Part shown: positions 1 through 64,000 of the stretch, in pieces | Layout of the letters: each line of letters begins with the position of its first letter | How positions within the stretch are numbered: position 1 is the stretch's first letter | IMG/VR virus record: IMGVR_UViG_3300027816_000081 | Span: 35,865-99,864 of that record | DNA: 64,000 nucleotides | DNA from: a virus | Direction: 5' to 3' (one strand) | Program-made: the position numbers and the translations under genes | Notes under the pieces: model-generated | Databases searched by the model: none | What the model saw: the letters and a program-made list of their open reading frames with translations, nothing else | What the model was told of the DNA's origin: nothing

Positions 1-856
1 GAGCATTTTGATTTACTACTGTTATTGAGTAAGATTGAAGTGCCGTACCAAACGCTGAAACTAGTCGTAAAGTAAAGTCATAAGTTTGGATAGTTGGCTC
101 TCCTACCGAAACGTTAGGTAATGACACATCCATATATCCTACAGCATTGGCTAACACAACTACCGGGCCGCCTACTGTCGTTGATATAGTGAACGTAGTG
201 TTATTGATCACTTCTCTCACATAATAATTTTGTCCAGCAACGATTCCTCCTATTACTGAGTTAGTAAATGAGATAGGTCTACCTGGACGAAAACCCAATG
301 TGCTGTACGCCACGATAGTATTATCTAATGTCGCAATAGCAGCGGTATTGACAGAGCCTAAGTTTACATTAACTATAGGTGGCTTTGGATAACCTCGTAT
401 TAATCCATATTCATTGATTTCTAAGCCCGGCGGAAGCTGACCCTGAACTAACGCTATTAATACACTAGTGTCATTTATAGGAACACTATATTCAATCGGA
501 TATTCTACCCATAAACTGTCATTAGTGACTATTATGGTTCCGGCAGGTGTAGTAAAGTTGGGGGCATCAATACCAGAAACCAACATGGTAAAAGTTTTAT
601 CTCGTAAATTGCCGAGATTGTCTGTTGCCCTAACTGCAAACGTGTAATTCTGATTAGTAAATACCGGTTCTGTTAATCCATACATTAAGCCAGTTTCGTC
701 TATAGTCACCCCATTTGGTAAGGATCCGCTCAATAAAGAATACGTTACGGTTGTCGCCGGCAATACAGGTGACGCTGAAAACTGAAATTCAAGAACGGAT
801 CCTGATACAAATCCTACCAAATTGCTAGAGATTGTATTCCAAATGGGTTGTGACAT
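1..856 (-). CDS. Virion structural protein with putative Ig (He_PIG/cadherin-like) repeats, baseplate-associated; C-terminus runs off the window edge
   Basis: Not in ORF track. ATG at 856 behind AAGGA SD; reads MSQPIWNT...YSLLSGSLPNGVTIDETGLMYG...YTFAVRATD...LVQGQLPPGLEINEYGLIRG, two 'G.LP.GL.I...G.I.G' Ig-like motifs; open to position 1. Confidence 0.75.
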   Translation of the reverse strand, partial: MSQPIWNTISSNLVGFVSGSVLEFQFSASPVLPATTVTYSLLSGSLPNGVTIDETGLMYGLTEPVFTNQNYTFAVRATDNLGNLRDKTFTMLVSGIDAPNFTTPAGTIIVTNDSLWVEYPIEYSVPINDTSVLIALVQGQLPPGLEINEYGLIRGYPKPPIVNVNLGSVNTAAIATLDNTIVAYSTLGFRPGRPISFTNSVIGGIVAGQNYYVREVINNTTFTISTTVGGPVVVLANAVGYMDVSLPNVSVGEPTIQTYDFTLRLVSAFGTALQSYSITVVNQNA

Positions 857-864
857 ATTATTCC

Positions 865-1491
865 TTAGTCTGCCAATGCCTTGAGGGCAATATCATAGTG
901 ATGCTTTCTGTCCGCAAGACCGATAGTACCACCATTGATACGTCGAGTTAGCCCTACGAAGTCGCCCTTGTCTGCATAGATATTTAACTTGTTTGCATCC
1001 CAATACCATCCAGCACTTGCTACAGCGCCTTCAGGGGTTTCAAGATATTTAACTGCTTCGTCTAGTGACATACCAATTGATCTTGCAAAACGGGTGTAGT
1101 TATCTTTACCAGTCAACTGAATCAATCCACGACCTCTAAACTTGAATCCATCACCACTTGCTTCTGTTCCGTTGCCCATACGATTTGCATACACTTTGTT
1201 AGCAATCTTTTGAGGATTACGGGCATATGCATTTGCAACAGTAACATTTGGAAATCTCTTTGGCCATGTCTTCATAAGTGCTTTAGCACTATAGTTTAAG
1301 CCCTCAGCAGTGAAGTTAAAGCCTCCTGACTCGTGTGCAATCTGTGCTAAGAATGCAGCCATTCTCTTTGGATTTTCAAATAGATCAAAATGTTCCCCGA
1401 TCTTATTCAATGGTTCTACATATTTTGCAAGAACCGTTGCCCTAGTCTTAGGACAAATTTCTCTTAGTAATTCTAATGTTACTTTCCCCAC
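865..1491 (-). CDS. Glycoside hydrolase family 19 endolysin
   Basis: AAFLAQIAHESGGF, FRGRGLIQLTGKDNY and TRRINGG..GL.DR motifs; GTG start with GGAG SD. Confidence 0.93.
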   Translation of the reverse strand: MGKVTLELLREICPKTRATVLAKYVEPLNKIGEHFDLFENPKRMAAFLAQIAHESGGFNFTAEGLNYSAKALMKTWPKRFPNVTVANAYARNPQKIANKVYANRMGNGTEASGDGFKFRGRGLIQLTGKDNYTRFARSIGMSLDEAVKYLETPEGAVASAGWYWDANKLNIYADKGDFVGLTRRINGGTIGLADRKHHYDIALKALAD

Positions 1492-1510
1492 CTTATTAGC
1501 TCCTTTGTTT

Positions 1511-1678
1511 TTATGGTCTTCCTTGACCTCTGTATTTCTTATAGTTTCTACGCTTATGCTTATTCATAGTACTGAACTTAATCTGTCCCAAACCAATTGT
1601 AGTTCCGCCCTTATGATTTTCACTAAACGAAACTTTTTGACCTTTGTTTGAACTACCACCTGATTTTACTTTAGCCAT
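1511..1678 (-). CDS. Small basic protein (55 aa) ending KKYRGQGRP, of the type seen in T4-like phage virion regions
   Basis: Below ORF-track cutoff; MAKVKSGGSS...MNKHKRRNYKKYRGQGRP with AAGGA SD; fills the gap between fibre and lysin. Confidence 0.75.
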   Translation of the reverse strand: MAKVKSGGSSNKGQKVSFSENHKGGTTIGLGQIKFSTMNKHKRRNYKKYRGQGRP

Positions 1679-1693
1679 TATAATTCCTTTCTA

Positions 1694-4600
1694 TTATGTC
1701 TTACCGACCATTATTTCAACGATTCCTAATTCACCGTTGAAGTTTTCTAGTGATTTACCTACGATTCTTCCTGCACTAGCAGCATTATTTGCATATGCAT
1801 ATCCTGGAATAGTCGCGGTAGTTAATAAGTCACCTTTATTGACGGGGCCCATTACCTTACATGGTACACGTCCAATAAGAGCAACTTCAACTACGTTTTC
1901 GCCTTCAAGCAAGGCGTTCATGATGTATGCAGGATTAGTAGTGACAACTCCTGCAACCTTATGCGAATCAGCAACATTTTCAATCGTTACTTCATTTTCG
2001 CCGCCGAGAACAACAACTGTCCCTGGCTCATAGGCTTCGTCTGCTACGTAACGTTCTGCAAGGTCAGCGTAAGTAGCTTGCCATCTTGAACCGGCAGTGA
2101 GAGTCCAGTTACCAGTTACTGTACCTGCTGTTGTGTTTGCGCCGGTTGTGATGTTTGCTGTTTGTAGAGCTCCGCTCAACACAGTTGTAGTTGCTGTAAG
2201 ATTGATACTAGATGTTACGTTGCTTGCGGTTACGATACGAATACCACCAGAAGCAGTTGACCACGGTGCAATAGTTAGGTTAGCATTACCCTGGGCAGAG
2301 CTATTAGCATACACGATCATTGCATCGTCAGCGCCGGTCAAATTATTATATGACCCTGCGCCGGCTCTTGGAATCAAACCTATATCTTGTGTACCATTAA
2401 CGGCTCTAATGATTTTAGTGGTACTTCCTGTCCCGGATGAATCTGTAGAAGCGAAACCTGTTGTCCCAGTAACTGCGAGCGTAGTTAGTGTACCGACACT
2501 CGTGATATTAGGTTGCGCCGCTGTTGTTACTGTGCCTGCTGTTGTTGCGCTTCCTGCGCTTGTTGCGAAAGTTGCGTTAGCTACAGTACCGGTGACATTT
2601 GCACCAGTAATTGATGCTAGATTTGCACCAGACAGTCCAGCAGCAAATGTAGCGGATGAGCCAATTGCACTATTCCAAGTACCGCTAGTAACTGTACCTG
2701 TAGTAGTTAAACTTGCTGAACCGGCTAGCGGGCTTGCGCCAATTGAGTTGTGTGATATAGTTCTAGCGGTGCCACCGTTAAATGTTGTACCACTCGCATC
2801 ACCAGTGCCACCGTTGTTGAATGTTATTGTTTGTGTAGTATTAGCTGTAACTGTACCCGAGCCGCCCAATGAGATAGCAGTGCCGTTAACAGTTAGTGAG
2901 CTATTAGCAAGTCTTGTTTGTGCTAGCGTACCAGTTGTGATGTTGCTTGCATTCAACGCAGATAGACCGCTGCCATTGCCTGTAAACACACCTGTATTGG
3001 CAGTAATATTAGCAGCGGTAATATTCCCGCTCACATCCAATGATGTTAGTGTACCAACGCTCGTAATGTTGGGCTGAGCCGCAGTAGTTACCGTGCCTGC
3101 TGTTGTTGCCGATCCGGCACTAGTTGCGAAGCCTGCGTTAGCAACATTCAAGTTTGCCACTTGAGTTGTGGATGTAACGACTAATGGAGCAGTGCCAGTT
3201 GCAACGTTACTGATCAATTGAGGAGCAGTTATGTTTGCTGTTGCAAGAACTTGTGCTGTTCCCAAATTGCCGACATTTGCGTTTCCTGTAGCATTCAGTG
3301 TACCAAATACGTTTGCACCAGTAGTGGTAACATTCATCATTGCAGTATTATTTGGTGCCAATGAGATTCTTGGACCACTAGTGGCACTGCCGGTAGCAAT
3401 TGTTGCGATTGAAACTGAAACGTTATCTACAACTTGAGTTCTGAATATAGTATTAGGTGAATTCAAGTCGTTATAGATGCCGGAACCAGTACCTGCGGTT
3501 CTGATGCCTAATTGTCCGGTGCCAGTTGCAATATCCAAGAAGTAACCAGAACCAAGACCAACGTTAATTGATAACGGACTGTTGGTTCTTACACCACTTC
3601 CTGCTACAACAAGAACGTTTGCGTTTCCTGCTGCTGAAATATTCACATTACCATTTGCAGCAGGAATACTGACATTACTGTTGCCGTTTGCAAAGACACC
3701 GAGTAGATTGCCGACGGTAACATTTCCTGTTACTGATAGTGAGGTTAGTGTACCTACTGAAGTGATATTTGGTTGTGCGGCTGTTGTTAAAGTACCAGTT
3801 AATAGACTTGCACCGATTGTACCTGAGTTGGCATAAACATTACCAGCAGTTACGTTACCGGTAACACTGGCGCTCGTTAGAGTACCGACGCTCGTGATAT
3901 TTGGCTGTGCCGCTGTTGTTAAAGTACCAGTTAGTAAACTTGCACCGATTGTACCTGCGTTAGCATAGACGTTGCCTGCGGTGACATTTCCAGTAACAGC
4001 AAGACTTGTTAACGTACCGACGCTCGTGATATTTGGCTGCGCCGCTGTTGTTACTGTGCCTGCTGTGGTTGCAGTTGTCGCACTAGTTGCAGTGCCGCTT
4101 AGTGAACCAACAAACGTAGTAGCAGTGATACTTGCATTAGCTAAGTTAGCACTAATTGCTGTATTGATTACTGCACTTGAATTTCCATTTGCGCTTGAAG
4201 TGCTAAATGTTGGGTATACAGTAGTTGCTGCTGAGGTATTTTGTAATAATGCACTAGCATTGGTTGCTGCTGTTGCGCTTGCTACAGTACCAGTAACATT
4301 AGCGCCCGGTATGTTAGACAAGCTCGTTGCATTACCACTGAACACATTAGCTGTAATAGTTCCTGATGTAACTGTGATGTTTCCAGCGTTGATATTACCA
4401 GAAACAATCAGTGATGTGATCGTACCAAGACTTGTAATATTGGGTTGGGCAGCAGTTGTCACAGTTCCGGCTGTAGTTGCAGTTGATGCAGTGCCGCTTA
4501 GTGAACCAACAAACGTAGTAGCAGTGATACTTGCATTAGCTAAGTTAGCACTAATTCCCGAGTTAACTACCTGCTGCGACCATCCATTTGATGCAGAGGT

Positions 4601-7600
4601 AACGAATGTCGGGAATGCGCTAGTTGCACTTGAAGTATTAGTCAACAAACTGCTTGCAGAAGCAGCATTTGCAACAGTTCCGGTTACGTTTGCACCAGGA
4701 ATATTACTTAGATTGGTAGCATTTCCTGAGAAAATATTAGCAGTAATTGTACCTGATGTAACTGTTATGTTTCCGGCGTTAATGTTTCCAGAAACAATCA
4801 ATGATGATATCGTACCAAGACTTGTGATATTTGGCTGTGCTGCTGTTGTTAAAGTACCAGTTAGTAAACTTGCACCGATTGTACCTGCGTTAGCGTATAC
4901 GTTTCCAAAAGTTGCAGTGTTTACAACTGTTAGTCCACCGCCTACACTAAGATTCCCAGTATTTTTGTTGAAGGTTAAGTTCGCATTACCTGCGTAAGTT
5001 GAGCCGCCATCATTGAAAATAACTTGTGTGTTAGCACCTTGTGCAGGAACTAATGTAGCGGTATCCCATGTTAGACTGCCTGAACCATTCGTTCTTAAGA
5101 AAGCACCGTTGGACCCGCCTGTAATAATTACGTTACTGTTGGGGCCTAGATTGCTCACACCAACTACGTTAAGACCAGTTAATGTACCCAAACTCGTTAC
5201 ATTAGGCTGCGCCGCTGTTGCTAGCGTACCGGTTACCAGTGTAGCAGAAATATTTCCTGCCGACAAATTACCTGTTACGTTAGCAGTGCCATTGATATTT
5301 GCACCAGTACCGGTTACGACTACAACGTTAGCATTTCCGGCGGAACTGATTCTCACATTGCTGTTAGCGTCAACTGTTACGTTTGAGTTACCGTTGACAA
5401 TGAAACTACCTGCACTAACTGCGATGTTAGTCAATAGACCACCGTCACCCTGGAAGAAGTTTGCAACTGCAAGATTGCCTAAGTTTGCATTTCCTGATGA
5501 TAGATTTCCAGAAACAGTCAATGAAGACAGTGTACCAACACTCGTAATGTTTGGTTGCGCTGCTGTAGTTACTGTACCTGCGGTAGTAGCTGCACCAGCA
5601 GTAGCAGCATTCAAGTTAGCAACTTGTGTAGTACTTGTTACTACTAGCGGAGCTGTACCAGTGGCAACATTTGATATTAGTTGAGGCGCAGTAACGTTAG
5701 CAGTTGCAAGAACTCGTGCTGTGCCCAAATTACCAACGTTAGCATTACCTGTTGCATTGAGTGTTCCTGCAATATTTGCACCGGTCCCGGTTACGACTAC
5801 AATGTTAGCATTACCGGCGGCGCTGATATTGACATTGCCATTTGCAGCAGGAATATTAACATTGCTGTTTCCGTTTGCCAAAGCACCTATGAAATTACCC
5901 GACGTAGTGTTTCCACTCACACTTAAACTGGTCAATGTGCCAACACTAGTAATGTTGGGCTGAGCGGCAGTTGTTACTGTACCTGCTGTGGTAGCACTCG
6001 TTGCTGTTGTAGCTGAGTTGGCAGTACCATAGAAATTACCAATGAAGAAATTAGCATTTACAGCATTTCCTAAGTTAGCATTTCCTGATGAGATATTTCC
6101 ACTAACAGACAGCGAAGTGAGAGTACCGACACTCGTAATATTAGGTTGAGAAGAAGTTGTTAACGTCCCACCTAACAATAGAGCACCGATTGTACCTGAG
6201 TTAGCATACATATTGCCAGCAGTTACATTACCCGTTACCGCAAGAGAAGTTAAAGTACCAACGCTTGTGATATTAGGTTGCGCTGCTGTTGTTACTGTGC
6301 CTGCTGTAGTTGCAGTAGTTGCACTAGGCACAGTGCCAGTCACGTTGGCGCCAGCTAGATTAGTAAGTCCTGCGCCATTACCAGTAAAGATTCCGGTATT
6401 TGCAGTGAATGCGACTGCGGTTACAGTTCCGTTTACACCAAGTGATGTTAGCGTGCCAACACTAGTGATGTTAGGCTGTGATGCAGTTGTCACAGTACCA
6501 GCAGTGCCCGCGGTAGCAGCATTCAAGTTTGCAACTTGAGTAGTTGATGTAACTACTAGTGGTGCAGTACCAGTTGCAATATTACTGATTAACTGCGTGC
6601 CTGAGATGTTTCCAGTAGCAATAACTCTGCCTGTACCTAAATTAGCAACATTAGCATTACCGGTTGCGTTTAACGTACCTGCTACGTTGACACCTGTACC
6701 AGTCATTACTACGACATTAGCATTTCCTGCAATGTCAAAATTGATGTTTCCGTTAGCAGCAGGAATAGCAATGTCTGAGTTGCCATTAGCAAGATTACCT
6801 ACAAAATTAGCAGCGGTGACATTACCCGTAACTGATAGACTTGTCAACGTGCCTACTGAGGTAATGTTTGGTTGTGCAGCGGTTGTTACGGTGCCGGCAG
6901 TAGTTGCACTTGTTGCTGCACCAGACAGAGCACCAACAAATGTAGTTGCAGTAATAGAGGCGTTACCTAAGTTCGCACTAATACCTGTGTTGATTACTGC
7001 ACTTGAGTTTCCATTCGCACTTGAGGTAGTGAATGTCGGATATACTGTTGTTGCAGTTGAGGTGTTCTGTAGAAGTGCGCTTGCATTTGTTGCTGCGCCT
7101 GCTGTGGCAGCATTCAAGTTTGCAACTTGTGTGGTTGAGTTGACAACAAGAGGAGCAGTACCAGTTGCAACGTTTGAGATTAATTGGGGAGCAGTGACAT
7201 TGGCAGTAGCTAATACTTGTGCAGTTCCCAAATTACCAACGTTAGCGTTACTTGTTACGCTTAATGCACCGGTGGTAGTTAAGTTGCCACCTGTGATATT
7301 TCCAGTTACGTTAGCGGTGCCTGTTGCAACAATTGATGTAGTTCCCAAATTACCAACGTTAGCGTTACCTGTAGCATTTAATGTACCAGTAATGTTAGCT
7401 CCGGTTGCAGTAACGTTCATAGTAGCGTTACTTCCGATTACTATGTTGAGGTTTCCGCCGGAGACAGGGATGTTGGCATAGCTAGTGCCATTCAATATTC
7501 TTGTATTTGCAACTGCACTTACGTTGGTAAGATTACTTCCATCGCCGTACAAGAAATTAGCATTTACTATATTAGCATTGATGTTGCCGGCAACATTAGC

Positions 7601-8200
7601 AGTTGCAGCGGTAATTAGTGCAGTAGCATTAATATTTCCTGCATTGACATTTGCTGTAATGTTAGCATTGGCAGTAACATTCAAGTTACCAGTTACGTTT
7701 GCATTTGCACCTACTAGTATATTGTTGGTAATATTAGCATTGTTGGCATTAACATTAGCAGTAGTAGCTATGTTTCCTGTAAAGCTAGCGGTATTACCGT
7801 TGATTTGTAGATTAACATTGACGGTATTAGCGGTAAGAGTGTTTCCTATAGTGATATTTGAAACACCGGTGACATTTGCCGGCAAGTTAATAAAGAACGG
7901 AACTGAGCCGTTAGTAATAAAGGCTAGTGGGCCGGGACTAGCGGGTGAGCCAGTAGAAAGATCAAGAGTAGAACTTTCAATTCTGACTTGAGCGATGTTA
8001 GCACTTACAACAACATTTCCAGTAGGCGAGTTAACGGTGATACCTGCACCTGCGGTTCTATTAACCGAGATAACTGCCTGATCTTGAAGACCTGAAAATA
8101 ATTCGGTAAAATTCTGTTGAACTTTGTCAAATGCTGTTCTGATTGCATCTGCATTTGGATCGTCAGGAAAACTACCAAAGTCAATATTGCGTTGTGCCAT
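1694..8200 (-). CDS. Very long tail fibre/adhesin (~2170 aa) with TTAGTVTTAAQPNITSVGTLTSL repeats and C-terminal intramolecular-chaperone-like domain
   Basis: Many copies of the repeat; C-terminal YADLAERY...VAGVVTTNPAY..N...VALIGRVPCKV.G...KGD module; ATG 8200 (MAQRNIDFG) preferred over 8212 because of SD spacing and upstream late promoter. Confidence 0.85.
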   Translation of the reverse strand: MAQRNIDFGSFPDDPNADAIRTAFDKVQQNFTELFSGLQDQAVISVNRTAGAGITVNSPTGNVVVSANIAQVRIESSTLDLSTGSPASPGPLAFITNGSVPFFINLPANVTGVSNITIGNTLTANTVNVNLQINGNTASFTGNIATTANVNANNANITNNILVGANANVTGNLNVTANANITANVNAGNINATALITAATANVAGNINANIVNANFLYGDGSNLTNVSAVANTRILNGTSYANIPVSGGNLNIVIGSNATMNVTATGANITGTLNATGNANVGNLGTTSIVATGTANVTGNITGGNLTTTGALSVTSNANVGNLGTAQVLATANVTAPQLISNVATGTAPLVVNSTTQVANLNAATAGAATNASALLQNTSTATTVYPTFTTSSANGNSSAVINTGISANLGNASITATTFVGALSGAATSATTAGTVTTAAQPNITSVGTLTSLSVTGNVTAANFVGNLANGNSDIAIPAANGNINFDIAGNANVVVMTGTGVNVAGTLNATGNANVANLGTGRVIATGNISGTQLISNIATGTAPLVVTSTTQVANLNAATAGTAGTVTTASQPNITSVGTLTSLGVNGTVTAVAFTANTGIFTGNGAGLTNLAGANVTGTVPSATTATTAGTVTTAAQPNITSVGTLTSLAVTGNVTAGNMYANSGTIGALLLGGTLTTSSQPNITSVGTLTSLSVSGNISSGNANLGNAVNANFFIGNFYGTANSATTATSATTAGTVTTAAQPNITSVGTLTSLSVSGNTTSGNFIGALANGNSNVNIPAANGNVNISAAGNANIVVVTGTGANIAGTLNATGNANVGNLGTARVLATANVTAPQLISNVATGTAPLVVTSTTQVANLNAATAGAATTAGTVTTAAQPNITSVGTLSSLTVSGNLSSGNANLGNLAVANFFQGDGGLLTNIAVSAGSFIVNGNSNVTVDANSNVRISSAGNANVVVVTGTGANINGTANVTGNLSAGNISATLVTGTLATAAQPNVTSLGTLTGLNVVGVSNLGPNSNVIITGGSNGAFLRTNGSGSLTWDTATLVPAQGANTQVIFNDGGSTYAGNANLTFNKNTGNLSVGGGLTVVNTATFGNVYANAGTIGASLLTGTLTTAAQPNITSLGTISSLIVSGNINAGNITVTSGTITANIFSGNATNLSNIPGANVTGTVANAASASSLLTNTSSATSAFPTFVTSASNGWSQQVVNSGISANLANASITATTFVGSLSGTASTATTAGTVTTAAQPNITSLGTITSLIVSGNINAGNITVTSGTITANVFSGNATSLSNIPGANVTGTVASATAATNASALLQNTSAATTVYPTFSTSSANGNSSAVINTAISANLANASITATTFVGSLSGTATSATTATTAGTVTTAAQPNITSVGTLTSLAVTGNVTAGNVYANAGTIGASLLTGTLTTAAQPNITSVGTLTSASVTGNVTAGNVYANSGTIGASLLTGTLTTAAQPNITSVGTLTSLSVTGNVTVGNLLGVFANGNSNVSIPAANGNVNISAAGNANVLVVAGSGVRTNSPLSINVGLGSGYFLDIATGTGQLGIRTAGTGSGIYNDLNSPNTIFRTQVVDNVSVSIATIATGSATSGPRISLAPNNTAMMNVTTTGANVFGTLNATGNANVGNLGTAQVLATANITAPQLISNVATGTAPLVVTSTTQVANLNVANAGFATSAGSATTAGTVTTAAQPNITSVGTLTSLDVSGNITAANITANTGVFTGNGSGLSALNASNITTGTLAQTRLANSSLTVNGTAISLGGSGTVTANTTQTITFNNGGTGDASGTTFNGGTARTISHNSIGASPLAGSASLTTTGTVTSGTWNSAIGSSATFAAGLSGANLASITGANVTGTVANATFATSAGSATTAGTVTTAAQPNITSVGTLTTLAVTGTTGFASTDSSGTGSTTKIIRAVNGTQDIGLIPRAGAGSYNNLTGADDAMIVYANSSAQGNANLTIAPWSTASGGIRIVTASNVTSSINLTATTTVLSGALQTANITTGANTTAGTVTGNWTLTAGSRWQATYADLAERYVADEAYEPGTVVVLGGENEVTIENVADSHKVAGVVTTNPAYIMNALLEGENVVEVALIGRVPCKVMGPVNKGDLLTTATIPGYAYANNAASAGRIVGKSLENFNGELGIVEIMVGKT
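4088..4556. repeat. Identical 70-bp direct repeat (4088-4157 and 4487-4556) inside the fibre gene
   Basis: tgcagtgccgcttagtgaaccaacaaacgtagtagcagtgatacttgcattagctaagttagcactaatt occurs twice, 399 bp apart (in frame). Confidence 0.9.
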
Positions 8201-8223
8201 GTTAATTATCACCCATTATATTG

Positions 8224-8229
8224 TATTTA
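8224..8229 (-). promoter_or_regulatory. T4-like late promoter core TAAATA (representative of ~22 sites)
   Basis: TAAATA sits just upstream of virion/late genes: minus strand 8224, 11453, 11943, 12748, 14700, 18387, 20268, 28713, 32246, 34827, 35767, 36252, 38770, 41955, 58660, 60464, 62030, 63695; plus strand 18445, 23510, 41993, 44721. Resembles the T4 gp55 consensus TATAAATA. Confidence 0.85.
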
Positions 8230-8255
8230 TCGTTTTGGATTCATTTACGATTGGC

Positions 8256-8286
8256 AAAAAAAATAGCCGGGAACTAGCCCGGCTAT
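8256..8286 (-). terminator. Rho-independent terminator after the 830-aa gene
   Basis: ATAGCCGGG/CCCGGCTAT stem followed by a U-tract on the minus strand. Confidence 0.88.
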
Positions 8287-8304
8287 CTTTAGATTTTTAT
8301 AGAC

Positions 8305-10797
8305 TTACTTGACTCCGGCAAGCTTTACCCAGTCATCAACTGAGTCGCTTACTGAACCCTGATGGTCATGCATTCTTTCAGTCTGACCAGCAATAACAGG
8401 AACAGTCGTCTGACCAGTTGACTTAGGCTTGTTGAGTCCACCTGCAATAACCTTGGTCATGAATTCAATGTCTGCTTCAAATGATGCATCAGTACCCTTC
8501 TTACCTGCATTGTTAGCCCACTCAGTAAGTTCTTCTTCTTTCAACTCGTCAGAAGTATCGTACCATGCTTTACCATAATCCGGGCCATCTTCTTCGTCGT
8601 CAAAATCCTTGTCATCTTTCTTGTCATGTTCAGGATGCTTTGGCTTATCGCCTGAACCTTCTGACAATTGATCAAGACGATCTAACAAATCAAAGAACGA
8701 TTCGTTTACGCTCTTAAGAGCAAGAGCCTTATCTTCTTCAGCTTCAGCTTCTTCGTCGGCAGTAGTTTCTGCTGCACCTGAATCGGGTGCGTTATCTTCT
8801 GCAACTTTGAATTCCATTTGATCTTCTGATTCTACTTCATCGACCATTTCTTTTGAACCGCAACTGTGTCCAGCTTCCATCATTCCGCCGCATTCCATGC
8901 AAGCTCCTTCGTTAGCTTCTTCTTTGTCACAATCACAATTGCCTTCTTCGCAGTCGCAACCACCTTCTTCATCAGCGTAGTCTTCTGCACCCGATGCTTC
9001 AACACCGCTTAATTTCTTCATTAGACCAAGCATATCATCTGAGCCATCAACTACATCAATATCTACGCCGCCTGCGCCAACTTCATCCGGAGCTCCATGT
9101 GCTGGCTGAATTGACATTGCACTTGATGGTTCATGTGCAGCTTCATCGCCGAACAAACCAAGACCAGCGTGCTTTACAAGTTGTAGTAGTTGGTCTGCTT
9201 CTGCATCTTGTGCAGTGATAGTTACTGAGTCAGGAGCATTCTGCTGACCCTTAGAAACTGATACTGAAAGACCTTCTGACAAATCTTCGCTTTCGTTAAG
9301 AAGTGCATTAAGCTGCTTGTCAAGTGATTCAAATGCATACTCGTCAATCTTTGCATCATGTGATGTACGATCAGTGTATGTCTTACCACCTACGGTGAAC
9401 TTGCCTCCCTTTGGAGTCTTTGCAAGTGCTGCGGTGAAAGCGTTGCCTTCATCCATTTCGTCTTCTTTATAGAAGCCGCCACCGCGTTGAAGATCCATAT
9501 CTGAATGTGACATTGCAGTAGCCGGGTCTTTCTTATGATAGTCATAAGCACCCTTTGCCATAGCGCCCGCGCCGGCAAGAGCGGCAGCGCCGCCAAGCGC
9601 AAGAGCAGCCTTACCCAGTCTGCCTTCTTCCATTTCATCTTCCATTGCAGGCATTGCAGGCATTGCAGCACTTGCCATTCCAGGAACAGTTGCTGGCATA
9701 GCAGTTTCATAAACGCCCTGACCATAGCATTCGTCAAGACCTTCTTTGTAGCCCTCGTGATATGCCTTCATTTCTTCTAGGTCTTCGTATCTCTTGCCAG
9801 AGTGTGCATGACCTCTTAGACCGTGTGATTTGCCCTCTAAGCGGGCTGCACTAATTCTGTGATTCATAGATTCATCTACCTTTTTCTTTTTCTTGTCGGC
9901 TGCCGCCTTCTTCATTGATTCTTTCTTGTTGCCATCTTTGTCAAGGTCTAAGAAGTCTGGCTTCTTACCTTCTAAAGTTGTTTGACTACGACCAGCACCT
10001 AGATTGGCACCTTGGGTATCAATGCCGTTAGTAGGAGCTATATCGCCTTCTTTTACTTTCTTGGGAAGCTTGCTTACCTTTTGTCCGTGACTTTTCTTGA
10101 TAAACTCTTTTGCAACCTTCTGACTTACACCAGTCTTCTTAGCAACATCTTTGTCATCAGCAGCAGCATACATTAATTTTGCTTGTTGCTGACTTGCAAA
10201 CTTTTCGTCAAGCTGTTCTTCTTGAACCTTACCCCAATCACTCTTAGCACGAATAGCAAACGCAAGTTCTCTCATCTTACCGAACTCTGGCGAACCCTTC
10301 TTGTGTGGGCCACTTGCCTTTAGTTTGTTATAAGCTTTAGTAAGTTCTGCCTTGTCTTTTCCAGCATACTTACCCTTCTCACTTGGAGCTACTTTAGTTT
10401 CAGCATCCCACTTTTCTTTCATTTGCATTTGACCAGCTGGTTGCTGACCAGTTGCACCTGCAGGTGCCGGCTGACCTGTTTGACCAGCAGTTGGAACAAC
10501 GATTTGCAATTTCTTCTGCTGAGCAAGATCACCTACTGCTTTGCTTAAAGCTTGTGCAGCAGGACTTGTATCGGTTACATTGATAAATCCTGCGCCAGTT
10601 TGTTGGGTGCCGCCTTCTTTTCCTACTACAGGAACAGGCTGTTTTGTTGCCATTGTCTCAAAAATGTCTTTAAGACGAGTTGGCTTAGTTTCAGCGTTTA
10701 TGGGTGGCTTAGTTGAATCTTCACTCAACATTTTTTTCTTAGTAACCTTAGGAGCAGTAGCTTCTAATTCAGTTAATTTACCTAGAATGTCTTTCAT
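8305..10797 (-). CDS. Acidic low-complexity putative internal head/scaffold protein with many prohead-protease-like sites
   Basis: 830 aa; recurring hydrophobic-X-E motifs; EF-hand-like DFLDLDKDGNKKE; Cys clusters; late operon. Confidence 0.6.
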   Translation of the reverse strand: MKDILGKLTELEATAPKVTKKKMLSEDSTKPPINAETKPTRLKDIFETMATKQPVPVVGKEGGTQQTGAGFINVTDTSPAAQALSKAVGDLAQQKKLQIVVPTAGQTGQPAPAGATGQQPAGQMQMKEKWDAETKVAPSEKGKYAGKDKAELTKAYNKLKASGPHKKGSPEFGKMRELAFAIRAKSDWGKVQEEQLDEKFASQQQAKLMYAAADDKDVAKKTGVSQKVAKEFIKKSHGQKVSKLPKKVKEGDIAPTNGIDTQGANLGAGRSQTTLEGKKPDFLDLDKDGNKKESMKKAAADKKKKKVDESMNHRISAARLEGKSHGLRGHAHSGKRYEDLEEMKAYHEGYKEGLDECYGQGVYETAMPATVPGMASAAMPAMPAMEDEMEEGRLGKAALALGGAAALAGAGAMAKGAYDYHKKDPATAMSHSDMDLQRGGGFYKEDEMDEGNAFTAALAKTPKGGKFTVGGKTYTDRTSHDAKIDEYAFESLDKQLNALLNESEDLSEGLSVSVSKGQQNAPDSVTITAQDAEADQLLQLVKHAGLGLFGDEAAHEPSSAMSIQPAHGAPDEVGAGGVDIDVVDGSDDMLGLMKKLSGVEASGAEDYADEEGGCDCEEGNCDCDKEEANEGACMECGGMMEAGHSCGSKEMVDEVESEDQMEFKVAEDNAPDSGAAETTADEEAEAEEDKALALKSVNESFFDLLDRLDQLSEGSGDKPKHPEHDKKDDKDFDDEEDGPDYGKAWYDTSDELKEEELTEWANNAGKKGTDASFEADIEFMTKVIAGGLNKPKSTGQTTVPVIAGQTERMHDHQGSVSDSVDDWVKLAGVK

Positions 10798-11426
10798 TAT
10801 CTGCCTCCCATTGCGCCTGTGCGAGGCTTTTCTGGTCTCGTGATCTTAGTCATTGGACTTTCTTTGCCCATTGTTGCCATTAGTGTTTCTGGCTTGAAAG
10901 GATCAAATGCATCAGGAGTCTTCTTGCCCTCATAAGGAATGTCAATCTTGTCATCCTTAGTTTGTTCTTTGATGCTGTCAAGATAGCTGTTACCATATGC
11001 TTTTGCAGCTTCTTTAGCACCGGGCTGTTCTTCAAGTTCTTCATGAGTTAGAACAGGGCTGTGATCCATTTGATTTTCATAGCCTTCCATTTCGGAAGTG
11101 ACGCTCTCATCATAGCCGGTTTTTACAAGACGAACCATGTTTACATTGTAGCCAAGCAATTGAGCAATCTGTTGGATCATAGGTTCTGTAGCAGGATATC
11201 TGAATTTTGCTCTGATTAAAGTTACTGGCTCGTTTGACACATCATTGAATCCATATGGACTCTTTTGAATAGGGGTAGTCTTTGGTTCTGACATTTCAAT
11301 TGGGTCAAACTTTTTAAGATTATACTTGAACATGTCAAGCCAGTTCTTATCAACCTGTCCCGCAATTTTGACAGTATAATCGTAAGTGTGAACACTTTCC
11401 ATGATATATTGTTTTAAGCTACGCAT
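10797..11426 (-). CDS. Hypothetical, likely internal head protein
   Basis: N-terminus MRSLKQYIMES resembles T4 capsid-targeting propeptides; late promoter and SD upstream. Confidence 0.55.
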   Translation of the reverse strand: MRSLKQYIMESVHTYDYTVKIAGQVDKNWLDMFKYNLKKFDPIEMSEPKTTPIQKSPYGFNDVSNEPVTLIRAKFRYPATEPMIQQIAQLLGYNVNMVRLVKTGYDESVTSEMEGYENQMDHSPVLTHEELEEQPGAKEAAKAYGNSYLDSIKEQTKDDKIDIPYEGKKTPDAFDPFKPETLMATMGKESPMTKITRPEKPRTGAMGGR

Positions 11427-11458
11427 ATGGATCCTTGCAATATTATATTATGTATTTA

Positions 11459-11938
11459 TCACTGTTCATTATTTTTGTTGGCGAGCATCTTAAGCAACTC
11501 GTTTCTATCAAATGCTTGCCCTTCGCCTAATGGAGTATTTTCTACTTCTTCATTTTTTGCTGCATTCTTAGCGTCAAGCTGTGCTTTCTTCATCTGTAAA
11601 TCAAGCATTTTAAGCTTTTTGTTGATCTTGGCTGTCTTAGCAGTGATAGCGTGACCAAGCATACTACTTGCACTGTTAAAGATTTCTGAACTAAAACGTG
11701 ATTCAACCTGCATACCCAAGTCCATAAGGTCTTTGTAACTTGCAGTGGCCATTGCGGCTAGATCATCCATTTCATTGTCAGCAGCTTCTAATCCTTTAAC
11801 TTGAGGCAATGCTGCCTCAATCTTATCTAACGTGCTTAGTGCATTTTCTGTCACTTCTTCAGTGACTTCAGGTAGAGGAATAGTGAGGTCATTGTCCCCA
11901 GATGATAGTTCAAATAATTCTTCAAGCTTTTTGGTCAT
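11459..11938 (-). CDS. Terminase small subunit-like protein (gp16-like)
   Basis: 159 aa helical/coiled-coil protein ending DRNELLKML; late promoter; next to gp4-like gene. Confidence 0.55.
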   Translation of the reverse strand: MTKKLEELFELSSGDNDLTIPLPEVTEEVTENALSTLDKIEAALPQVKGLEAADNEMDDLAAMATASYKDLMDLGMQVESRFSSEIFNSASSMLGHAITAKTAKINKKLKMLDLQMKKAQLDAKNAAKNEEVENTPLGEGQAFDRNELLKMLANKNNEQ

Positions 11939-11949
11939 AAAGTATTTAT

Positions 11950-12384
11950 TTACTTAGAGCCATTCCTGAATATATCATCTTCGGTGATGACTCTAAAAGT
12001 TAATCCCTGCTGTTTACAATATGCAGCGGCTGCGCTCCATTTAGCATGATTGATCGCAACGATTGCTCTATCTTTCGCACTAGCAACTTTACTTTCAATT
12101 ACGCTCTGCTTTTTGGGCTTAATCTCAACTACCTCAGCCACTTTCTTGCCAAACTTGTTTTCATATACTACAAAAAAGTCCGGAACATAGATAGTGGGTT
12201 TACCGGTTAATGGATGCTTGTATGGGATACGCATAGCTTCGCTTGCCCAGTATATAATGTTTTTGTTGGTATCACAAAAAGTCATGAACGTGAGTTCCCA
12301 ACCAGAACGATATTTAGGCTTGTGTTTGCCTATGTACTTTTCTGGGTTTTTAGGTGTGTATATACCTTGCGCCCAATTACCCAT
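11950..12384 (-). CDS. gp4: Head completion nuclease (T4 gp4-like, TnsA-like fold)
   Basis: G.Y.PKNPEKY.G...YRSGWE..FM..CD, WASE...IPY, Y.PDF, EIKP.KQ, N.AKW.AA, FRVITE. Confidence 0.9.
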   Translation of the reverse strand: MGNWAQGIYTPKNPEKYIGKHKPKYRSGWELTFMTFCDTNKNIIYWASEAMRIPYKHPLTGKPTIYVPDFFVVYENKFGKKVAEVVEIKPKKQSVIESKVASAKDRAIVAINHAKWSAAAAYCKQQGLTFRVITEDDIFRNGSK

Positions 12385-12385
12385 G

Positions 12386-12742
12386 TTATTGTACTACGTT
12401 GCGCTGTACTGCTTCGTTCGGCTTAGGAATAATGCCCACTCCATATAGTGAAGCTTTGGGCCTAAATGTATTCAAGTAATAGCATATTACTTGATTAGTT
12501 TGCAGTTTAGTAGTCGTACCCTTGATAGTGGCTAATAGGTCCAGTACATTGAAGTTTCCTTCTTGTGCTATTCTAAACAAGAGTGATGCAAAGTTTCTAG
12601 CGATACCCTGATTCTTTGATGTTCCTAAAAAATAGGAATAGACTACATCCCAGTCTGCTGCGTTTACACGTAGCTTAGTGGTGTAGAAATTGTCAAAAAG
12701 TCTGACAGTTTGATCTAGATTTGTTACTGAGTATATAGCCAT
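12386..12742 (-). CDS. Hypothetical late protein
   Basis: 118-aa ORF; TAAATA 5 nt before ATG. Confidence 0.65.
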   Translation of the reverse strand: MAIYSVTNLDQTVRLFDNFYTTKLRVNAADWDVVYSYFLGTSKNQGIARNFASLLFRIAQEGNFNVLDLLATIKGTTTKLQTNQVICYYLNTFRPKASLYGVGIIPKPNEAVQRNVVQ

Positions 12743-12750
12743 AGTAGTAT

Positions 12751-14019
12751 TTATGTGTTTGTTATAGGTCCGGTACCAAAGATAGGTTCAGTGGGGAAAC
12801 CTGCTACGTCACTAAAGTCTTCTCCGTTATATTGTTCGCCCGCTAACGGTTCATTAGTGATTGGCGCCGGGCTTCTTTTTGCACCAATTGTGGGGAAGCC
12901 GGCTAGTCCTACCACACCAGGTGTTTGATTTGCGCCTGGAACTGAAAAAGGTGCATTTCTGTTCTTAGGAGTATTAGTAAGTGATGTTAGGAACGAATTG
13001 GTTAATTCTATCGCAGCAGTTTCTTTTAAGTTTGGATTTTTAAGCCCATTGTATACTGCATTTGCATTTAAAACGGCGCCGGCAGCATTTCCATCCTTCA
13101 ATGATTGGATAAACCCACCTGCTGCATCTATCAACCCACCCTGTCCCAGTACAGTACCATTTGCGCCCGGGGACATGATCGGACTTGGTGTTCTATCGTA
13201 ATTTTGTTCGCTACCAAATCCAGTAACAATACTTGCAGGATCTCTGCCGTCTAAGCTTCCATAATTATATACAACGGTTTCGTAGTCTATGGTCATCTTG
13301 TTTTCCATAACTCCATTACCAGTATCATAATTATATGTGTCGTGTGAGAAGTTAGTAATTACTGGATTTACCAAGGTGTATGCTGTGAAATTGTGTTGAT
13401 GAAGACCAAACACTGTTATGTTTCTAAAGAACGGAACCTTAACTCCGCTGTCAGCAAAATTAGCATTGTTACCACCACTGAATCCCCAATCGTAGTTTTT
13501 ATTTTCAGCTTTTTCGTAAATGTCTCTATAATTATAGTTTTCTATAGATTCAGTAATCTCACCGTCGAAGAACTGAGTTCTTTCTATAGGAGAGCCTCTT
13601 TCGGCTGGCAAAACTGCGCCGGGCTTTGAACCATCATTATAGTAGTAGCGATAATACGCTTCCCACATCTTTGTAACATTATTTCCGTTGTCATCGTGAA
13701 ATGTGATATCAATTGGCTCATATCTGATTTTTGTTTGAACAATACGTTTTCTATTGTATTGATTCATTTGTGCTGTCTGCAATGAATATGACGGGAGGCG
13801 CACTTCTTTTACTAATATTCCGAAATTAGTTGCCTGCGGATATGCTTCTGGATTAATATCAAAATAAGTATGAAATAAAAATTTAAACTTAGGCGAATTC
13901 TCATAAGAATTCGGTCTAAAAGTTTTTGAAGCGTGCGTGTAATCTCTAAGGTATTCGCTGCCGAAGAATTCTCCGGCAGCGGACCTAAGTAAACTTTCGC
14001 CCCAGTTACCTAGTGACAT
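12751..14019 (-). CDS. Tail-tube-like baseplate protein (gp54/gp48-like tube initiator)
   Basis: VKEVRLPSY...NQYNRKR...KIRYEPIDITFHDD tube-fold motif; directly downstream of tail tube. Confidence 0.7.
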   Translation of the reverse strand: MSLGNWGESLLRSAAGEFFGSEYLRDYTHASKTFRPNSYENSPKFKFLFHTYFDINPEAYPQATNFGILVKEVRLPSYSLQTAQMNQYNRKRIVQTKIRYEPIDITFHDDNGNNVTKMWEAYYRYYYNDGSKPGAVLPAERGSPIERTQFFDGEITESIENYNYRDIYEKAENKNYDWGFSGGNNANFADSGVKVPFFRNITVFGLHQHNFTAYTLVNPVITNFSHDTYNYDTGNGVMENKMTIDYETVVYNYGSLDGRDPASIVTGFGSEQNYDRTPSPIMSPGANGTVLGQGGLIDAAGGFIQSLKDGNAAGAVLNANAVYNGLKNPNLKETAAIELTNSFLTSLTNTPKNRNAPFSVPGANQTPGVVGLAGFPTIGAKRSPAPITNEPLAGEQYNGEDFSDVAGFPTEPIFGTGPITNT

Positions 14020-14034
14020 AAAGTGTCCTAACTA

Positions 14035-14679
14035 TTAAGTAGTGCCACCGATACCTGTTGCGATACCAGTAGAACCGTTGAATGCACGACCAACTAGCTG
14101 ACCTACTCCGCTTGTTAGAGGTGCTTGAATTGCATTATCATAACGAATTTGTAATGCGATTGATACTGCTTCACTAGTTGCATAGTTTAGATTCTGATAG
14201 TTTGCCTGCTGAACGAAGCAACCATATAGTTCCCAAGTTTCAAGCACAGTAGGAGCAAGAGCGCCGTTACCACCGTCTAGAATCTCAATATTGGTTTGGA
14301 ACTTATAGTCTTGACCAGTAGCAGCAGATGCTTGCTCAACGAAATCCATCTGCTTCTGCAATTGCTGACCAATTGCTTTTGAAACTGACCCGGAAGCATC
14401 ATCACGGATGTTTACTGTTAGTGGGTTCCACGTGTGCTTACCTGCAAGATACATTCTTGAGTTGTAAACGTTTAGCGTTACTTCATCAAACTGTACCTGT
14501 GGTCTTGAGCAGTCCATAACCTGCTTAGTAAGCTGTAGTCCACCGTTAGCATCAACCCCAAAGTTCAAGAAGTTGACTCTAAAGCGGAACTGTAGTTTAG
14601 GCATCAACAGACCTTGGTTGCCGCCTGCGTTATCAGATGCTACGGTCATGTTGAACAATGATTGTGAGGCTGTTGCCAT
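14035..14679 (-). CDS. gp19: Tail tube protein (gp19-like)
   Basis: PKLQFRFRV, YLAGKHTWNPLTVNIRDD, ETWELYGCF, IRYDNA; follows sheath. Confidence 0.88.
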   Translation of the reverse strand: MATASQSLFNMTVASDNAGGNQGLLMPKLQFRFRVNFLNFGVDANGGLQLTKQVMDCSRPQVQFDEVTLNVYNSRMYLAGKHTWNPLTVNIRDDASGSVSKAIGQQLQKQMDFVEQASAATGQDYKFQTNIEILDGGNGALAPTVLETWELYGCFVQQANYQNLNYATSEAVSIALQIRYDNAIQAPLTSGVGQLVGRAFNGSTGIATGIGGTT

Positions 14680-14714
14680 TTGTATTCTCCTGTTATAAGT
14701 ATTTATCTTTTGTT

Positions 14715-14738
14715 AGTGGGGGCTAGGAAGCCCCCACT
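14715..14738. terminator. Strong hairpin between sheath and tube genes (terminator or 3' stabiliser)
   Basis: AGTGGGGGCT/AGCCCCCACT 10-bp stem; no clear U-tract on the minus strand. Confidence 0.55.
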
Positions 14739-14744
14739 GCATTA

Positions 14745-17700
14745 TTAGCCTGAAATCTCACCAGTGTTGAATACACGAACCGGAATGTAGATGAATTCAA
14801 TTGCCTTAACAGGCTCAATTGCTACGTCTACCCAAAGCTCGTTTCTGTCAATACGGGCTGGTGTGTTGTTTGACTCGTCGCAGACTACGAGATAGTCATA
14901 AATACCTCTCTTAGCTACAAGGTCAACCATCAATGTCTCAATGACACCTGAGATTTCTTGTCTTGTCAATGCATCATTTGGTTCGAAGACGAACGGTCTT
15001 GCTGCAATTGTCAATTGGCGACGAATATAAGCGATAAGTCTTGCAACGTTAATTCTGTCAAGTGCTGACTGTGAATTGAAGCTTGACTTGTTACCATAGT
15101 TCAATAGTCCGTTTCCAGTGAAGAAGACAAGTGGGTTAATCTGATTCGTGTACAATACGTCACGAATTCCGATTCTTGTCTTAATGACTTGGAATTCACC
15201 GGTTGCTGCGTCAATGTATCCGATGCTTGTAGCATTGTCAATGACACCGCGGCGAGTACCAGCTGGTGCGAACCAAGGATACGCAATATTGTCGTTACGT
15301 AGCATAGTTCTGATCATCATGTGTGATGGGGGAACTGCTACAAGATTACCTGACAAGTCTGGGGCGATTCCTGATGGATAGAATAGACCCATATAAGTGT
15401 CACGAGTTACAAGACCATCTTCACCGGTTGAAGTTGCACCAGCGGCATTAGTTGCCCAAGCCTGAATGTCAGTAGCACTATCTGCTAGTCTCATTGGTGT
15501 ATCACCAATGATGAATCCAGTCTGTCCTCTATCGTTGTTGAGTACAACCATGTTAGGCTGTAGTTCAGGATAGTTAGGAGTTGCGAGCATGTTGAATGCG
15601 TTATCTTCGTCACGAATTGCAGTATTGGTGTCGATAGCTGCACGCATTGCCTGAACAACCATCGCTCTCTGAGCCTTGCGACCCATATAAGGTGCACCAT
15701 TTGACTGTAGCCCGCTTACTGATACCCATGCATCCTTTTCAGTTGGAAGCACTTCATCTGGGAATCTGTCAGCATTAAAGTAATTAGTGCGATACTGCTT
15801 AACATTGTAGCCAGAACGACGAGTATTAAACAATAGCATACCTACTGGATATAGATTAGCATTAGGTGCATCAACATCTAGGTAATTGCTTGTTAGTAAG
15901 CTTACGATTGATGGAATAGGATCATTTGCAGGATTTGTTGTGCCGTTAGTTGCCCAACGTGCATCTGCAAAGACGATACCTGATGAACTAGTTTGGTCGC
16001 TATTATCAATGCGAACCCACTTGTCAGTGCCGTCTACTGATTGCCAACGATTGATGATTGGATAGTTTTCAAGATCACTTACGTCAATCCAAATATCACC
16101 GTATACAAGAGCAGTACCGTCTGACTGTAGTGTTGGCTCACTTGCACTTACGAGTGGACCGTTAGGATCAGTTGCATTGACACCTGATGGTAGTGGGAAA
16201 CCATTGCTATCGTAATCAGCATTGCGATATCCTCTCCAACCTGCAGTTGTTTTAACCATGATATCAACTTCATCTACTACTGAGTAGAACCAGTTGGTTA
16301 AATTATCAGGTGATGAAACTGGTGCACCTTCATTAGCAGTCATGTCAAACTCTACCCAGTTTGAAAGCTGAGTCTGATACATAGGAGCAGCAGTCCCACT
16401 TACTACAGTAACTCCGGTCACTACGCCGGTGTTTACAGAAACTACTTTAACTACCAAATCGTTAGCAGGAGTAGCCCCTCCCAACTGAGTACCGCTGATT
16501 GTTACTGTATCTCCGACTACGTAGCCTGAACCACCATTCGGGAAAGTATTTGGGTTAACATAGTATTTTTGATACCCTACCTGTACATTCAATGACAAAC
16601 TGCTACCCACACCGCTAGTTGAAGTTTGGGTTGGCTGGAAGCTAGTAGTAAAGCTAGGACCTTCTTTGACACCGACTGTTGATCCGATTACAAATCCTGC
16701 ATCTTCAATCAAACCTGAACTTACACCAGTAGAATCATCAAAATCACTTAAAATAATTACACCGCCAGTAGTGTGAGTTAGCTGGATAGCATCCGCATCT
16801 GTTAGAGTCGCTGTGGTGTAAGGAATAGCAGAAGCGTTCCATGCATTGACAAAATCTGTTGCGTCGGTATTATCTCCCAAAGCCATGGTGTAGACTCCGT
16901 AGCTGGCGCTTCCGGGAATAGAAACTAAAACTCTTAAAGTGTACGAGCCATTAGTGAATGATGGGTTAGATACACTACCGGTGATAATAGTAGGTCCGGT
17001 TGCAATTCTTTCCCAGTAATATAGGGGAGGATCGTTATCAATAGCAACAGGATCAAGATTGTATGCATATTGTGTATAAACTGTTCCGGCTGGAATGTTT
17101 TGACCGCCGGTTGAGTCTAATGCACTAATTGCAGCTACGTCAGAGGTAGCATATGATACTGTCTTAGGAACCCAGTTAAGTGTTACCGCATCCCATTCTG
17201 AAACAACAGTGTTTAAACCTGATCCTGCTGAACCAACCTTAATCCATACTGAACCGGTTGGTCTAGGATATGTCTGTCCAGTTTGCCATAATGGCTGGAA
17301 TGCAGAAGTACCATATGAGAAACCGGGCTGTGAATACACACCTGAGGAAATTCCCAAATCAGCTAAAATAGTGCCGGTTCCTGAAATTCCTAATCTATAA
17401 GGTACGTTATTACTTAGTGTTGAAGCATTTTGTGTAGAGAACAGTTGAAGCTTTCCACCAACAACCGCGGCTGAAAGATAATCATAGTTCAATGCATTGA
17501 TCTGAGATACCAAATTAGCTACAGTATTATCTGGGCCTGCAGGAACAGTGATGGTTGGTCCTACTGCATTGTTAATAAGGATAGTTAACGTATTACCGGC
17601 TGTCAATGTAGAAGGAGCGTTAGTTCCTTGTACAGTTGGCCATGAAGCTAACCATGCTTGAGATCCGATTGATACCCAATTGTTTGCAGTGTTCTTGTAG

Positions 17701-18314
17701 AAGAATTGAACTGCACTTGCAGCAGTTGGGAAATCGTAAGTTGGAATTGCATTAACTGCATAGTCACCGGGGATACCCAAGCTCTGAACTGGATAACCGC
17801 CACTTAAGAACGTTGGATCAGTAATTACAATAGGAGTCTTCAAGTTAAACTGACCAGTTACTGAGTCAAACTCATTGATTCCCCAAGTTGAAGTTGTTGT
17901 ATCAAGCCAGTAAGCTCCGGCTGCTGGATTTCCAGTTGGTCTTGATGTTTGACCAACTAGACTTGCAAGATCAATGTCGGCTCTCAAGCAGAATACTCTG
18001 TTGGTGATTCCCAATGCAGAATATGCAGCTAGCAAACCATACTCGTTCAATTCATATCCCTGAATTGGAGTACCATTTGATGTAGAATAGAAGAACGGGT
18101 TACCGTATAGAGTAACAAGGTCACGCTGACTGGTTACTTGGAATAGCTTGCCTGCATTAGCGGCAGTTGTACCCTGAGCAATACCTGTACCAGTTGGGTT
18201 AGCTTTATTCTCTGCGGTTGCTAGAAGAATAAAGGGAATAGAGTTTGTCGGTGCTGGAAGGTATTGAGATTCGTCAATTACTGTAACTTCTACACCTGGA
18301 GATGCTAGTGCCAT
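14745..18314 (-). CDS. gp18: Contractile tail sheath protein (gp18-like) with large insertions
   Basis: MALASPGVEV..IDES start; PWFAPAG.RRG, LY...INP, SALDRINVARL, FEPND..TR, VVCDESNNTP..IDRNEL, EFIYIP. Confidence 0.95.
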   Translation of the reverse strand: MALASPGVEVTVIDESQYLPAPTNSIPFILLATAENKANPTGTGIAQGTTAANAGKLFQVTSQRDLVTLYGNPFFYSTSNGTPIQGYELNEYGLLAAYSALGITNRVFCLRADIDLASLVGQTSRPTGNPAAGAYWLDTTTSTWGINEFDSVTGQFNLKTPIVITDPTFLSGGYPVQSLGIPGDYAVNAIPTYDFPTAASAVQFFYKNTANNWVSIGSQAWLASWPTVQGTNAPSTLTAGNTLTILINNAVGPTITVPAGPDNTVANLVSQINALNYDYLSAAVVGGKLQLFSTQNASTLSNNVPYRLGISGTGTILADLGISSGVYSQPGFSYGTSAFQPLWQTGQTYPRPTGSVWIKVGSAGSGLNTVVSEWDAVTLNWVPKTVSYATSDVAAISALDSTGGQNIPAGTVYTQYAYNLDPVAIDNDPPLYYWERIATGPTIITGSVSNPSFTNGSYTLRVLVSIPGSASYGVYTMALGDNTDATDFVNAWNASAIPYTTATLTDADAIQLTHTTGGVIILSDFDDSTGVSSGLIEDAGFVIGSTVGVKEGPSFTTSFQPTQTSTSGVGSSLSLNVQVGYQKYYVNPNTFPNGGSGYVVGDTVTISGTQLGGATPANDLVVKVVSVNTGVVTGVTVVSGTAAPMYQTQLSNWVEFDMTANEGAPVSSPDNLTNWFYSVVDEVDIMVKTTAGWRGYRNADYDSNGFPLPSGVNATDPNGPLVSASEPTLQSDGTALVYGDIWIDVSDLENYPIINRWQSVDGTDKWVRIDNSDQTSSSGIVFADARWATNGTTNPANDPIPSIVSLLTSNYLDVDAPNANLYPVGMLLFNTRRSGYNVKQYRTNYFNADRFPDEVLPTEKDAWVSVSGLQSNGAPYMGRKAQRAMVVQAMRAAIDTNTAIRDEDNAFNMLATPNYPELQPNMVVLNNDRGQTGFIIGDTPMRLADSATDIQAWATNAAGATSTGEDGLVTRDTYMGLFYPSGIAPDLSGNLVAVPPSHMMIRTMLRNDNIAYPWFAPAGTRRGVIDNATSIGYIDAATGEFQVIKTRIGIRDVLYTNQINPLVFFTGNGLLNYGNKSSFNSQSALDRINVARLIAYIRRQLTIAARPFVFEPNDALTRQEISGVIETLMVDLVAKRGIYDYLVVCDESNNTPARIDRNELWVDVAIEPVKAIEFIYIPVRVFNTGEISG

Positions 18315-18455
18315 ATTATTTTTCCTTTTGTATGATTATGAGGTTTACCACCTACCTTGATATATACATATCAAGATTCTAATGAGTATTTAGTTTATAA
18401 ATCAAAAAACTTGGTTTAACCGAACCTTTAAAGGTATAAATGCATAAATAATATT

Positions 18456-18806
18456 ATGCTTAAGCGACCTATCTGTAGTAGTTGTAATAAGAATTACAGA
18501 GCAATCAATTATATCCGTAACGGAAAAACTTACTATCGCAGCATATGTGATAGCTGTGGTAAGAAGAAGGCTAAGAAAAAGCCACTAAGACCAAACTGGG
18601 AGAAGGCTGGATATAAAAAAAAGCCGCACTGTGATTTGTGCGGCTTCAAGAGTTTGTATCCTAGTCAAATGACCGTCTTTCATATTGACGGCGATCTTAA
18701 CAATGTTGCTTTCAATAATCTGAGGACTATCTGCCTTAACTGCGTTGAAGTAGTCAAGAAGAAAGAAGTCACTTGGAAGAGGGGCGACTTAACGGTTGAT
18801 TATTGA
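18456..18806 (+). CDS. Zinc-binding HNH-like protein
   Basis: CxxC pairs; HIDGDLNN...NLRTICLNC; late promoter. Confidence 0.75.
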   Translation: MLKRPICSSCNKNYRAINYIRNGKTYYRSICDSCGKKKAKKKPLRPNWEKAGYKKKPHCDLCGFKSLYPSQMTVFHIDGDLNNVAFNNLRTICLNCVEVVKKKEVTWKRGDLTVDY

Positions 18807-19424
18807 TTCTATCTGCTTATGTAGATGGTCAATCGTATCGTTGTTGTCTAAGTCATAATCATATGCTATACCCACGCTGCTATACTCACTGGCGTGTACT
18901 CCATACTCATTTTCCAAAACAGCTTTAAGATTGTCCTTAACTATACTATTTGGTGTATGGTTAAACAATGCGGCTGTAGACAACCATTCAGGTTCTTCGC
19001 CGCGATGAGTTCGCATAGTGATACCACCTGCATTCTTAATGGCGACTAACTCGTTGGCAAAACGACAATCAGTAATAACGATATCGTCCTTGATATTTCG
19101 TAGTCTATTCTCTACGCTAGCAACCCAAATGTCATTGTGAAAGCTTTTACGAGCAACATCTGTTCCCCATTGCTGTAGTACCCAGCGGGGAGTAAGATGA
19201 GGGATATTAAGACGCTCTGCCCACCAAACGTCAACTTCCTCTCGCCATTCTCGGCTTGCTTTAGTTGAACCCTCAAGAAGTTCTCGGTCCCAATTGAAAA
19301 TGACTGCAACCGCATCCTTCAATGCGCCCGCAAAACTCATTCTCTTGAAACCATGAAAAGTGCAAAGATAGTCTGCGGCAGTGTCCTTGCCCGACCCGAT
19401 TAGTCCTGTAATTCCTATAATCAT
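18789..19424 (-). CDS. Deoxynucleoside monophosphate kinase (gp1-like)
   Basis: IIGITGLIGSGKDTAA P-loop, SFA..LK, TPRWVLQ.WGT, ITDCRFANE, HASE; true start likely ATG 19424. Confidence 0.92.
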   Translation of the reverse strand: MIIGITGLIGSGKDTAADYLCTFHGFKRMSFAGALKDAVAVIFNWDRELLEGSTKASREWREEVDVWWAERLNIPHLTPRWVLQQWGTDVARKSFHNDIWVASVENRLRNIKDDIVITDCRFANELVAIKNAGGITMRTHRGEEPEWLSTAALFNHTPNSIVKDNLKAVLENEYGVHASEYSSVGIAYDYDLDNNDTIDHLHKQIESIINR

Positions 19425-19430
19425 TCTTAT

Positions 19431-19459
19431 ACTATAACATAAGAATATTAGATTGTCAA
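19431..19459 (-). promoter_or_regulatory. Sigma70-like promoter TTGACA-N17-TATAGT
   Basis: Near-consensus; ATG 6 nt after the -10 box. Confidence 0.85.
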
Positions 19460-19462
19460 GCC

Positions 19463-20248
19463 TTATCCTTGAATCCAAGTTAGTGGTTGTGAATAATCCT
19501 GATACTTACGTAGATCGTCAATCAATCTTTCTTGCTCGGCTTTAGATTCAGCCTTCATAGCAGAACCATTCAAACTTGTGCCGCCGCCTGGGCCTGCAAT
19601 AGTTCCAAACTTTTCACGAGCTTCACCGATGATGCCCTTCAGAACAGCAAGAGTATAATCACCAATCCAAACACCTGCACCAGGATCCTGAATAAGTTCA
19701 ATTTCAGGACGCTGGATATCAGCCCAGATAAGAATGCGTTCACCTGAACCCTTGAAGTCACGAACCACTTTCAGTAGTTTGGTTACTGGGTTAAACGTGT
19801 AAGTTACATAACCACCAAACATACGTGCTGCAAGTTCAACATAACCGGCATAGAAGTCGTATGTAGCCATACCGCCTGTATAGTTATAGTTCAACAGGTA
19901 AGTGTTCAGAATGGCACTAGAGAACGGATCAAACGCAGTAGAGCTAGGTCCAGTTTCAAGACCTACTGTTCTACGGAATAATGCACGAACGTTGATAAAC
20001 TCTTCTGGCAGTGTGTACTCATACACGTTCTTCTCAACACGCATAAGGGTATAACTTTCAATCGTTGCGTTCTGCGCTCTTTGACGATAAAGCTTTACTG
20101 CATAGTTGTATGCAGCTTCGTAATGGTCTGGATCAAGTTCAAGATCAATGATATCGCCGCCCAAACGTAAACGAAGGTTCTCAAAGAGACCTTCCTTAAG
20201 CTGTGTTAGGTCGTAGTTAGTTGGTGTTGCTAGTGGGTCTGCTGCCAT
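19463..20248 (-). CDS. gp13: Neck/head-tail adaptor protein (gp13-like)
   Basis: LRLG...IDLEL, W...YTLA..K..IGEAREKF..I.GPGG..SLNG; late promoter. Confidence 0.8.
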   Translation of the reverse strand: MAADPLATPTNYDLTQLKEGLFENLRLRLGGDIIDLELDPDHYEAAYNYAVKLYRQRAQNATIESYTLMRVEKNVYEYTLPEEFINVRALFRRTVGLETGPSSTAFDPFSSAILNTYLLNYNYTGGMATYDFYAGYVELAARMFGGYVTYTFNPVTKLLKVVRDFKGSGERILIWADIQRPEIELIQDPGAGVWIGDYTLAVLKGIIGEAREKFGTIAGPGGGTSLNGSAMKAESKAEQERLIDDLRKYQDYSQPLTWIQG

Positions 20249-20311
20249 AATCGTTTCCTGTTAAAGTTATTTATCAGGAAACGTCATGACCTTTATTCTC
20301 TTTTAGGGTTA

Positions 20312-20551
20312 CTAAAGCTTAAAAGCTTCCTTCTCCTTAGTCTGCACACAGTTGACCACATCCTGAACAGTGTATAGATTTTCCGCTTCATCGTCGGTAA
20401 TGGAAATATTGAACGTTTCTTCAAGCGTCATTACTAATTCAATAACGTCAAGATCGTCGCCGCCCAAATCATCTACTAGGTGGTCCTGATCGCTGACTAG
20501 ATCAACCCCGAAGTGTTCAGCAACAACTTTTGAAATTACAGGGCAACTCAT
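20312..20551 (-). CDS. Acyl carrier protein homologue lacking the phosphopantetheine serine
   Basis: DDLGGDDLDVIELVMTLEETFNISITDDEAE..TVQD aligns to ACP [20 protein letters not shown]; Ser position is GAT (Asp). Confidence 0.85.
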   Translation of the reverse strand: MSCPVISKVVAEHFGVDLVSDQDHLVDDLGGDDLDVIELVMTLEETFNISITDDEAENLYTVQDVVNCVQTKEKEAFKL

Positions 20552-20964
20552 TATAGATCGCCCTCTTTGCGGTTTTCGCTGTAGTGAGCATCAAACTTAC
20601 CACCCGGATAGCGTGACTGTAGCTTGTCTACGTTTTCAGCAAGCACTTCATTAGGGTCAAGTCCGAGTGCGTTACAAGCATTAGCCCAGTACCAAGCAAT
20701 GTCGCCCAGTTCACGCTTCATATGGAAGATGTTGTCCTCATTGAGAGGTTTGCCCTGGAAGAGGATCTTCTTAACGATTTCTTCAAACTCGCCACCTTCA
20801 CTGCCGAGTCCAGTGCTTGCTGTCATTAGTAACGCAATATTGACGTTACTAGAAGCATCAAGCTCCTTAAGGCGTTCAATGAGGGCAGCTAGGTCCTTAC
20901 TCTGATCACTGCATACAGTGAGGACGAAGTCTGCGTACTTGTTTAGATCAATTTGGGTTGTCAT
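20551..20964 (-). CDS. MazG-like all-alpha NTP pyrophosphohydrolase
   Basis: GLGSEGGEFEEIVKK, ELGDIAWY, N..KL..RYP. Confidence 0.88.
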   Translation of the reverse strand: MTTQIDLNKYADFVLTVCSDQSKDLAALIERLKELDASSNVNIALLMTASTGLGSEGGEFEEIVKKILFQGKPLNEDNIFHMKRELGDIAWYWANACNALGLDPNEVLAENVDKLQSRYPGGKFDAHYSENRKEGDL

Positions 20965-20975
20965 ATATTTTCCTT

Positions 20976-22136
20976 TTAGAATGCCTTAAGAATGATCATA
21001 TCAGCGTTGAAGCGACCATTAGGTACAGCCTCAACAGCCTTGATCTCCTTGAAATACTTACGAGCAGCAGGCTTACTACCCATCAGTGCCTTAATCTGTT
21101 CAACGGGCTTGCGAAGCGTCTTAACACCCGATTCCTTCTTGTCAAAGCCAATCACAGTGTTACCCTTAACCATCAGGCACTTGCTATAATCGTCTGCGAC
21201 ATAGTGATGCATCTTGCGCTTCTTAGTGTCATAGACCCAAGCTTCGGTGCTCTCATGAAGCTTAACGGGGCTTAGACCAGTCAATTCAAGCTTGAGTGCA
21301 TCATCCTTGAACGACTTGCAGTGCTTAAGCTTAGCAACGACACGCTCGACCGGAACAGCCTTCTTAGCACGGGGCTTCTTCACAGTCTTCTTGAGTGCGA
21401 TGTATCCATTCAGTTCTGCAACGATTTCTTCAATCAGCTTGATAGCATAGCGCATTTGCAGCTTGCCAATGTTAGAGTATGCTTCGTTAAGCTGTTCATC
21501 TTTGCCTGCCTGGGCTTCACGAAATTCATCAAGAAGATGGCCCCAACGCTTAATCGCAGCAGCGATATGCTGGGGAAGAACGTTGCGCTTTTCAAGAGCA
21601 GACATTGCACGACGGTTGAGATTGAAGTCCTTAGGATACTTAGCGTCAATGAATTCGTCCCAAATCAGTTCAATGTCGCTAAGGGCCTCGTCAGCCTTTT
21701 CACGCATTACTTCCTGAATGTTGACGACCTTTTTGGGCTTTTCTTCGCCGTCAGTTTCTTCCTTCTTAGCCTTGAGTTCTGCACCTTCGGCAGCAAGACC
21801 TTCAACCCACTTCACAATGCCAGTCTTGTAGTTGTCAGGGATAATGTCAGGATTGACTTCAAGCAAATGTGCAGTGGTAGCCCAATGACTATGCATATCA
21901 ACCTTCCAGTCGGGAAGACGATTGATCTTAGTCAAGTAGTCCTTAGGGAAATTCTTCTTGATGTATTCCTTGACCTTAGTACCGCAATCCTTGCGCTCAA
22001 GATCATAGTGGACAAAGAACCTTGCCTTTTCCCAATTGTCTGTAGGCACCAAGCTAAAACGGTTAACGCCACGACGAGGGGCACGGACAGTCTTCTTAGA
22101 AGCTTTAGCTTTAATGAGGGCGGGGCGACGAGCCAT
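20976..22136 (-). CDS. Hypothetical protein (386 aa), early operon leader
   Basis: Long ORF with AGGAGA SD and consensus promoter. Confidence 0.8.
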   Translation of the reverse strand: MARRPALIKAKASKKTVRAPRRGVNRFSLVPTDNWEKARFFVHYDLERKDCGTKVKEYIKKNFPKDYLTKINRLPDWKVDMHSHWATTAHLLEVNPDIIPDNYKTGIVKWVEGLAAEGAELKAKKEETDGEEKPKKVVNIQEVMREKADEALSDIELIWDEFIDAKYPKDFNLNRRAMSALEKRNVLPQHIAAAIKRWGHLLDEFREAQAGKDEQLNEAYSNIGKLQMRYAIKLIEEIVAELNGYIALKKTVKKPRAKKAVPVERVVAKLKHCKSFKDDALKLELTGLSPVKLHESTEAWVYDTKKRKMHHYVADDYSKCLMVKGNTVIGFDKKESGVKTLRKPVEQIKALMGSKPAARKYFKEIKAVEAVPNGRFNADMIILKAF

Positions 22137-22167
22137 GTTTATCTCCTGAATTTCAGATTACTTATAC

Positions 22168-22196
22168 ACTATACAATAGCCATAGGTAATTGTCAA
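22168..22196 (-). promoter_or_regulatory. Sigma70-like promoter TTGACA-N17-TATAGT
   Basis: Consensus match in intergenic gap. Confidence 0.85.
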
Positions 22197-22204
22197 CCAA
22201 AAAA

Positions 22205-22582
22205 TTACCTAATTTTGATTTCATGTAGTGGTTTGCGCCCGCTAAACATACAGACACCTTTTTCACGAGTTAGGTCTGCTGCATTTTGCGGGTTACTGTC
22301 CCACATGGCAAACAAATCTTCATTGGTGATACCGTCTTCACAATCCATGGCGTAGATTTCATAGTGGCGGCCGGGATTGAATCGTGCCCTAAGTTGCATG
22401 GACATAAGGATATCGTCAAGTGGATTCTTGCCCGGCTTATCACCCTTGAGAATATTCCAAGTATCAAACTTATCTTGTTCTTCATACTGTGTGATTGGCA
22501 CGATGGCTTCAATTCCATACTGATTCCACATGAAGAGGTATGCGTTAGTAGTCATAGTTGCTTCCGTCACCGGCAGTTCCAT
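22205..22582 (-). CDS. Hypothetical protein
   Basis: 125-aa ORF coupled to upstream gene. Confidence 0.65.
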   Translation of the reverse strand: MELPVTEATMTTNAYLFMWNQYGIEAIVPITQYEEQDKFDTWNILKGDKPGKNPLDDILMSMQLRARFNPGRHYEIYAMDCEDGITNEDLFAMWDSNPQNAADLTREKGVCMFSGRKPLHEIKIR

Positions 22583-22938
22583 TATCCAAAAATCTTCCGC
22601 TGTTCGGAATCATCGCCGTGGGTGAAATCGTAGTCATTCAACAGGCGGAGCTTCTGCCTCTGCAGGTCGTTGATTTCTTCGGCCTGCTTTAAAACCTCAC
22701 CCATCCGCTCAACGAGACTCTTAAGATCGTGAAGGCTTGCAGGAAGATCAATCTCGGTTGCACCTTCTGCGTGGGTGCGAGTGCGAAGATAACCCTTATA
22801 CTTGGTTTCCGGTTCAAATAGTCGGTTTACTTCGTCCTTAAAGAAGGGGAGGTAGCGTGTGATATACTCAGCCTTTTCATCAATCATATGATTGAGAACC
22901 TTGAACGCAGACGATTCTATGATTTCTTGTTCGGTCAT
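22582..22938 (-). CDS. Hypothetical protein
   Basis: AAGGAG SD before ATG 22938. Confidence 0.7.
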   Translation of the reverse strand: MTEQEIIESSAFKVLNHMIDEKAEYITRYLPFFKDEVNRLFEPETKYKGYLRTRTHAEGATEIDLPASLHDLKSLVERMGEVLKQAEEINDLQRQKLRLLNDYDFTHGDDSEQRKIFG

Positions 22939-22962
22939 CAATTGTCTCCTTGCTATAATCTT

Positions 22963-22991
22963 GTTATAGCATTTTGGGTAACCGTTGTCAA
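22963..22991 (-). promoter_or_regulatory. Sigma70-like promoter TTGACA-N17-TATAAC with extended -10 TG
   Basis: GGTTGACAACGGTTACCCAAAATGCTATAAC. Confidence 0.85.
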
Positions 22992-22995
22992 CCGA

Positions 22996-23433
22996 TTAAT
23001 GAACTATTTTTCTTGCTGAATTCTTTTGGTTGGAAAAATCGTTGTTCATTACTGACTTTTTACCATGGCAGAGTTTACAAATGGTGTCTACGTTCTCCGG
23101 AACATTATTGAAATGGTCTCCGTCAAGATGCTCTAAATCCAATGCATTGAGCATGTCTAGATTTTTCCACGACTTTGATGGTACGGGGCATTTCCAACCC
23201 AGCCGGCCATCTGCGTTTTCACAGTATTCTTTTTTGTGAATCGTAATGCCCGCCATCGCCGGGCCAAAAAACCCAGTCGTTCTAGCTTTATAGCAAGTTC
23301 CGCATTCTGATTTGATAGACCAATTTTTCCAATCTCTAACCATCACCGGCCGAATGCATCCAGGATTGATACAAGTGGGCAGAGAATAACCTTCGCTAAA
23401 GAATTTTTCCTTCATTTGCGGGCCTAGTTTCAT
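22996..23433 (-). CDS. HNH endonuclease-like protein
   Basis: LDLEHLDGDHFNNVPENVDTICKLCHGKK; own promoter TTGACA-N17-TACAAG (23468-23496). Confidence 0.82.
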   Translation of the reverse strand: MKLGPQMKEKFFSEGYSLPTCINPGCIRPVMVRDWKNWSIKSECGTCYKARTTGFFGPAMAGITIHKKEYCENADGRLGWKCPVPSKSWKNLDMLNALDLEHLDGDHFNNVPENVDTICKLCHGKKSVMNNDFSNQKNSARKIVH

Positions 23434-23520
23434 ATACTAACCTTTCATTTCTGTGGTTGCAATTACGCTTGTATCATTATTGCGAACCCGTGTCAACCGT
23501 TTTTTACGATAAATAACTAT

Positions 23521-25239
23521 ATGCCAAAGTTATCATTATACCGTCCGAATAAGCAAGACGATTATCGTTTTCTAGACAGAACTATCTCCGAGCAATTGAC
23601 TGTCGGAGGTACCGATCTGTATATTCACAAGTATTTAGGGCCGCAGACAGGAAACACTTCTACAGACTTCACGCAGCCCAATTATGATGCTTTGGATCCA
23701 CTAAACATCCAAGACTTGCTGTTCTTAGAGAACCGCGATAGAGTATATGACAAGAACATCTATCGCTTACGCGGTCACTACAATGTTCAGAATCTAGACT
23801 TTGACTTAAGCCAATTTGGTTTGTTCCTGAATAATGATATAATCTTTATCACTGTCCACTACAATGATATGATAGACATTGTAGGTAGAAAACTTATGGT
23901 CGGTGACGTACTGGAACTACCGCACTTGCTAGACTATAATCCTCTTAATGAGACTATTCCTGTTGCATTGAAGCGATTCTATCAAATCACCGATGCAAAC
24001 TATGCGAGTGAAGGCTTTACGCAAACTTGGTATCCTCATCTATGGCGTATCAAATGCGAACCTCTTGTCAACAGCCAAGAGTTTAGTGACATTCTTAAAG
24101 AACCAATCAATCAAGACAACTATCTTGGCAATTGGGATAAGGATAAAACATATCCGCCGGGCTACACAATTAACTTTGGTGATAAGCTCTATGAATCTAT
24201 CATTGAGGTCCCGGCGGGTGTCACACCACCTAATCCAACATATTGGAAAGAGATTGAGAACGGCAACCTTGCTGATATTCTGTCAACCTATAACAAGAAT
24301 ATAGCAATCAATAATGCACAGCTTGAAGAAGCCAAGCGAATCGTTCCTAAAGCAGGTTATGATACGAGTAAGCTATATGTAGTACCTACATATGGAAGAT
24401 ACGAGTCTAACAATGTATTGTCAGATAAGACCAACCAGCCTGCCCCGCCTGTTGATGTTATCACTTCAAGCAATACCGGAACTGCAATTCCAGTAGAAGG
24501 AACTGTGGTGTTTATGCGTAGTCAAAAATATAAGAATCCTAGTGTTGGTATAAAGATTAAAAAAGAAGTATTAACTAGCATTTGGGATATGACTGCTGAC
24601 ATGGATATAGAGGACAAGCTAGACAAGTTTGTTCAAGCTAGCTTGAATATGGTAGAAGAAGCTCCTGTTCGCACCGAAAGCGGATCCGGATCAGTAGAAA
24701 CTACTAAGTCATTAGCAGTGCAATCATTAGGAATTATTACTGGTCCATATGGTACTGCTGATAACACTTACTCAACGGCTGACCAAGACCCGACGCAGCC
24801 TGGCTTTACAGGTGATATCACTCAGCAGATGGATTATCGTGCAGACTGCGATCCTAGATTCCAATATATCACTAGGTCAAGTCCTAGAACGTTCGGTTAT
24901 AGTGCAGGATACATGACCGGTGACGGTACTGCACCAAATGGATTCCCCGTCGGAGCTGGAATAAGTTTCCCACAGAATCCACAAGTGGGTGACTATTTCT
25001 TACGCATTGACTATATGCCGCAGTTATTATATCGTTGGGACGGTAAATTATGGATTCGTATAAGTGAAAATGTAAGAACTGATACTGGATTTACTGCGGA
25101 AGACACTTCATTGTTGTCAGGCTTTATTAACAACCAGGGCGAAATCTATCTAAATAATGCGGGAGAAGTTGTACCCGAAGCACAACCACTGTCGTCTGTG
25201 TTGCGGCCTGCTCTTGACCCAATACCCCCGGAAGTATAA
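23521..25239 (+). CDS. Neck protein (gp14-like), enlarged, with carbohydrate-binding-module-like insert
   Basis: E....GG..LYIHKYLG, DLLFLENRDR.YD, DLSQFG, GDVLELP; insert WDKDKTYPPG...GDKLY...PPNPTYWKEI. Confidence 0.7.
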   Translation: MPKLSLYRPNKQDDYRFLDRTISEQLTVGGTDLYIHKYLGPQTGNTSTDFTQPNYDALDPLNIQDLLFLENRDRVYDKNIYRLRGHYNVQNLDFDLSQFGLFLNNDIIFITVHYNDMIDIVGRKLMVGDVLELPHLLDYNPLNETIPVALKRFYQITDANYASEGFTQTWYPHLWRIKCEPLVNSQEFSDILKEPINQDNYLGNWDKDKTYPPGYTINFGDKLYESIIEVPAGVTPPNPTYWKEIENGNLADILSTYNKNIAINNAQLEEAKRIVPKAGYDTSKLYVVPTYGRYESNNVLSDKTNQPAPPVDVITSSNTGTAIPVEGTVVFMRSQKYKNPSVGIKIKKEVLTSIWDMTADMDIEDKLDKFVQASLNMVEEAPVRTESGSGSVETTKSLAVQSLGIITGPYGTADNTYSTADQDPTQPGFTGDITQQMDYRADCDPRFQYITRSSPRTFGYSAGYMTGDGTAPNGFPVGAGISFPQNPQVGDYFLRIDYMPQLLYRWDGKLWIRISENVRTDTGFTAEDTSLLSGFINNQGEIYLNNAGEVVPEAQPLSSVLRPALDPIPPEV

Positions 25240-25242
25240 TAG

Positions 25243-26619
25243 ATGGCACAGTATTTTTACGACAATCAGATAAGAAGGTTCTTAATTCAGTTTGCTAAAA
25301 TCTTTAGTAACTGGTATGTTACTAAGGGCAAGGATCCAAACGGAAATGATATTCTTGTTCGTGTGCCAATTATGTATGGAGATAGCTCTAGACAAGCATC
25401 AACGATTATTGCTAATAACTCGGCAAGCAATTTACCAAGTGCTCCGTTGATTACATATTATATCAGCGGACTAGAGTATAATCAAAAGTGGACGCAAGAG
25501 CCTACGTTTGTTGATAAAGTAAATGTTAGACAACGAGCATATAATCCCGAAACTCAGAGTTATGAAACTACGCAAGGTCAAGCATTTACAGTTGAAAGAT
25601 TGATGCCAGTTCCATATACGTTGCGTATTACTGTTGATTTTTGGACTACAAATTATCAACAGAAGTTAGAAATTATTGAACAGTTGGGAACATTATTCAA
25701 CCCAGCATTAGAACTTCAAAGTACTGATAACTTTGTTGACTGGACTTCTCTGAGTGCAGTATTCCAAGACGGATTAACTTTTACTAGTAGACAAATCCCA
25801 CAAGGCACTGGAAATCCAATAGACATACTAACTTGGAAGTTCTACATGCCCATATGGCTAACTACTGCCAGTAAGCTCAAGAAGATGGGAGTCATCCACA
25901 AAGTCATTGCTAGTATTTTCAAAGGATCTGCGCTGGACGATATTCAAGATGAAGATTTATTATTGGGTACTAGACAAAAGATTAGTCCATATGGATACAA
26001 AGTATTGCTGTTAGGCAATCAATTACAATTATTGCCTCAAGCCACTGCATTTTACCCGCCTAATAGTTCATTAGAGCAACCGGTAAATCCAAATACAGAT
26101 TTATATTGGACAAGTTTGTTAAACGTCTATGGGGCAATTAAACCCGGTATTAGTCAAATATGGTTACAAAATCCATATATGGAAGATGATATTGTAGGCA
26201 CAATTGTTCCTAATCCAGTTGATGATAGATTCTTAATCTATAATATTGACCCAGATACTCTACCGCAAAATACGCTTGATCCAATCAATGCTATTATTAA
26301 TCCCCAGTTGACCGGTCCTAATGCTGGATTGCCGGGGCCGTGGCCAAATGTTAGATATTTAATAGTTGAAGATATTGGGTTTGAGGGCGACGAAACTACT
26401 GCGTGGGGCAATTTAGTTGCTCAAGCCAATGATATTATTGAATACAATTCAACTAGCGGAGAGTGGGAAGTAGTGTTTTCCGCAGAAGAAGCCACTACAG
26501 TAGAGTTTGTGACTAATCTAACTACAAGCATACAATATAGATATGTACCGCAAGAAGGCATGTGGGTCAAATCGTATGAAGGCTGGTACAATGAAGGCGA
26601 CTATAGTATTGTAATTTAA
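25243..26619 (+). CDS. gp15: Tail sheath stabiliser/terminator (gp15-like)
   Basis: YFYD.QIRRF..QF..IFS, VP..YG, PVPY.L, EIIEQ...LFNP. Confidence 0.78.
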   Translation: MAQYFYDNQIRRFLIQFAKIFSNWYVTKGKDPNGNDILVRVPIMYGDSSRQASTIIANNSASNLPSAPLITYYISGLEYNQKWTQEPTFVDKVNVRQRAYNPETQSYETTQGQAFTVERLMPVPYTLRITVDFWTTNYQQKLEIIEQLGTLFNPALELQSTDNFVDWTSLSAVFQDGLTFTSRQIPQGTGNPIDILTWKFYMPIWLTTASKLKKMGVIHKVIASIFKGSALDDIQDEDLLLGTRQKISPYGYKVLLLGNQLQLLPQATAFYPPNSSLEQPVNPNTDLYWTSLLNVYGAIKPGISQIWLQNPYMEDDIVGTIVPNPVDDRFLIYNIDPDTLPQNTLDPINAIINPQLTGPNAGLPGPWPNVRYLIVEDIGFEGDETTAWGNLVAQANDIIEYNSTSGEWEVVFSAEEATTVEFVTNLTTSIQYRYVPQEGMWVKSYEGWYNEGDYSIVI

Positions 26620-26620
26620 T

Positions 26621-27022
26621 ATGACAAAACAAGCAGCCGGCGTATTCTTCTACAGTCAATCAACTAACAGCTTTTTATATTTACTACGTACCGACAAGCA
26701 GAACCCTACATGGAGCATTCCTGGAGGAGGTATTGAAGTTGATGAGACATTAGCAGATGGTGTCAAACGAGAATGTATGGAAGAAATGGGTTTTATTGAT
26801 CCTGGAATGAAACTAATTCCTATACAAAAGTTCACAAATGGTAGCTTCACATATCATACGTTCTTCTGTCAGGTAGAAAATGAATTCATTCCTATACTGA
26901 ATAACGAACACTGCGGGTATGCTTGGGTGCGCTCAGGGCAATATCCAAAGCCATTACACCCCGGATTGTTTTCTACAGTGAATATTGATATTGTAATTGA
27001 AAAGTTGAATAGTCTTACTTGA
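26621..27022 (+). CDS. Nudix hydrolase
   Basis: Nudix box GGGIEVDETLADGVKRECMEEMG. Confidence 0.9.
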   Translation: MTKQAAGVFFYSQSTNSFLYLLRTDKQNPTWSIPGGGIEVDETLADGVKRECMEEMGFIDPGMKLIPIQKFTNGSFTYHTFFCQVENEFIPILNNEHCGYAWVRSGQYPKPLHPGLFSTVNIDIVIEKLNSLT

Positions 27023-27373
27023 TTACATACCAAGCATTTTGGATATAACAGGCCAGCCCAATGCGCCTGCTAAAATGCCTGCACCCATCATCATCCAGCG
27101 CCACTTTTCTAGAGCAGTTACTTTCTTTTCAAGTTCACCGTGCTGAGTTTTGTTTTCTTCTTGTAAAGTGGTGAGTGTTTCTTCAAAATGAGTTTTAGCA
27201 TTTTCAATGGCGGTGTTAATGTTTGCCATATGAGTGTCAATGTGATCGCGGAAGTCCTTCAGGTCAGCTTTTAAATCATCTACTTTTTCGTTTAAATGAG
27301 TATACTGAACCTGAAGGACCGCAATTTCGGTCTCAGTCTGCTTAAGTTTTTGAACCGTACTAGTCTGAGCCAT
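27023..27373 (-). CDS. Coiled-coil protein with C-terminal transmembrane helix
   Basis: Heptad-rich N-terminus; WRWMMMGAGILAGALGWPVI. Confidence 0.7.
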   Translation of the reverse strand: MAQTSTVQKLKQTETEIAVLQVQYTHLNEKVDDLKADLKDFRDHIDTHMANINTAIENAKTHFEETLTTLQEENKTQHGELEKKVTALEKWRWMMMGAGILAGALGWPVISKMLGM

Positions 27374-27383
27374 CGTTTATTCC

Positions 27384-28628
27384 TTATGCGTTGCCAATTT
27401 GTACAATTGGGTAAGGCTGTGCATTTGCTACGTTTGCAGCAGCGGCAGCATTGAAGGTTGAGAATGCCGGGTTAGCATTCTGCAATACAATGTTACCTGT
27501 TGCAACTGGACCTGAGGTTGCAGTGAACAATTCAGCAGTGTGATCGCTCAAGCTCTGAACCTTAACAGTTGCACTGTTAGCATAAGTTGCAGTGATTGTC
27601 ATTGTGTTTGGAGTCAATGCAGCATTAGCAACGTTAGCAGTGAAGCAAGCACCGGTTAGACCAGTGGTTGTTCCTGTAACGAGATACTTTTGCTTGCCCT
27701 TTTGACGAACAATGTAACCTGCTTCCGGGGTTGCATAGATATATGCTGCTCCAGAAAGATTTGCACTTGCATCATTTACGAGAAGTGTAGTATCCTGAAG
27801 TGCATATGATTCTGCATCTTCGTTAGACAATCCAACATTTGCTCCGCCTGGTGCCAATGACACGGTGAATGCAGATGCGTTAGGAATTGCCTTAACAAAG
27901 TAAGTAGTTCCGGCACTTAAGCCACCGATATCAGCAGTTAGCACGACTGGAAGATTTGCAGTCAATGTCTGTGCGTTTCCTACAGTAGTCAAGAAGTTGC
28001 CAGTTGCGGTTGCATTTGAAATTTCAATGTTTGCAAGACCGGTTGCAGTGTCAACATAACCTAGGGTTACTGGTTGACCGTTAGCAGCAACATACTGAAT
28101 TACTGAACCTGCTGCAACGTTGCCTAAGTCAGTACCTAAGCCACCTACTACGTTGCTTGAATCAGATGCATATAGAGTACCTTCTCCATTCTGACCAATA
28201 GCAACATTGCAAAGTACTTGCTTACCGAATAGTGCAGTGTTACCACCAACTACTGAGTAAGTGTTTGCGTTTGTTGCTGGCCATTGTGGACCAAGTGGAT
28301 TGTTGAAATACATATCAACAGGAGCAACAGTTGTTGAAACTGTGCCTGATGCGGTTGACAAGTCTTTTGGAGTACTGGTTGGGTTAGCATTAAGTGGAGT
28401 TTCAGAAACAGTGAATGTGCTGTTGTTGCCAGCGTTCACTACCTTAAGAATCCAGTACAATGTACCAGCTACTAGGCCACCGATGTTAGTTGCAGTTACG
28501 AAGGGCATACCTGCAATAATACCAAGATTAGTGAAGTTTGCATTGGTTGTAACTAAATCAGTAGAGTTGGTTGTGTTTGTGATTGTGATGACTGCCTGTG
28601 CTTTGGCAATCTTTAGTGGACGACCCAT
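27384..28628 (-). CDS. Virion structural protein (MGRPLK N-terminus) with two repeated beta modules
   Basis: Late promoter, TAAGGAGA SD; GGL.AGT.Y...F.VS repeats; GYIVRQKGKQKYLV. Confidence 0.7.
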   Translation of the reverse strand: MGRPLKIAKAQAVITITNTTNSTDLVTTNANFTNLGIIAGMPFVTATNIGGLVAGTLYWILKVVNAGNNSTFTVSETPLNANPTSTPKDLSTASGTVSTTVAPVDMYFNNPLGPQWPATNANTYSVVGGNTALFGKQVLCNVAIGQNGEGTLYASDSSNVVGGLGTDLGNVAAGSVIQYVAANGQPVTLGYVDTATGLANIEISNATATGNFLTTVGNAQTLTANLPVVLTADIGGLSAGTTYFVKAIPNASAFTVSLAPGGANVGLSNEDAESYALQDTTLLVNDASANLSGAAYIYATPEAGYIVRQKGKQKYLVTGTTTGLTGACFTANVANAALTPNTMTITATYANSATVKVQSLSDHTAELFTATSGPVATGNIVLQNANPAFSTFNAAAAANVANAQPYPIVQIGNA

Positions 28629-28718
28629 TTGTTTTCTCCTTATAGTTGCGGGTTCTAGCCGCTACGCAGTGGGTTCTGCATAAACGTTCTCACTTGTTGA
28701 GAACGTGTAATGTATTTA
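28629..28718 (-). promoter_or_regulatory. Late promoter plus three-hairpin structured 5' leader
   Basis: Stems 28684-28706, 28663-28682 and 28648-28662 between TAAATA and the SD. Confidence 0.65.
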
Positions 28719-28734
28719 TCTTTATTGCGAAAAA

Positions 28735-29157
28735 TTAAGGAGCCCAGGGTCTACCTTCAAGTAGTCCCAATGGGTGTGGGTTAGGAGTAGAAACGTTTCC
28801 TATATACTGTGAGGGCAATTCTGTAATATCGTAAACATTATATGGATTGCCATCTTGTGTTCTGTCTAGTGTTGCCAAATCTAATTTAGCAAGTTGTCTG
28901 TCCTGTAATGTAGGGAGTCTGCCTATTAAATTACCAGTGCCTAAAACAGAACCATCTATGATATTATAACTAACAAGAGTGTTGGCATCATCTAACACTT
29001 CTTCATTAAAATTGACATTATACCAAGTTGAATCAGTACCGGTCGCAGTGTCAATGGTAGATTTTAATGTGGCAACGGTAATACCATCACTGACTGTATA
29101 CTCATCAAACTGTCCCGCGTTCAATAAGCTTTGAACGGTGATAGTAATAGTTGCCAT
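28735..29157 (-). CDS. Ubiquitin-like (beta-grasp) domain protein with C-terminal extension
   Basis: TVATLKSTI...G...FNEEVLDDANTLVSYNIIDGSVL parallels ubiquitin TIENVKAKI...G...[23 protein letters not shown]. Confidence 0.72.
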   Translation of the reverse strand: MATITITVQSLLNAGQFDEYTVSDGITVATLKSTIDTATGTDSTWYNVNFNEEVLDDANTLVSYNIIDGSVLGTGNLIGRLPTLQDRQLAKLDLATLDRTQDGNPYNVYDITELPSQYIGNVSTPNPHPLGLLEGRPWAP

Positions 29158-32100
29158 TATAGTCTACCTACTGCGACCTCAATTATGCCCTCATGACCAT
29201 CAAAGTCTTGTAATGCTTTACCAATAACTGTACCGATTGACGGGGACATATTTGATTTTGCGAAGCCACCGCCGGCTGAAACAAGCATATCACCCTTAGT
29301 AATCTTTCCGCGAACTTTACATGGTACACGACCCTGTAGCGCAATTGCAGTTAATAATCCTGGACATGTAGAGTTCATTACATAGGCTGGGTTGGTAGAT
29401 ACGACACCGGCTACTCTGTTAGTTTCGTCTTCTGCTAGAGAGACTTCCTTTTCGCCCCCGAACATTAATACGGTACCCGGAGTATAAATGTCATCGGCTT
29501 CATAGTATTCTGCAAGGTCAGCGTAGGTAGCTTGCAGTCTGGAACCACTAGTCAGTGTCCAGTTACCTGTAATTGTGCCGGCTGTAGTGTTTGCACCAGC
29601 AGTGATGTTCGTTGTAGTTAGCGCGCCGCTTACATTTAATGAGGTGAGTGTACCAACACTCGTGATATTAGGTTGGGCTGCTGTTGTCACAGTACCGGCA
29701 GTAGTTGCACTAGTGGCACTTGATACAGTACCCGTTACATTAGCGCCCGCAACCAATCCATTGAAAGTAACATTACTTGCTGTTTGTGTGATGGAGCCAA
29801 CCGGGGTGCTTGCAGCATTGAAGAACGTCATTAGGTTAGTAACGTCAACTGTTGGCTGCAGGGCCAAACCATATAATGTGCCGCCGCCGGTAAATCTGAT
29901 ACCCACTGCACTACTTGCGCCACCAATTTGAGTATAACCTCCTATTTCAAGTGCATTGCTAGTAGAAGTCATACTAGTTTTACCTGATACAGTAAGACTT
30001 GATAGCGTACCGGTTGAGGTAATGTTAGGCTGTGCTGCCGTTGTTACTGTGCCTGCGGTAGTTGCTGAGCTTACTGTACCGGTAACATTTGCGCCGGCAA
30101 TTGCACTCAAGCCACTACCATTACCAGTGAATACACCAGTATTTGCAGTAATGTTTGCAGCAGTGATATTACCACTAACACCCAATGATGTTAATGTACC
30201 AACGCTTGTGATGTTTGGCTGTGCTGCTGTTGTTACTGTACCAGCAGTTGTTGCAGCGCCTGACAGTGAACCAACGAATGTAGTAGAAGTGACACTAGAT
30301 AGGCCATCAACAGTTGTAACGGTAGAACCTAACGTCAACGCCGTGCTACCTAAAGTTACACTTGCATTCGCTAGTCTTGCTTGAGCAAGAGTTCCTGTTG
30401 AAATATTACTTGCATTCAACGCAGATAGACCACTACCATTGCCCGTAAACACACCTGTATTAGCAGTAAATGCAGGGGCAGTTATTGTACCGGCTACGTT
30501 TAAAGCCGCACTGACATTGGTGTTAGTAGCGTTTAAGAAAATAGTAGCAGTATTTGATACTGATTGTATTCTAATACCAGTGTTTCCGCTTGCCCAAGGA
30601 GCAATAGTTAAGTTTGCATTTCCTATAGCAGACGAGTTGCCAAAAGTAATTAATGTATCGTCTGCTGCGGTCAAGGTATTGTATGATCCGGCACCCGCTC
30701 TAGGAATAAGTGCAATATCCTGAGTACCATTTACCGCTCTTATTATCTTAGTAATTGAAGCAGCGGCTGAGGAATCTGTAGACACTACACCAGTAGTACC
30801 TGAAACAGCAAGTGTAGTTAACGTACCAACACTAGTAATATTAGGTTGTGCTGCTGTAGTGAGTGTGCCGGCTAATAGTGTTGCTGATAGCGCACCAGTT
30901 GCAGCATTAAAAGATAAGTTTGCGTTGGCAGCTAATGCTCTGTTTCCAGTAGAACTACTATTCACAAATACTGGGAAGAAAGTTCCTGTAGTTTGGGCAG
31001 TTACTACTCCAAAATCAGACACGTTGGCATATGAAACATTTAAGTTTGCTACACGAGTAGTAGAAGTGACTGTTAGTGGTGCTGTGCCAGTAGCAATGTT
31101 TGATATCATCTGAGTTGAAGTTACAATACCTGACGCATTCAAGTTTCCAACGTTAGCATTGCCTACAATGCCTAGTACCTTAGGACTTGCTCCAAAGTTC
31201 CAAGTAAAGTCGGCATCGCCATCTAACAAATTACTGTTGTTAAATTGTACTGTAGTGTTTGAACCTGCTGCACCGCTGCCGCCTCCGCCCGATGATACGG
31301 ATGCAATTGCGCGGCCTCCGGTAGCATATACATTAGCTCCGGTCAACGTAGCCGTAGCTAGCACTTTAATGTTACCTGCTACACCATTTGCTAATAATTC
31401 TTCTGATACAGTAATCGTTGTTCCGCTAGGCTTAGCTTTAATGTAGTATGAAACATTATTTTCTAGTCCACTAGTACTCAAATCTCCCAAGAAAAGAACT
31501 TCTTGGTTTAGATTGAATACTGCTGAGTTACCTATTGTAACTCTATTAGTTGACGCAGATGTGGAAGTTGCAGTAGTATAAGAATATGTGTTATTAGTAA
31601 ATGCAATAGAATTTACCGGGGTAGTTAAGCTAGGATCACTGTACAGTGAGAAAGTATTAGACGTTAATACATTAGCATAATAAGTATTACCATTTAGGTC
31701 AGTCATTCCTGCTGCATTTGTGATTGTGATTTCTGCGCCGTCAGTAAAGAAGTTGTCCTGCGTGGTAGTGACTACAGCTGGATTAGCAGTAGTAACGTTC
31801 TGAATAAAAGCGATAACAGTTGATTTAGGTGTCCAAGACAAATTACCCAAACCATCAGTCTCAAGAACATAACCGATTGCGCCGCCCGTAATCTTCACAT
31901 TAGATGCATCGCCTAATGTGATCAAGCCGCCGGCATCGCCGCCGCGATTGACCCAATTGTTTCCGTCAAATGTTAAGACTTGCCCATCAGCAACCGTAAC
32001 GTTACTGATATTTAAATTACCAACCGAACCATTGAGTTGGCTGTAATTAATCTGAGAGTATGAAGTCAATACTTCAATATTTTCGTTGGGGGTGGTTTTA

Positions 32101-32216
32101 CCGATAAAGAGACGCTTAGCGTCACTTGCCCAACCAAACTCTGCTTCGTCTAGTTGAGGTAAGTCAACTAGATTACCGGAACGTTGCTGAATCTTTGAAA
32201 TTTGGATAATTGCCAT
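29157..32216 (-). CDS. Tail fibre (1019 aa) with AQPNITSVGTL repeats and C-terminal chaperone-like domain
   Basis: N-terminal IQ.R.G...LPQL...EFGW..D..RLFIG virion-attachment motif; same repeats and YADLAEYY C-terminus as the 2170-aa fibre. Confidence 0.85.
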   Translation of the reverse strand: MAIIQISKIQQRSGNLVDLPQLDEAEFGWASDAKRLFIGKTTPNENIEVLTSYSQINYSQLNGSVGNLNISNVTVADGQVLTFDGNNWVNRGGDAGGLITLGDASNVKITGGAIGYVLETDGLGNLSWTPKSTVIAFIQNVTTANPAVVTTTQDNFFTDGAEITITNAAGMTDLNGNTYYANVLTSNTFSLYSDPSLTTPVNSIAFTNNTYSYTTATSTSASTNRVTIGNSAVFNLNQEVLFLGDLSTSGLENNVSYYIKAKPSGTTITVSEELLANGVAGNIKVLATATLTGANVYATGGRAIASVSSGGGGSGAAGSNTTVQFNNSNLLDGDADFTWNFGASPKVLGIVGNANVGNLNASGIVTSTQMISNIATGTAPLTVTSTTRVANLNVSYANVSDFGVVTAQTTGTFFPVFVNSSSTGNRALAANANLSFNAATGALSATLLAGTLTTAAQPNITSVGTLTTLAVSGTTGVVSTDSSAAASITKIIRAVNGTQDIALIPRAGAGSYNTLTAADDTLITFGNSSAIGNANLTIAPWASGNTGIRIQSVSNTATIFLNATNTNVSAALNVAGTITAPAFTANTGVFTGNGSGLSALNASNISTGTLAQARLANASVTLGSTALTLGSTVTTVDGLSSVTSTTFVGSLSGAATTAGTVTTAAQPNITSVGTLTSLGVSGNITAANITANTGVFTGNGSGLSAIAGANVTGTVSSATTAGTVTTAAQPNITSTGTLSSLTVSGKTSMTSTSNALEIGGYTQIGGASSAVGIRFTGGGTLYGLALQPTVDVTNLMTFFNAASTPVGSITQTASNVTFNGLVAGANVTGTVSSATSATTAGTVTTAAQPNITSVGTLTSLNVSGALTTTNITAGANTTAGTITGNWTLTSGSRLQATYADLAEYYEADDIYTPGTVLMFGGEKEVSLAEDETNRVAGVVSTNPAYVMNSTCPGLLTAIALQGRVPCKVRGKITKGDMLVSAGGGFAKSNMSPSIGTVIGKALQDFDGHEGIIEVAVGRL

Positions 32217-32258
32217 AAGTGTATTCTTTACCTACTGAATACACTTATTTATGCTTGG

Positions 32259-32942
32259 TTAGAGGAACTTGGTGTAGTATTCCTCTACTCGCTTCCACCA
32301 ACGGTCTGACCAAGTATCAAACTCATTACCTTCTACGATAAACTCTTGATATTGATTGTCGGCACTGCACATAAAGATTACACCCTTGCGAATCTTAGTG
32401 CCATAGACTTCATTGTGAGCGTTTGCATATGCTGTTAGCTGCAAGAAATAGTCCTCAATCCATTCACGCTTCTTGGGTTTGTTAGTCTGCTTGTGGTCCA
32501 TGATAGCTTCGTCGCTACCATGCATGCCAACTAAGTCCGTGGTCCCAGCATAAACTTTAGGAAAATATAGAGATACTTCCGTACCCCAGAACTCGGGGCA
32601 GTTGGATAAGCCTTGAGATATGATTGTATGCGCCATCGTATGTGATTGCTTGCTATACGGATTGCTTCCGGGCTCACCAGTTTCTCCTTTAAGAACATAG
32701 TTCTCAAGATACTTATGCATTCTGGTGCCTCTTCCGGCTGCTTCGGCTGTAATTTCTTTAGCTTTTTGTTCGCCCACTCTGCGACGCCATTCAATCAATG
32801 CTTTCTTTGCTTCTAGTGGTTTGGTTGCGTCAAGAATCGTAGTGACACTTGGAAGTTTCTCGCCGTCAGGGGCGACATACTTACGTCCTTCAGTAGTTGT
32901 TTCACGCTTCATTTCAGCGTAGGGGAATTTTGCTGTTAACAT
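32259..32942 (-). CDS. PD-(D/E)xK exonuclease
   Basis: LPSVTTIL, RGTRMH, E..LY...YAGTTD, IMDHKQT, YFLQLTAYA; start ATG 32942 overlapping upstream TAA. Confidence 0.85.
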   Translation of the reverse strand: MLTAKFPYAEMKRETTTEGRKYVAPDGEKLPSVTTILDATKPLEAKKALIEWRRRVGEQKAKEITAEAAGRGTRMHKYLENYVLKGETGEPGSNPYSKQSHTMAHTIISQGLSNCPEFWGTEVSLYFPKVYAGTTDLVGMHGSDEAIMDHKQTNKPKKREWIEDYFLQLTAYANAHNEVYGTKIRKGVIFMCSADNQYQEFIVEGNEFDTWSDRWWKRVEEYYTKFL

Positions 32943-33703
32943 TATAATATCCAGTCTCCGCGGCCCAAATTGCGGGCCCATGTTTGTTCTGATTGTGTGT
33001 AGAAGTCTTTAATTTTTAGGTATTCAGATGGTTCAACTGTAACGTTATACCTATCAGTTAATTGGTTGTATAGATATTCAGCAATTGATACTTGTGCAAC
33101 TGCATCATCATGTCCACAAGGCAACTTACCTAAAGTCCCGTTAAAGTCCAAATAGTCCTTGACATGATTATAATCATTCATCGTATAGTCAAACAATTTT
33201 GGATGTAATTGATTAAGCTCATTATCAATATCTTGGCCATTGGCAAGCATATCAACTGTAAGATAATTGATGTTATTTGCTTTAAACAGATTGATTATAG
33301 ATAACCAAATATCTAATTTTTGCTTTGCTAATATAAGAGGATCTGAATTATTTCGCAACAGACTCAATAATTGTGCTTCCCAAAATTGACTAGGGGGTTT
33401 ACCGATTAAATTGAGAGCAACGTAATCATTACGCTTTCTTAGATATTGCTCTAAGCGAGTGCATGAAGTCATGCCTATAATATAAAATGGATTGCTACCC
33501 GTGTCCTTAAAGAAATAATCCACAGATTTGCGATAGATTCTAAAGTTACTAGTTCCACCTAAAGCAATGTTTACAACTGGAACGCCTAACTTTTGTGCGA
33601 GTAAAGCAGGCCATCCTTGTGTGGCAGGACTGTCCAATCCCTCACAATAGGTAAAACTACACCCGTTAACCACTAAGTGAGAAATCGTTATTTCTTTTTT
33701 CAT
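32942..33703 (-). CDS. SGNH/GDSL-hydrolase-like protein
   Basis: VNGCSFT (block I), WPALLA, NIALGGTSN (block II), C-terminal CGH; promoter TTGCTT-N17-TAACAT. Confidence 0.65.
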   Translation of the reverse strand: MKKEITISHLVVNGCSFTYCEGLDSPATQGWPALLAQKLGVPVVNIALGGTSNFRIYRKSVDYFFKDTGSNPFYIIGMTSCTRLEQYLRKRNDYVALNLIGKPPSQFWEAQLLSLLRNNSDPLILAKQKLDIWLSIINLFKANNINYLTVDMLANGQDIDNELNQLHPKLFDYTMNDYNHVKDYLDFNGTLGKLPCGHDDAVAQVSIAEYLYNQLTDRYNVTVEPSEYLKIKDFYTQSEQTWARNLGRGDWIL

Positions 33704-33749
33704 TATTTTTTATGTTACACGATATGCTATACAAAAGCAACAGTTATGG

Positions 33750-34085
33750 TTAAGTTTTCATAGCTCTTTTGGCCATTTGAGCAACAGTTTTCTTGTCGTC
33801 GCTCTCAGGAGCATCATAGTTGGGGCTGGATTCTTCTTGACCCACAAATACTACTTTATCGCCCTGAATATTCTTAATTACAGTTTTGAGTGGGGGAACT
33901 TTGATCATGTTATATAGATCGTTAACATCTAATATAACATCATACTTTTGGAAGTAGTCCAATAATTGATCAACGGTGTAATCGGTACCGATCTCTCCGT
34001 CTTCTAAATCTTGCTTTAATTGACTGGTCAAGGCAACGATCTTTGCTACAAGAGCATCACCTTGATCAAGCTCAAACAGAAACAT
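33750..34085 (-). CDS. Hypothetical late protein
   Basis: MFLFE propeptide-like start; coupled to upstream gene. Confidence 0.65.
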   Translation of the reverse strand: MFLFELDQGDALVAKIVALTSQLKQDLEDGEIGTDYTVDQLLDYFQKYDVILDVNDLYNMIKVPPLKTVIKNIQGDKVVFVGQEESSPNYDAPESDDKKTVAQMAKRAMKT

Positions 34086-34801
34086 TATCTTTTTGCACGA
34101 CCTGCTGCCGCAAGAGGTGCTTCTTCTTCATCGTCCATATCAGGAACAGGAGGAAGATCAAGATCGCCTTCAGGAGCATTCAATGCTGCTTCGTCATCAG
34201 CACCTAGATCAGCACCCATTTCTGCACCCATATCTGCATCCATTTCAGGTGCACCTGCTGCAAATGCATCGCCTGCACCCTGACCAGTTAATCCACCCAA
34301 TGCACCCTTAAGTGCAGTCTGTGCTTCTTGAAGTGAAGCATTCAATGTGGTTAGTGCTTGATTAGCTGCTTGGTTGAACGAGTCGCTTTCGTTTGCGCCG
34401 ATTTCGCTCTGGATTGAGTCAACAAGTGCTGGAAGTTCCTTAACGAGCATGTCATTAACATCTTCGTACATCTTCTGCACAGTGTCAATCATGTCCTGTG
34501 CAGCAAGGATAACCTGTGACTTTTCAACTTCTTCGTTCTCAACAACGATACGAGGGGCCTTAGCAACCTTCATATGCTGAGATAGGGCCTGTTCCATAAA
34601 CACAAGCTTCAAGTAAGCAGGGTTATGCTGAGCCTTGTGGAACTCAGGTGAACGCTTTGATTCGCCGATAAGCTTCTTTACCTTGTTGAGCATAGCAGCG
34701 GTCTTTGGCTTGTCTAGGCTTGACACATCAAAGTCCATAGCAAAGTTTTCTTTTAGTGCCTTTACAGGGGCGTTTGCAGTATCTAAATCAGTAAGTTTCA
34801 T
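34085..34801 (-). CDS. Putative prohead core/scaffold-like protein
   Basis: Helical, acidic tail, LKE/VVE sites, late promoter. Confidence 0.5.
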   Translation of the reverse strand: MKLTDLDTANAPVKALKENFAMDFDVSSLDKPKTAAMLNKVKKLIGESKRSPEFHKAQHNPAYLKLVFMEQALSQHMKVAKAPRIVVENEEVEKSQVILAAQDMIDTVQKMYEDVNDMLVKELPALVDSIQSEIGANESDSFNQAANQALTTLNASLQEAQTALKGALGGLTGQGAGDAFAAGAPEMDADMGAEMGADLGADDEAALNAPEGDLDLPPVPDMDDEEEAPLAAAGRAKR

Positions 34802-34832
34802 AGGTTAGTCTTCCGTGTTGATATAGTATTTA

Positions 34833-35318
34833 TCACAGGTATTTAAATTTATGTTCTTTCTTGGTATTGAACTTTCTGCCCTGCAATGTCTTTGAATTAT
34901 TTATGTAAGTATCAATCTCTTTGATCACTGTTCTTCTTTTGAACGAGTCTTCCTGTAGCTTTATTTTGTATAGAAGCTTGGCATCAGAATCATTTGCTGC
35001 TTTTAATAGTTTACGATGTACTGCAATATCGGTGTATAAGCTGCAAAGCTTTAGGTCTAATGAGTGAAGCCTACGAGAATCAACATATTTGTTGCTGTCA
35101 AGTAAAATACACCAAGCCATAGCATACTTTAATGACGAAAACTCTACTGCCTCTTTTGTTTTGAAATCAGTTACTAAAAAGTATGACTTCTTTGGTTCAA
35201 TCATGAATCTACCAAATAGTTCATATACCCCATTATTAGAGACTATCAAGATTTTCTTTGCATCTTCAAGCTCTTGATCAAAGAATTTAGCTAGTTTGGA
35301 TATCTTTAGGTTAATCAT
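34833..35318 (-). CDS. Hypothetical protein
   Basis: 161-aa ORF in late operon. Confidence 0.7.
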   Translation of the reverse strand: MINLKISKLAKFFDQELEDAKKILIVSNNGVYELFGRFMIEPKKSYFLVTDFKTKEAVEFSSLKYAMAWCILLDSNKYVDSRRLHSLDLKLCSLYTDIAVHRKLLKAANDSDAKLLYKIKLQEDSFKRRTVIKEIDTYINNSKTLQGRKFNTKKEHKFKYL

Positions 35319-35761
35319 AAAGCCTCAAAGTAGATGTTTCTTAACTCATCTGTTATATCAAGAAAAGGAGTGATGCCATTAATCTGATTCGGACAAAGTA
35401 TCATAGGAACACCCTCACAATCTTTATAAAGTGCACCAAACGTAACTATACCATTTTCAAAAACGCTTGAGTGATGCACTTCAAATTCAAACTTCCAATA
35501 ATATTGTGTAGTGGTGTCATCTATATTAAACAAAAATCCAAACTTATCTAAGTCTGTTTCTTTAAGTTGAAACTTTGCTGGCGCCTTTGTAATGTCAGGT
35601 TGAGAGCGTAATGATATGACTTGTAGTATCGTATCGAAGTTGCATTGTGTATTTCTTTTTAAAATCCAATCTTGCACATCGGCTTCTTGTGGCTTTGACC
35701 TATTTAGGACGCCAGTTTGGGTAATATCAAAAAGTGTATAACAACATATACGATGTGACAT
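35315..35761 (-). CDS. Hypothetical protein
   Basis: TLFDIT.TG, RNTQCNFDT.LQVISLRSQP; TAAATA-N5-ATG. Confidence 0.75.
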   Translation of the reverse strand: MSHRICCYTLFDITQTGVLNRSKPQEADVQDWILKRNTQCNFDTILQVISLRSQPDITKAPAKFQLKETDLDKFGFLFNIDDTTTQYYWKFEFEVHHSSVFENGIVTFGALYKDCEGVPMILCPNQINGITPFLDITDELRNIYFEAL

Positions 35762-35778
35762 ATATGTATTTAGATAAT

Positions 35779-35809
35779 AAAAAGCCCGGAGACAATAATA
35801 TCCCCGGGC
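35779..35809 (-). terminator. Rho-independent terminator
   Basis: GCCCGGGGATA/TGTCTCCGGGC stem plus U5. Confidence 0.8.
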
Positions 35810-35834
35810 CTTCGTAGATTAGTTTTACTAACTA

Positions 35835-36209
35835 TTAGTTAGTGAAAGTTGCAGTTGCAGTTACAGCAACGTTTGCTGAAGTCCATGCATTTGACAAAGC
35901 GTTGTCAAGTGTAGTGGTTGTCCATGCACCAACTGGATATACAGCAACAGCTAGAGTGTCATCAGTTGCGTTGGTGTATTCGTACATGTATACAGTTGCA
36001 AGCTGCTGAACAGTTTGGAATACTGCATTGATGTTGTCAGCTACCTGTGAACCATTACCAGTGATGGTGAAGAACTCAAGCTTTGGACCCTGAGGCTGTA
36101 CAGTTACAGCAGAATCAATTGCTGAGGTTGAACCTTCGTTGGTGTATGCTGGTGCATCCAAGTGTAGAACTTGCTGGAAGTCACCGTTGACGCGAGTAAA
36201 TTGTGCCAT
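35835..36209 (-). CDS. Small abundant virion protein (possible head decoration)
   Basis: Monocistronic: late promoter, 5' UUCG hairpin, AAGGA SD, own terminator. Confidence 0.6.
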   Translation of the reverse strand: MAQFTRVNGDFQQVLHLDAPAYTNEGSTSAIDSAVTVQPQGPKLEFFTITGNGSQVADNINAVFQTVQQLATVYMYEYTNATDDTLAVAVYPVGAWTTTTLDNALSNAWTSANVAVTATATFTN

Positions 36210-36287
36210 TTTCGTTTTCCTTATATAAATGTGAGCCGAAGCTCATACTATTATTTATGCCTGAACGAAAAAAACACCGGTTTTGGG

Positions 36288-37433
36288 TTAGCGGCCTGCA
36301 AGATTTTGTCGTGAAAAGCCCATTCTATCTACAAACTTTAAGCCCTGACTCACGAAGCCTTCTTGGGTCTGTGTGCCATCTTGCAGATAGCCCTTAACAG
36401 GACTATTCTCTGCTGCCTTGTTAAGTTGCTCTACTACTGCCATCTTAAGATTGTAAATAGCAATCCAGACCTTGAATGCACCCAATAGTCCTTCCTTATT
36501 TTCTTGTAAGTGTTCGTTGATCTTAGCCTTCATCTTATCACTCATAGGGCGACTTTCAACGTGCTCCATGAATCCTCTGATAAGATTAGAAAGATTGCCT
36601 GATACAATTTTCTTATTGATGTATGTTGTGAACAACTGGTTGAATGTGTTCCTTGCTTGTGGAGCAGTGTTCATCAAATCACTGATAGCTGGGCCATATT
36701 GATTTAACTCACGTTCAGCGATGTTTACTAGACGTTTGGGAAGCTTCAACCTCGGAGTGATTGGCATCTTACTAGGAACAATAGCAACGTTGCTCGTGTT
36801 CTGTAGATTACCAATAGTACCATTCAATGGTGTAGCATCATCTGTACTAGCTGCATTAGCAGGAATAAACTGGTGAACAGCGATACCGGCTACTTTATCA
36901 GCTAACAGTTTACCTACGTCACTGTCGGTGTCAACAGTATATGCAATACCATTTGGATTGGCTCTAAACTTGAATACCCCATTTTCATCCTCTAATGGTC
37001 TGCTGAATAGAAGATCGCCCCAATAATAGCCGTTAGAGCCTCTATCTTCTGCTTCTAGACCAGGCCAAATTGTGTTAATTAGATTATACAATTCGCCGCG
37101 GTCAACACCTCTAGCTTTATCATATTCAACAAATGCTTTGGGACTGAATACTTGTCTACCAGAGCCATCTTTTTTATTGAACATGTGCTTATCCATTATA
37201 GTAAAGTTACCGTCAGGTCCTCTACCAAAAATTAATGCAGGATAACCATCCCATTTAATAGTAACTGTTTGTGGATTTTCAACTGTTTGAACGATAGCTT
37301 GAATAGCTCGTCTTGCGCCAGCTTCATCATCTAAAAATACCAAATCTTCTGGGTGGTCTAAGTGACCTTTAGCTTCCACAATAACTGTGTTGATTTCTTC
37401 AAGCTTGTTTAGTAATGATCTTATATCACTCAT
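36288..37433 (-). CDS. Ligase-like nucleotidyltransferase (DUF6267-like)
   Basis: HLDHPED, TIKWDGYP (KxDG motif I), WGDLLF, EGFV (motif IV), KFVDR..FS (motif V). Confidence 0.65.
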   Translation of the reverse strand: MSDIRSLLNKLEEINTVIVEAKGHLDHPEDLVFLDDEAGARRAIQAIVQTVENPQTVTIKWDGYPALIFGRGPDGNFTIMDKHMFNKKDGSGRQVFSPKAFVEYDKARGVDRGELYNLINTIWPGLEAEDRGSNGYYWGDLLFSRPLEDENGVFKFRANPNGIAYTVDTDSDVGKLLADKVAGIAVHQFIPANAASTDDATPLNGTIGNLQNTSNVAIVPSKMPITPRLKLPKRLVNIAERELNQYGPAISDLMNTAPQARNTFNQLFTTYINKKIVSGNLSNLIRGFMEHVESRPMSDKMKAKINEHLQENKEGLLGAFKVWIAIYNLKMAVVEQLNKAAENSPVKGYLQDGTQTQEGFVSQGLKFVDRMGFSRQNLAGR

Positions 37434-38512
37434 TTAGTAGCAGCCTTAACTTTATTGAGTACTTCTTCACGCTCTTTTGGCTTAAGCGATGCTAAATCTG
37501 CGGCTAATTGATCTGGGTTTAATCTTTTGTTTGGGGCAGCAGGCGCAGCAGGAGCTGCTGGTTTAATGTCTTTGGCGCCGGCTGGTGGTTGTCCTGCAGG
37601 ACCTGATAATGCGAATGCTAAGCGTCCTAATTTTTCTAGTGCTGCTTTTCCTGAATCAGTCTTATATGTTTTTTCTACGTCTTTAATAGCAGGCATGACT
37701 ATGCTTTGCTTTCTTCTCCAATCTACACCCTGCATATAAAGATCAAACCAATCTGTCATATAATCAGATATGCTTTGTGCGCCGTCTGTTTCTACAATGC
37801 TTTCAAATATGTAATTTAATTTTGCATATTTTTTATCAGCAACGTAATAGTCTGTCCCTTCTTTAAGAACACATAGGCCAATTTGCTCCCAAGTGATTCC
37901 TACAGATTCTAAAAGCATGTTGGCAAAATAAATTCTCCATGCTTCTGACATTGTTTTTCCGGTCTTTAGATTGTTTATTGCGGCATTAGCAAAGCTTGAA
38001 TCCAGTCCGCTTCTTCTAATAATTTGCTGCACTGTTGCTACTGCATTATTCCATTCGGGAGTACCCTGACGGTCAGCCATTGTATTGACTAGTTCTTTTG
38101 CTAAAGCAATTTTTTGATTTTTGTCAGTAGTTTTATTGATAGCTTGCGCCGCGCCTCTGACATAATTATTAATATTCTGTGAGGTCTGTTGTTGTGCTTT
38201 ATATGCGGCTGCACCACTTGCTCCAGTGGCTGGTTTGCCCGGGGCCGTTGGTTTAATTGAGCTAGGATCAACCGGCTCTGCTGGCGCTGCGCCAGTAGTA
38301 GAAGTTGTTAGTTTAGGATCAACCAAACCAGACTTTATTCCATTATTCAATGAAACTGTTGCATCATCAATGAAGTCATCCAGGAAAAGACGCTCGGCTT
38401 CTGCGTGGCGATCTGTCTTTTTATATTTACCTGCTAATTCTGGACCCAATAATAGATCCATAAATGTGCCCTCGTTAAGATTCTTGGGTTGATTGATTTC
38501 ATTAATTTTCAT
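37430..38512 (-). CDS. Putative internal head protein
   Basis: MKINEI...LNEG propeptide-like start; Pro/Ala linkers. Confidence 0.55.
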   Translation of the reverse strand: MKINEINQPKNLNEGTFMDLLLGPELAGKYKKTDRHAEAERLFLDDFIDDATVSLNNGIKSGLVDPKLTTSTTGAAPAEPVDPSSIKPTAPGKPATGASGAAAYKAQQQTSQNINNYVRGAAQAINKTTDKNQKIALAKELVNTMADRQGTPEWNNAVATVQQIIRRSGLDSSFANAAINNLKTGKTMSEAWRIYFANMLLESVGITWEQIGLCVLKEGTDYYVADKKYAKLNYIFESIVETDGAQSISDYMTDWFDLYMQGVDWRRKQSIVMPAIKDVEKTYKTDSGKAALEKLGRLAFALSGPAGQPPAGAKDIKPAAPAAPAAPNKRLNPDQLAADLASLKPKEREEVLNKVKAATK

Positions 38513-38747
38513 TTTTCTTCCTCAAGGTCTTAGTGAATCTTGCCTGATCCTTACTTTTGATTGCACTCAAAAGCTTCTTTTCAAGAAGTTCAGCCTTTTC
38601 GGAAGAATATTGCTTTTGCATCAACTCAATTAAATTGATAGCACTAGTAATAATGTTGGATGCACGGGATTCAATGATATGATTCATATCCCTAGTGTCA
38701 CCAAAAGACTGTAATTCCTCAAGAAGGCTTTTTGTTTTCTTTTGCAT
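38502..38747 (-). CDS. Hypothetical late protein
   Basis: Likely start MQKKTKSLLEEL (ATG 38747), downstream of TAAATA at 38770. Confidence 0.7.
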   Translation of the reverse strand: MQKKTKSLLEELQSFGDTRDMNHIIESRASNIITSAINLIELMQKQYSSEKAELLEKKLLSAIKSKDQARFTKTLRKKNEN

Positions 38748-38783
38748 AATAGTAAAGATTCCTATATTGTATTTAGTCAATCT

Positions 38784-40181
38784 TTAGTTTTTCTTGAGAG
38801 AATTTAACAGTGATTTTAGTTTTGCCCCTTCAGTATTTGATATGACTTTTGATTCTGTAGTAGGTAGGTTGTTAACAGTTTCGCTTACTGAACTCGTAGT
38901 TTTGATTTGATTCATTAATTGTGCTGGAGTCTGCGTATGAGTCCTGCCTTCTTCTGGATCCTCATCAGTAATACGCATAGTATCAATATTATATTCCAAG
39001 TCAATCTTTTGACCAACACCAGTAGAACTACGAGATTTCATACACTGAATTTGATACTTGCCTCGCTCACGCATAGAACGTGAAGTGAAGATACCAAACA
39101 CATAGTCCGCAGTATTGATCTTAGAGATACCACCTGCAATGTGACTGTGATCAAACTCAATTTCTTCAACAGCCGAACGATTCAACTGCGAGGCTGTGAT
39201 CATAAGAATGCCAAGCTCCTTCGCTAGATTGCGAAGTTCTTCCGACACATACTTGTCTTTAATGAACTGGTCATTTGGATTGACCTTGACACTGACAGGC
39301 ATAACAAGATCAAGATAGTCAATCATAACAAAGTCAATCTTGATGCCTGTCTGAATCTGCACTTCCTTGATATATGCACGAATAGCGTTGACGTTGCTTT
39401 GTGCAGGCAATGCCTTAACACGATACTGCCCCATCTTCTTGCCGTTCATCTTAACACGCAATGCAGTGTCTTCCATATTCTTACGAATATCCTTCGTACT
39501 CATACTAGTAAGCATGGCGTCAGTACGAAGCGAAGTCAATTCTTCTGAAAGTTCAAGGGTCACATAAACACCACTTAGACCCTGTGCAAGCCAGTTAAGT
39601 GCGATGTTCATCATAACAAGAGACTTACCAGAACCAGAGCCGCCGGCGAAGATGTTAAGTTCACCACGACTCATACCACCATACATAAGTCTGTCAAGCT
39701 GGGGCCAGCCAGTAGACACCTGACCACCCTGATTGAAGTACTTGTTCAATCGTTCTTGAGGATCAGCAAAATAATCTGTACCCATATCACGCTGCAAACT
39801 GATTTGCACTGCGTCCTTGACTAGCTTTTCAACCGGATCAAACTCGCCCTTCTCAAGCAAGTCTGCTGCCTTGAGAATAGCACGTTCAAGTTCCTGACGC
39901 TTAGTGAATGCTTCAAATTCTTCTAGAAACCAATCATAGTGTCCCTGATCAAGTTCAGGGATATGATCAATCGTTTCGCTAGTAGTTGCCTTGATTTGCG
40001 TAGGGTCAGGCATGATGGAGTACTTAGTAGTGTGCTCCACAATGAATTCTGCAACTGGACGTAATCTACGATCAAAGTTTTGAGGATTCATGATGTTCAT
40101 AACACGAGTATACAACTCAGCGTTAGTAACCATCATTCGTAAAAAGAGTTCCTGAACATCAGTATTATATTCTTTTAGCAA
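38784..40181 (-). CDS. gp41: Replicative DnaB-like helicase (gp41-like)
   Basis: AGGSGSGKS Walker A, YVTLELSE, IDYLDL, TASQLNRS, MKSRSS.G. Confidence 0.93.
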   Translation of the reverse strand: MLKEYNTDVQELFLRMMVTNAELYTRVMNIMNPQNFDRRLRPVAEFIVEHTTKYSIMPDPTQIKATTSETIDHIPELDQGHYDWFLEEFEAFTKRQELERAILKAADLLEKGEFDPVEKLVKDAVQISLQRDMGTDYFADPQERLNKYFNQGGQVSTGWPQLDRLMYGGMSRGELNIFAGGSGSGKSLVMMNIALNWLAQGLSGVYVTLELSEELTSLRTDAMLTSMSTKDIRKNMEDTALRVKMNGKKMGQYRVKALPAQSNVNAIRAYIKEVQIQTGIKIDFVMIDYLDLVMPVSVKVNPNDQFIKDKYVSEELRNLAKELGILMITASQLNRSAVEEIEFDHSHIAGGISKINTADYVFGIFTSRSMRERGKYQIQCMKSRSSTGVGQKIDLEYNIDTMRITDEDPEEGRTHTQTPAQLMNQIKTTSSVSETVNNLPTTESKVISNTEGAKLKSLLNSLKKN

Positions 40182-41142
40182 TTTTCTTCCTCATCATTTC
40201 CAATTTGATTTTACTGTTAGTAGCTGATTGTAAGATACTTAGTAGTGTAGGGACTTTCCCGTACTTTCTTATAGCATCATTGGTATCCTTTATTTCCTCA
40301 CTCCAGTTTGGAATAGATACGTGAAATCCTAATTCTAATGCTCTGTCGCATACCTGCATCCCTGTCTTATCTAAGTCGGGAACAACTATAATTTTACGAT
40401 TTAGTCTACGCAATAATTCTGCTTGCTCATCGCTGATAGTGTCGTGTGTCAATGCACATCCATTGATACTCAGTGCGTCAAAAATACCTTCAACGACAAT
40501 ACACACTTCATATTCGGGCTTTTGTAAATCTAAGCCAAATACATATCCTAGCTGCTGCTCCTTGATATACTTAGGGATGCGATTGTCTAGATATCTGCTG
40601 ATATGACCTACGATCTTACCATCCATAGTATATGGAATAATAATTCTGTTGCTATTTCTTCCTTCTTCGTCAGGCGTAATCATGAAGGGATAATCTTTTA
40701 CAGATAATCCTCTATCATGAATGTAGTCTGCAAACTTTTTATGCTCTATATTATTCTCATCAATCAATATAGCATTTTCGGGAAGTTCAGTTTCCTTAAA
40801 TACAACTTTAAGTTTCTTGCGCTTGACTTTAACGTAGTCAATCAAATCCTTTTGCTGCAAGCTCTCAAAGTTGTATTTTGTAATTAATTCGTCTGATACT
40901 CCACAATACCCTAACAGTAGACGTAGATTTTTACTGAGTGACTTACCCAATGTGAATCTGCATTTGAAATCGCAGTTAAAGCAGTGATAGGACCAGTTGT
41001 CATCTTCGTCAAACTTGATGCCGCCGCGCATACGTCTGTCGGGTTTGTGACCGCGATTATGGCAGCAGACCGCATTGAAGCTTACCCAGCCCTTTGCAGT
41101 TGTTTTCTTTCTACCAGGTATGATGGTCAGTATATCAAACAC
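40165..41142 (-). CDS. gp61: DNA primase (gp61-like)
   Basis: N-terminal Zn finger (CC.H...HCFNC), RIIIP, TOPRIM VVEGIFDALS, PDLD..G, KD.ND. Confidence 0.9.
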   Translation of the reverse strand: MFDILTIIPGRKKTTAKGWVSFNAVCCHNRGHKPDRRMRGGIKFDEDDNWSYHCFNCDFKCRFTLGKSLSKNLRLLLGYCGVSDELITKYNFESLQQKDLIDYVKVKRKKLKVVFKETELPENAILIDENNIEHKKFADYIHDRGLSVKDYPFMITPDEEGRNSNRIIIPYTMDGKIVGHISRYLDNRIPKYIKEQQLGYVFGLDLQKPEYEVCIVVEGIFDALSINGCALTHDTISDEQAELLRRLNRKIIVVPDLDKTGMQVCDRALELGFHVSIPNWSEEIKDTNDAIRKYGKVPTLLSILQSATNSKIKLEMMRKKIAKRI

Positions 41143-41148
41143 AAACTG

Positions 41149-41177
41149 ATTGTAACATAATAAGAGTTAACGTGCAA
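41149..41177 (-). promoter_or_regulatory. Sigma70-like promoter TTGCAC-N17-TACAAT (extended -10)
   Basis: GTG start of primase lies 6 nt after the -10 box. Confidence 0.7.
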
Positions 41178-41934
41178 GAATATTGGTTACCGCGCCCGAA
41201 TTGCTAGTAAATGCTACTTTAACATAAGGATGGTAGCCATGAATAGTATAACCTCTAGTCTCAGTTACATTGGCCAAGTCCGTGTCATTGAGAATATCAT
41301 ACCAGTCACCATCAACAATAGTAGAACCCTGAATAGTTATGTTGCCATAATATTCATCATACTTTGTTTGAATAGTCAATACTGGATTATCTTCTGTGTT
41401 GATTACACTAGTGTAGTAAACAACGTTGGTGTTGCCTGAGCTATTGCTAATATTGGGGAAGGGCTGTCCTGTTGGAATTGTAATAACCGAAGAAGGAACA
41501 AAGGAAGGAAGGATTGAGTTGACAATATTCATGTCTCCTCTTGCCCCTGCATTCTGATCAACGAATACTGGAAAGTCAAATGCGCCCTCAGGAATTTCTA
41601 ACGAGTAAAATGCTTTTTGTGCAGGAATGTCTTCAATTTCTGCTGCATTTAATCTTAAAGACGCAATTCCGGTTAAGGCATAATCTAAATCAAGTGCTTT
41701 TGAAACTAGGATCTCAGTGCCATCATAATTCAAGATTCTACAAGTAATGCTTTTTCCAGTAATATCTACGGGCTTCTGTTCCTGATTCAAGAACTGAAAT
41801 TGAATTCTGTTGTCAACACCCTTATGTAGAGTTAGTGGTTTAGCATATTGTGGCATATATTTTCTCGGTGAGTTTCCTGTTAGGAGTACTACGATTTGTC
41901 TTTGGACATATACAAAAACTGAGGTGGCGTACAC
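41167..41934 (-). CDS. Putative virion structural protein (beta-rich)
   Basis: Late promoter, AAGGAG SD; L.KG.DN...F...NQ.QKPV.IT. Confidence 0.6.
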   Translation of the reverse strand: MYATSVFVYVQRQIVVLLTGNSPRKYMPQYAKPLTLHKGVDNRIQFQFLNQEQKPVDITGKSITCRILNYDGTEILVSKALDLDYALTGIASLRLNAAEIEDIPAQKAFYSLEIPEGAFDFPVFVDQNAGARGDMNIVNSILPSFVPSSVITIPTGQPFPNISNSSGNTNVVYYTSVINTEDNPVLTIQTKYDEYYGNITIQGSTIVDGDWYDILNDTDLANVTETRGYTIHGYHPYVKVAFTSNSGAVTNILAR

Positions 41935-42008
41935 AAATCTTTCTCCTTGTCAAGTATTTATTACTAAAATAAATAGTTTGGGTAAAACGGTGTAAATAGA
42001 TTAGAATT

Positions 42009-42386
42009 ATGAATGAAGAATTTTTCAAAAGACTAAGCGAAAACCACCCGTTCATTACTATATGTACATATAGTAACCAAGATTACGTGGGTATTATCCA
42101 AAACAGAGACGATACTGTTACTACAATGTATGACTATGGAGCGATAGTGCAGCCCGAACTTAGGGCTAAGTTCTTAGAATTAGGTGATATTTGGTGGTGG
42201 GAATCAAATAGATCAATTCCCATCAATATTTTTTTGAAAGAAGAATGGATTATCTTTAAGCCATTCATCAAAACATTCAACAACAAAGGGTTAGATATAG
42301 TTCACGGACCCGTCGTTAGTATGACAGACTTCACTAAGAAAAGAGCAAAGCGTAGAAGTATTACACTTGTAAAAAGAATGCCTTAA
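42009..42386 (+). CDS. Hypothetical late protein
   Basis: YVGIIQN, WWWESNR.IPINIFL; TAAATA upstream. Confidence 0.75.
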   Translation: MNEEFFKRLSENHPFITICTYSNQDYVGIIQNRDDTVTTMYDYGAIVQPELRAKFLELGDIWWWESNRSIPINIFLKEEWIIFKPFIKTFNNKGLDIVHGPVVSMTDFTKKRAKRRSITLVKRMP

Positions 42387-42664
42387 TCCCGATTAGGGAA
42401 AAGTGTAAGTGAAGAACACTTAATATATCTGCCATTGCTATCCTTGACAATGATTTGAATGTCATTAGTTTCATCATCTAGATTTACTTTCGCCGGATGA
42501 TCTTCTCCAAACTCAAGTTTGATATCTTGAATAATATTATCTAGCATTTCTTCTGACATTTGCTGATTAAGATATTTTTCCATAATGGACATTACCTTTT
42601 TACCAGTAACATGATCGGCAACACCGGCTAATGTATAGTTAGTACTCGTATCAAATGTTGACAT
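42383..42664 (-). CDS. Hypothetical protein
   Basis: 93-aa ORF ending the operon. Confidence 0.6.
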   Translation of the reverse strand: MSTFDTSTNYTLAGVADHVTGKKVMSIMEKYLNQQMSEEMLDNIIQDIKLEFGEDHPAKVNLDDETNDIQIIVKDSNGRYIKCSSLTLFPNRD

Positions 42665-42667
42665 AGT

Positions 42668-43183
42668 TTAGTTCTTTCTAGCTTTCTTCTTTAGTTCTTT
42701 CTTTCTTTTATCCTTAGCCATCTTGTAAGTCAAGTCACCTACTCGTTGGTCAAACGTTACCCCAAACAAATGATCAAACTCGTGCAAGTACACACGGCTT
42801 TCTAATCCAGTCAATTCACGCTCAACAACCTCACCGGTTACTGTCTGATACTGCACATTGCAAGACCCTGCGCGTTTAACTTTCATGAACAAGTCAGGGA
42901 AGCTCAAGCATCCTTCCATATCAACAATTCTGTCTTCGGATAGTGACACAATCTTTGGATTGATACAAGCAACTAGTTTTTGAAAGTTGCCCATGATAAA
43001 GATTCTTTTCTGGATCCCAACTTGAGGGGCAGCAAGACCAACTCCCCCATTTTCAATCATGAACTTGAACATTGCCTTGATAAGTTCCTCAGGATTGCCG
43101 TCAACTTCAAAATCCCATTCAGTTGAAGTATCAAGTAATTGCGGATGGCCTTCAGGCAATAGTTCTAAGTTATATTCAGTCAT
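42668..43183 (-). CDS. def: Peptide deformylase
   Basis: GVGLAAPQVG, EGCLS and HEFDHL motifs all intact. Confidence 0.95.
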   Translation of the reverse strand: MTEYNLELLPEGHPQLLDTSTEWDFEVDGNPEELIKAMFKFMIENGGVGLAAPQVGIQKRIFIMGNFQKLVACINPKIVSLSEDRIVDMEGCLSFPDLFMKVKRAGSCNVQYQTVTGEVVERELTGLESRVYLHEFDHLFGVTFDQRVGDLTYKMAKDKRKKELKKKARKN

Positions 43184-43520
43184 TGGTTACGTCACCTTTT
43201 CTATAGCTATACCAAATTGTTTCAACAGGAGTTTCAACACTAAACGATTCCTGTTTCATTCCCTCACGGAGTAGTTCAGCAATCTCAATTGCTTTAGCAG
43301 TCAGTGTTGCAGGATCTGAAGGGAAGCGTGGGTAGTTAATTAATCCTACTTGTATCCCGTGTTCAGTTCCTCCCTTGTAGATGTATTCTACCATCTTGAG
43401 AGTGACACAGAATCCTACTTCGTCACAATACTTCTTTAGTATCTTTTCTGCTACGGGATAACTTCCGGCAATGTGAATAGTAATCGGAAATGATTTCTCA
43501 ACTTTAACTAATGGTTTCAT
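43176..43520 (-). CDS. Hypothetical protein
   Basis: YCD.VGFCVT, YIY.GG.E.G..VGLINYPRFP. Confidence 0.75.
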   Translation of the reverse strand: MKPLVKVEKSFPITIHIAGSYPVAEKILKKYCDEVGFCVTLKMVEYIYKGGTEHGIQVGLINYPRFPSDPATLTAKAIEIAELLREGMKQESFSVETPVETIWYSYRKGDVTND

Positions 43521-43522
43521 TT

Positions 43523-44095
43523 TTAATTCTTCTCTTGTAACAGGTTCATATGCACAACTACAAGCTGGGCGTAAGCAATGGCGTGACTTTTCTTGAAGCT
43601 ATAGCCATCACTATCCTTATCCCATACAGTCTTTGCGACTTCTTTCCATGTCAACCCTTGCAAGTGTTTTTTAGCAGGACGCATTACAGCAAGAAACATT
43701 GCCAGTCTAGGAATGCTATCAATTGGTTCGGGCATACGTTGCATGATGTTGAACGAGTTATTAAGGTGAATCAATTGCTCTACTGTAACACGATTTTTTA
43801 GCATAGTCCAATCAGGATCTTGCATCAACTTGACTAAATGCAACTCATCCCTGACATTTTCATAGACATGGACATTCAATAAATCTAGTTTAAAGTATCC
43901 GCGTTCTTCTGCTTCCGTGTAATCTAGCGAACACATATCATTTTCTGGATCGTAAGGAATATCAGTGATATATATACCACTAGGATGTTTACGCATAGGA
44001 GTGACATTACGCATTGCCGCAGGCGTATGAGCGATCAACTTTAATAGTTGTTCACGATCACCTACGTCAATGTCAATGTCACTGTCAATTCTCAT
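43523..44095 (-). CDS. Miniature DNA polymerase III alpha (DnaE)-like catalytic core
   Basis: SDIDIDV, HPSGIY, GYFKLDLL and YSFKKSHAIAYA motifs in 190 aa. Confidence 0.82.
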   Translation of the reverse strand: MRIDSDIDIDVGDREQLLKLIAHTPAAMRNVTPMRKHPSGIYITDIPYDPENDMCSLDYTEAEERGYFKLDLLNVHVYENVRDELHLVKLMQDPDWTMLKNRVTVEQLIHLNNSFNIMQRMPEPIDSIPRLAMFLAVMRPAKKHLQGLTWKEVAKTVWDKDSDGYSFKKSHAIAYAQLVVVHMNLLQEKN

Positions 44096-44649
44096 CGGAT
44101 GTGAGTCAATCCAGCCTTAATCAGAATCTTGTATGCATCTTGAATAACACGAGCCTGATGAATTGCGTCTTCAACAGCTTTGTGAGTTGTCTTTGTACCA
44201 TACTTAGGATCCTTAAGGCTTACGCCAGCAAGATCATAAATCGTTCGGCAATCACGAATGTTCCAAAACTGCCATGGGAACTGCATACCAAGATCACGGA
44301 ATGCACTTTCTGCTACTGCGATATCAAAGATCGAACCGTTAGCCCAAACCTTGTCACAGTTCCAGCAGAATTTGTAAAGCTTTTCCATTGCTTCCCGATA
44401 ACTAATACGATCACGATCACCCATAGCTTCTTCAATAGCGTCAGGGCTTTGCTGACCCCACCAATCCATTGTAGCATCACTAATCGTGCGATTATAAATT
44501 TCTGTTTGTTCTTCCATTGTAGGACGAAGATCAAGAGTTTCAATCATGCCCATACCTTTCGGATCAAACGCAACTGCACCAATCGTTAGAATAACGGTCG
44601 ACGGCGCAGTGTCAAGCGTTTCCATGTCCAGCATAATGTGGCGGGCCAT
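44092..44649 (-). CDS. DEDD-family 3'-5' exonuclease
   Basis: MLDMETL, WANG..FD, RDCRT, HKAVEDA. Confidence 0.88.
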   Translation of the reverse strand: MARHIMLDMETLDTAPSTVILTIGAVAFDPKGMGMIETLDLRPTMEEQTEIYNRTISDATMDWWGQQSPDAIEEAMGDRDRISYREAMEKLYKFCWNCDKVWANGSIFDIAVAESAFRDLGMQFPWQFWNIRDCRTIYDLAGVSLKDPKYGTKTTHKAVEDAIHQARVIQDAYKILIKAGLTHIR

Positions 44650-44680
44650 AAATTATATTACCTTTCTAAATGTAGTTTAC

Positions 44681-44709
44681 AATATACAGGATAAGTTGTC
44701 TGTTGTCAA
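44681..44709 (-). promoter_or_regulatory. Sigma70-like promoter TTGACA-N17-TATATT
   Basis: Upstream of exonuclease/mini-DnaE/def operon. Confidence 0.75.
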
Positions 44710-44786
44710 GAAAAAAATGATAAATAAAAGTGTAGTTCGCGGAATGGGGATTCCCAACTACTCTAACGCTTTACAGGAGCATCAGC

Positions 44787-45317
44787 ATGACTATTTACAC
44801 CAGCAAGAACTACCGCAAAATATACGAGCAACATTACGGTCCTATTCCCAAGGATAGTGACGGTAGAACGTATGAGATACATCATATTGACGGTGATAGA
44901 AATAACAACGATCCTAGTAATCTATTATGTATATCAATCCAAGAACATTACGATATTCATTATCAACAAGGTGATTGGGCTGCGTGTCTTGTGATGGCCG
45001 GGAGAATGAAAATATCTCCGCAACTAAAGTCAGAATTATCACGCAAAGCACAATTAAACCTCGTAGAGCAAGGTATTCATCCTTCCTCCCGCCGAACATC
45101 ATCTGACTTTACTCCAGAATGGAGAGCTAACATTTCTGCTGCAAAGAAAGGCAAGCAAACTTGGAACAAAGGGATACTGAGAACTGAGGAAGAAAAAACT
45201 AAGATGAGGGAAGGACATTCTAAGCGTGAAAGAATAGAATGTCCTCACTGTAAAAGAACAATAGACAAACCTAACTTTACTAGGTACCACGGAGATAAAT
45301 GTAATTCTAAGTGTTAG
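44787..45317 (+). mobile_element. Free-standing HNH homing endonuclease with NUMOD3-like repeats
   Basis: YRKIYE...GPIP, EIHHIDGDRNNNDPSNL, EHY..H, NISAAKKGKQTWNKG, C-terminal CPHC...HGDKC; inverted relative to neighbours with own late promoter and SD. Confidence 0.88.
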
Positions 45318-45996
45318 AACTCCAAATGTTGTCTATCTTTTTCACATCTTCCATTATATCACCGTTTAGGTAATTTAGCAAGAGCATAGGGCGAGGTTCG
45401 GGAAAATAATTGGGCATACTGCTGTGCAATAGTCTACAGTTATACATCAATACAGAACCTTTGGGCATGTATCTTTGCTCGTGGAAGTCCCAAAAATATT
45501 TGTTATATGCCCCGTTATAACACAAGTCAATATCCCAATCAGGTTCATGACTGTTGGGTACAAAGCCTGTTGCACCCATTTCAGGTGTAGTATCTTGTAA
45601 TGACACAATACACTGTACTCCTAGTAATCTAGGGTCCATATTCCATTGTTTGAACCTGTGCGGCGTGTCTACGTGCGGATTAACTAGATTAGTATTTCCG
45701 TTAATCGTAATAATGTCGCTCGTATACCAAACAGCATTGTCAAGTTCTTTATTGATACGAGTGATTAGAAAATCATTGATTAGTTTGACTTCCCACCAAT
45801 CCATAACCGTTTGGCTCCACCAATAACTAATATCGGTTAGCTTACTAATGTTCTCCCGTTCTTCGTAACGTTTACCTGAACTGGTTGCACGGACCGGATA
45901 TAACGTATCCAGTTTGCTATTAATGCCATCAATTAGTTCATCAGGTATCACGTTCTCAAAGAACAGATATCCTTCACCCTCAGTTAAATCATTCAC
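45307..45996 (-). CDS. PhyH-family 2OG-Fe(II) dioxygenase
   Basis: HVD (HxD), GATGFVPNSH, GSVL...RLLHSS..N...R; likely GTG start at 45996. Confidence 0.87.
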   Translation of the reverse strand: MNDLTEGEGYLFFENVIPDELIDGINSKLDTLYPVRATSSGKRYEERENISKLTDISYWWSQTVMDWWEVKLINDFLITRINKELDNAVWYTSDIITINGNTNLVNPHVDTPHRFKQWNMDPRLLGVQCIVSLQDTTPEMGATGFVPNSHEPDWDIDLCYNGAYNKYFWDFHEQRYMPKGSVLMYNCRLLHSSMPNYFPEPRPMLLLNYLNGDIMEDVKKIDNIWSSNT

Positions 45997-46273
45997 ATAA
46001 TTTCCAATGCGTGTATGTCTTTTCATCAAGAATGATATAGCCTGATACCTTGAACCATGGACCGAGATAGCGAGGTTCTTTATAATATTTGTAGCACCAT
46101 TCTTCTAATTCACTGGTTCCCCTAGCACGATGGTCTGCGTTGCGAATAGGTATACGAATAAATTGCCGTTCTTCCCACGCACCATTAACTGCAACTTGCT
46201 TTTTAATCTTCTGTTCTACGGGAACAGCCTCAATAATATCATAGTCAATATAGTCGGATGCTCTTAACCCCAT
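45989..46273 (-). CDS. Small hypothetical protein (tandem family member)
   Basis: ELEEWC...DEKTYTHWKL. Confidence 0.65.
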   Translation of the reverse strand: MGLRASDYIDYDIIEAVPVEQKIKKQVAVNGAWEERQFIRIPIRNADHRARGTSELEEWCYKYYKEPRYLGPWFKVSGYIILDEKTYTHWKLCE

Positions 46274-46518
46274 GTTAGTTTGAACCATATATAATCTCTC
46301 TCGTATCTAAACTTAAATCGTAAGTAATTTCCCATATACCGATACCTAGTATGTTTTTTATATCCCTGTATATTCTCTTTTACCCATTCAGTTATTTCTG
46401 CATAGTTAATTACGGATTCGTTAGGATCATGAAAATGCAGTGCTACTTCATACCAACCAGGATTTGTTTCATCCCATCGCTTAACGTAGTCATAATTATC
46501 GTCTGGTCTATTACTCAT
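46264..46518 (-). CDS. Small hypothetical protein (tandem family member)
   Basis: EITEWVKEN...FRYERDYIWFKLTW. Confidence 0.7.
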   Translation of the reverse strand: MSNRPDDNYDYVKRWDETNPGWYEVALHFHDPNESVINYAEITEWVKENIQGYKKHTRYRYMGNYLRFKFRYERDYIWFKLTWG

Positions 46519-46718
46519 AACCAACGCAACTTAAACCAATTAGTAGCTTCTTCGTTCTCAAATGTATAAGCGTAAATAACATCTGCATCATAACTAACAT
46601 CCGACACATCAGTAGCAACCACACTCAAGAAGCTAGCATTGTTGCGACACCATTCTTCTATTTCCTTAGGATTTTCAGGATCAGAAATTAATACCGTGCA
46701 TGGACCAAACAAAGACAT
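46515..46718 (-). CDS. Small hypothetical protein (tandem family member)
   Basis: EIEEWCRNN...FENEEATNWFKLRW. Confidence 0.7.
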   Translation of the reverse strand: MSLFGPCTVLISDPENPKEIEEWCRNNASFLSVVATDVSDVSYDADVIYAYTFENEEATNWFKLRWL

Positions 46719-46933
46719 TAGCGATATCTCAATAGAAAAACAGTATACTTGTGTTCATCTATGATTTCAAACGAACGATCTTGCCAGTCAATCAATCGTA
46801 GTCCATATTCGGGTTCTGAAATCTGATTGCAATAATCGTTTGAAATACCAATCTGTTGCCAATTATATGACTTAATGATCAGATTGTCAGTCCATGTATC
46901 AAACAACTTTTGATCCATATGAAAGTAGCGCAT
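46718..46933 (-). CDS. Small hypothetical protein (tandem family member)
   Basis: FEIIDEHKYTVFLLRY. Confidence 0.65.
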   Translation of the reverse strand: MRYFHMDQKLFDTWTDNLIIKSYNWQQIGISNDYCNQISEPEYGLRLIDWQDRSFEIIDEHKYTVFLLRYR

Positions 46934-47664
46934 TAGTATCCTCCGGCACTGAGCAATTCTTTTACCTGAGATACGCCGTCGGTATTACGATGAAACTTCA
47001 ATGCCCACTGTTCAGGATTGATATAATCAAGAACCATTTTTTGCTGCGTAATGTCAAGGTTCTCAAGCAATTCAATACCGCTTTCACTATGATAGAGCAT
47101 CCAAGGACTGATCTTACCATTAACGATCAAACTGCAAATGCGATTTCTGTTACCATATCGCAGATAATCTTTGCTTTTAATCTTTTCATTCTTAGCATGT
47201 TCAATCGTAGTTTCAATACTACGAGCGATAGCATCCAATGGATCTTCCTGCTTAAGATAATCAACCAAGAACTTGTCATAGTTGCTATCACTGCACCAGT
47301 TATCAATCTTGACATTGTTCTTCAATAGCCAATCAGCATAACGGTTGACATTAATGCACTTAATGTCAACGCAATAGTGACCAAACTTGACAAAGGCAAT
47401 GTAGTATGCGCTCTTAGCAAAGTCCTGATAAGTCTTTTGCTTCTTGCTGGCAGTGTTTCTTTTGTAGAACTCAAGCCATGATTGAAAGCCAATACGATTG
47501 CCTGGCATGTCGCGGTCTTGCCACCTGCGCTTTGTCTCGCACAGATGGCTCATCATGGTTGTTTCCTTCTGAAAATACCTATTACAGAATTCGCACTGGA
47601 ACTCTGTCTTAGTTACCGAAGGCTTCTTCGTACTCTTTGATATCTTCGTCTGTAATAAGGTCAC
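46933..47664 (-). CDS. Hypothetical protein with N-terminal zinc finger
   Basis: FQCEFCNRYF...HLCE; G.ISPW. Confidence 0.75.
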   Translation of the reverse strand: MTLLQTKISKSTKKPSVTKTEFQCEFCNRYFQKETTMMSHLCETKRRWQDRDMPGNRIGFQSWLEFYKRNTASKKQKTYQDFAKSAYYIAFVKFGHYCVDIKCINVNRYADWLLKNNVKIDNWCSDSNYDKFLVDYLKQEDPLDAIARSIETTIEHAKNEKIKSKDYLRYGNRNRICSLIVNGKISPWMLYHSESGIELLENLDITQQKMVLDYINPEQWALKFHRNTDGVSQVKELLSAGGY

Positions 47665-48196
47665 TTAACAACTCAATCTCATCAAACTTTAATTCGGGGA
47701 ACTTATTAGCAAGATACATCTTTTTCTTGTGACTGTCAACAAATACCTCAGTGATTAGGGTAAGATCACTGTCACTTGATTTGGGATATACCTTCTTATA
47801 ATAGTCCTTAATTTCTTTGTGCTTTGGGCTTTCTTTAAGCTTACTTACACGCTCACGGATATGCGGAATCCATTGATGAAACTGTTTGCCTATACCCGGG
47901 CTTGCAGCACACAACATCAACCATTGTAGCTTAGGATGCTTTTGTACGTTCTCATTGAACAGATATCTATTGGCATGATAATCAGTGCTTTGTAGATAGT
48001 ATGATTGAATGTCCTTACTACCTTTAACTGCACTGATCCAATGAATCATCATGAATGGCACGAACTTCTTTTGCTGTTCGGGAGTTAATCTATCATAGTA
48101 CGAATAGTCCTTGCGATCAATAGCCGCAAGTGCGTCAAAGAGGTCAAACTCAACCTTCTCAAACTTTTCGTCCGCTGATAGTTTCTCTTTAGCCAT
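47609..48196 (-). CDS. Possible clamp-loader small subunit (gp62-like)
   Basis: PFM..W.S...AN..F....HPKLQW...KQFHQWI pattern loosely resembles gp62. Confidence 0.45.
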   Translation of the reverse strand: MAKEKLSADEKFEKVEFDLFDALAAIDRKDYSYYDRLTPEQQKKFVPFMMIHWISAVKGSKDIQSYYLQSTDYHANRYLFNENVQKHPKLQWLMLCAASPGIGKQFHQWIPHIRERVSKLKESPKHKEIKDYYKKVYPKSSDSDLTLITEVFVDSHKKKMYLANKFPELKFDEIELLSDLITDEDIKEYEEAFGN

Positions 48197-48619
48197 TTAC
48201 GACTTCAACGCTTCCATAGTAAGAATATGTTCAACTGCCTGACCAATAGTTTGATCACCCGTAACGAGTACAAGTTCAGGACCATCATGTTCTTTATAGC
48301 GATCTTGCTTGTAATATTCAATGATGTTTCCGCCCTGTGCTGCATAAATGGTGAAACGAATGCTGGACTTGCCGCTGAGGCTGTCACGGGCACGAACCGT
48401 TTCTGTAGCATACACTTCTTCTTCCCGTGCGCTTTCCCAAGCTTGACGAACCCAATTATTAAACTTCTTTCTAAACCAACCCATCTTCTTTTCCTTCTCT
48501 TTTCTTACCTTGCGTGTCCTAGCAGTGTCAAGTCTAAACACACCAGCACTAGGAGGAATGCCAGCCATTGTTCTATTATACTTTGCCTGCCCTAACGATA
48601 TGCTACCACTACCGGACAT
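48197..48619 (-). CDS. Hypothetical protein
   Basis: 140-aa ORF in operon. Confidence 0.65.
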   Translation of the reverse strand: MSGSGSISLGQAKYNRTMAGIPPSAGVFRLDTARTRKVRKEKEKKMGWFRKKFNNWVRQAWESAREEEVYATETVRARDSLSGKSSIRFTIYAAQGGNIIEYYKQDRYKEHDGPELVLVTGDQTIGQAVEHILTMEALKS

Positions 48620-48756
48620 TATGACTTCTTCTTAGTCTTCTTCTTAATGAAAGTTTCAACTTCAATGTCAGGGAATAAAGTGCGAATCACTCCCATAACA
48701 TCACCTTCCTTCTTTTTCTTTGCACACTTCTTATACGATTCTAGAACACTGGTCAT
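48619..48756 (-). CDS. Small lysine-rich protein (45 aa)
   Basis: Not in ORF track; AAGGAG SD; MTSVLESYKKCAKKKKEGDVMGVIRTLFPDIEVETFIKKKTKKKS; TAA overlaps next ATG. Confidence 0.65.
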   Translation of the reverse strand: MTSVLESYKKCAKKKKEGDVMGVIRTLFPDIEVETFIKKKTKKKS

Positions 48757-48767
48757 TTGTTTGCTCC

Positions 48768-49268
48768 TTAATATGCCATTGAATAATCTACGATTTCACA
48801 ATTTCTACTGACTTCTTTAACAAAATAAATGCATCTAGGCTTTTCTCCATCATCAATAGGTACACATAAAAACTGACCATTTTTTAATCTTGGCGCATAC
48901 CAAGTAACTTCTGGATAGATATCTAATATCTCAATAGGTAAGAATGAAGGACTGAATGAACTTAATGGATTAAACTGAAACACATTGAATCCCCTGTCAT
49001 TGAGACTAGTAAGAGGTAGAGCTTCTAAGTCACCGTGTTCTTGTTCACCAATCAACACTTGCCAATCAATTGGCATCTTAATTATTCTATCTGCTACTTT
49101 CAATACAAGCGCGGGGCTATTAAATGATTCAAGAAAAATCAAGGGTATGTAATGATAGTCTACGTTTGCCGGAACACTATTATCTAGAATAGCAAAGCGC
49201 AAATCATCAATTTCGTCGGGTAGAGTTTCTAGGTTATAGAACTCGTTATCTAATGTTAGTATTCGCAT
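48768..49268 (-). CDS. Hypothetical protein
   Basis: PLIFLESFNSPA, WYAP.LKNGQ.L..P. Confidence 0.8.
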   Translation of the reverse strand: MRILTLDNEFYNLETLPDEIDDLRFAILDNSVPANVDYHYIPLIFLESFNSPALVLKVADRIIKMPIDWQVLIGEQEHGDLEALPLTSLNDRGFNVFQFNPLSSFSPSFLPIEILDIYPEVTWYAPRLKNGQFLCVPIDDGEKPRCIYFVKEVSRNCEIVDYSMAY

Positions 49269-49274
49269 TGTAAT

Positions 49275-49303
49275 ATAATATCACGGTTGCTATAGGTTGT
49301 CAA
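49275..49303 (-). promoter_or_regulatory. Sigma70-like promoter TTGACA-N17-TATTAT
   Basis: ATG 6 nt after the -10 box. Confidence 0.8.
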
Positions 49304-49307
49304 CATT

Positions 49308-50765
49308 TTAATAATTTAATTTTTCCAAAGTGAAGGGATAATTAGCCTCTTTGTAATAAGCTTTGCGTTGCGTCAAGTGACGCTTTGCAAACTTACAGGA
49401 GCTTGTAATGTCCCAAATCTGTACGAAATCTTTATCTTCTGCTTTACGAATGCCGCGTCCTATTGACTGAATAACGCGGACAAACGATTTACCAGGCTCA
49501 ATAAGAACCAAATTAAAGATGCGAGGAATATTAATACCGACAGCCGCAACGCCATACGTAGCGACAATAATCTTGTCATCACTTGTCGCAACTTCGTCAT
49601 ATTCTTCCTTTCTTTCAGTGAGACTTGTAGAGCCATTGACAAACACTGCATTAGAACCTAATCTACTTACAATCTCTTTACCGGCATTAACTCTGTCCAC
49701 GAGAACAAGAGTATTGCCAGTCTCATTAACCTTCTCAATAAGTCCTGCAATAGTATCTAGTCTATTATCATCCTCTAGTAGATGCTTTAATTCACTTTGA
49801 TAATTAGTAAACTCTACATTATCCTTAAGCTGCACGATGTTCACATGACATTGTGCAAGAACACCCTTCTCTTGCAATTCACTTGCTGACAACTGCCCAA
49901 TGACAGGACCAAGTGAGACAAGCAATGATACCCGGTCCATTTCAGCCTTAGGAATAGTTCCTGTCAGTCCCCAACGAATCGGAATGTTACTGAACACGCC
50001 CGTAAGCATGGTCTTGAGAACATCAGCCTTAGCCATATGGACCTCATCAACTATGACACAAGCAATGTCTTCAAAGAAAAACTCATCAAGATTTTCTTCT
50101 CCTGCATCGGCTGTGTTCTTAAACAGATTGTTTAATGATTGCCATGTACAGATTGTATGCGTCTTGCCATAGTCTTTACGATCACCAAAGTAAACGCCTA
50201 CGTCAAGTCCTAGATTGATGTAGTCTGCTTCTGTCTGTACGACTAGGCTCTTGTTAGGGACGATTACGAGACTGCGGCCATACTTCTCTACACTCTTAGA
50301 TAGAGCAGCAGTCATAAGTGTCTTACCCGCACCCGTAGCGACTTCCTGCAAGCTCTGAGGATTGGCCAAGAAGTTGTTGATGATTTGAACCTGATAGTCA
50401 CGAAGCATGATAGGCTGTCCAGCCATTGGATGCTTGTCTGGCCATACCTTATCACTAAAGCTATCTTCACGTATTAGATCAAACTCTAGCTTACCGTGCT
50501 GTTCCCTGTTGTCTATCAGTTCAATGTCATAATTCTTATCGTATAGATATGTGATAACATCTTCCAGTAGGTTCAGATAAGTGCTACCTGCAAGACTGAA
50601 ATAACTGATCTTGCCATTCCAACGGCCCAAACGAACCGAAGGCAAATATCTTGCCCCCGGCTTTTCGTACTCAAACTTCTTCATCAATGCTCTTCGGTCT
50701 GACAATTCAAGACCTTCAATTTTCACATTGACTTCATCCTTAATGATGATTTTTGCTTCGTTCAT
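49308..50765 (-). CDS. uvsW: SF2 DNA helicase UvsW
   Basis: G.W.GKI, LRDYQ, ATGAGKT, DEVH, GLTGT, VGINIP, QSIGRGIRK. Confidence 0.93.
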   Translation of the reverse strand: MNEAKIIIKDEVNVKIEGLELSDRRALMKKFEYEKPGARYLPSVRLGRWNGKISYFSLAGSTYLNLLEDVITYLYDKNYDIELIDNREQHGKLEFDLIREDSFSDKVWPDKHPMAGQPIMLRDYQVQIINNFLANPQSLQEVATGAGKTLMTAALSKSVEKYGRSLVIVPNKSLVVQTEADYINLGLDVGVYFGDRKDYGKTHTICTWQSLNNLFKNTADAGEENLDEFFFEDIACVIVDEVHMAKADVLKTMLTGVFSNIPIRWGLTGTIPKAEMDRVSLLVSLGPVIGQLSASELQEKGVLAQCHVNIVQLKDNVEFTNYQSELKHLLEDDNRLDTIAGLIEKVNETGNTLVLVDRVNAGKEIVSRLGSNAVFVNGSTSLTERKEEYDEVATSDDKIIVATYGVAAVGINIPRIFNLVLIEPGKSFVRVIQSIGRGIRKAEDKDFVQIWDITSSCKFAKRHLTQRKAYYKEANYPFTLEKLNY

Positions 50766-51760
50766 TTTACCTCAATCGGTCGGCTATCTTTAAGCACGAC
50801 TGTTTTACTTATTTGCCCTGCAAAGGCATTGCGAATATCAATGTTGCTAGTATGCTGCAACAGCATGTTTACGCCCTCAGGAAGTTTACCGAACGCCATT
50901 GGACCAAGAGGATTCATGCCATATTTGGAAATAAGCTCGTTGAGAGTATCTTGATTTAACTGTGTACGTAGACCTCTACCGATAATCACATTATTGCAGC
51001 CCAAACTTTTCATCCACGAAATTGCCGTTTCTACCTGATCAATTTCCATTTCATAGACACGCTTGCTTGCAAACTCTAATTTAGGATTAGTCGCATAAAC
51101 ACGTTCATCAATATTGATTCCCATTAGTGACAACCTAAACAAGGTCTTTGGATCAACCTGAATAACCATGTCCTTAATCAACTCGCCCAAAACACTATTG
51201 ATGGCAACAATAATAGGCCTATCATTAACTACATATAATGTAGGATCGTATACCTCAGCATAATAGGTGTTGATATCATCAAGTAGGCTAGACAATTGAT
51301 CATCAAACCTAACAGTATCAAAATACTTACCAAGTTCAGTATTTGCTATTTTAAGTGCTGTGGTACTAAAAGGAGCACGATACATTTTGGTATCGCGGTT
51401 CCATTCAAAATTGTTGTTCTTGACCTGCCTAAATGCACTGATAAACGGCTTGTTGAACGGCACCTTGATAACAATATCATTGTCATACAGAGACACGGTA
51501 GCACCGGTATATTCTGGTGTGCTTTCAACTACCATAGTCTTCCATGGCAGTGCCTTCAAGGTGTCCTTATCAAAACCGTTCTTAGTAAGCTGCTTCTTAT
51601 ACTTACTGATAAGATTGTCAAAGAGAGTTGCCTGATTACTAGTAACCCTGTCCTTATTCTGGATCATAGTTTGCAGGTTAGCCATGAACTTGTAGTCATA
51701 CTGACTCAAGCTTATCTTGCCGTTTAGGAAGAAATAAAGAAGCTGTTCTTTGTTGTTCAT
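50762..51760 (-). CDS. Hypothetical protein
   Basis: ~332 aa; promoter TTGTAA-N17-TATAGT (51767-51795) points to ATG 51760. Confidence 0.75.
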   Translation of the reverse strand: MNNKEQLLYFFLNGKISLSQYDYKFMANLQTMIQNKDRVTSNQATLFDNLISKYKKQLTKNGFDKDTLKALPWKTMVVESTPEYTGATVSLYDNDIVIKVPFNKPFISAFRQVKNNNFEWNRDTKMYRAPFSTTALKIANTELGKYFDTVRFDDQLSSLLDDINTYYAEVYDPTLYVVNDRPIIVAINSVLGELIKDMVIQVDPKTLFRLSLMGINIDERVYATNPKLEFASKRVYEMEIDQVETAISWMKSLGCNNVIIGRGLRTQLNQDTLNELISKYGMNPLGPMAFGKLPEGVNMLLQHTSNIDIRNAFAGQISKTVVLKDSRPIEVK

Positions 51761-51804
51761 GTCCATACTATATCACTATCACGTGGTATTTACAAGCATT
51801 CTGG

Positions 51805-51831
51805 AAAAAAGGGGGAGACCGAAGTCTCCCC
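51805..51831 (-). terminator. Rho-independent terminator with UUCG loop
   Basis: GGGGAGAC-TTCG-GTCTCCCC followed by a U6 tract. Confidence 0.92.
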
Positions 51832-51866
51832 TAGGTTACTATGACAAATACTCACCACGAGTTTCT

Positions 51867-52874
51867 TTATCCCCGCTTCATGCAAGTGCTTTCAGCAAGT
51901 GCCTTCCAGTTACGCGGGGAAATCTTGATAAGATCGGCAAGCTTGAGAGCCATACGAATTGACATTTCACGAAGCTTCTTCTGATTAGTCTGCATGAAGT
52001 CAAGCACTTCGGCGCCTTCGCCATTCTGAAAATTGTAGTCAGCGAACAGGCCACCTTCGGCGTCACGATCAACCTGACGAATGCGAAGCATCTTGTCACG
52101 CTGGGTGTCAATCGTCAAGTCAATGAAATGACAACGACTTTCAAGGGCTTCAAGGTGATCCTGCAACTTCTTGCTACGAACGTTTTCAAACTTGAGGTTC
52201 GTGATGAAGATAGCAGAACCATTGAAGTTGAAGCTGTTCGGAATACCCTCGTCACGCAGCAGGCGCGAGTCCGAGTTCCAGCAGATGCGCCGGCGCTTAC
52301 CACTGTCAAGAGCAGCCTTAAGAATGTTCAGGGCAAGTTCATCAGCAAACACGCTATCGCAATCGTCAAACACGAGGACGTTCTTCTTGTCGCTGTAGCG
52401 ATACAGCTGGGCATACAGACCGAGTGCAGTCATAGCACCCTTAACAACTTCATAGCGAAGCTTCTTGCCTGCAATCTTGTCAAACATAGAAGCCTTTTCA
52501 AGCTGTTGTTCAACACCAAACGACTTACCAACACCCGGAGGGCCCGAAACGATCATCGCACGAATGTCGCCGTTGATGCAAGCAGCCGACATTTCATCAA
52601 GGATCTGAAAACGAGTAGCAATACGATCCATTGCTTCTTCATCAGTTTCAGTAACGGTAGCAGTCGGGGTAGCATCACCGTCAAGGAATTCAACATCGCT
52701 AGTGTCAGCGATCTTGATGCGAACTTCATCAATGTTTACGGGGAAAGCACCGTCATTCTTGACAGTCACGAAAGTACCCTTCTTACCAGTCTGAAAACCC
52801 TTGACGAGAGTAAACTGGCTGTCGATGACCGGGTTGTTACGATATTCACCGTTCTTGATGAGAATGCGAGACAT
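51867..52874 (-). CDS. P-loop (AAA+-like) ATPase
   Basis: SGPPGVGKS Walker A, VFDDCD Walker B, FITN, ALESR; start MSRILIK at 52874 with GAGG SD. Confidence 0.85.
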   Translation of the reverse strand: MSRILIKNGEYRNNPVIDSQFTLVKGFQTGKKGTFVTVKNDGAFPVNIDEVRIKIADTSDVEFLDGDATPTATVTETDEEAMDRIATRFQILDEMSAACINGDIRAMIVSGPPGVGKSFGVEQQLEKASMFDKIAGKKLRYEVVKGAMTALGLYAQLYRYSDKKNVLVFDDCDSVFADELALNILKAALDSGKRRRICWNSDSRLLRDEGIPNSFNFNGSAIFITNLKFENVRSKKLQDHLEALESRCHFIDLTIDTQRDKMLRIRQVDRDAEGGLFADYNFQNGEGAEVLDFMQTNQKKLREMSIRMALKLADLIKISPRNWKALAESTCMKRG

Positions 52875-52905
52875 ATGAATTCCTCTGTGATGTGTTGATA
52901 TATTA

Positions 52906-52934
52906 GTTATAACAAAATGGGCATCCGAAGTCAA
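52906..52934 (-). promoter_or_regulatory. Sigma70-like promoter TTGACT-N17-TATAAC (extended -10)
   Basis: Consensus match. Confidence 0.82.
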
Positions 52935-52961
52935 CCAAAAAGTTGCCTCGGATGCCAGTTT

Positions 52962-53408
52962 TTATCCGTTCAAGCGAGCCTGAATTTCAAGAAAGAATTG
53001 ATTGTACTTTGCCATACGTTCAATGTCCTTCTGTGTGACGCCCTTGAGACGACGGATATCAGTGTTGTGACGAAGATCACAAAGCTTAACACGCATTGCA
53101 TCCTCGTTGGCAAACACTACTTCCTTGTATTCATCGTAGGTCTGACCGGGCTGCTTAGTCAGCGCCTTAACTCCGTTGATCACCCGTTCAGTGCAACCGA
53201 TTGCTTCAAGGTCTTTCCAAGTGGTTTTGGTATCTTCAACAACATCGTGAAGCAGTGCCATACACTGTAGTTCTTCATCGTCGGTCTTGAGATAATGCAT
53301 GACCTTTAGCGGGTGAAGAATGTACGGGTTGCCACCCCTGTCAAACTGACCTGCGTGAGCATTCGTAGCGAGAACTAGGACTTTGCCGAGTAGTTCACCT
53401 TTTTTCAT
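52962..53408 (-). CDS. HD-domain hydrolase, SpoT/MESH1 small-alarmone-hydrolase-like
   Basis: AHAGQ.D..G.PYI.HP, ALLHDVVEDT, V.ALTK, VKLCDLRHN. Confidence 0.88.
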   Translation of the reverse strand: MKKGELLGKVLVLATNAHAGQFDRGGNPYILHPLKVMHYLKTDDEELQCMALLHDVVEDTKTTWKDLEAIGCTERVINGVKALTKQPGQTYDEYKEVVFANEDAMRVKLCDLRHNTDIRRLKGVTQKDIERMAKYNQFFLEIQARLNG

Positions 53409-53435
53409 ATATGCTCCTTTCTCTGTCTATAATTA

Positions 53436-53464
53436 ACAATAGCAAATCGTAGGAGATATGTCAA
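53436..53464 (-). promoter_or_regulatory. Sigma70-like promoter TTGACA-N17-TATTGT (extended -10)
   Basis: Consensus match. Confidence 0.8.
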
Positions 53465-53469
53465 CCTCT

Positions 53470-53742
53470 TTATGGCTTTTTATTATTCATCGTAGACAAG
53501 ACTGACAGTGCAAATGATGCTAGGATCAATGTCAATACAAATGTAGCAGCACCATAGACTGCTAAGAACCATTGTGTTAGGACAACGATTACTGCCATAA
53601 GAGCAACCAAGCCAAACAACGCTGATAGTGTTTTGATGAGAACAAAAATTCCACTAGACCATCTGTTTGCAGTCTGCTCCAGTGCGGATAAAAAATTAGT
53701 AAGCCAAAGCTTTACTTGCTCACTGTTCCAATTGCTGTTCAT
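53470..53742 (-). CDS. Small membrane protein (2 TM)
   Basis: Two long hydrophobic stretches. Confidence 0.65.
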   Translation of the reverse strand: MNSNWNSEQVKLWLTNFLSALEQTANRWSSGIFVLIKTLSALFGLVALMAVIVVLTQWFLAVYGAATFVLTLILASFALSVLSTMNNKKP

Positions 53743-53902
53743 AATGAGATATCTCTTCCTTTAATTTGAGTTTACGCTTTTTTAACTCTTGGATTTTTAA
53801 ATCATCAGCGTGAGTGTAAACAAGCTGATTTATTTCCAATTCTAAATGATGATGCCTATGCTTTAATTCTGCAATGTGCAGTTTTAGTTTATCACACTTC
53901 AT
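53720..53902 (-). CDS. DUF465/YdcH-like coiled-coil protein
   Basis: L..L...H..L..EI.......DD..I..LKK.KL.LKEEI. Confidence 0.72.
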   Translation of the reverse strand: MKCDKLKLHIAELKHRHHHLELEINQLVYTHADDLKIQELKKRKLKLKEEISHYEQQLEQ

Positions 53903-54341
53903 TGTAGTCCTTCTTTAATGCTTCTACAGTTCTATAATGCTCAACCATCTTATCATAGTTGTCGTAATTAACTGCTTGTAGTTCAGGATACTTTCGCTCA
54001 AGGTCACGATCAGTCATATCCAACCGATATCTAAACCAACGATCTTCGTACCCATGCGGGTCAACAAATTCTTTGAAAGAAATATAGGGCATTTTCTGAA
54101 ACTTATCATTTCCAAGATTAAATGACATATGTTCAGTAGATTGAATCATTCTACCATCACCCTCGCATGTACTACAAGGGGTTCGGTATGTGCTATACTC
54201 TCTCTTATGATAGTCTGTCAATTCGTCCTTCTCAAAGAATCCAAATCCATTGCAACGATCACACAGAATGACTTTGTTAGACCTTGACATAGAACCAGTG
54301 ATGGTCTTTGGTAGATCATCAAGTTCAATCTTCTGGGACAT
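53892..54341 (-). CDS. Protein with DnaJ-type zinc-finger motifs
   Basis: CDRCNGFG and CSTCEGDG; likely start MSQKIEL. Confidence 0.7.
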   Translation of the reverse strand: MSQKIELDDLPKTITGSMSRSNKVILCDRCNGFGFFEKDELTDYHKREYSTYRTPCSTCEGDGRMIQSTEHMSFNLGNDKFQKMPYISFKEFVDPHGYEDRWFRYRLDMTDRDLERKYPELQAVNYDNYDKMVEHYRTVEALKKDYNEV

Positions 54342-55053
54342 TGATTTCCCAACCACTAGCTTCGTAATATGCCCAAGTGTCCTTGTTTTTCTTTTGGAAG
54401 ATAGCTTCAATATAGGTTACGTTATTCTTGATATGATGCTCCCACAAGTTAGTGATGGGATTATTCTTGAGAAGCGGTAACATGATACGGACGCCATTTG
54501 TATCTTGAAACCAGTATTCATTTACAACTGAACGCTTGCGTCCATTATGAACCTTATTAATAAAGGATAGTGCTATTGTGCCTTCAACTCTACTAGGGCC
54601 CTTAACTTCCGAATATTCTCCACCAAAAATCTCTGTCAACGACATATCATATTCATAGAAGTAAGGAAGCTTGTAGATCATTCCTACAAACTTGGAAGTT
54701 ACGCGGCTAGGAGAGTCAGTTAGATAGGTCAACAAATCTGTTCTATATCTAGTAAAGTGTTCATTGCGTAGTTTGGCAACAAGCAACTTTGACTTATAAT
54801 AAGACCTAACAATCTCTGCAAAAACACGATCCTGATCGGTAATCTTAGATGCAATCTTATCAGTGTGTTCGGTCAATGACCAGTTTCTATACTGGTAGCC
54901 CTTCTCTGCATCCTTGGTCAAGCGATAAAGTGTGCAACTGACAAGCAGTGGATCTTGTGTAAAGTTATACACGATATCCGGATCGTTATCAGCAACGGAA
55001 GTTGTCAACAAATCGTCCCAATTTTGGACTATAGATACATTAATCTTGCTCAT
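54325..55053 (-). CDS. Hypothetical protein
   Basis: 242 aa; promoter TTGATA-N17-TAGTGT (55060-55088). Confidence 0.78.
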   Translation of the reverse strand: MSKINVSIVQNWDDLLTTSVADNDPDIVYNFTQDPLLVSCTLYRLTKDAEKGYQYRNWSLTEHTDKIASKITDQDRVFAEIVRSYYKSKLLVAKLRNEHFTRYRTDLLTYLTDSPSRVTSKFVGMIYKLPYFYEYDMSLTEIFGGEYSEVKGPSRVEGTIALSFINKVHNGRKRSVVNEYWFQDTNGVRIMLPLLKNNPITNLWEHHIKNNVTYIEAIFQKKNKDTWAYYEASGWEINVPED

Positions 55054-55096
55054 ATTTTTACACTATCTTATATCGTGCCAAGTATCAATAGCTAGG

Positions 55097-55555
55097 TTAC
55101 CCAATTGATACATCTTCCATACCAGCAGTTCGTAGACGGACAATGTGCCCTAACTGCCACTGTTTGGCGTCAATTCCTTTAATCACGCCAGTCCATTTAT
55201 TACGAAGCAATGCTACTTCGTTAATCAAGACTTCATAATCAATAACCTCATCTTCGCCGTCAACATATTTTTCGGCAATACGTTCGGTCAATTGTCTGTT
55301 ATATGCTTCTAGATATTTTTTATAATGCTTTCTACGAATCTTGCGTAACTGGATTTCTAGGTACCGTAATACCGCCTCAATCTCTTGAAGTTGATTGAAG
55401 CGATACTCCGTGACTCCGGGTAGTGCAGCAATGTTCTTTTCAACATTGCCGTACACCTTTACATCATTACGTGCGGATAACAATTCATTTTCATAATGGG
55501 TTATGAAGTCAGGAATGTGACTTAAATCACTTGTTATCTTACTATACCAGGTCAT
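55097..55555 (-). CDS. uvsY: Recombination mediator UvsY-like
   Basis: Helical, YLEAYNR.L, YVDGEDEV, QWQL..IV.LR..G; in the uvsX operon. Confidence 0.72.
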   Translation of the reverse strand: MTWYSKITSDLSHIPDFITHYENELLSARNDVKVYGNVEKNIAALPGVTEYRFNQLQEIEAVLRYLEIQLRKIRRKHYKKYLEAYNRQLTERIAEKYVDGEDEVIDYEVLINEVALLRNKWTGVIKGIDAKQWQLGHIVRLRTAGMEDVSIG

Positions 55556-55836
55556 TAGTATGGATCGTCGTCGTAATAATCGTCTTCGTCGTAGTAATCG
55601 TCTTCGTCAAAATCATCAGTTTGATCAAAGAGTACTCCTGATTCGGGTGTTTCTAGATAAAATTCAAGTGCTTCCTTGATATCCTTGTCACCTCTAAAAG
55701 TATTCTTGATTTCGTGTGCTGAATAATCTTCTTCAACTAGGTAATTAACTAGTGTTTCGGCTGCACCATCTACATCGCCAGCTTCAATACTAGACTTAAG
55801 AAGCTTCCAAACTTCACCGATTAATCCAATGCTCAT
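55555..55836 (-). CDS. Hypothetical protein with acidic tail
   Basis: DDFDEDDYYDEDDYYDDD C-terminus. Confidence 0.7.
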   Translation of the reverse strand: MSIGLIGEVWKLLKSSIEAGDVDGAAETLVNYLVEEDYSAHEIKNTFRGDKDIKEALEFYLETPESGVLFDQTDDFDEDDYYDEDDYYDDDPY

Positions 55837-56198
55837 TCTGCTAACTCCTTAAACTCAACTTTCAATTCATTCATTACTTCTTGAAAATCATTTTCAGGGA
55901 ATGCCATACGACCCAAGTTAAACATTCTTCTACATAGCCGAACATTTTCTTTACTGTAAGGTCCGGCATTGTCAAGACGTTCGGGACTAATAGCGAATGG
56001 ATGATGTTTAATTTTATTGTAGTTTGGGTCTAAAGGAAGACCTGACCAATAACACTTTCCACCTTGTTCACTGAACATATCTACTAGATCCTGAGGGGTT
56101 ATAGTGACCTCTTTTACTGGACGACCAGAGACTCGGTTCCTTCCCATACTATATGCAATGCCGGATAGCATCTTCTTTGCCAAACTAAGTTCCATCAT
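55833..56198 (-). CDS. His-Me/HNH-like endonuclease domain protein
   Basis: QGGKCYWSG, SPERLDN...Y...NVRLC...N. Confidence 0.65.
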   Translation of the reverse strand: MMELSLAKKMLSGIAYSMGRNRVSGRPVKEVTITPQDLVDMFSEQGGKCYWSGLPLDPNYNKIKHHPFAISPERLDNAGPYSKENVRLCRRMFNLGRMAFPENDFQEVMNELKVEFKELAE

Positions 56199-57262
56199 TC
56201 TGCGCTGTCCTCTTCTTCAATCAGAGTAGCAGCAGTCTTGGCAGTCTTAGCTTCAAACTCAGCCATGATTGTATCCAAACAACCATCATCGTTTGCTTCC
56301 CAAGCCTTACGGAACTTCTTGATGATAGAACCATCAAGCTTAGTATAAACAAGACTGTTGCCTTCCTTACTTACCATGCCCATTGATTCTGCCATGTCAA
56401 GCATACCCGAATAAGGATTCATACCAGTTTCGTATGGAATCTTAATCTGCACGGATTCGAAGGGCTTTGCATAGCGGGTCTTCATGACCTTACAAGCACT
56501 ACGAATACCACGAACGTCACTGACCTTGTTACCTGATTCGTCTTCCTTAAGCTTAAGCTTACGCATAGCTACCACGATAGACGAAGCATAGATGAAGCCC
56601 TGACCACCTGAAATCTTATCGTCAGGGTCAAACATATCCTGCGATGCATAAGTGTGGTTAGTAGCAACAAGACCGACGTTGTTTGAACCAAACATGTTTA
56701 CGCAGTTACGAACAAGTGCAGTCAATGCTTTGGGCTTACGACCCATGTCACCCTTCATGTCACCGGCTTCAAACTGATTAACATCAGTCGGAGTTAGCAA
56801 CATGCCAAGCGAGTCAATGACGAACAGAACCTTAGGCTTGTCTTCTTCATTCATGGCTTTGTAGCCCTTCATGAATTCGCTGATAGTCTTAGCAACATCA
56901 TCAATCATTGCCATGTTCAACTTGAGGAGCTTATCCTCAGCAGTATCTACACCAAGAGCGTGAAGCCAGGCTTCGTCAAGTGCGTTTTCGCTGTCAATCA
57001 GAACAACATAGATACCCTGCTCTTGAGCATGGCGTACTAGGTTGCCCGAACAGATGTAGCTCTTACCTGATCCAGACTCTCCGGCAAAGACAGTAACTTT
57101 ACCAAGAGGAATCCCCTTATTAAAATCTCCACTAATTCTATAATTGAGTGCATAATTACCTGTACTTACCCAATCGGTTGGGTCGTTAAATCCGATACTA
57201 AGGCCGTCAATCGCCTTAGTAATGTCCTTGCGGAACTTACTAATATCAAATGGCTTTGCCAC
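56195..57262 (-). CDS. uvsX: RecA-like recombinase UvsX
   Basis: STGNYALN..ISG, AGESGSGKS, IDSENA, IDSLG, TNHTY, SGGQG. Confidence 0.95.
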   Translation of the reverse strand: MAKPFDISKFRKDITKAIDGLSIGFNDPTDWVSTGNYALNYRISGDFNKGIPLGKVTVFAGESGSGKSYICSGNLVRHAQEQGIYVVLIDSENALDEAWLHALGVDTAEDKLLKLNMAMIDDVAKTISEFMKGYKAMNEEDKPKVLFVIDSLGMLLTPTDVNQFEAGDMKGDMGRKPKALTALVRNCVNMFGSNNVGLVATNHTYASQDMFDPDDKISGGQGFIYASSIVVAMRKLKLKEDESGNKVSDVRGIRSACKVMKTRYAKPFESVQIKIPYETGMNPYSGMLDMAESMGMVSKEGNSLVYTKLDGSIIKKFRKAWEANDDGCLDTIMAEFEAKTAKTAATLIEEEDSAE

Positions 57263-57274
57263 TATTTTCTCCTG

Positions 57275-57505
57275 TTATCTTACAATTTGTTTTAACTTAT
57301 CACCCGTTGAAGTTTTTTCAAGCACTTCGGGACAATTTTCTGCTAGTTCATCTAAGTGACTATCCCATGGATAATGACGTAGAATAGTTCTAGCACGGTC
57401 ACGAATGATACTTGGTACTCTGGGTGTTTTGCCAGGATCGCAAAGTTCTTCTAAAAGCTTTCTGCTTTGCTTCAAGGCTCTATATCTTTCATTTGGTAAT
57501 GTCAT
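57275..57505 (-). CDS. Conserved hypothetical (BPSL0761-like)
   Basis: MT.P.ER.RA...P.VP..IR..A...LRHYP. Confidence 0.7.
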   Translation of the reverse strand: MTLPNERYRALKQSRKLLEELCDPGKTPRVPSIIRDRARTILRHYPWDSHLDELAENCPEVLEKTSTGDKLKQIVR

Positions 57506-57518
57506 ATAAACCTCCTGT

Positions 57519-57543
57519 CAAATGGGGAGGACTAAGCCTCCCC
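57519..57543 (-). terminator. Hairpin terminator after SSB gene
   Basis: GGGGAGG/CCTCCCC stem, short U-tract. Confidence 0.65.
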
Positions 57544-57553
57544 TATCTAAGTT

Positions 57554-58552
57554 TTACTTAGACTGACGGGCGCGGATCATTGCAAGAATGTCCTGAGCCT
57601 TGTCGCTTGATGTGTCCGACTTAGGAACAACTACTGGATCAGTTGCAGCCGGTGCTGCATCTTCGTCCCAAGGAACATCATTGTTGACTGCTGGAGCAGT
57701 TTGGGTAGTGCTGGTTTCAGCAGTCACCGCTGGTTCGTCCTGTGCTGCTCCAGCTGGGGCCTCAAGTCCATAAGGACGATAGTAAGCGCCCCACTTATCA
57801 GGATCATATGCACGACCATCAACAGATGCTTCAAACATTTCCTTGATAACACGAAGTTCTGCTTCGCTTGGCTTCTTCGGTAAGAAGTCCTTAAGATTGA
57901 AAAGACCATGTGCTTCAATAGCAGCAAGTTCTGCCTCAGTCAACGGGGATTCCTTACGGGCCCAGTTAGAAGTTGAGTAGTCAGCATAACCACCCTTTGA
58001 AGTCTTCTTGATGTTGAAGTCAAGACCACGAGCGTAATCAGTTGGCAATTCTTCCAACTCAGGATCCATCAATGATGCCTTGATTACAGTCTGAATCTGA
58101 GGACTGATTACGAAGCGACGAATAGGATTAGCCGGAGTTGCATCATCACCGAGAGGGTTTGCACGAACGAAGCCCTGATAGAGATAAGAACGCTTCTTCC
58201 AATACTTGTTAGCGAGGTCCTTAAGAGTGTCATCCTTGTACCAAGGACGAACTTCTGCGAGAACGGGGCAGTTGTCGCCATACATTTCTACGCAAGGAAC
58301 CTGAACGATTACCTGCTTAGCATCTGGCTGACCCTTAATGCCATTGAACGGAAGCTTAATGATCTGACGTTCAACCCAGAAAAAGTCGTTGGTGTTGTCG
58401 GCGTCAGGAAGGAAACGCACTGTTGCAGTTGCGCCTTCCGAAATATTCCAATGTGGGTAAATTGCATTATCAGACTGAGTACGTGGACCGTTGTTCTGAT
58501 TCTTGTTTTCTTGGGCTGCCAAACGAGCCCGGATTTCTGCTAGACTTGCCAT
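57554..58552 (-). CDS. gp32: Single-stranded DNA-binding protein (gp32-like)
   Basis: VRFLPD, CVEMYG..CP, YW.KRSY, G.DF.IKK..KGGYADYSTS.W, acidic tail. Confidence 0.9.
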   Translation of the reverse strand: MASLAEIRARLAAQENKNQNNGPRTQSDNAIYPHWNISEGATATVRFLPDADNTNDFFWVERQIIKLPFNGIKGQPDAKQVIVQVPCVEMYGDNCPVLAEVRPWYKDDTLKDLANKYWKKRSYLYQGFVRANPLGDDATPANPIRRFVISPQIQTVIKASLMDPELEELPTDYARGLDFNIKKTSKGGYADYSTSNWARKESPLTEAELAAIEAHGLFNLKDFLPKKPSEAELRVIKEMFEASVDGRAYDPDKWGAYYRPYGLEAPAGAAQDEPAVTAETSTTQTAPAVNNDVPWDEDAAPAATDPVVVPKSDTSSDKAQDILAMIRARQSK

Positions 58553-58639
58553 TTTGTTTTTCTCCTTTTAAATGTGCCTAAGTTGAGCCTAAATGTGTTT
58601 TTATGTTTGTTGTTTGGAGACAACTTCAACACAAGTTAT

Positions 58640-58668
58640 GTTATAACTCATGTCAGAAGTATTTACAA
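58640..58668 (-). promoter_or_regulatory. Overlapping sigma70-like (TTGTAA-N17-TATAAC) and late (TAAATA) promoters for SSB
   Basis: Both motifs in the SSB upstream gap. Confidence 0.7.
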
Positions 58669-58671
58669 TAG

Positions 58672-58716
58672 AATTGGGTGCATAATATAATATTATATTA
58701 CACTATGTACCCAATT
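58672..58716. terminator. Long AT-rich inverted repeat after the 578-aa gene
   Basis: aattgggtgcata...tatgtacccaatt enclosing palindromic taatataatattatatta. Confidence 0.6.
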
Positions 58717-58721
58717 TGTTA

Positions 58722-60458
58722 TTATCTTTTGAAAAGTGCCATTTCTATGATACGAGCTAATTCTGGATCAATCTCTGTTGATTCGCTGGCACCAACTAAT
58801 TTACCGATATTGTTGTTCTTTACCTTCTCAGTAGGACCAAGTTGACCTACACGCTTTTGTTCTGGACCCAAATCTTCTTCAAGCTGGATTCCCATTTCCG
58901 CAGAATATTGAGGATCAAGTCTAATGTTTCCGAATCCATTATCACGCAATGTTTGTACTACTTGGTCTAAGGGAACTTTCGCCTGAAATATAGTATTTTG
59001 TATTCCCCATTTAGTATGGCGACCTGTAATACGAGTATCATTAACGTAAACTGCACCTTTATCAGTAACTTCTACATTTACCTTTTTGGTGCGGGCTTCT
59101 TCAACTTCTTCTTCTGCTACTGTTTGGGGTGCCATGCTGATAAAGTTTTCTTCAACATCGCCCTTGAATGCTTTGTCAAGAGTCTTTCTAGCATCCTTCA
59201 TAGCTTTTTTAGCAGCTAGCATCTTAGCAGTCTTATCTGGACCTCTTGCATTGTCAAAGTCACGCTTTGACCCGTGTTCTTTGTCCATTTCGTTTACATC
59301 ATTTGCAGCGTGAGGTTTACGATTACGCATTTCTTCTTCACGCTCAAAGTCTTCTTCTGATGGAATCCAGCTATCGTCATCATCGTCATCTAAATCATCA
59401 TCTTGCTTCTTCTTGAACGGGACAACATCGCCCTCGTCAAGTTCTAGCTTCTCATTGATAACGCTGTCTGCCCATTCTGCTAGAGTATCAATTTCTTCCA
59501 TTTCAGTTACTGGCTTCTTGAGTCTTGATAAGATTGGCATTGCTGATTCAATGCGAGGGTCTACCATTTCTTGAACGAACAAGTCATTGATTGATTCGTC
59601 AAGTTCGTCTTCCATTAGTGTAGGAGTCCAAGATTCAAAATAATTTTGATATCCTTTGTGAGTAGTCAACTTGTGTAGTGTTTCACGCAAGCTAGTATAG
59701 TGATTGATACCTTCGTTTACTAATTCTTGTGCTGATTCATTGAACTGACCATTACGAGTTGCACGAACAAATCCAGCCATCTTGTTATAGTCTTCACATA
59801 CTGACTTGATATGATTCCACTTGTCATCATTGGGTACGCCGCCTTCTGCGATATGACGAGCATATACACGAGCGATGCCAGGGCGGGTAGTTGGAGCAAG
59901 GAATCTTTCACCTTCTTGGTTCTCAAGGAAAATCTTAGCTACGTTACGATAACGCTGTTCACCTTCTTCAAGTGCGCGGTTATGTTGTAGAATGATCTTT
60001 ACATTTGGAACTGCGTCATTATAACTTGCTTTTCTACCCATTGGATGGTAGCTCTCGCCTAGCTTTTCTTTCATCTTATAGTAATCCCGTTGTCTCATAT
60101 CGTCGCCTAGACGATCTTTGTTTGACAATTCAAAACTTAATTGTCTACGTTGTGCCCAATTCTTTAAATGCTTTAAGAACCCAGTCCAACTATCGTCATA
60201 TTCTGCGCCCGGAGTAGTAGTGCTGGGGCTTTCTTGCTGTTCTTCGTCATAGTATACAATGACGTTAGCAGCATCATCAATTGATACCCATGCTTTGCCG
60301 TAATCTTTACCGTCTTTATTGAAAGTAAACTGAATAACATCAGCAGCCTGACTAGCAGGAACTCGTTGATTCTTACTGTCTAGTGGAACAGGTTGATACC
60401 CTCTTACTTTGAGAAGGTCGTATAAGTCGCGGTTGAATGATTCGTTGTCAGTGGCCAT
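58722..60458 (-). CDS. Putative virion (internal head) protein, 578 aa
   Basis: Late promoter; folded N-terminal half (EN..GERF..P, ARH..EGG...D) and acidic modular C-terminal half with X-X-E sites. Confidence 0.6.
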   Translation of the reverse strand: MATDNESFNRDLYDLLKVRGYQPVPLDSKNQRVPASQAADVIQFTFNKDGKDYGKAWVSIDDAANVIVYYDEEQQESPSTTTPGAEYDDSWTGFLKHLKNWAQRRQLSFELSNKDRLGDDMRQRDYYKMKEKLGESYHPMGRKASYNDAVPNVKIILQHNRALEEGEQRYRNVAKIFLENQEGERFLAPTTRPGIARVYARHIAEGGVPNDDKWNHIKSVCEDYNKMAGFVRATRNGQFNESAQELVNEGINHYTSLRETLHKLTTHKGYQNYFESWTPTLMEDELDESINDLFVQEMVDPRIESAMPILSRLKKPVTEMEEIDTLAEWADSVINEKLELDEGDVVPFKKKQDDDLDDDDDDSWIPSEEDFEREEEMRNRKPHAANDVNEMDKEHGSKRDFDNARGPDKTAKMLAAKKAMKDARKTLDKAFKGDVEENFISMAPQTVAEEEVEEARTKKVNVEVTDKGAVYVNDTRITGRHTKWGIQNTIFQAKVPLDQVVQTLRDNGFGNIRLDPQYSAEMGIQLEEDLGPEQKRVGQLGPTEKVKNNNIGKLVGASESTEIDPELARIIEMALFKR

Positions 60459-60476
60459 GTTAATATTTATGCCAAC

Positions 60477-62024
60477 TTAGCCCAAGACGGCAAAGAATGG
60501 TAACGGTGCAATCACTTCATCGTGGTCTCTAATTTGGCTTTCTAAATCGCCATGGAAGTCTGCTAACTGTGTCATCATACGCACTGCCAGGAGAGTTGAC
60601 ATTACTAAGTCATCTGTGTCTCCGATCTTAGCAGCGTAACTGCCGCCGCTGGCAACAAACGCTTTCAATTCGCTAATGAGAGAGCGACTATGTATGGTCA
60701 TCTTCTTTGATTCTAGCAGTGTTTTGAACTTAGCGCAAGCAGCTAGCTTAGGCTTATTAGAAGTGTTGAACCCTCTACGTCCTTTGCCCTTCTCAGATAT
60801 AAAAATGCCAGGAATATTTGACTCACCATACTCGTTGAGTGAAACAACCGCAGCCTCACCTACGCCATTATTTTCAATGCTGTAGTAAATGCTATTTGGC
60901 TCTTTTGTTATTTCTGAGATATATTTGCAAATCTCAGCAAGTAACTTAATCTGACTAGGAATATCAGTCTTATTGTGTTTCCATTCACCGATCTGTGTAG
61001 TAGTGCTTGCGTCAAATACTTGAATAGCAGCCGGATCGCCGCCTGTACCCAATGACGGATCAAGTGCAACTACATAAATTCTACCCTTTTCGGGCTGTTT
61101 ATACCAGCGAACCTGACCTAATCTATTGATAGGTTCAATGCCTTCAAGCATTACTAAGGTGTTTGGATTGATAAGTGTTTCATCTGCGATAATGAACTCA
61201 CAACCGATTTCACGATTGAATCTGTCTTCACCTAACTGAGCCTTCATCTCAGCAGCCCATTTCTCATCTCTGCCGGGCTGTTCGTGCCAGTATGCTCTGT
61301 AGGCTCTAAAGCCGTTGACGCCTAACTCAGTTGTGTTACCAAACTCGTCTTCGGTCTTGTTAGCCATCTTCCAGATAAGAGCGAATTGATCTTCGTCGCT
61401 GTTTGGTGTTGATGTAATGATTGCTTTACCACCAGTTGATAGCGTAGGAGTAATAGCAGTCCAGAATTCTTGTGCGATTGAGGGGCGAACGAACGCAAAT
61501 TCGTCAAGGTATAGTAGTGTGATAGACATACCACGACCTGTGTTTTCAGTCGTAGTAGCAGACACGATACGGGAACCGTTCTCAAAGTCAAGTGAGCCTT
61601 TGTTGTATGTAGTTACCCCGGCTTTGATGTGGTCCGGGCAGTTTTCATATGCATAACGAATACGCTGCATAATTTCTTGGGCACCGGTGTACTTGTGTGC
61701 TGCAATTAGAATAGTAGAGTCAGGTACGAACATGGCGTACCAAAGCAAATACCCTGCTGCCGATGTTGACTTACCTGACTGTCTAGGCATTAGACTGATA
61801 CTGAAACGATAGCGATGGTATGTGTCAATTAGTCTTTCTTGATATGGCCAAGGGTGATAGTTCATTGATCCTTTAGTAGGATGCTGAATCATGAAGAAGT
61901 TATCCATGAAGTATAGATAACCCGTTTCAGGGTCGCAGCACTTCATAAACTCACCAAGTTCCTTTTGGTTCTTGAATACAGTTTTCTTGTATGGATCCTT
62001 GATTAGTGTTGGTGTGTTTGCCAT
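60477..62024 (-). CDS. gp17: Terminase large subunit (gp17-like)
   Basis: PRQSGKST, YLDEFAFV, ITSTPN, F.RE..CEF, DPSLG.GGD, IENN, DDLVM. Confidence 0.96.
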   Translation of the reverse strand: MANTPTLIKDPYKKTVFKNQKELGEFMKCCDPETGYLYFMDNFFMIQHPTKGSMNYHPWPYQERLIDTYHRYRFSISLMPRQSGKSTSAAGYLLWYAMFVPDSTILIAAHKYTGAQEIMQRIRYAYENCPDHIKAGVTTYNKGSLDFENGSRIVSATTTENTGRGMSITLLYLDEFAFVRPSIAQEFWTAITPTLSTGGKAIITSTPNSDEDQFALIWKMANKTEDEFGNTTELGVNGFRAYRAYWHEQPGRDEKWAAEMKAQLGEDRFNREIGCEFIIADETLINPNTLVMLEGIEPINRLGQVRWYKQPEKGRIYVVALDPSLGTGGDPAAIQVFDASTTTQIGEWKHNKTDIPSQIKLLAEICKYISEITKEPNSIYYSIENNGVGEAAVVSLNEYGESNIPGIFISEKGKGRRGFNTSNKPKLAACAKFKTLLESKKMTIHSRSLISELKAFVASGGSYAAKIGDTDDLVMSTLLAVRMMTQLADFHGDLESQIRDHDEVIAPLPFFAVLG

Positions 62025-62042
62025 AGAACTATTTAGTTAGTG

Positions 62043-63665
62043 TTAAGTTATCTCTTGCCATTCTATGCTTGCGTACACATCTTGGTTAGTACCAGTAGTA
62101 GCCATTGTGATCACATACTCATACATTACCCCAGTAAATGGTTCTCTTTCAAGTTGATACTCAAATCCAAATGCTTCTTGTACCGGTGCACTACTACTTT
62201 GATTGCTTGAGTTAATAAATGATTGTTCAGCAATGTCGCCACTTACTAACGTGGCAGGTGCAAGATTGTATTGTACTGCACTATCTGGTGCACTATCTAC
62301 CCAAGTACCACCTGAGGTAATGGCTCGTTTAAAAACACGGTATTGGAATATGCTCTGTGCAGCCGGCACTAGTGAATAGTTGATAGGAATAACAACTGCA
62401 TCTGACATTGTGCTTTTTAGTCTTATTGCTATTACTGGTTTAAAACTTAGATCATTTGGCAATCTTACCGGAGCACTAAGCGTATGCGATGCTGCTCTTG
62501 GGTTACCTGAACCTGATAGCTGGAAGCCGCCCTCACTAATCACACTGGCACAAATCTGTCTCATCAAGCTTGGACTTGCGGTTGCACCAGTATTCGTAAG
62601 TTCACAACGCAATGGTAGTGTCGCAGTGGTCATATACGTAGTAGTGTTATCAGTAGTCGGAGTGCTTATCACGTTTGCGTGATGGAATGAGTGACAAGTG
62701 ATATAAACGCCGTCAATAATGAAGCCCACTCTAACAGTTCCTACGCCCAACCATTCAACGTCAATCCAAAAAATCTGATCTAGCGCAGGGTTTAGTGTGA
62801 TGCCGCTTGGGTTATTAGCCCCGCCGGCGCCATTTAGTCTGTCACCGTTCCATTGACTTTGCGGGATTCTATCTTCTACAAGTACACCTGTGCTACTACT
62901 TCTGATTACCATGTTGAGCGTAGTGCCGGCAACTTCAAAATATATTCCGTTCTGTGCTCCGAAATATCCGATTCTTTGGCGAAGATTTGCTTTGGGAGTA
63001 CTCATACTGAATGAAGAAAGAATCAACAAACTCTTACCTGGTTGGTATGGGAAGGTCTTAGTTGTTTCTCGTAGAACACTGTCTCCTGACCCTTGTCCTA
63101 CTGTAAGTTCATATGAACTTGAGTTGGCATCATACTCAACATCTGCGGTGCCAGTGATACTATTACTAAATTGTTCATGATCATAATATCGTGCTTGCGT
63201 ATCATACAGGGTGTATGGGTTACTAACTCTTAGTCTACCAAAAGCATCTGTCGCTTCCTGAGCAAATGATACTTGTGCAGTACCAGTAATAGCAACATTA
63301 CCTTCAACCATCCAAGGATCAGTGCCCTGAGTAACTTCAACACTGTTGTCAATATTCACATTACCAGTGACGTTTGCGTTGACATTACCTTCAACCATCC
63401 AAGGGTCAGTACCCTGAAATACAGTAACATTACCTGCATCTATGTTGATATTGCCACTGACGGGCATTGTGTTGCCAGAAACATCAATGTTTCCGATTGC
63501 ATCTACTGTAACATTGCTAACGATTACGTTACCTGCAATAGTAACGTTACCGCCCACAATGCTTGACCGCATGTAAACATTACCGGTTGTTTCATCCAAC
63601 CCTAAGGCTTGAGTGATATTGCGTAAGTACCAAGGGCTCACATTTGCTGGATTAGGCTCGGCCAT
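62043..63665 (-). CDS. Putative virion protein with duplicated QGTDPWMVEGNV repeat and lectin-like C-terminal domain
   Basis: Late promoter; DAFGRLRVS, YQPGKS, WNGDRL.G, IFWID.EWLGVG.VRVGF. Confidence 0.6.
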   Translation of the reverse strand: MAEPNPANVSPWYLRNITQALGLDETTGNVYMRSSIVGGNVTIAGNVIVSNVTVDAIGNIDVSGNTMPVSGNINIDAGNVTVFQGTDPWMVEGNVNANVTGNVNIDNSVEVTQGTDPWMVEGNVAITGTAQVSFAQEATDAFGRLRVSNPYTLYDTQARYYDHEQFSNSITGTADVEYDANSSSYELTVGQGSGDSVLRETTKTFPYQPGKSLLILSSFSMSTPKANLRQRIGYFGAQNGIYFEVAGTTLNMVIRSSSTGVLVEDRIPQSQWNGDRLNGAGGANNPSGITLNPALDQIFWIDVEWLGVGTVRVGFIIDGVYITCHSFHHANVISTPTTDNTTTYMTTATLPLRCELTNTGATASPSLMRQICASVISEGGFQLSGSGNPRAASHTLSAPVRLPNDLSFKPVIAIRLKSTMSDAVVIPINYSLVPAAQSIFQYRVFKRAITSGGTWVDSAPDSAVQYNLAPATLVSGDIAEQSFINSSNQSSSAPVQEAFGFEYQLEREPFTGVMYEYVITMATTGTNQDVYASIEWQEIT

Positions 63666-63699
63666 AAAAAAATACTCTCATATTGCTATGAGAGTATTT
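63666..63699 (-). terminator. Terminator hairpin overlapping late promoter and start region
   Basis: 13-bp stem AAATACTCTCATA-GCAA-TATGAGAGTATTT plus U-run directly before ATG. Confidence 0.8.
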
Positions 63700-63705
63700 A
63701 TCTTA

Positions 63706-64000
63706 TTACTTGATATCTAAGGGTCGTGCTTTAGTAGCAACAATACAATAGTATGTTTCTTTAGCCTTAGTAGTCTTTTCAGGGTCTTCTGGGTCGGGCA
63801 TGTTGAGGTCAAACTCAAGATTGTTGAAGTTGTCAATGTTGAACCCGCAACGAATTAACAATGCAGCCAACTGATTTGCACCAAAGATACTATAGTGATT
63901 AAGATTGAATTCGTGCTTGCGATCACAATCAGGTGCAGGGACTTCAATATAAATCTTTGCACCCTGCTTCAATACACGATTGTATTCCATCAATGAGAAG
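63706..64000 (-). CDS. SAM-dependent methyltransferase, C-terminal part (N-terminus outside window)
   Basis: FSLMEYNRVLKQGAKIYIEVP motif; frame open to window end. Confidence 0.75.
   Translation of the reverse strand, partial: FSLMEYNRVLKQGAKIYIEVPAPDCDRKHEFNLNHYSIFGANQLAALLIRCGFNIDNFNNLEFDLNMPDPEDPEKTTKAKETYYCIVATKARPLDIK

Follow-up and report, generated by a model that had tools for sequence, protein, structure and literature searches.

The window analysed here, meaning the whole stretch of 64,000 nucleotides, is part of an IMG/VR viral record of 99,864 bp with a CheckV completeness of 29%. The tail sheath of this virus is most similar (46-47%) to those of the jumbo myoviruses PA5oct, Atu_ph07 and Phosso, and contigs related to it are as long as 333,115 bp (92% complete) or, in one with terminal repeats, 360,683 bp (100% complete). 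On the minus strand, genes for a 386-aa protein, a MazG-like pyrophosphatase, an acyl carrier protein (ACP)-like protein, a head-tail adaptor, a dNMP kinase and the tail sheath follow one another in this order, with tail and virion genes surrounding the block that holds the ACP-like gene. The 386-aa protein (20976-22136, minus strand; phrog_11903, function not assigned) is encoded by the first gene of a three-gene cassette, the second being the 137-aa MazG-like protein (20551-20964, minus strand), a core gene of the lineage. The head-tail adaptor gene (19463-20248, minus strand; phrog_211) forms a conserved downstream boundary to the slot in which the ACP-like gene lies. In deposited phage records, the closest homologues of the MazG protein are cyanomyovirus MazG pyrophosphatases and a protein from a marine single-cell virus (58-59% identity), which hints that the lineage is aquatic in origin.

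The ACP-like ORF was found where the initial annotation had placed it, at 20312-20551 on the minus strand, with an ATG start and 79 codons, the stop being included in these coordinates. Its 79-aa product has a pI of 4.05, with 19 acidic and 4 basic residues. A direct read of the sequence also returned the motif DLGGDDLDVIELVM and the codons GGC GGC GAC GAT CTT GAC exactly as reported. Codon 33, GAT (20453-20455, minus strand), encodes Asp33, which occupies the alignment position of the Ser that bears phosphopantetheine (Ser36 of E. coli), and in an AlphaFold2 model this residue opens helix II, the ACP recognition helix (residues 33-47; 20411-20455, minus strand). The MazG stop codon overlaps the ATG of the ACP-like gene by 1 nt (TAATG), and a Shine-Dalgarno-like GAGGG (20561-20565, minus strand) lies 9 nt 5' of this ATG, within the end of the MazG gene.

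About 30 nt upstream of the 386-aa gene there is a sigma70-type promoter-like sequence, TTGACA-17-TATAGT (22168-22196, minus strand; 11/12), which occurs at the same position in 15 of the 16 diverged relatives checked. This positional conservation supports a real host-type promoter, and hence suggests early or middle expression. The description of the locus as an early operon is supported indirectly by a three-gene cassette behind a conserved sigma70-like site, while its timing is suggested by a match to the promoter consensus only. Another strong sigma70-like sequence (TTGACA-17-TATAGT with a TG extension; 19431-19459, minus strand) falls within the 3' end of the adaptor gene and immediately precedes the start of the dNMP kinase gene. 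A Cys-rich ORF of 145 aa (22996-23433, minus strand), which lies upstream of the cassette at a distance of two genes, gives weak HNH/homing-endonuclease matches (PADLOC ZorE/HEase models, E ~4e-5); beyond this HNH-like match, PADLOC assigned neither the ACP-like gene nor MazG nor any neighbouring gene to a defence family.

Between the stop codon of the ACP-like gene and the adaptor ATG lies a hairpin (20252-20283, minus strand) with a 9-bp stem, CGTTTCCTG/CAGGAAACG, and a loop beginning ATAAATAA. Its 3' arm holds the Shine-Dalgarno sequence and ATG of the adaptor gene, and the outer stem shows compensatory changes among relatives. The hairpin is conserved irrespective of the cargo beside it, delimits the cargo slot on its downstream side and has no repeat of its motif elsewhere in the 64-kb window. 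We rejected an intrinsic terminator because there is no T-run, because conservation is independent of cargo and because the structure overlaps the adaptor Shine-Dalgarno sequence and ATG. It may instead be a late-promoter-like or translational control element; if it were a late promoter, the cassette would be set apart from the late adaptor gene.

The ACP-like protein scores 41.1 bits with the Pfam PP-binding model (PF00550; cut-off 20.8) and matches PHROG 5934, 'acyl carrier protein', with an E value of 2e-17. Within NCBIfam, the subfamily model NF002148 is reached by a marginal 71.2 bits (cut-off 71) and the equivalog TIGR00517 is narrowly missed (65.4 bits, cut-off 70.45). As these best NCBIfam matches are AcpP models of fatty acid synthase, the protein derives from AcpP and not from a polyketide or peptidyl carrier. 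Its identity to solved AcpPs is 40-47%, and in phmmer alignments with PDB chains Asp33 aligns with the Ser of GADSLD, the single indel being a loop I that is two residues shorter in the phage protein. The AlphaFold2 model, made with 40 family sequences as input, has a pLDDT of 87.6 and places the four ACP helices at residues 4-14, 33-47, 53-57 and 62-77. The top 50 Foldseek matches to this model are ACPs throughout (TM 0.72-0.83), led by AcpPs at a TM of about 0.8 and an rmsd of 0.7-1.2 A; among them is E. coli AcpP bound to LpxD, FabZ, FabH, FabD, BioH, MukBEF and NFS1-ISD11. The assertion that helix II and the downstream motifs are intact agreed with the PDB alignment, with the model and with a family alignment (A1) of 40 sequences, comprising the 79-aa protein and 39 database matches.

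Some 50 relatives of this protein form one phage-only group, and in none of them is there a Ser at the phosphopantetheine column. A word-indexed search of 5.8 billion proteins yielded 39 matches, of which the 36 closest (45-99% identity) all lack the Ser and the three most distant are canonical ACPs with DSLD. Further family members recovered by viral-contig searches were Ser-less without exception. When 1.84 billion cluster representatives were searched with phmmer, the nearest single-domain ones had Ala, Asp, Pro, Glu or Asn at the site, and matches below about 50% identity were ordinary DSLD ACPs. Close homologues that keep Ser, which the initial annotation had said would tell against its reading, therefore numbered zero. 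The homologue alignment proposed for examining the conservation of Asp gave a divided answer: the absence of Ser is conserved but Asp itself is not, Ala being the majority residue alongside Asp, Gln and Leu. Ala (GCA, GCT or GCC) is present in about two-thirds of the Ser-less clan, Asp (GAT) or Gln (CAA) in the subclade of the phage gene and Leu (CTA) in one member. This variability indicates that no specific chemistry is selected at the Ser column.

A quick maximum-likelihood tree, built on few columns and with weak support overall, separated 50 Ser-less rows from 40 Ser-bearing rows and 6 scattered Ser-less ones across a branch with an SH-aLRT of 92; it is compatible with a single ancestral loss of Ser without proving it. 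For a census of viral ACPs, a DNA pattern encoding DLGxDxLDxxELV, in which the critical residue was left open, was run against viral contigs and matched at least 119 times. Among the matches listed, Ser was kept in 93 of 99 distinct viral ACP-like ORFs and missing in six (6%), two of which are members of the present family. Ser loss is unusual among viral ACPs in this census sample and universal in the family, a contrast far beyond chance (Ser in 0 of about 50 clan members versus 93 of 99 viral ACPs among the matches listed). In independent Ser-less lineages, Asp or Glu often takes the place of the Ser.

A scan of 185,579 species genomes detected no close relative of the family; it gave only matches of 42-58% identity in Planctomycetota and Omnitrophota MAGs, none of them family members. 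Among cultured phages, megablast of the 4-kb region found no match, and tblastn of the protein found only two weak matches, one of which is a Ser-bearing ACP. The ESM Atlas returned generic ACP clusters only. A 62-aa protein from a 36-kb contig (P0006) is identical to the 79-aa protein except for the loss of 17 residues that run from the end of helix I through loop I as far as the initial G of GGDD; this variant may be either a deletion allele or an artefact of assembly or gene calling.

The ACP-like gene is under purifying selection. For the less diverged (unsaturated) pairs of family genes, dN/dS is 0.20-0.28, and comparison of the 79-aa gene with its relatives gives a pN of 0.24-0.36 and a pS of 0.75-0.89, values at which synonymous sites are saturated. 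Six residues are invariant in alignment A1 (D32, L34, D35, E38, E44 and V62) and thirteen more are at least 90% conserved (D28, L29, I37, L39, V40, M41, L43, E45, F47, I51, D53, E55 and T61). With an offset of +3, the equivalent positions in E. coli AcpP include D35, L37, D38, E41, L42-V43-M44, E47, E48, F50, I54, D56 and T64. The acidic residues D35, D38, E41, E47 and E48 of AcpP touch basic patches on partner enzymes. The L42/V43/M44 segment in the middle of helix II is required in E. coli ACP for binding of SpoT and of fatty-acid enzymes (PMC3340395). Conservation of helix II is not in itself proof of docking, because its residues also stabilize the fold.

Automatic annotation would label this product 'acyl carrier protein', as would suit a carrier with a non-canonical attachment; alternatively, the altered site might reflect a decaying ACP gene or a sequencing error. 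We regard this group of explanations as extremely improbable. A Ser is found neither at the site nor beside it in about 50 relatives from independent samples, and no PPTase (PF01648) was found in the 99.9-kb record. The family-wide absence of Ser, together with a dN/dS of 0.20-0.28, largely rules out sequencing error and decay. Cys68 was considered as a substitute thiol and rejected, because Ile, Thr, Met or Val occupies this position in part of the family, which marks it as a core position. Searches for a second carrier domain in the 99.9-kb record and for fab genes near the ACP-like gene found none. As the defining Ser of AcpP is absent, the protein should not be filed as a carrier, despite the name that pipelines give it. 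The non-loadable AcpP derivative of the initial annotation is consistent with the fold, the register of Asp33, the absence of Ser throughout the family and the purifying selection. Judged from its sequence, then, the protein appears to be an obligately cofactor-free, phage-specific derivative of AcpP, the carrier of type II fatty acid synthesis, and it is quite likely a non-carrier that acts by binding.

The gene had also been described as coupled to MazG. We surveyed 80 viral loci (L024-L103) with a MazG 61-92% identical to that of the phage, 65 of which also contain the adaptor gene; the slot compared is equivalent to the gap at 20249-20311 of the window. This slot is empty in 19 of the 65 loci (gap of at most 70 nt, with 53-63 nt observed), holds one unrelated small ORF (membrane-like or coiled-coil) in 17, the ACP-like gene in 18 (four with extra ORFs) and larger inserts, including CxxC zinc-ribbon ORFs and a 192-aa ORF, in 11, counts that are inflated by near-duplicate contigs and describe a pattern rather than independent events. 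The ACP-like gene is directly 3' of MazG in all 18 of these loci; the exception is L005, where a 62-aa ORF intervenes. In L071, an extra ORF of 314 aa beside the ACP-like gene has weak homing-endonuclease-like matches. Co-occurrence of MazG and the ACP-like gene is not conserved and the stop/start overlap is not specific to the pair. Because most relatives with MazG are without the gene and other cargo uses the same overlap, the ACP-like gene is better seen as optional cargo of a hypervariable slot than as an obligate MazG partner. The claimed coupling stands as far as the 1-nt overlap and the GAGGG are concerned, but a specific functional tie does not fit with 47 of 65 related slots that lack the gene. 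A new result of this analysis is that the coupling appears, from gene order, to be positional and not functional.

These observations bear on an explanation in which the ACP-like protein serves the phage MazG (or the 386-aa protein) as dedicated partner or regulatory subunit, kept at a fixed ratio by translational coupling so that the two jointly tune nucleotide or alarmone pools. Such a partnership would account for a gene placed directly downstream with a 1-nt overlap, both in this record and in the 18 related loci (L005 excepted), but it sits poorly with slots lacking the gene on backbones whose MazG proteins are about 90% identical (L030 compared with L031 shows such backbones carrying different cargo), with unrelated cargo ORFs that begin on the same MazG stop (L025, L033, L070 and L080) and with two MazG-bearing (near-)complete relatives (333 and 361 kb) that have no PP-binding domain anywhere. 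Distant Ser-less viral ACPs also occur in other contexts, next to a VWA protein or to a radical-SAM/SPASM enzyme with a methyltransferase and a glycosyltransferase. A dedicated partnership is, on this evidence, decidedly improbable. In one such distant locus (L007:3279-6321), a Ser-less viral ACP with GADDLD is flanked by genes for an FkbM-type methyltransferase and a radical-SAM/SPASM enzyme, and a gene for a GT61 glycosyltransferase comes next.

Variable accessory slots behind early promoters are the usual home of counter-defence genes, and the slot described here, behind its early-type promoter, is of this kind. Together with the strongly acidic composition of the protein, this would suit a general polyanionic decoy of the Ocr or gp5.9 type, soaking up basic or nucleic-acid-binding proteins, for which the ACP scaffold would be merely a stable acidic fold unrelated to AcpP clients. 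However, the AcpP pattern of helices II and III is retained position by position, at 40-47% identity, rather than simply an excess of acidic residues; a decoy of this type is unlikely. The target preferred by the initial annotation was the stringent response, through binding of SpoT in concert with MazG. MazG does adjoin the ACP-like gene, and the phage protein keeps the LVM of helix II through which E. coli ACP contacts SpoT (PMC3340395). A review (PMC3896788, citing Battesti and Bouveret 2006) nevertheless reports that SpoT does not bind apo-ACP. In the same screen, binding to SpoT was abolished in an A34P mutant and in a D35G-P55Q double mutant, and Gly takes the place of A34 in the phage protein. 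In addition, most MazG-bearing relatives are missing the ACP-like gene. We therefore consider SpoT a very unlikely target.

The reading that we prefer, tentatively and at a little under an even chance, is that of a permanently apo ACP mimic occupying host ACP docking sites. The protein would be made early or in mid-infection by the host RNA polymerase and would act purely by binding, with helix II docking onto the basic patches by which proteins of the host (or phage) receive AcpP. Never being loadable, it would remain a competitive occupant of ACP sites. The likeliest targets would be clients that accept apo-ACP, namely PlsB-type glycerol-3-phosphate acyltransferase, other lipid-synthesis enzymes, AcpS and MukB-type SMC proteins. 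The ranking of lipid-synthesis enzymes, AcpS and MukB-type proteins above SpoT follows the E. coli literature on apo-tolerant clients. Apo-AcpP raises the ATPase activity of MukB as much as holo-AcpP does (PMC8602292), and glycerol-3-phosphate acyltransferase is more strongly inhibited by apo- than by holo-ACP, with an arrest of growth, in the account of Keating et al. 1995 given in PMC3896788. Host lipid synthesis could be shut off or re-routed as a result, or the effect could be some other form of takeover or counter-defence. Against the mimic reading, PADLOC gave no defence-family match for the gene, and no anti-defence family is known to be ACP-like. We speculate that an Asp or Glu in place of the Ser may mimic the phosphate of the cofactor; such mimicry cannot be essential in this family because Ala is the commonest residue. 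Any effect would be conditional, since most relatives do without the gene.

An acidic residue at the Ser column was also observed in the 105-aa 'acyl carrier protein' of the Ackermannviridae, conserved across genera and present in 271 phage records that include CBA120 (orf142; NC_016570.1, 78276-78587, our L233:2507-2818), Vi01, PhaxI, LIMEstone1, AG3 and Klebsiella and Salmonella phages (see also L013-L020 and L234-L238). This protein scores 30.7 bits with the PP-binding model, above threshold. In all six representatives, drawn from four named genera and one unclassified Aglimvirinae phage, the Ser column is occupied by Asp or Glu. The Ackermannviridae-type protein of CRW-SP2 reads QCDDLD at the Ser-site motif. 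Our literature search found no paper noting or explaining Ser-less phage ACPs, and the Ackermannviridae papers found merely list the gene.

Here we have described a family-wide, selection-backed loss of the phosphopantetheine Ser in a jumbo-phage lineage, and an Asp or Glu at the same column of the Ackermannviridae 'acyl carrier protein'; both are new observations. Phage genes annotated as 'acyl carrier protein' are routinely filed as auxiliary metabolic genes. Since neither the Ser-less family nor the Ackermannviridae protein is likely to be a carrier, annotations of this kind probably mislead. It is possible, if still doubtful, that Ser-less ACPs, including this jumbo-phage family and the Ackermannviridae protein, constitute a recurrent and convergent class of phage effectors that imitate AcpP to block or hijack its clients (lipid synthesis, MukB-type SMC proteins, AcpS), with an acidic residue at the Ser site as a phosphate mimic in many lineages. 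AcpP is among the most connected hub proteins of bacteria. If the idea is correct, a look-alike of this hub that is encoded by phages, maintained by selection and always apo would inhibit ACP-dependent processes in a simple, natural way, and could be used to probe the importance of individual ACP interactions in infected cells. As a culturable model, the homologue from Ackermannviridae opens the idea to experiments in phages of E. coli and Salmonella that are already in culture.

Comparison with bacterial AcpP (PF00550, TIGR00517; for example E. coli AcpP, PDB 1L0H and 1T8K) shows the same four-helix fold, with a TM of about 0.8 and an rmsd of about 1 A, a similar size and pI, an acidic helix II with ELVM and equivalents of F50, I54, D56 and T64-V65. 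The phage family differs in the replacement of Ser36 (Asp in the 79-aa protein; Ala, Gln or Leu in relatives), in a loop I shorter by two residues, in a score below the TIGR00517 cut-off, in its restriction to phages and in a neighbourhood free of fab genes and PPTase. The closest functional analogy is with E. coli apo-ACP and the non-modifiable ACP(S36T), which are likewise without the prosthetic group; these are laboratory states or mutants, whereas in the phage family the apo state appears from the sequences to be genetically fixed in a diverged family that is under selection. Other phage orphan ACPs (PHROG 5934 and 4154; Brevundimonas phage Bajun) are also small stand-alone genes, but the Bajun ACP has GADSLD and Ser is kept in 93 of 99 viral ACPs among the matches listed, in contrast to its complete absence from the Ser-less family; most viral ACPs may, because they keep the Ser, be true carriers. 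The Ackermannviridae protein shares the motif DLGGD[D/E]LD..IE.VM with the 79-aa protein at 30-34% identity, but is 105 aa long with an N-terminal extension of about 45 residues, and in every matched record it follows a VWA protein of about 750 aa, whereas the 79-aa protein follows MazG.

Follow-up and report, generated by a model that had tools for sequence, protein, structure and literature searches.

The 140-residue protein P0001 begins with a domain that is clearly a real ubiquitin-type fold, and it belongs to a family that is widespread in tailed phages and has gone undescribed; a full-text literature search turned up no account of a structural protein of a tailed phage with a ubiquitin-family domain. 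To our knowledge, domains of the PF00240 type have been regarded as belonging to eukaryotes and to the large DNA viruses of eukaryotes, and the only beta-grasp domains we know to have been described in tailed phages are distant, ThiS-like ones such as that of lambda gpI. Throughout a broad clade of large T4-like phages from aquatic sources, the ubiquitin-type domain is a stable part, held under purifying selection, of a gene that otherwise encodes a structural module. This previously unnamed module of 64 residues marks out a new family, modular in build, whose members are putative surface proteins of phages. The role of P0001 is most likely structural rather than that of a signalling ubiquitin.

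The ubiquitin-family domain of P0001

The window, by which we mean the whole stretch of 64,000 nucleotides that was analysed, comes from a 99,864-bp IMG/VR fragment with a completeness of ~29% (CheckV estimate). It encodes tail sheath, tail tube and neck proteins, TerL, and gp32-like and UvsX-like genes, and several of its proteins are closest to those of T4-like cyanomyoviruses; because of this set of structural and replication genes and these cyanomyovirus-like proteins, the source phage is assigned as a large T4-like myovirus of an uncultured lineage. One related phage record is a complete genome of 354,959 bp with terminal repeats present. The first-pass annotation had correctly placed the gene at 28735-29157, which lies on the minus strand (Table 1). 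P0001 has no tblastn match in GenBank phages, to which the surrounding region gives short exonuclease matches only, and no family for it exists in PHROGs, NCBIfam or PADLOC. Its homologues nevertheless form at least 172 clusters, nearly all of 138-146 residues.

Table 1. Positions of the features discussed in the text, numbered from the first nucleotide of the window.
Feature	Position	Strand	Basis
Ubl + module gene (P0001), 140 aa, stop included	28735..29157	minus	ORF list and translation
Ubiquitin-family beta-grasp domain, residues 1-76	28930..29157	minus	AF2, Foldseek, VIA-align, PF00240, PDB profile match
Conserved module, residues 77-140	28738..28929	minus	Alignment conservation; stands N-terminal in many proteins
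1019-aa fibre-like protein, upstream of the Ubl gene	29157..32216	minus	Pfam and PHROG tail-fibre matches
414-aa Thr/Ala/Asn-rich protein, downstream	27384..28628	minus	Kept behind the Ubl gene in closest relatives
phrog_1645 "virion structural protein", 540 aa, beside TerL	62043..63665	minus	PHROG, AF2, synteny
Late-promoter-like ATAAATA (CATAAATA), ~30 nt before the fibre ATG	32246..32252	minus	Motif search
Late-promoter-like ATAAATA (GATAAATA), after the Ubl stop and ahead of the next gene	28713..28719	minus	Motif search
Start-proximal ATAAATA copies	8224, 11453, 11943, 12748, 14700, 18444, 20268, 23509		
Start-proximal ATAAATA copies, remainder	28713, 32246, 34827, 36252, 60464, 63695		

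That residues 1-76 are a true relative of ubiquitin, in fold and in sequence, is established by several comparisons. Every ubiquitin motif that had been picked out by eye is present and stands in the register of ubiquitin (T27-V..L31-K32..I35, G40, F50....L55.D57..T60-L61..Y64-N65-I66 and S70.L72). The Pfam ubiquitin model PF00240 matches P0001 with an E value of 1.1e-4 and 22.3 bits, which is below its cut-off of 25.4 bits, and it matches close relatives of P0001 with 25.9-34.7 bits. A profile built from 30 family members and compared with PDB sequences matches single ubiquitin chains at E ~1e-5 and polyubiquitin at E 1e-58, and in a HMMER scan of 1.8 billion representatives the sole matches outside the family extend over multiple stretches at ~30% identity, which we read as polyubiquitins. 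Among the Ubl families in Pfam, scans of P0001 and its relatives return only ubiquitin, Ubiquitin_2 and Rad60-SLD; the YukD family, whose name JGI attaches to some relatives, gives no match in these scans.

The AlphaFold2 model computed with the family alignment (pLDDT 86 and pTM 0.77 for P0001, with pLDDT 87-96 across residues 1-76) places a beta-grasp at residues 3-76; residues 84-101 then form a helix and 116-125 a hairpin, and the last residues, 131-140, are disordered. All of the best 50 Foldseek matches in the PDB are ubiquitin, ISG15 or UBL domains, with ubiquitin and ISG15 at the top (TM ~0.9, rmsd 1.2 Å, 24-28% identity), and VIA-align against 48,161 representative chains likewise puts ubiquitin first, with a Z score of 14.3 and an rmsd of 1.1 Å over 74 residues. 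By profile, Foldseek and VIA-align, the domain is therefore of the ubiquitin family, and the earlier impression that it is closer to ubiquitin than to ThiS or MoaD holds. The best-kept part of the Ubl is beta1 together with the beta1-beta2 loop, in which V-Q-S-L-L-N at residues 8-13 is nearly invariant and which is enlarged relative to ubiquitin by an insertion of three residues; this near-invariance suggests a conserved contact surface.

The surfaces and the tail on which ubiquitin signalling depends are a different matter. Beta5 (residues 71-76) passes straight into the conserved 64-residue module without a free tail, position 75 is G, A or H across the family and is followed by an invariant Asn, and P0001 ends in GRPWAP, the absence of a terminal di-Gly having been noted already on first reading. 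Because beta5 enters the module directly, position 75 is variable and the end is GRPWAP, the domain is predicted to be non-conjugatable and not a modifier. In the register of the alignment between the family profile and PDB sequences, the Leu8/Ile44/His68/Val70 patch is not kept, with Ile44, His68 and Val70 of ubiquitin replaced by Asn49, Gly73 and Gly75, and Lys27 is the only lysine of ubiquitin for which a conserved counterpart (Lys32) exists. Profile searches for a ThiF-type E1 (PF00899) and a JAB protease (PF14464), which covered phage-encoded genes and which did match in control genomes, found neither in the record from which the window comes nor in any of four relatives, one of which is the complete 355-kb genome. 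The PADLOC models in the library of 2023, including those for defence Ubl systems, gave no match at E<=1 to P0001 or to three relatives.

A conserved module with interchangeable passengers

The remainder of P0001 had been described in the first-pass annotation as a tail of ~65 residues; the segment is there, and what was missed is that the whole family is built around it as a conserved core. The module, 64 residues with the family motif N-G-I-S...G-R-P-W, consists of the helix and the hairpin named above and closes with an invariant G-L-x-x-G-R-P-W, which the AlphaFold2 monomer model leaves disordered; an end that is invariant and yet disordered in the modelled monomer looks like a partner-binding element. 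P0001 has the full-length module with its invariant N, T, Q, K-L, L-P, Y, N and G-R-P-W. With a mean column entropy of 1.13 for the module (residues 76-139) versus 1.44 for the Ubl, the module is somewhat more conserved overall. The dN/dS values of both halves of P0001 are ~0.04-0.17, rough figures in that synonymous sites are saturated in most pairs, and they indicate purifying selection on the Ubl and on the module alike.

A search of the representative library shows the module in a range of settings. Many proteins of 214-536 residues start with the entire 140-residue unit and then extend, and many others, of 68-693 residues, start at residue 4 with the 64-residue module alone (positions 4-67); several consist of the bare module, at 67-72 residues. 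The form found in P0001, Ubl and module alone, is the commonest among those with a Ubl (56 of 77 Ubl loci). Other proteins join the module through a Pro-rich linker to Laminin_G_3, GLEYA/PA14 or ILEI, or combine Ubl and module with a lectin or Gly_rich_2 domain, and some members have other N-terminal additions, of 20-190 residues, in the place of the Ubl. In the extended proteins the Pro-rich linkers begin directly after G-R-P-W. Passengers of this glycan-binding kind, carried on Pro-rich stalks, are a typical trait of phage proteins exposed at the surface. The predicted proteins together show a family architecture in which an optional N-terminal passenger precedes the module and an optional linker with a glycan-binding passenger follows it, so that what stays constant across the family is the module rather than the Ubl. 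Many sister phages have the module without any Ubl, and the existence of module-only proteins shows an independent role for the module.

The family was found in 287 + 324 IMG/VR stretches, the 324 loci coming from the search with the module, and all known members are from uncultured phages; none occurs in GenBank phages or in 185,579 bacterial and archaeal species genomes. Five related phage records, one of them the complete 355-kb genome, contain a single copy of the module gene each, only one copy of the module is present in the 100-kb fragment that contains the window, and at no locus was a second copy of the gene found within 8 kb.

Gene order around the fibre gene and the terminase gene

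In the window the Ubl gene follows the gene for a 1019-residue fibre-like protein. As had been seen on first reading, the two overlap: the Ubl ATG occupies 29157-29155 and has one base in common with the TAA that ends the fibre gene, giving TAATG, and an overlapping (TAATG) or abutting junction is kept in the relatives L001-L011. The motif (C/G)ATAAATA lies upstream of the fibre gene and follows the Ubl stop, with none before the Ubl gene, which is why fibre and Ubl look like one late bicistronic, two-gene unit; the earlier proposal of a late operon is plausible in view of the late-promoter-like motif ~30 nt before the fibre ATG. The window holds 19 copies of ATAAATA, in total no more than expected by chance, and for 14 of these the start codon of a structural or late gene follows 10-90 nt downstream. 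The pattern is consistent with a T4-like late promoter core that is here (C/G)ATAAATA rather than TATAAATA, a sequence that the window lacks.

The fibre has a conserved N-terminal part of 200-390 residues, E1_FCCH-like small barrels, a repetitive shaft and, at its C terminus, an intramolecular-chaperone (Peptidase_G2-like) domain, and homologues of it stand upstream of the Ubl gene at the loci L003-L010, L017 and L039. Residues 145-193 resemble E1_FCCH, a domain of ubiquitin-activating enzyme, at a sub-threshold level (E 2.3e-5, 24.8 bits against a cut-off of 29.5), and a second similar small barrel lies at about residues 215-290. Such a barrel might serve as a receptor for the Ubl; E1_FCCH-like small barrels are common in phage fibres. 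Elsewhere in the window, at 1694-8212 on the minus strand, a fibre-like protein of 2172 residues shares the C-terminal chaperone domain of the 1019-residue fibre (~52-55% identity) as well as repeat segments, and no Ubl gene comes after its gene.

Downstream of the Ubl gene is a 414-residue protein without a Pfam, PHROG or NCBIfam family. The idea that this ORF is the detached C terminus of a fused form was ruled out, as locus L005 has both a fused form of 365 residues and a 415-residue homologue downstream. The last gene of the fibre-Ubl-414 cluster, at 27023-27373 on the minus strand, encodes a 116-residue protein with a long coiled coil and, at its C terminus, a hydrophobic helix (W-R-W-M-M-M-G-A-G-I-L-A-G-A-L-G-W); this protein may be a membrane-anchored lysis or assembly protein.

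The closest relatives keep the order of a fibre gene (homologous over the N-terminal 200-470 residues), the Ubl gene, and a gene for a protein like the 414-residue one or of ~290 residues, an arrangement shared by L001-L011, L017, L022, L023 and L039. At the remaining Ubl loci, and at many loci without a Ubl, the gene sits between an ORF of ~90-105 residues and a phrog_1645 homologue, or before TerL, with spacers of 0-10 nt; in most relatives the module gene is directly upstream of the phrog_1645 homologue. In a tree of the module (64 columns, quick search, midpoint root) the 16 fibre-linked loci, reduced to 12 sequences after removal of duplicates (the window and 11 relatives), form one clade with an SH-aLRT of 96 that is nested among members from the TerL side. 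The proposed linkage to fibres is therefore real within one supported clade and is not a property of the whole family, in which other Ubl forms adjoin phrog_1645 or TerL; because the fibre-linked clade is derived and nested among TerL-side members, the linkage appears to be a secondary relocation. All Ubl-bearing members fall on one side of a weakly supported branch, and the tree is compatible with a single origin of the Ubl fusion. The N terminus of the fibre was tried as a phylogenetic marker and set aside as too generic, with matches in all five relatives whatever their gene order. Because the position of the gene varies among relatives between the terminase side and the fibre side, its neighbourhood does not name a docking partner.

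The phrog_1645 homologues of cyanomyoviruses are annotated as a virion structural protein in the g16-g17 region. For the homologue in the window, AlphaFold2 predicts a disordered N-terminal segment of 160 residues followed by two tandem ConA-like lectin sandwiches; legume lectins, GH16 enzymes and the receptor-binding domain of phage TM4 gp23 are among the closest solved folds. A weak ESM Atlas lead, that phrog_1645 carries an E1_FCCH domain, was rejected, with none of 22 homologues matching at E<=1. The small ORF upstream of the module gene at L012-L079 (for example L016:7729-7998 and L033:7684-7998) is tightly coupled and encodes ~90-105 residues, with an N-terminal helix M-R-A-T-E-F-I-R-x-L-L-D-L-I-D and a C-terminal K-H-P-A-D-I/L-R...Y-P motif; a homologue was not found in the 100-kb fragment that contains the window. 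The slot that the small ORF and the module gene occupy in relatives, upstream of phrog_1645, holds in the window a truncated methyltransferase-like ORF at the contig end (63706-63999, minus strand). A position before TerL might suggest that the module gene is the small terminase, and this was ruled out by the lectin fusions and by the annotation of the S-RIM8 TerS elsewhere in the region.

Proposed role and relation to known systems

Of the three roles put forward in the first-pass annotation, virion decoration, fibre assembly and a decoy for host defence, the first fits best, in view of the lectin-carrying module in structural clusters. We regard as probable, if modestly so, that P0001 is a late-expressed accessory subunit of the virion, of the decoration or adaptor type, with its non-conjugatable Ubl as a passenger. 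Several properties favour this reading: glycan-binding domains are joined to the module by Pro-rich stalks, the neighbours of the gene are late or structural throughout, the gene is confined to viruses with one copy in each of the records checked, domains can be added at either end of the module, and the invariant G-R-P-W end, disordered in the monomer, has the look of a partner-binding element. The Ubl gene would be transcribed with the fibre gene and translated by coupling to it, and the C-terminal module, as the constant functional core, would dock the protein onto a conserved component of the virion while tolerating passenger domains at either end. The only passenger in this phage would be the N-terminal ubiquitin-family domain, intact in structure and neither activatable nor conjugatable, and from an intact fold without activation or conjugation we infer that it acts as a non-covalent, probably exposed domain for protein interaction or stabilization.

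One important consideration is the similarity to the tail assembly protein I of lambda and T1, which would make P0001 a factor that is produced alongside the fibre, helps it to fold or attach and is absent from the mature virion. Lambda gpI has a comparable layout, with an N-terminal ubiquitin-like beta-grasp and a small C-terminal domain encoded beside the host-specificity fibre gene, and it is an assembly factor that is absent from the mature tail (PMC1779556). The analogy argues against a virion accessory and for a role outside the virion, and the translational coupling to the fibre gene is kept in the subclade; set against this, the fibre has a C-terminal intramolecular chaperone of its own, Ubl members outside the clade of 12 sequences do not adjoin a fibre gene, and fusions of the module to lectins on Pro-rich linkers, as seen in relatives, are unexpected for a chaperone. 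In addition, there is no match to the Pfam family Lambda_tail_I at E<=0.01, and no JAB partner was found in the phage. An assembly factor is thus unlikely in our estimation.

Ubiquitin also serves as a folding and solubility helper in cis for the ribosomal proteins eS31 and eL40, and the Ubl of P0001 could do the same for the module, with no interaction role of its own. The Ubl is indeed optional in the family, where module-only proteins and other N-terminal additions occur, and the Ile44 patch and most ubiquitin lysines are not conserved in the register of the alignment between family profile and PDB. We consider a pure helper in cis distinctly doubtful, however, in that the Ubl is retained under purifying selection through a wide clade, its near-invariant beta1 and residue 8-13 loop suggest a conserved contact surface, and in many phages the module folds and functions without it. 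To an explanation other than the four weighed here we give only a slim chance.

A decoy or shield against host defence, in which the Ubl engages the E1, E2 or JAB enzymes of Bil or CBASS (Cap2/Cap3) or masks the fibre from conjugation, might be suspected from the coupling to the fibre gene in the clade of the window and from the finding that Bil systems conjugate a Ubl to the central tail fibre of phages (10.1101/2023.09.04.556158), and we judge it highly improbable and its earlier proposal unsupported: Bil Ubls need a conserved C-terminal Gly, whereas here beta5 enters the module and leaves no free tail, the defence Ubl models of PADLOC do not match, in sequence the Ubl lies closest to ubiquitins of the eukaryotic type and not to bacterial Ubls, the gene context is late and structural and not early, many sister phages have the module without a Ubl, and the Ile44 patch is not kept in the register of the alignment between family profile and PDB.

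Beyond the reading as a virion accessory lies a more adventurous prospect, to which we attach very little probability, namely that a Ubl displayed on the fibre or elsewhere on the virion engages a Ubl-recognizing partner, for instance by occupying in advance or masking the site of Bil conjugation or by recruiting a deubiquitinase-like host enzyme, or else that ubiquitin has been exchanged between eukaryote-like sources and tailed phages. If a displayed Ubl did engage such a partner, phages would have co-opted ubiquitin itself as a structural counter-measure. The P0001 family also provides a reagent for asking whether bacterial Ubl defences or deubiquitinases recognize ubiquitin folds borne by phages.

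P0001 can be compared with four known systems. The first is ubiquitin and the UBL domains of eukaryotes (PF00240), with which it shares the beta-grasp (Z 14.3, rmsd 1.1 Å, 24-28% identity) and the T-I/V..V/L-K..I and F....L.D..TL..YNI motifs, and like the integral UBL domains of Rad23, Dsk2 and parkin its Ubl stays permanently in place at the N terminus of a longer chain. In contrast to eukaryotic ubiquitin, P0001 is encoded by a tailed phage, has no Gly-Gly, does not keep the Leu8/Ile44/His68/Val70 patch in the alignment register given above, and has an invariant beta1-beta2 loop with a three-residue insertion across its family. In the tail assembly protein I of lambda and T1 (TAPI, gpI), the Ubl is ThiS/MoaD-like with a conserved terminal Gly and is paired with the JAB/NlpC peptidase gpK, whereas the Ubl of P0001 is of the ubiquitin family, has no conserved processing Gly and has no JAB found in the phage. 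P0001 also differs from TAPI in lacking a match to Lambda_tail_I, in adjoining a fibre of another type, and in having a C-terminal module that carries lectin domains in relatives.

The Bil systems, in which conjugation of the Ubl to the central tail fibre requires a conserved C-terminal Gly (10.1101/2023.09.04.556158), are similar in that BilA has a ubiquitin-like fold and that the conflict between phage and bacterium is centred on tail fibres. BilA itself is a product of the host genome that combines two Ubl domains with an obligatory C-terminal Gly and acts together with E1, E2 and DUB partners; none of these is a feature of P0001.

Finally, decoration proteins such as T5 pb10 and T4 Hoc consist of a small virion-binding domain and an exposed passenger. 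The P0001 family resembles them in linking a short conserved domain to variable, often glycan-binding or Ig-like, exposed domains, and in having a dispensable passenger and a single-copy gene; it differs in that it has no detectable relationship to them in sequence or fold, and we know of no decoration protein with a ubiquitin-family domain. The kinds of component that meet in P0001 are thus known ones, integral UBL domains, Ubl-containing tail proteins of phages and modular decoration or adhesin proteins, and they amount to no new signalling system; what the family offers is a naturally occurring case of ubiquitin serving a bacterial virus as a building block that is not covalently conjugated.

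Follow-up and report, generated by a model that had tools for sequence, protein, structure and literature searches.

A 190-residue protein of an uncultured giant phage matches the metal-binding subunit of a split minimal DNA polymerase III alpha

RESULTS

Gene organization of the locus

The window, which is the whole stretch of 64,000 nucleotides that we analyzed, corresponds to G000:C1:35865-99864 of a 99.9-kb IMG/VR viral contig from an uncultured giant phage. CheckV put the source contig at 29% completeness. Therefore, the phage genome would be roughly 340 kb. Two overlapping minus-strand genes form the locus. The upstream gene (44092..44649) encodes a stand-alone DEDDh 3'-5' exonuclease of 185 aa. 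The downstream gene (43523..44095) encodes a 190-aa protein that matches PHROG 11778 ("DNA polymerase") end to end (3.9e-54). The PHROG match, a homolog profile, and a structure model assign it as the C-terminal (Mg2+- and template-binding) half of a split minimal DNA polymerase III (Pol III) α. At the junction, cac atc cgATGAgaa, the start codon of the 190-aa gene (ATG) and the exonuclease stop codon (TGA) share a four-base overlap, as the original prediction had stated.

Further downstream are a small opposite-strand gene (42009..42386, plus strand; phrog_11637, 3e-31), a primase gene (40165-41142, minus strand; phrog_47, 1.5e-38; Toprim), and a gp41/DnaB-like helicase gene (38784-40181, minus strand; phrog_19, 8.8e-73). 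The window also encodes a UvsW-like helicase. Between the polymerase half and the opposite-strand gene, at 42383-43520 on the minus strand, are genes for a 114-aa protein (phrog_4848), a peptide deformylase (PF01327, 9.1e-39), and a 93-aa protein. Cultured relatives have nothing at this position. The position of the deformylase gene varies among close relatives, and in one distant locus (L139) it is directly upstream of the polymerase half.

The region's best match to a sigma-70-like promoter, TTGACA-17-TATATT (11/12; 44681..44709, minus strand), is 32 bases upstream of the exonuclease ATG. It comes from a consensus scan only, which found 16 sites against 8.6 expected in shuffles and is not evidence of function. 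An operon running from the exonuclease through the polymerase half and the 114-aa gene to the deformylase might possibly start at this site. Immediately upstream of the exonuclease and polymerase-half genes, the opposite strand carries a homing-type endonuclease gene with HNH_3 and NUMOD3 domains (44787-45317, plus strand; PF13392, 1.6e-13; phrog_12324, 1.2e-33), which is probably a mobile insertion. A gene for a PhyH-like 2OG/Fe(II) dioxygenase (45307-46029, minus strand; PF05721, 6.3e-12) comes next.

Conservation and predicted fold of the 190-aa protein

The 190-aa ORF has no Pfam match, and a Pfam scan of it found no PHP, finger, HhH, or OB domain, which agrees with the original prediction. 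Hence the canonical DnaE architecture, with PHP, thumb, full fingers, clamp-binding, and OB parts in one chain of at least ~1,100 aa, is not found in this ORF. The final 35 residues match three DnaE-type PHROGs. As a single-sequence query against PDB sequences, the protein found no polymerase, and a profile was needed. A megablast search with 5 kb around the gene gave no match among cultured phages.

Among 1.84 billion protein representatives at 50% identity, 377 are relatives of the 190-aa protein (E-values up to 0.001 accepted), and the full-length ones have 183 to 216 aa. At 90% identity there are at least 7,978 clusters of this half, with lengths of 187 to 203 aa. Conservation was read from an alignment of 77 sequences with 30 to 55% identity to the window's protein. 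In this alignment, residues D6, D8, K69, D71, R139, and P140 are invariant, and D10, H37, G40, K168, and H171 are conserved at 90% or more. The motifs DIDID (residues 6 to 10), HPSG (37 to 40), KLDLL (69 to 73), and FKKSHAIAY (167 to 175) are present in the order first read from the sequence, and they are collinear with E. coli Pol III α. The three catalytic Asp residues said to be retained are D6, D8, and D71, which are invariant in all 77 homologs. Variable length and lost Asp residues had been named as signs of a pseudogene; the lengths and the Asp residues show the opposite.

A profile built from the 77 homologs found only family-C polymerases among solved structures. The matches were from E. 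coli (5fku/2hnh, 8.6e-6), Thermus (2hpi/3e0d), and M. tuberculosis (5lew/7pu7). Profile positions 4 to 21 correspond to E. coli Pol III α residues 399 to 418 (PDFDVDF), positions 54 to 140 to residues 538 to 641 (KFDFLGL...LFRPG), and positions 151 to 181 to residues 739 to 770 (YGFNKSHSAAYA).

We predicted the structure with AlphaFold2 and the 77-homolog alignment, and the model has a pLDDT of 95.8 and a pTM of 0.88. The top 12 Foldseek matches are all Pol III α or PolC, with weak E-values (5.6e-3 or worse). The comparison with the Pol III palm that the original prediction had proposed was carried out with VIA-align against 12 family-C entries. These were the best matches, with Z scores of 6.2 to 9.6, an rmsd of 3.2 to 4.0 Å, and 176 to 187 of the 190 residues aligned; the next best structure scored a Z of 3.8.

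The model spans E. coli residues ~397 to 780, Thermus residues 458 to 836, and PolC residues 967 to 1299. Compared with the E. coli enzyme, it lacks ~87 residues between its residues 21 and 54, a gap that we take to be the thumb (domain limits as reported in Lamers et al. 2006). A second gap of ~87 residues, this one in the fingers, falls between residues 140 and 151, and nothing beyond E. coli residue ~780 is present. In all, the model skips ~190 residues of the E. coli stretch 398 to 780. What the 190-aa protein shares with DnaE/Pol III α (2hnh, 5fku, 2hpi, and 3e0d) and PolC (3f2b) is the Pol-β-type palm, the DxD...D triad, and the KxD motif. It also has the RP and F(N/K)KSH finger motifs of DnaE/PolC, and the fold match extends over the whole 190 aa.

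The complementary half lies outside the window

When the whole contig was searched in six frames with PF07733, one match appeared, at C1:31531-31764 on the minus strand (2.9e-9). The ORF that holds it is L001:1504-2031. Homologs of its product fall into more than 8,000 clusters, almost all of them 169 aa long. Therefore, the true start is the second Met. The gene so defined (C1:31534-32043, i.e., window -4330 to -3821; minus strand) encodes the 169-aa N-terminal NTP-binding palm half (GRGS...EFLK). The protein matches PF07733 positions 19 to 94 (7.6e-8) and PHROG 11127 ("DNA polymerase," 1.8e-40). Its gene is 3.8 kb to the left of the window start and 47.3 kb from the 190-aa gene. Both are on the same strand, and the metal-binding half is upstream.

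The original prediction had stated that neither flank holds the missing DnaE parts. This holds for the flanks and for the window as a whole, but not for the genome. The idea of a self-contained miniature core fails on the same result, because the GRGS part of the palm is encoded separately on the same contig. Complementary DnaE pieces elsewhere had been named as the mark of a split polymerase, and the 169-aa gene is such a piece.

The two proteins fit together closely. The C terminus of the 169-aa protein, ...GVGRGSSVASFVLFLIGVHKINSLYYGLEIDEFLK, aligns to Thermus Pol III α residues 406 to 454. The 190-aa protein starts M-R-I-D-S-DIDID, and its model begins at Thermus residue 458/459. Because the first half ends at 454 and the second begins at 458, the pieces abut. 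The palm is thus cut between the GRGS/ERFL helix and the DxD strand. No sequence is left over at the junction, and therefore there is no intein. We considered a trans-spliced, intein-split DnaE and rejected it, because the halves come within ~3 Thermus residues of each other with no unaccounted sequence. The cyanobacterial Ssp/Npu DnaE is likewise a family-C polymerase from two distant genes, but it carries an intein, whereas the phage halves have none. The cyanobacterial split site is also different, in the fingers.

Compared with bacterial DnaE/PolC, the phage pair lacks the PHP, thumb, distal fingers, β-clamp-binding, HhH, OB, and τ-binding parts. Its palm is divided between two polypeptides that total 359 aa, whereas a bacterial DnaE has ~1,160 aa. 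Because the window's own contig is so incomplete, we examined domain absence in relatives. Neither a complete 364-kb uncultured relative nor any of three large fragments has a match to PHP, DNA_pol3_finger, or HHH_6. The complete relative has terminal repeats, and its two halves are 41 kb apart.

The N-terminal ~65 to 75 residues of the 169-aa half have no DnaE counterpart. The first ~70 residues are conserved among homologs and contain a DKYGQ motif. Near the 169-aa gene are an RFC/gp44-like clamp-loader gene, read from the translation and cut by the locus end, and a GroES-like co-chaperonin gene (PF00166, 8.1e-6), at L001:3-371 and L001:631-999 on the minus strand.

Natural single-chain fusions of the two halves

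P0171, a predicted protein of 375 aa, contains both halves. Residues 190 to 371 match the 190-aa protein, and residues 74 to 180 match the 169-aa protein (39% identity, 4e-21). In the full alignment, the first half occupies residues ~12 to 180 and is followed by ~8 linker residues and the second half. Further fused clusters, P0271 and P0272 (78 to 81% identical), and the members P0406 and P0407 are on at least 10 ENA and Logan contigs, the longest of 33 kb. The fused forms are rare and have 375 to 376 aa. Their DNA was not found in IMG/VR or the JGI metagenomes, and they are known as predicted proteins only. These natural fusions join half 1 to half 2 and so lend indirect support to the idea that the halves work together.

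The model of the fused protein has a moderate pLDDT of 69.3. Residues 1 to 83 and 207 to 242 are poor, and the core is well predicted. The low-confidence stretches include the one that matches the N terminus of the 169-aa half. The alignment behind the model was checked by MAFFT of the same sequence set and by identity values. Against Pol III α and PolC, the model has Z scores of 13.3 to 19.5 over 251 to 289 aligned residues. The next best matches, a CCA-adding enzyme and Pol β, reach a Z of 3.8. The Pol III α match covers Thermus residues 291 to 830 and E. coli residues 275 to 773, so that it starts with the first palm residue and extends into the proximal fingers. In a quick tree with an arbitrary root, the five fused proteins group together (SH-aLRT 100), and their clade branches from within the split forms (nesting support 90 to 92). 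This placement suggests that the fused form arose by secondary refusion of split halves.

One other protein, P0238 (233 aa), has ~107 residues of the polymerase half followed by unrelated sequence. It is probably from a chimeric contig or a truncated gene.

Occurrence and gene order in cultured phages

By tblastn, 96 cultured phage records contain the 190-aa half and 98 contain the 169-aa half, and these are essentially the same phages. Three weak matches come from the full-length DnaE of Streptomyces phages. In the ~96 cultured jumbo-phage records, which include PA5oct, RaK2, 121Q, and Atu_ph07, each half always has a gene of its own. The distance between them is 44 kb in PA5oct-type phages, 31 kb in 121Q, 34 kb in RaK2, 182 kb in Atu_ph07, 116 kb in SCTP-2, 14 kb in RAS14, and 4.7 kb in RsoM2USA. 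The window's 190-aa protein is 48% identical to that of PA5oct, 44% to that of Atu_ph07, and 36 to 37% to those of RaK2 and 121Q.

The gene order is also conserved. In Ettore, 121Q, Atu_ph07, SCTP-2, and a 141-kb Alishewanella phage, a UvsW-like helicase gene is followed by several genes, the polymerase half, the small opposite-strand gene, one or two genes, the primase gene, and the gp41-like helicase gene. The primase and helicase downstream of the polymerase half have the same order in Ettore and 121Q. In the five phages, the small gene, which comes right after the polymerase half, overlaps its 3' end.

The original prediction had noted that T4-like phages normally replicate with a family-B enzyme. 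A whole-contig search found one in this T4-like giant phage, as a PF00136 match in a 906-aa open frame (C1:~900-2400).

The Alishewanella phages, at 141 kb, are below the 200-kb jumbo threshold. The 190-aa half has a match in vB_AspM_Slicko01 (L089), and the 169-aa half has one in its relative Slickus01. Slicko01 also encodes a clamp loader (RFC small subunit), 2 kb upstream of the metal-binding half.

The upstream exonuclease is a neighbor in one clade

The original prediction read the upstream gene as a 3'-5' exonuclease, and the domain search bears this out. The 185-aa protein matches PF16473, Rv2179c-like 3'-5' exonuclease (6.9e-38), and phrog_255, "exonuclease" (3e-44). Among solved structures, 8kel ("Exodeoxyribonuclease") is closest in sequence (1.1e-6). 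The 227-aa length of 8kel would match that of phage T4 DexA. The protein is a member of the T4 DexA-type/Rv2179c-like exonucleases (PF16473, PHROG 255), here translationally coupled to a polymerase half. We know of no established proofreading partnership for this family.

We examined the coupling in 80 close IMG/VR loci, whose polymerase half is 68 to 94% identical to the window's. Six had less than 300 bp of upstream DNA and were left out. In all of the other 74, the exonuclease is immediately upstream, with exonuclease identity down to 54%. It abuts the polymerase half in 57 of them, and an insert of 215 to 665 bp lies between the two genes in the other 17. However, none of 118 distant loci, from subclades with 35 to 50% identity, has the exonuclease within 2.5 kb. 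P0236 as a query returned no loci.

Cultured genomes gave a similar picture. PF16473 was not found in the whole genomes of Ettore, Atu_ph07, SCTP-2, and RsoM2USA, i.e., four of the five cultured genomes checked, and the fifth, 121Q, has it at a distance of 39 kb from the polymerase half. The upstream neighbors of this half carry no nuclease domain in either Ettore or 121Q. The exonuclease family itself is in more than 1,000 phage records of many kinds. Therefore, the coupling is a stable trait of one clade and not of the enzyme family. The predicted polymerase-exonuclease pair stands for the window's own clade and falls as a family property. A consistent exonuclease partner, as in an α-ε type pair, is not seen across the family.

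DISCUSSION

We conclude that the 190-aa ORF very probably encodes the C-terminal subunit of a split minimal Pol III α, which would dock with the 169-aa protein to form a small auxiliary polymerase beside the family-B replicase. In such an enzyme, the 190-aa protein would supply the β-strands with the metal-binding residues D6, D8, and D71 and a shortened finger element with the RP and FKKSH motifs. The 169-aa protein would bring in the palm helices that come before these strands, together with the GRGS loop that binds the triphosphate. The two proteins would dock and rebuild one Pol-β-type active site; because there is no intein, we infer that they do so without covalent joining. The product would be a small DNA-templated polymerase of low processivity, without PHP, thumb, clamp-binding, HhH, and OB parts. 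Alongside the primase and helicase, this auxiliary enzyme may fill gaps, contribute to repair, or carry part of replication. In this phage's clade, an exonuclease gene has come to lie directly upstream and is translationally coupled. Efficient templated synthesis is uncertain, because the thumb and every DNA-clamping domain are lost.

The original prediction suspected that similar genes had been described before, and this is the case. A split minimal Pol III α of group 2.2 jumbo phages (RaK2/PA5oct/Atu_ph07 type) was published in 2021 on the basis of sequence (Iyer, Anantharaman, Krishnan, Burroughs, Aravind 2021, Viruses 13:63; PMC7824862; sections 3.4.1 and 3.5 and Fig. 3b). Its two pieces are an NTP-binding subdomain and a Mg2+/template-binding subdomain, and the authors propose a role in one-strand synthesis or repair. 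The published enzyme (PHROG 11778 plus 11127) has the same split point and distant gene placement as the one described here. It keeps the same company as in the window phage, i.e., a family-B polymerase, a gp41-type helicase, and a primase, and the other Pol III domains are wanting in both. However, the window clade has the exonuclease gene joined at the 5' end by the ATGA overlap and the 114-aa gene, peptide deformylase, and 93-aa gene inserted downstream. The parts of PMC7824862 that deal with the split enzyme make no mention of the exonuclease coupling or the downstream inserts. We found no bench test of any split mini-Pol III member in the literature. What is added here is one more member, the clade-specific exonuclease neighbor, and the natural fused forms.

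The exonuclease of this clade may edit for the polymerase in trans, or it may be an unrelated nuclease. It could be a working proofreader for the split polymerase, as ε is for α; alternatively, it could be a DexA-like passenger that salvages nucleotides or processes DNA ends. The adjacency and translational coupling conserved within the clade are consistent with a proofreader, as are the DEDDh-type family signature and a mini-polymerase without PHP or other editing domain. However, the linkage is limited to one clade, an insert parts the genes in 17 of the 74 loci, the exonuclease is not of the DnaQ/ε family, and its family is common in phages of many types that have no split polymerase. We therefore consider a proofreading role somewhat unlikely. 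The fuller proposal, that the split mini-Pol III of a freshwater-type RaK2/PA5oct-like clade recruited a DexA/Rv2179c-like DEDDh exonuclease as a dedicated trans proofreader, is unlikely. If true, it would be a three-protein minimal family-C polymerase, made of an NTP-binding half, a metal-binding half, and an editor, that reinvents α-ε from unrelated parts. In that case, the rare 375-aa single-chain fusions would rank as the smallest family-C polymerases in nature.

It is very unlikely that the two-chain enzyme is a Pol-β-fold nucleotidyltransferase with nonreplicative chemistry, such as template-independent tailing, RNA-end repair, or signal-nucleotide synthesis, or that it is a noncatalytic scaffold. 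Such chemistry would suit the loss of the thumb, clamp-binding, and OB domains. Below the family-C matches, the core resembles a CCA-adding enzyme, Pol β, and other nucleotidyltransferases (Z of 3 to 3.8), and jumbo phages encode many conflict systems (PMC7824862). But the DnaE-specific RP and FKKSH finger motifs are invariant or nearly so, and the gene is in a conserved replication neighborhood with primase, gp41-like helicase, and UvsW-like helicase. The invariant Asp triad speaks against a scaffold.

We find it hardly credible that the 190-aa protein is a self-sufficient mini-nucleotidyltransferase and that its gene and the upstream exonuclease gene make up a two-gene unit for polymerization and editing. 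All three catalytic Asp residues are within the 190-aa protein, the two genes overlap by ATGA, a single promoter-like site precedes the pair, and the adjacency holds in all 74 close relatives down to 68% identity of the polymerase half and 54% of the exonuclease. Yet the protein lacks the GRGS part of the palm, which the same genome encodes in the 169-aa gene, and we rejected self-sufficiency on this ground. The exonuclease is absent from the vicinity of the gene at the 118 distant loci, and PF16473 is missing from four cultured genomes and remote in 121Q. Moreover, in the natural fusions the part joined to half 2 is half 1 and not the exonuclease.

That the 190-aa gene is a decaying fragment of a host-acquired full-length DnaE has a negligible probability: it is one-sixth of the DnaE length and has no Pfam match of its own, but this reading is contradicted by the narrow length range of the 377 representatives and of the clusters at 90% identity, the invariant catalytic residues, the very confident compact fold, and the synteny kept across cultured phages of several proteobacterial host genera.

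With the split minimal Pol III α as the preferred reading, no smaller version of the bacterial replicative polymerase core is known than this family, which is made of two separate proteins and is very abundant in metagenomes. The natural fused forms could serve as convenient single-chain constructs for biochemistry.

Elsewhere in the window, at 1694-8212 on the minus strand, there is a very long ORF of 2,172 aa.
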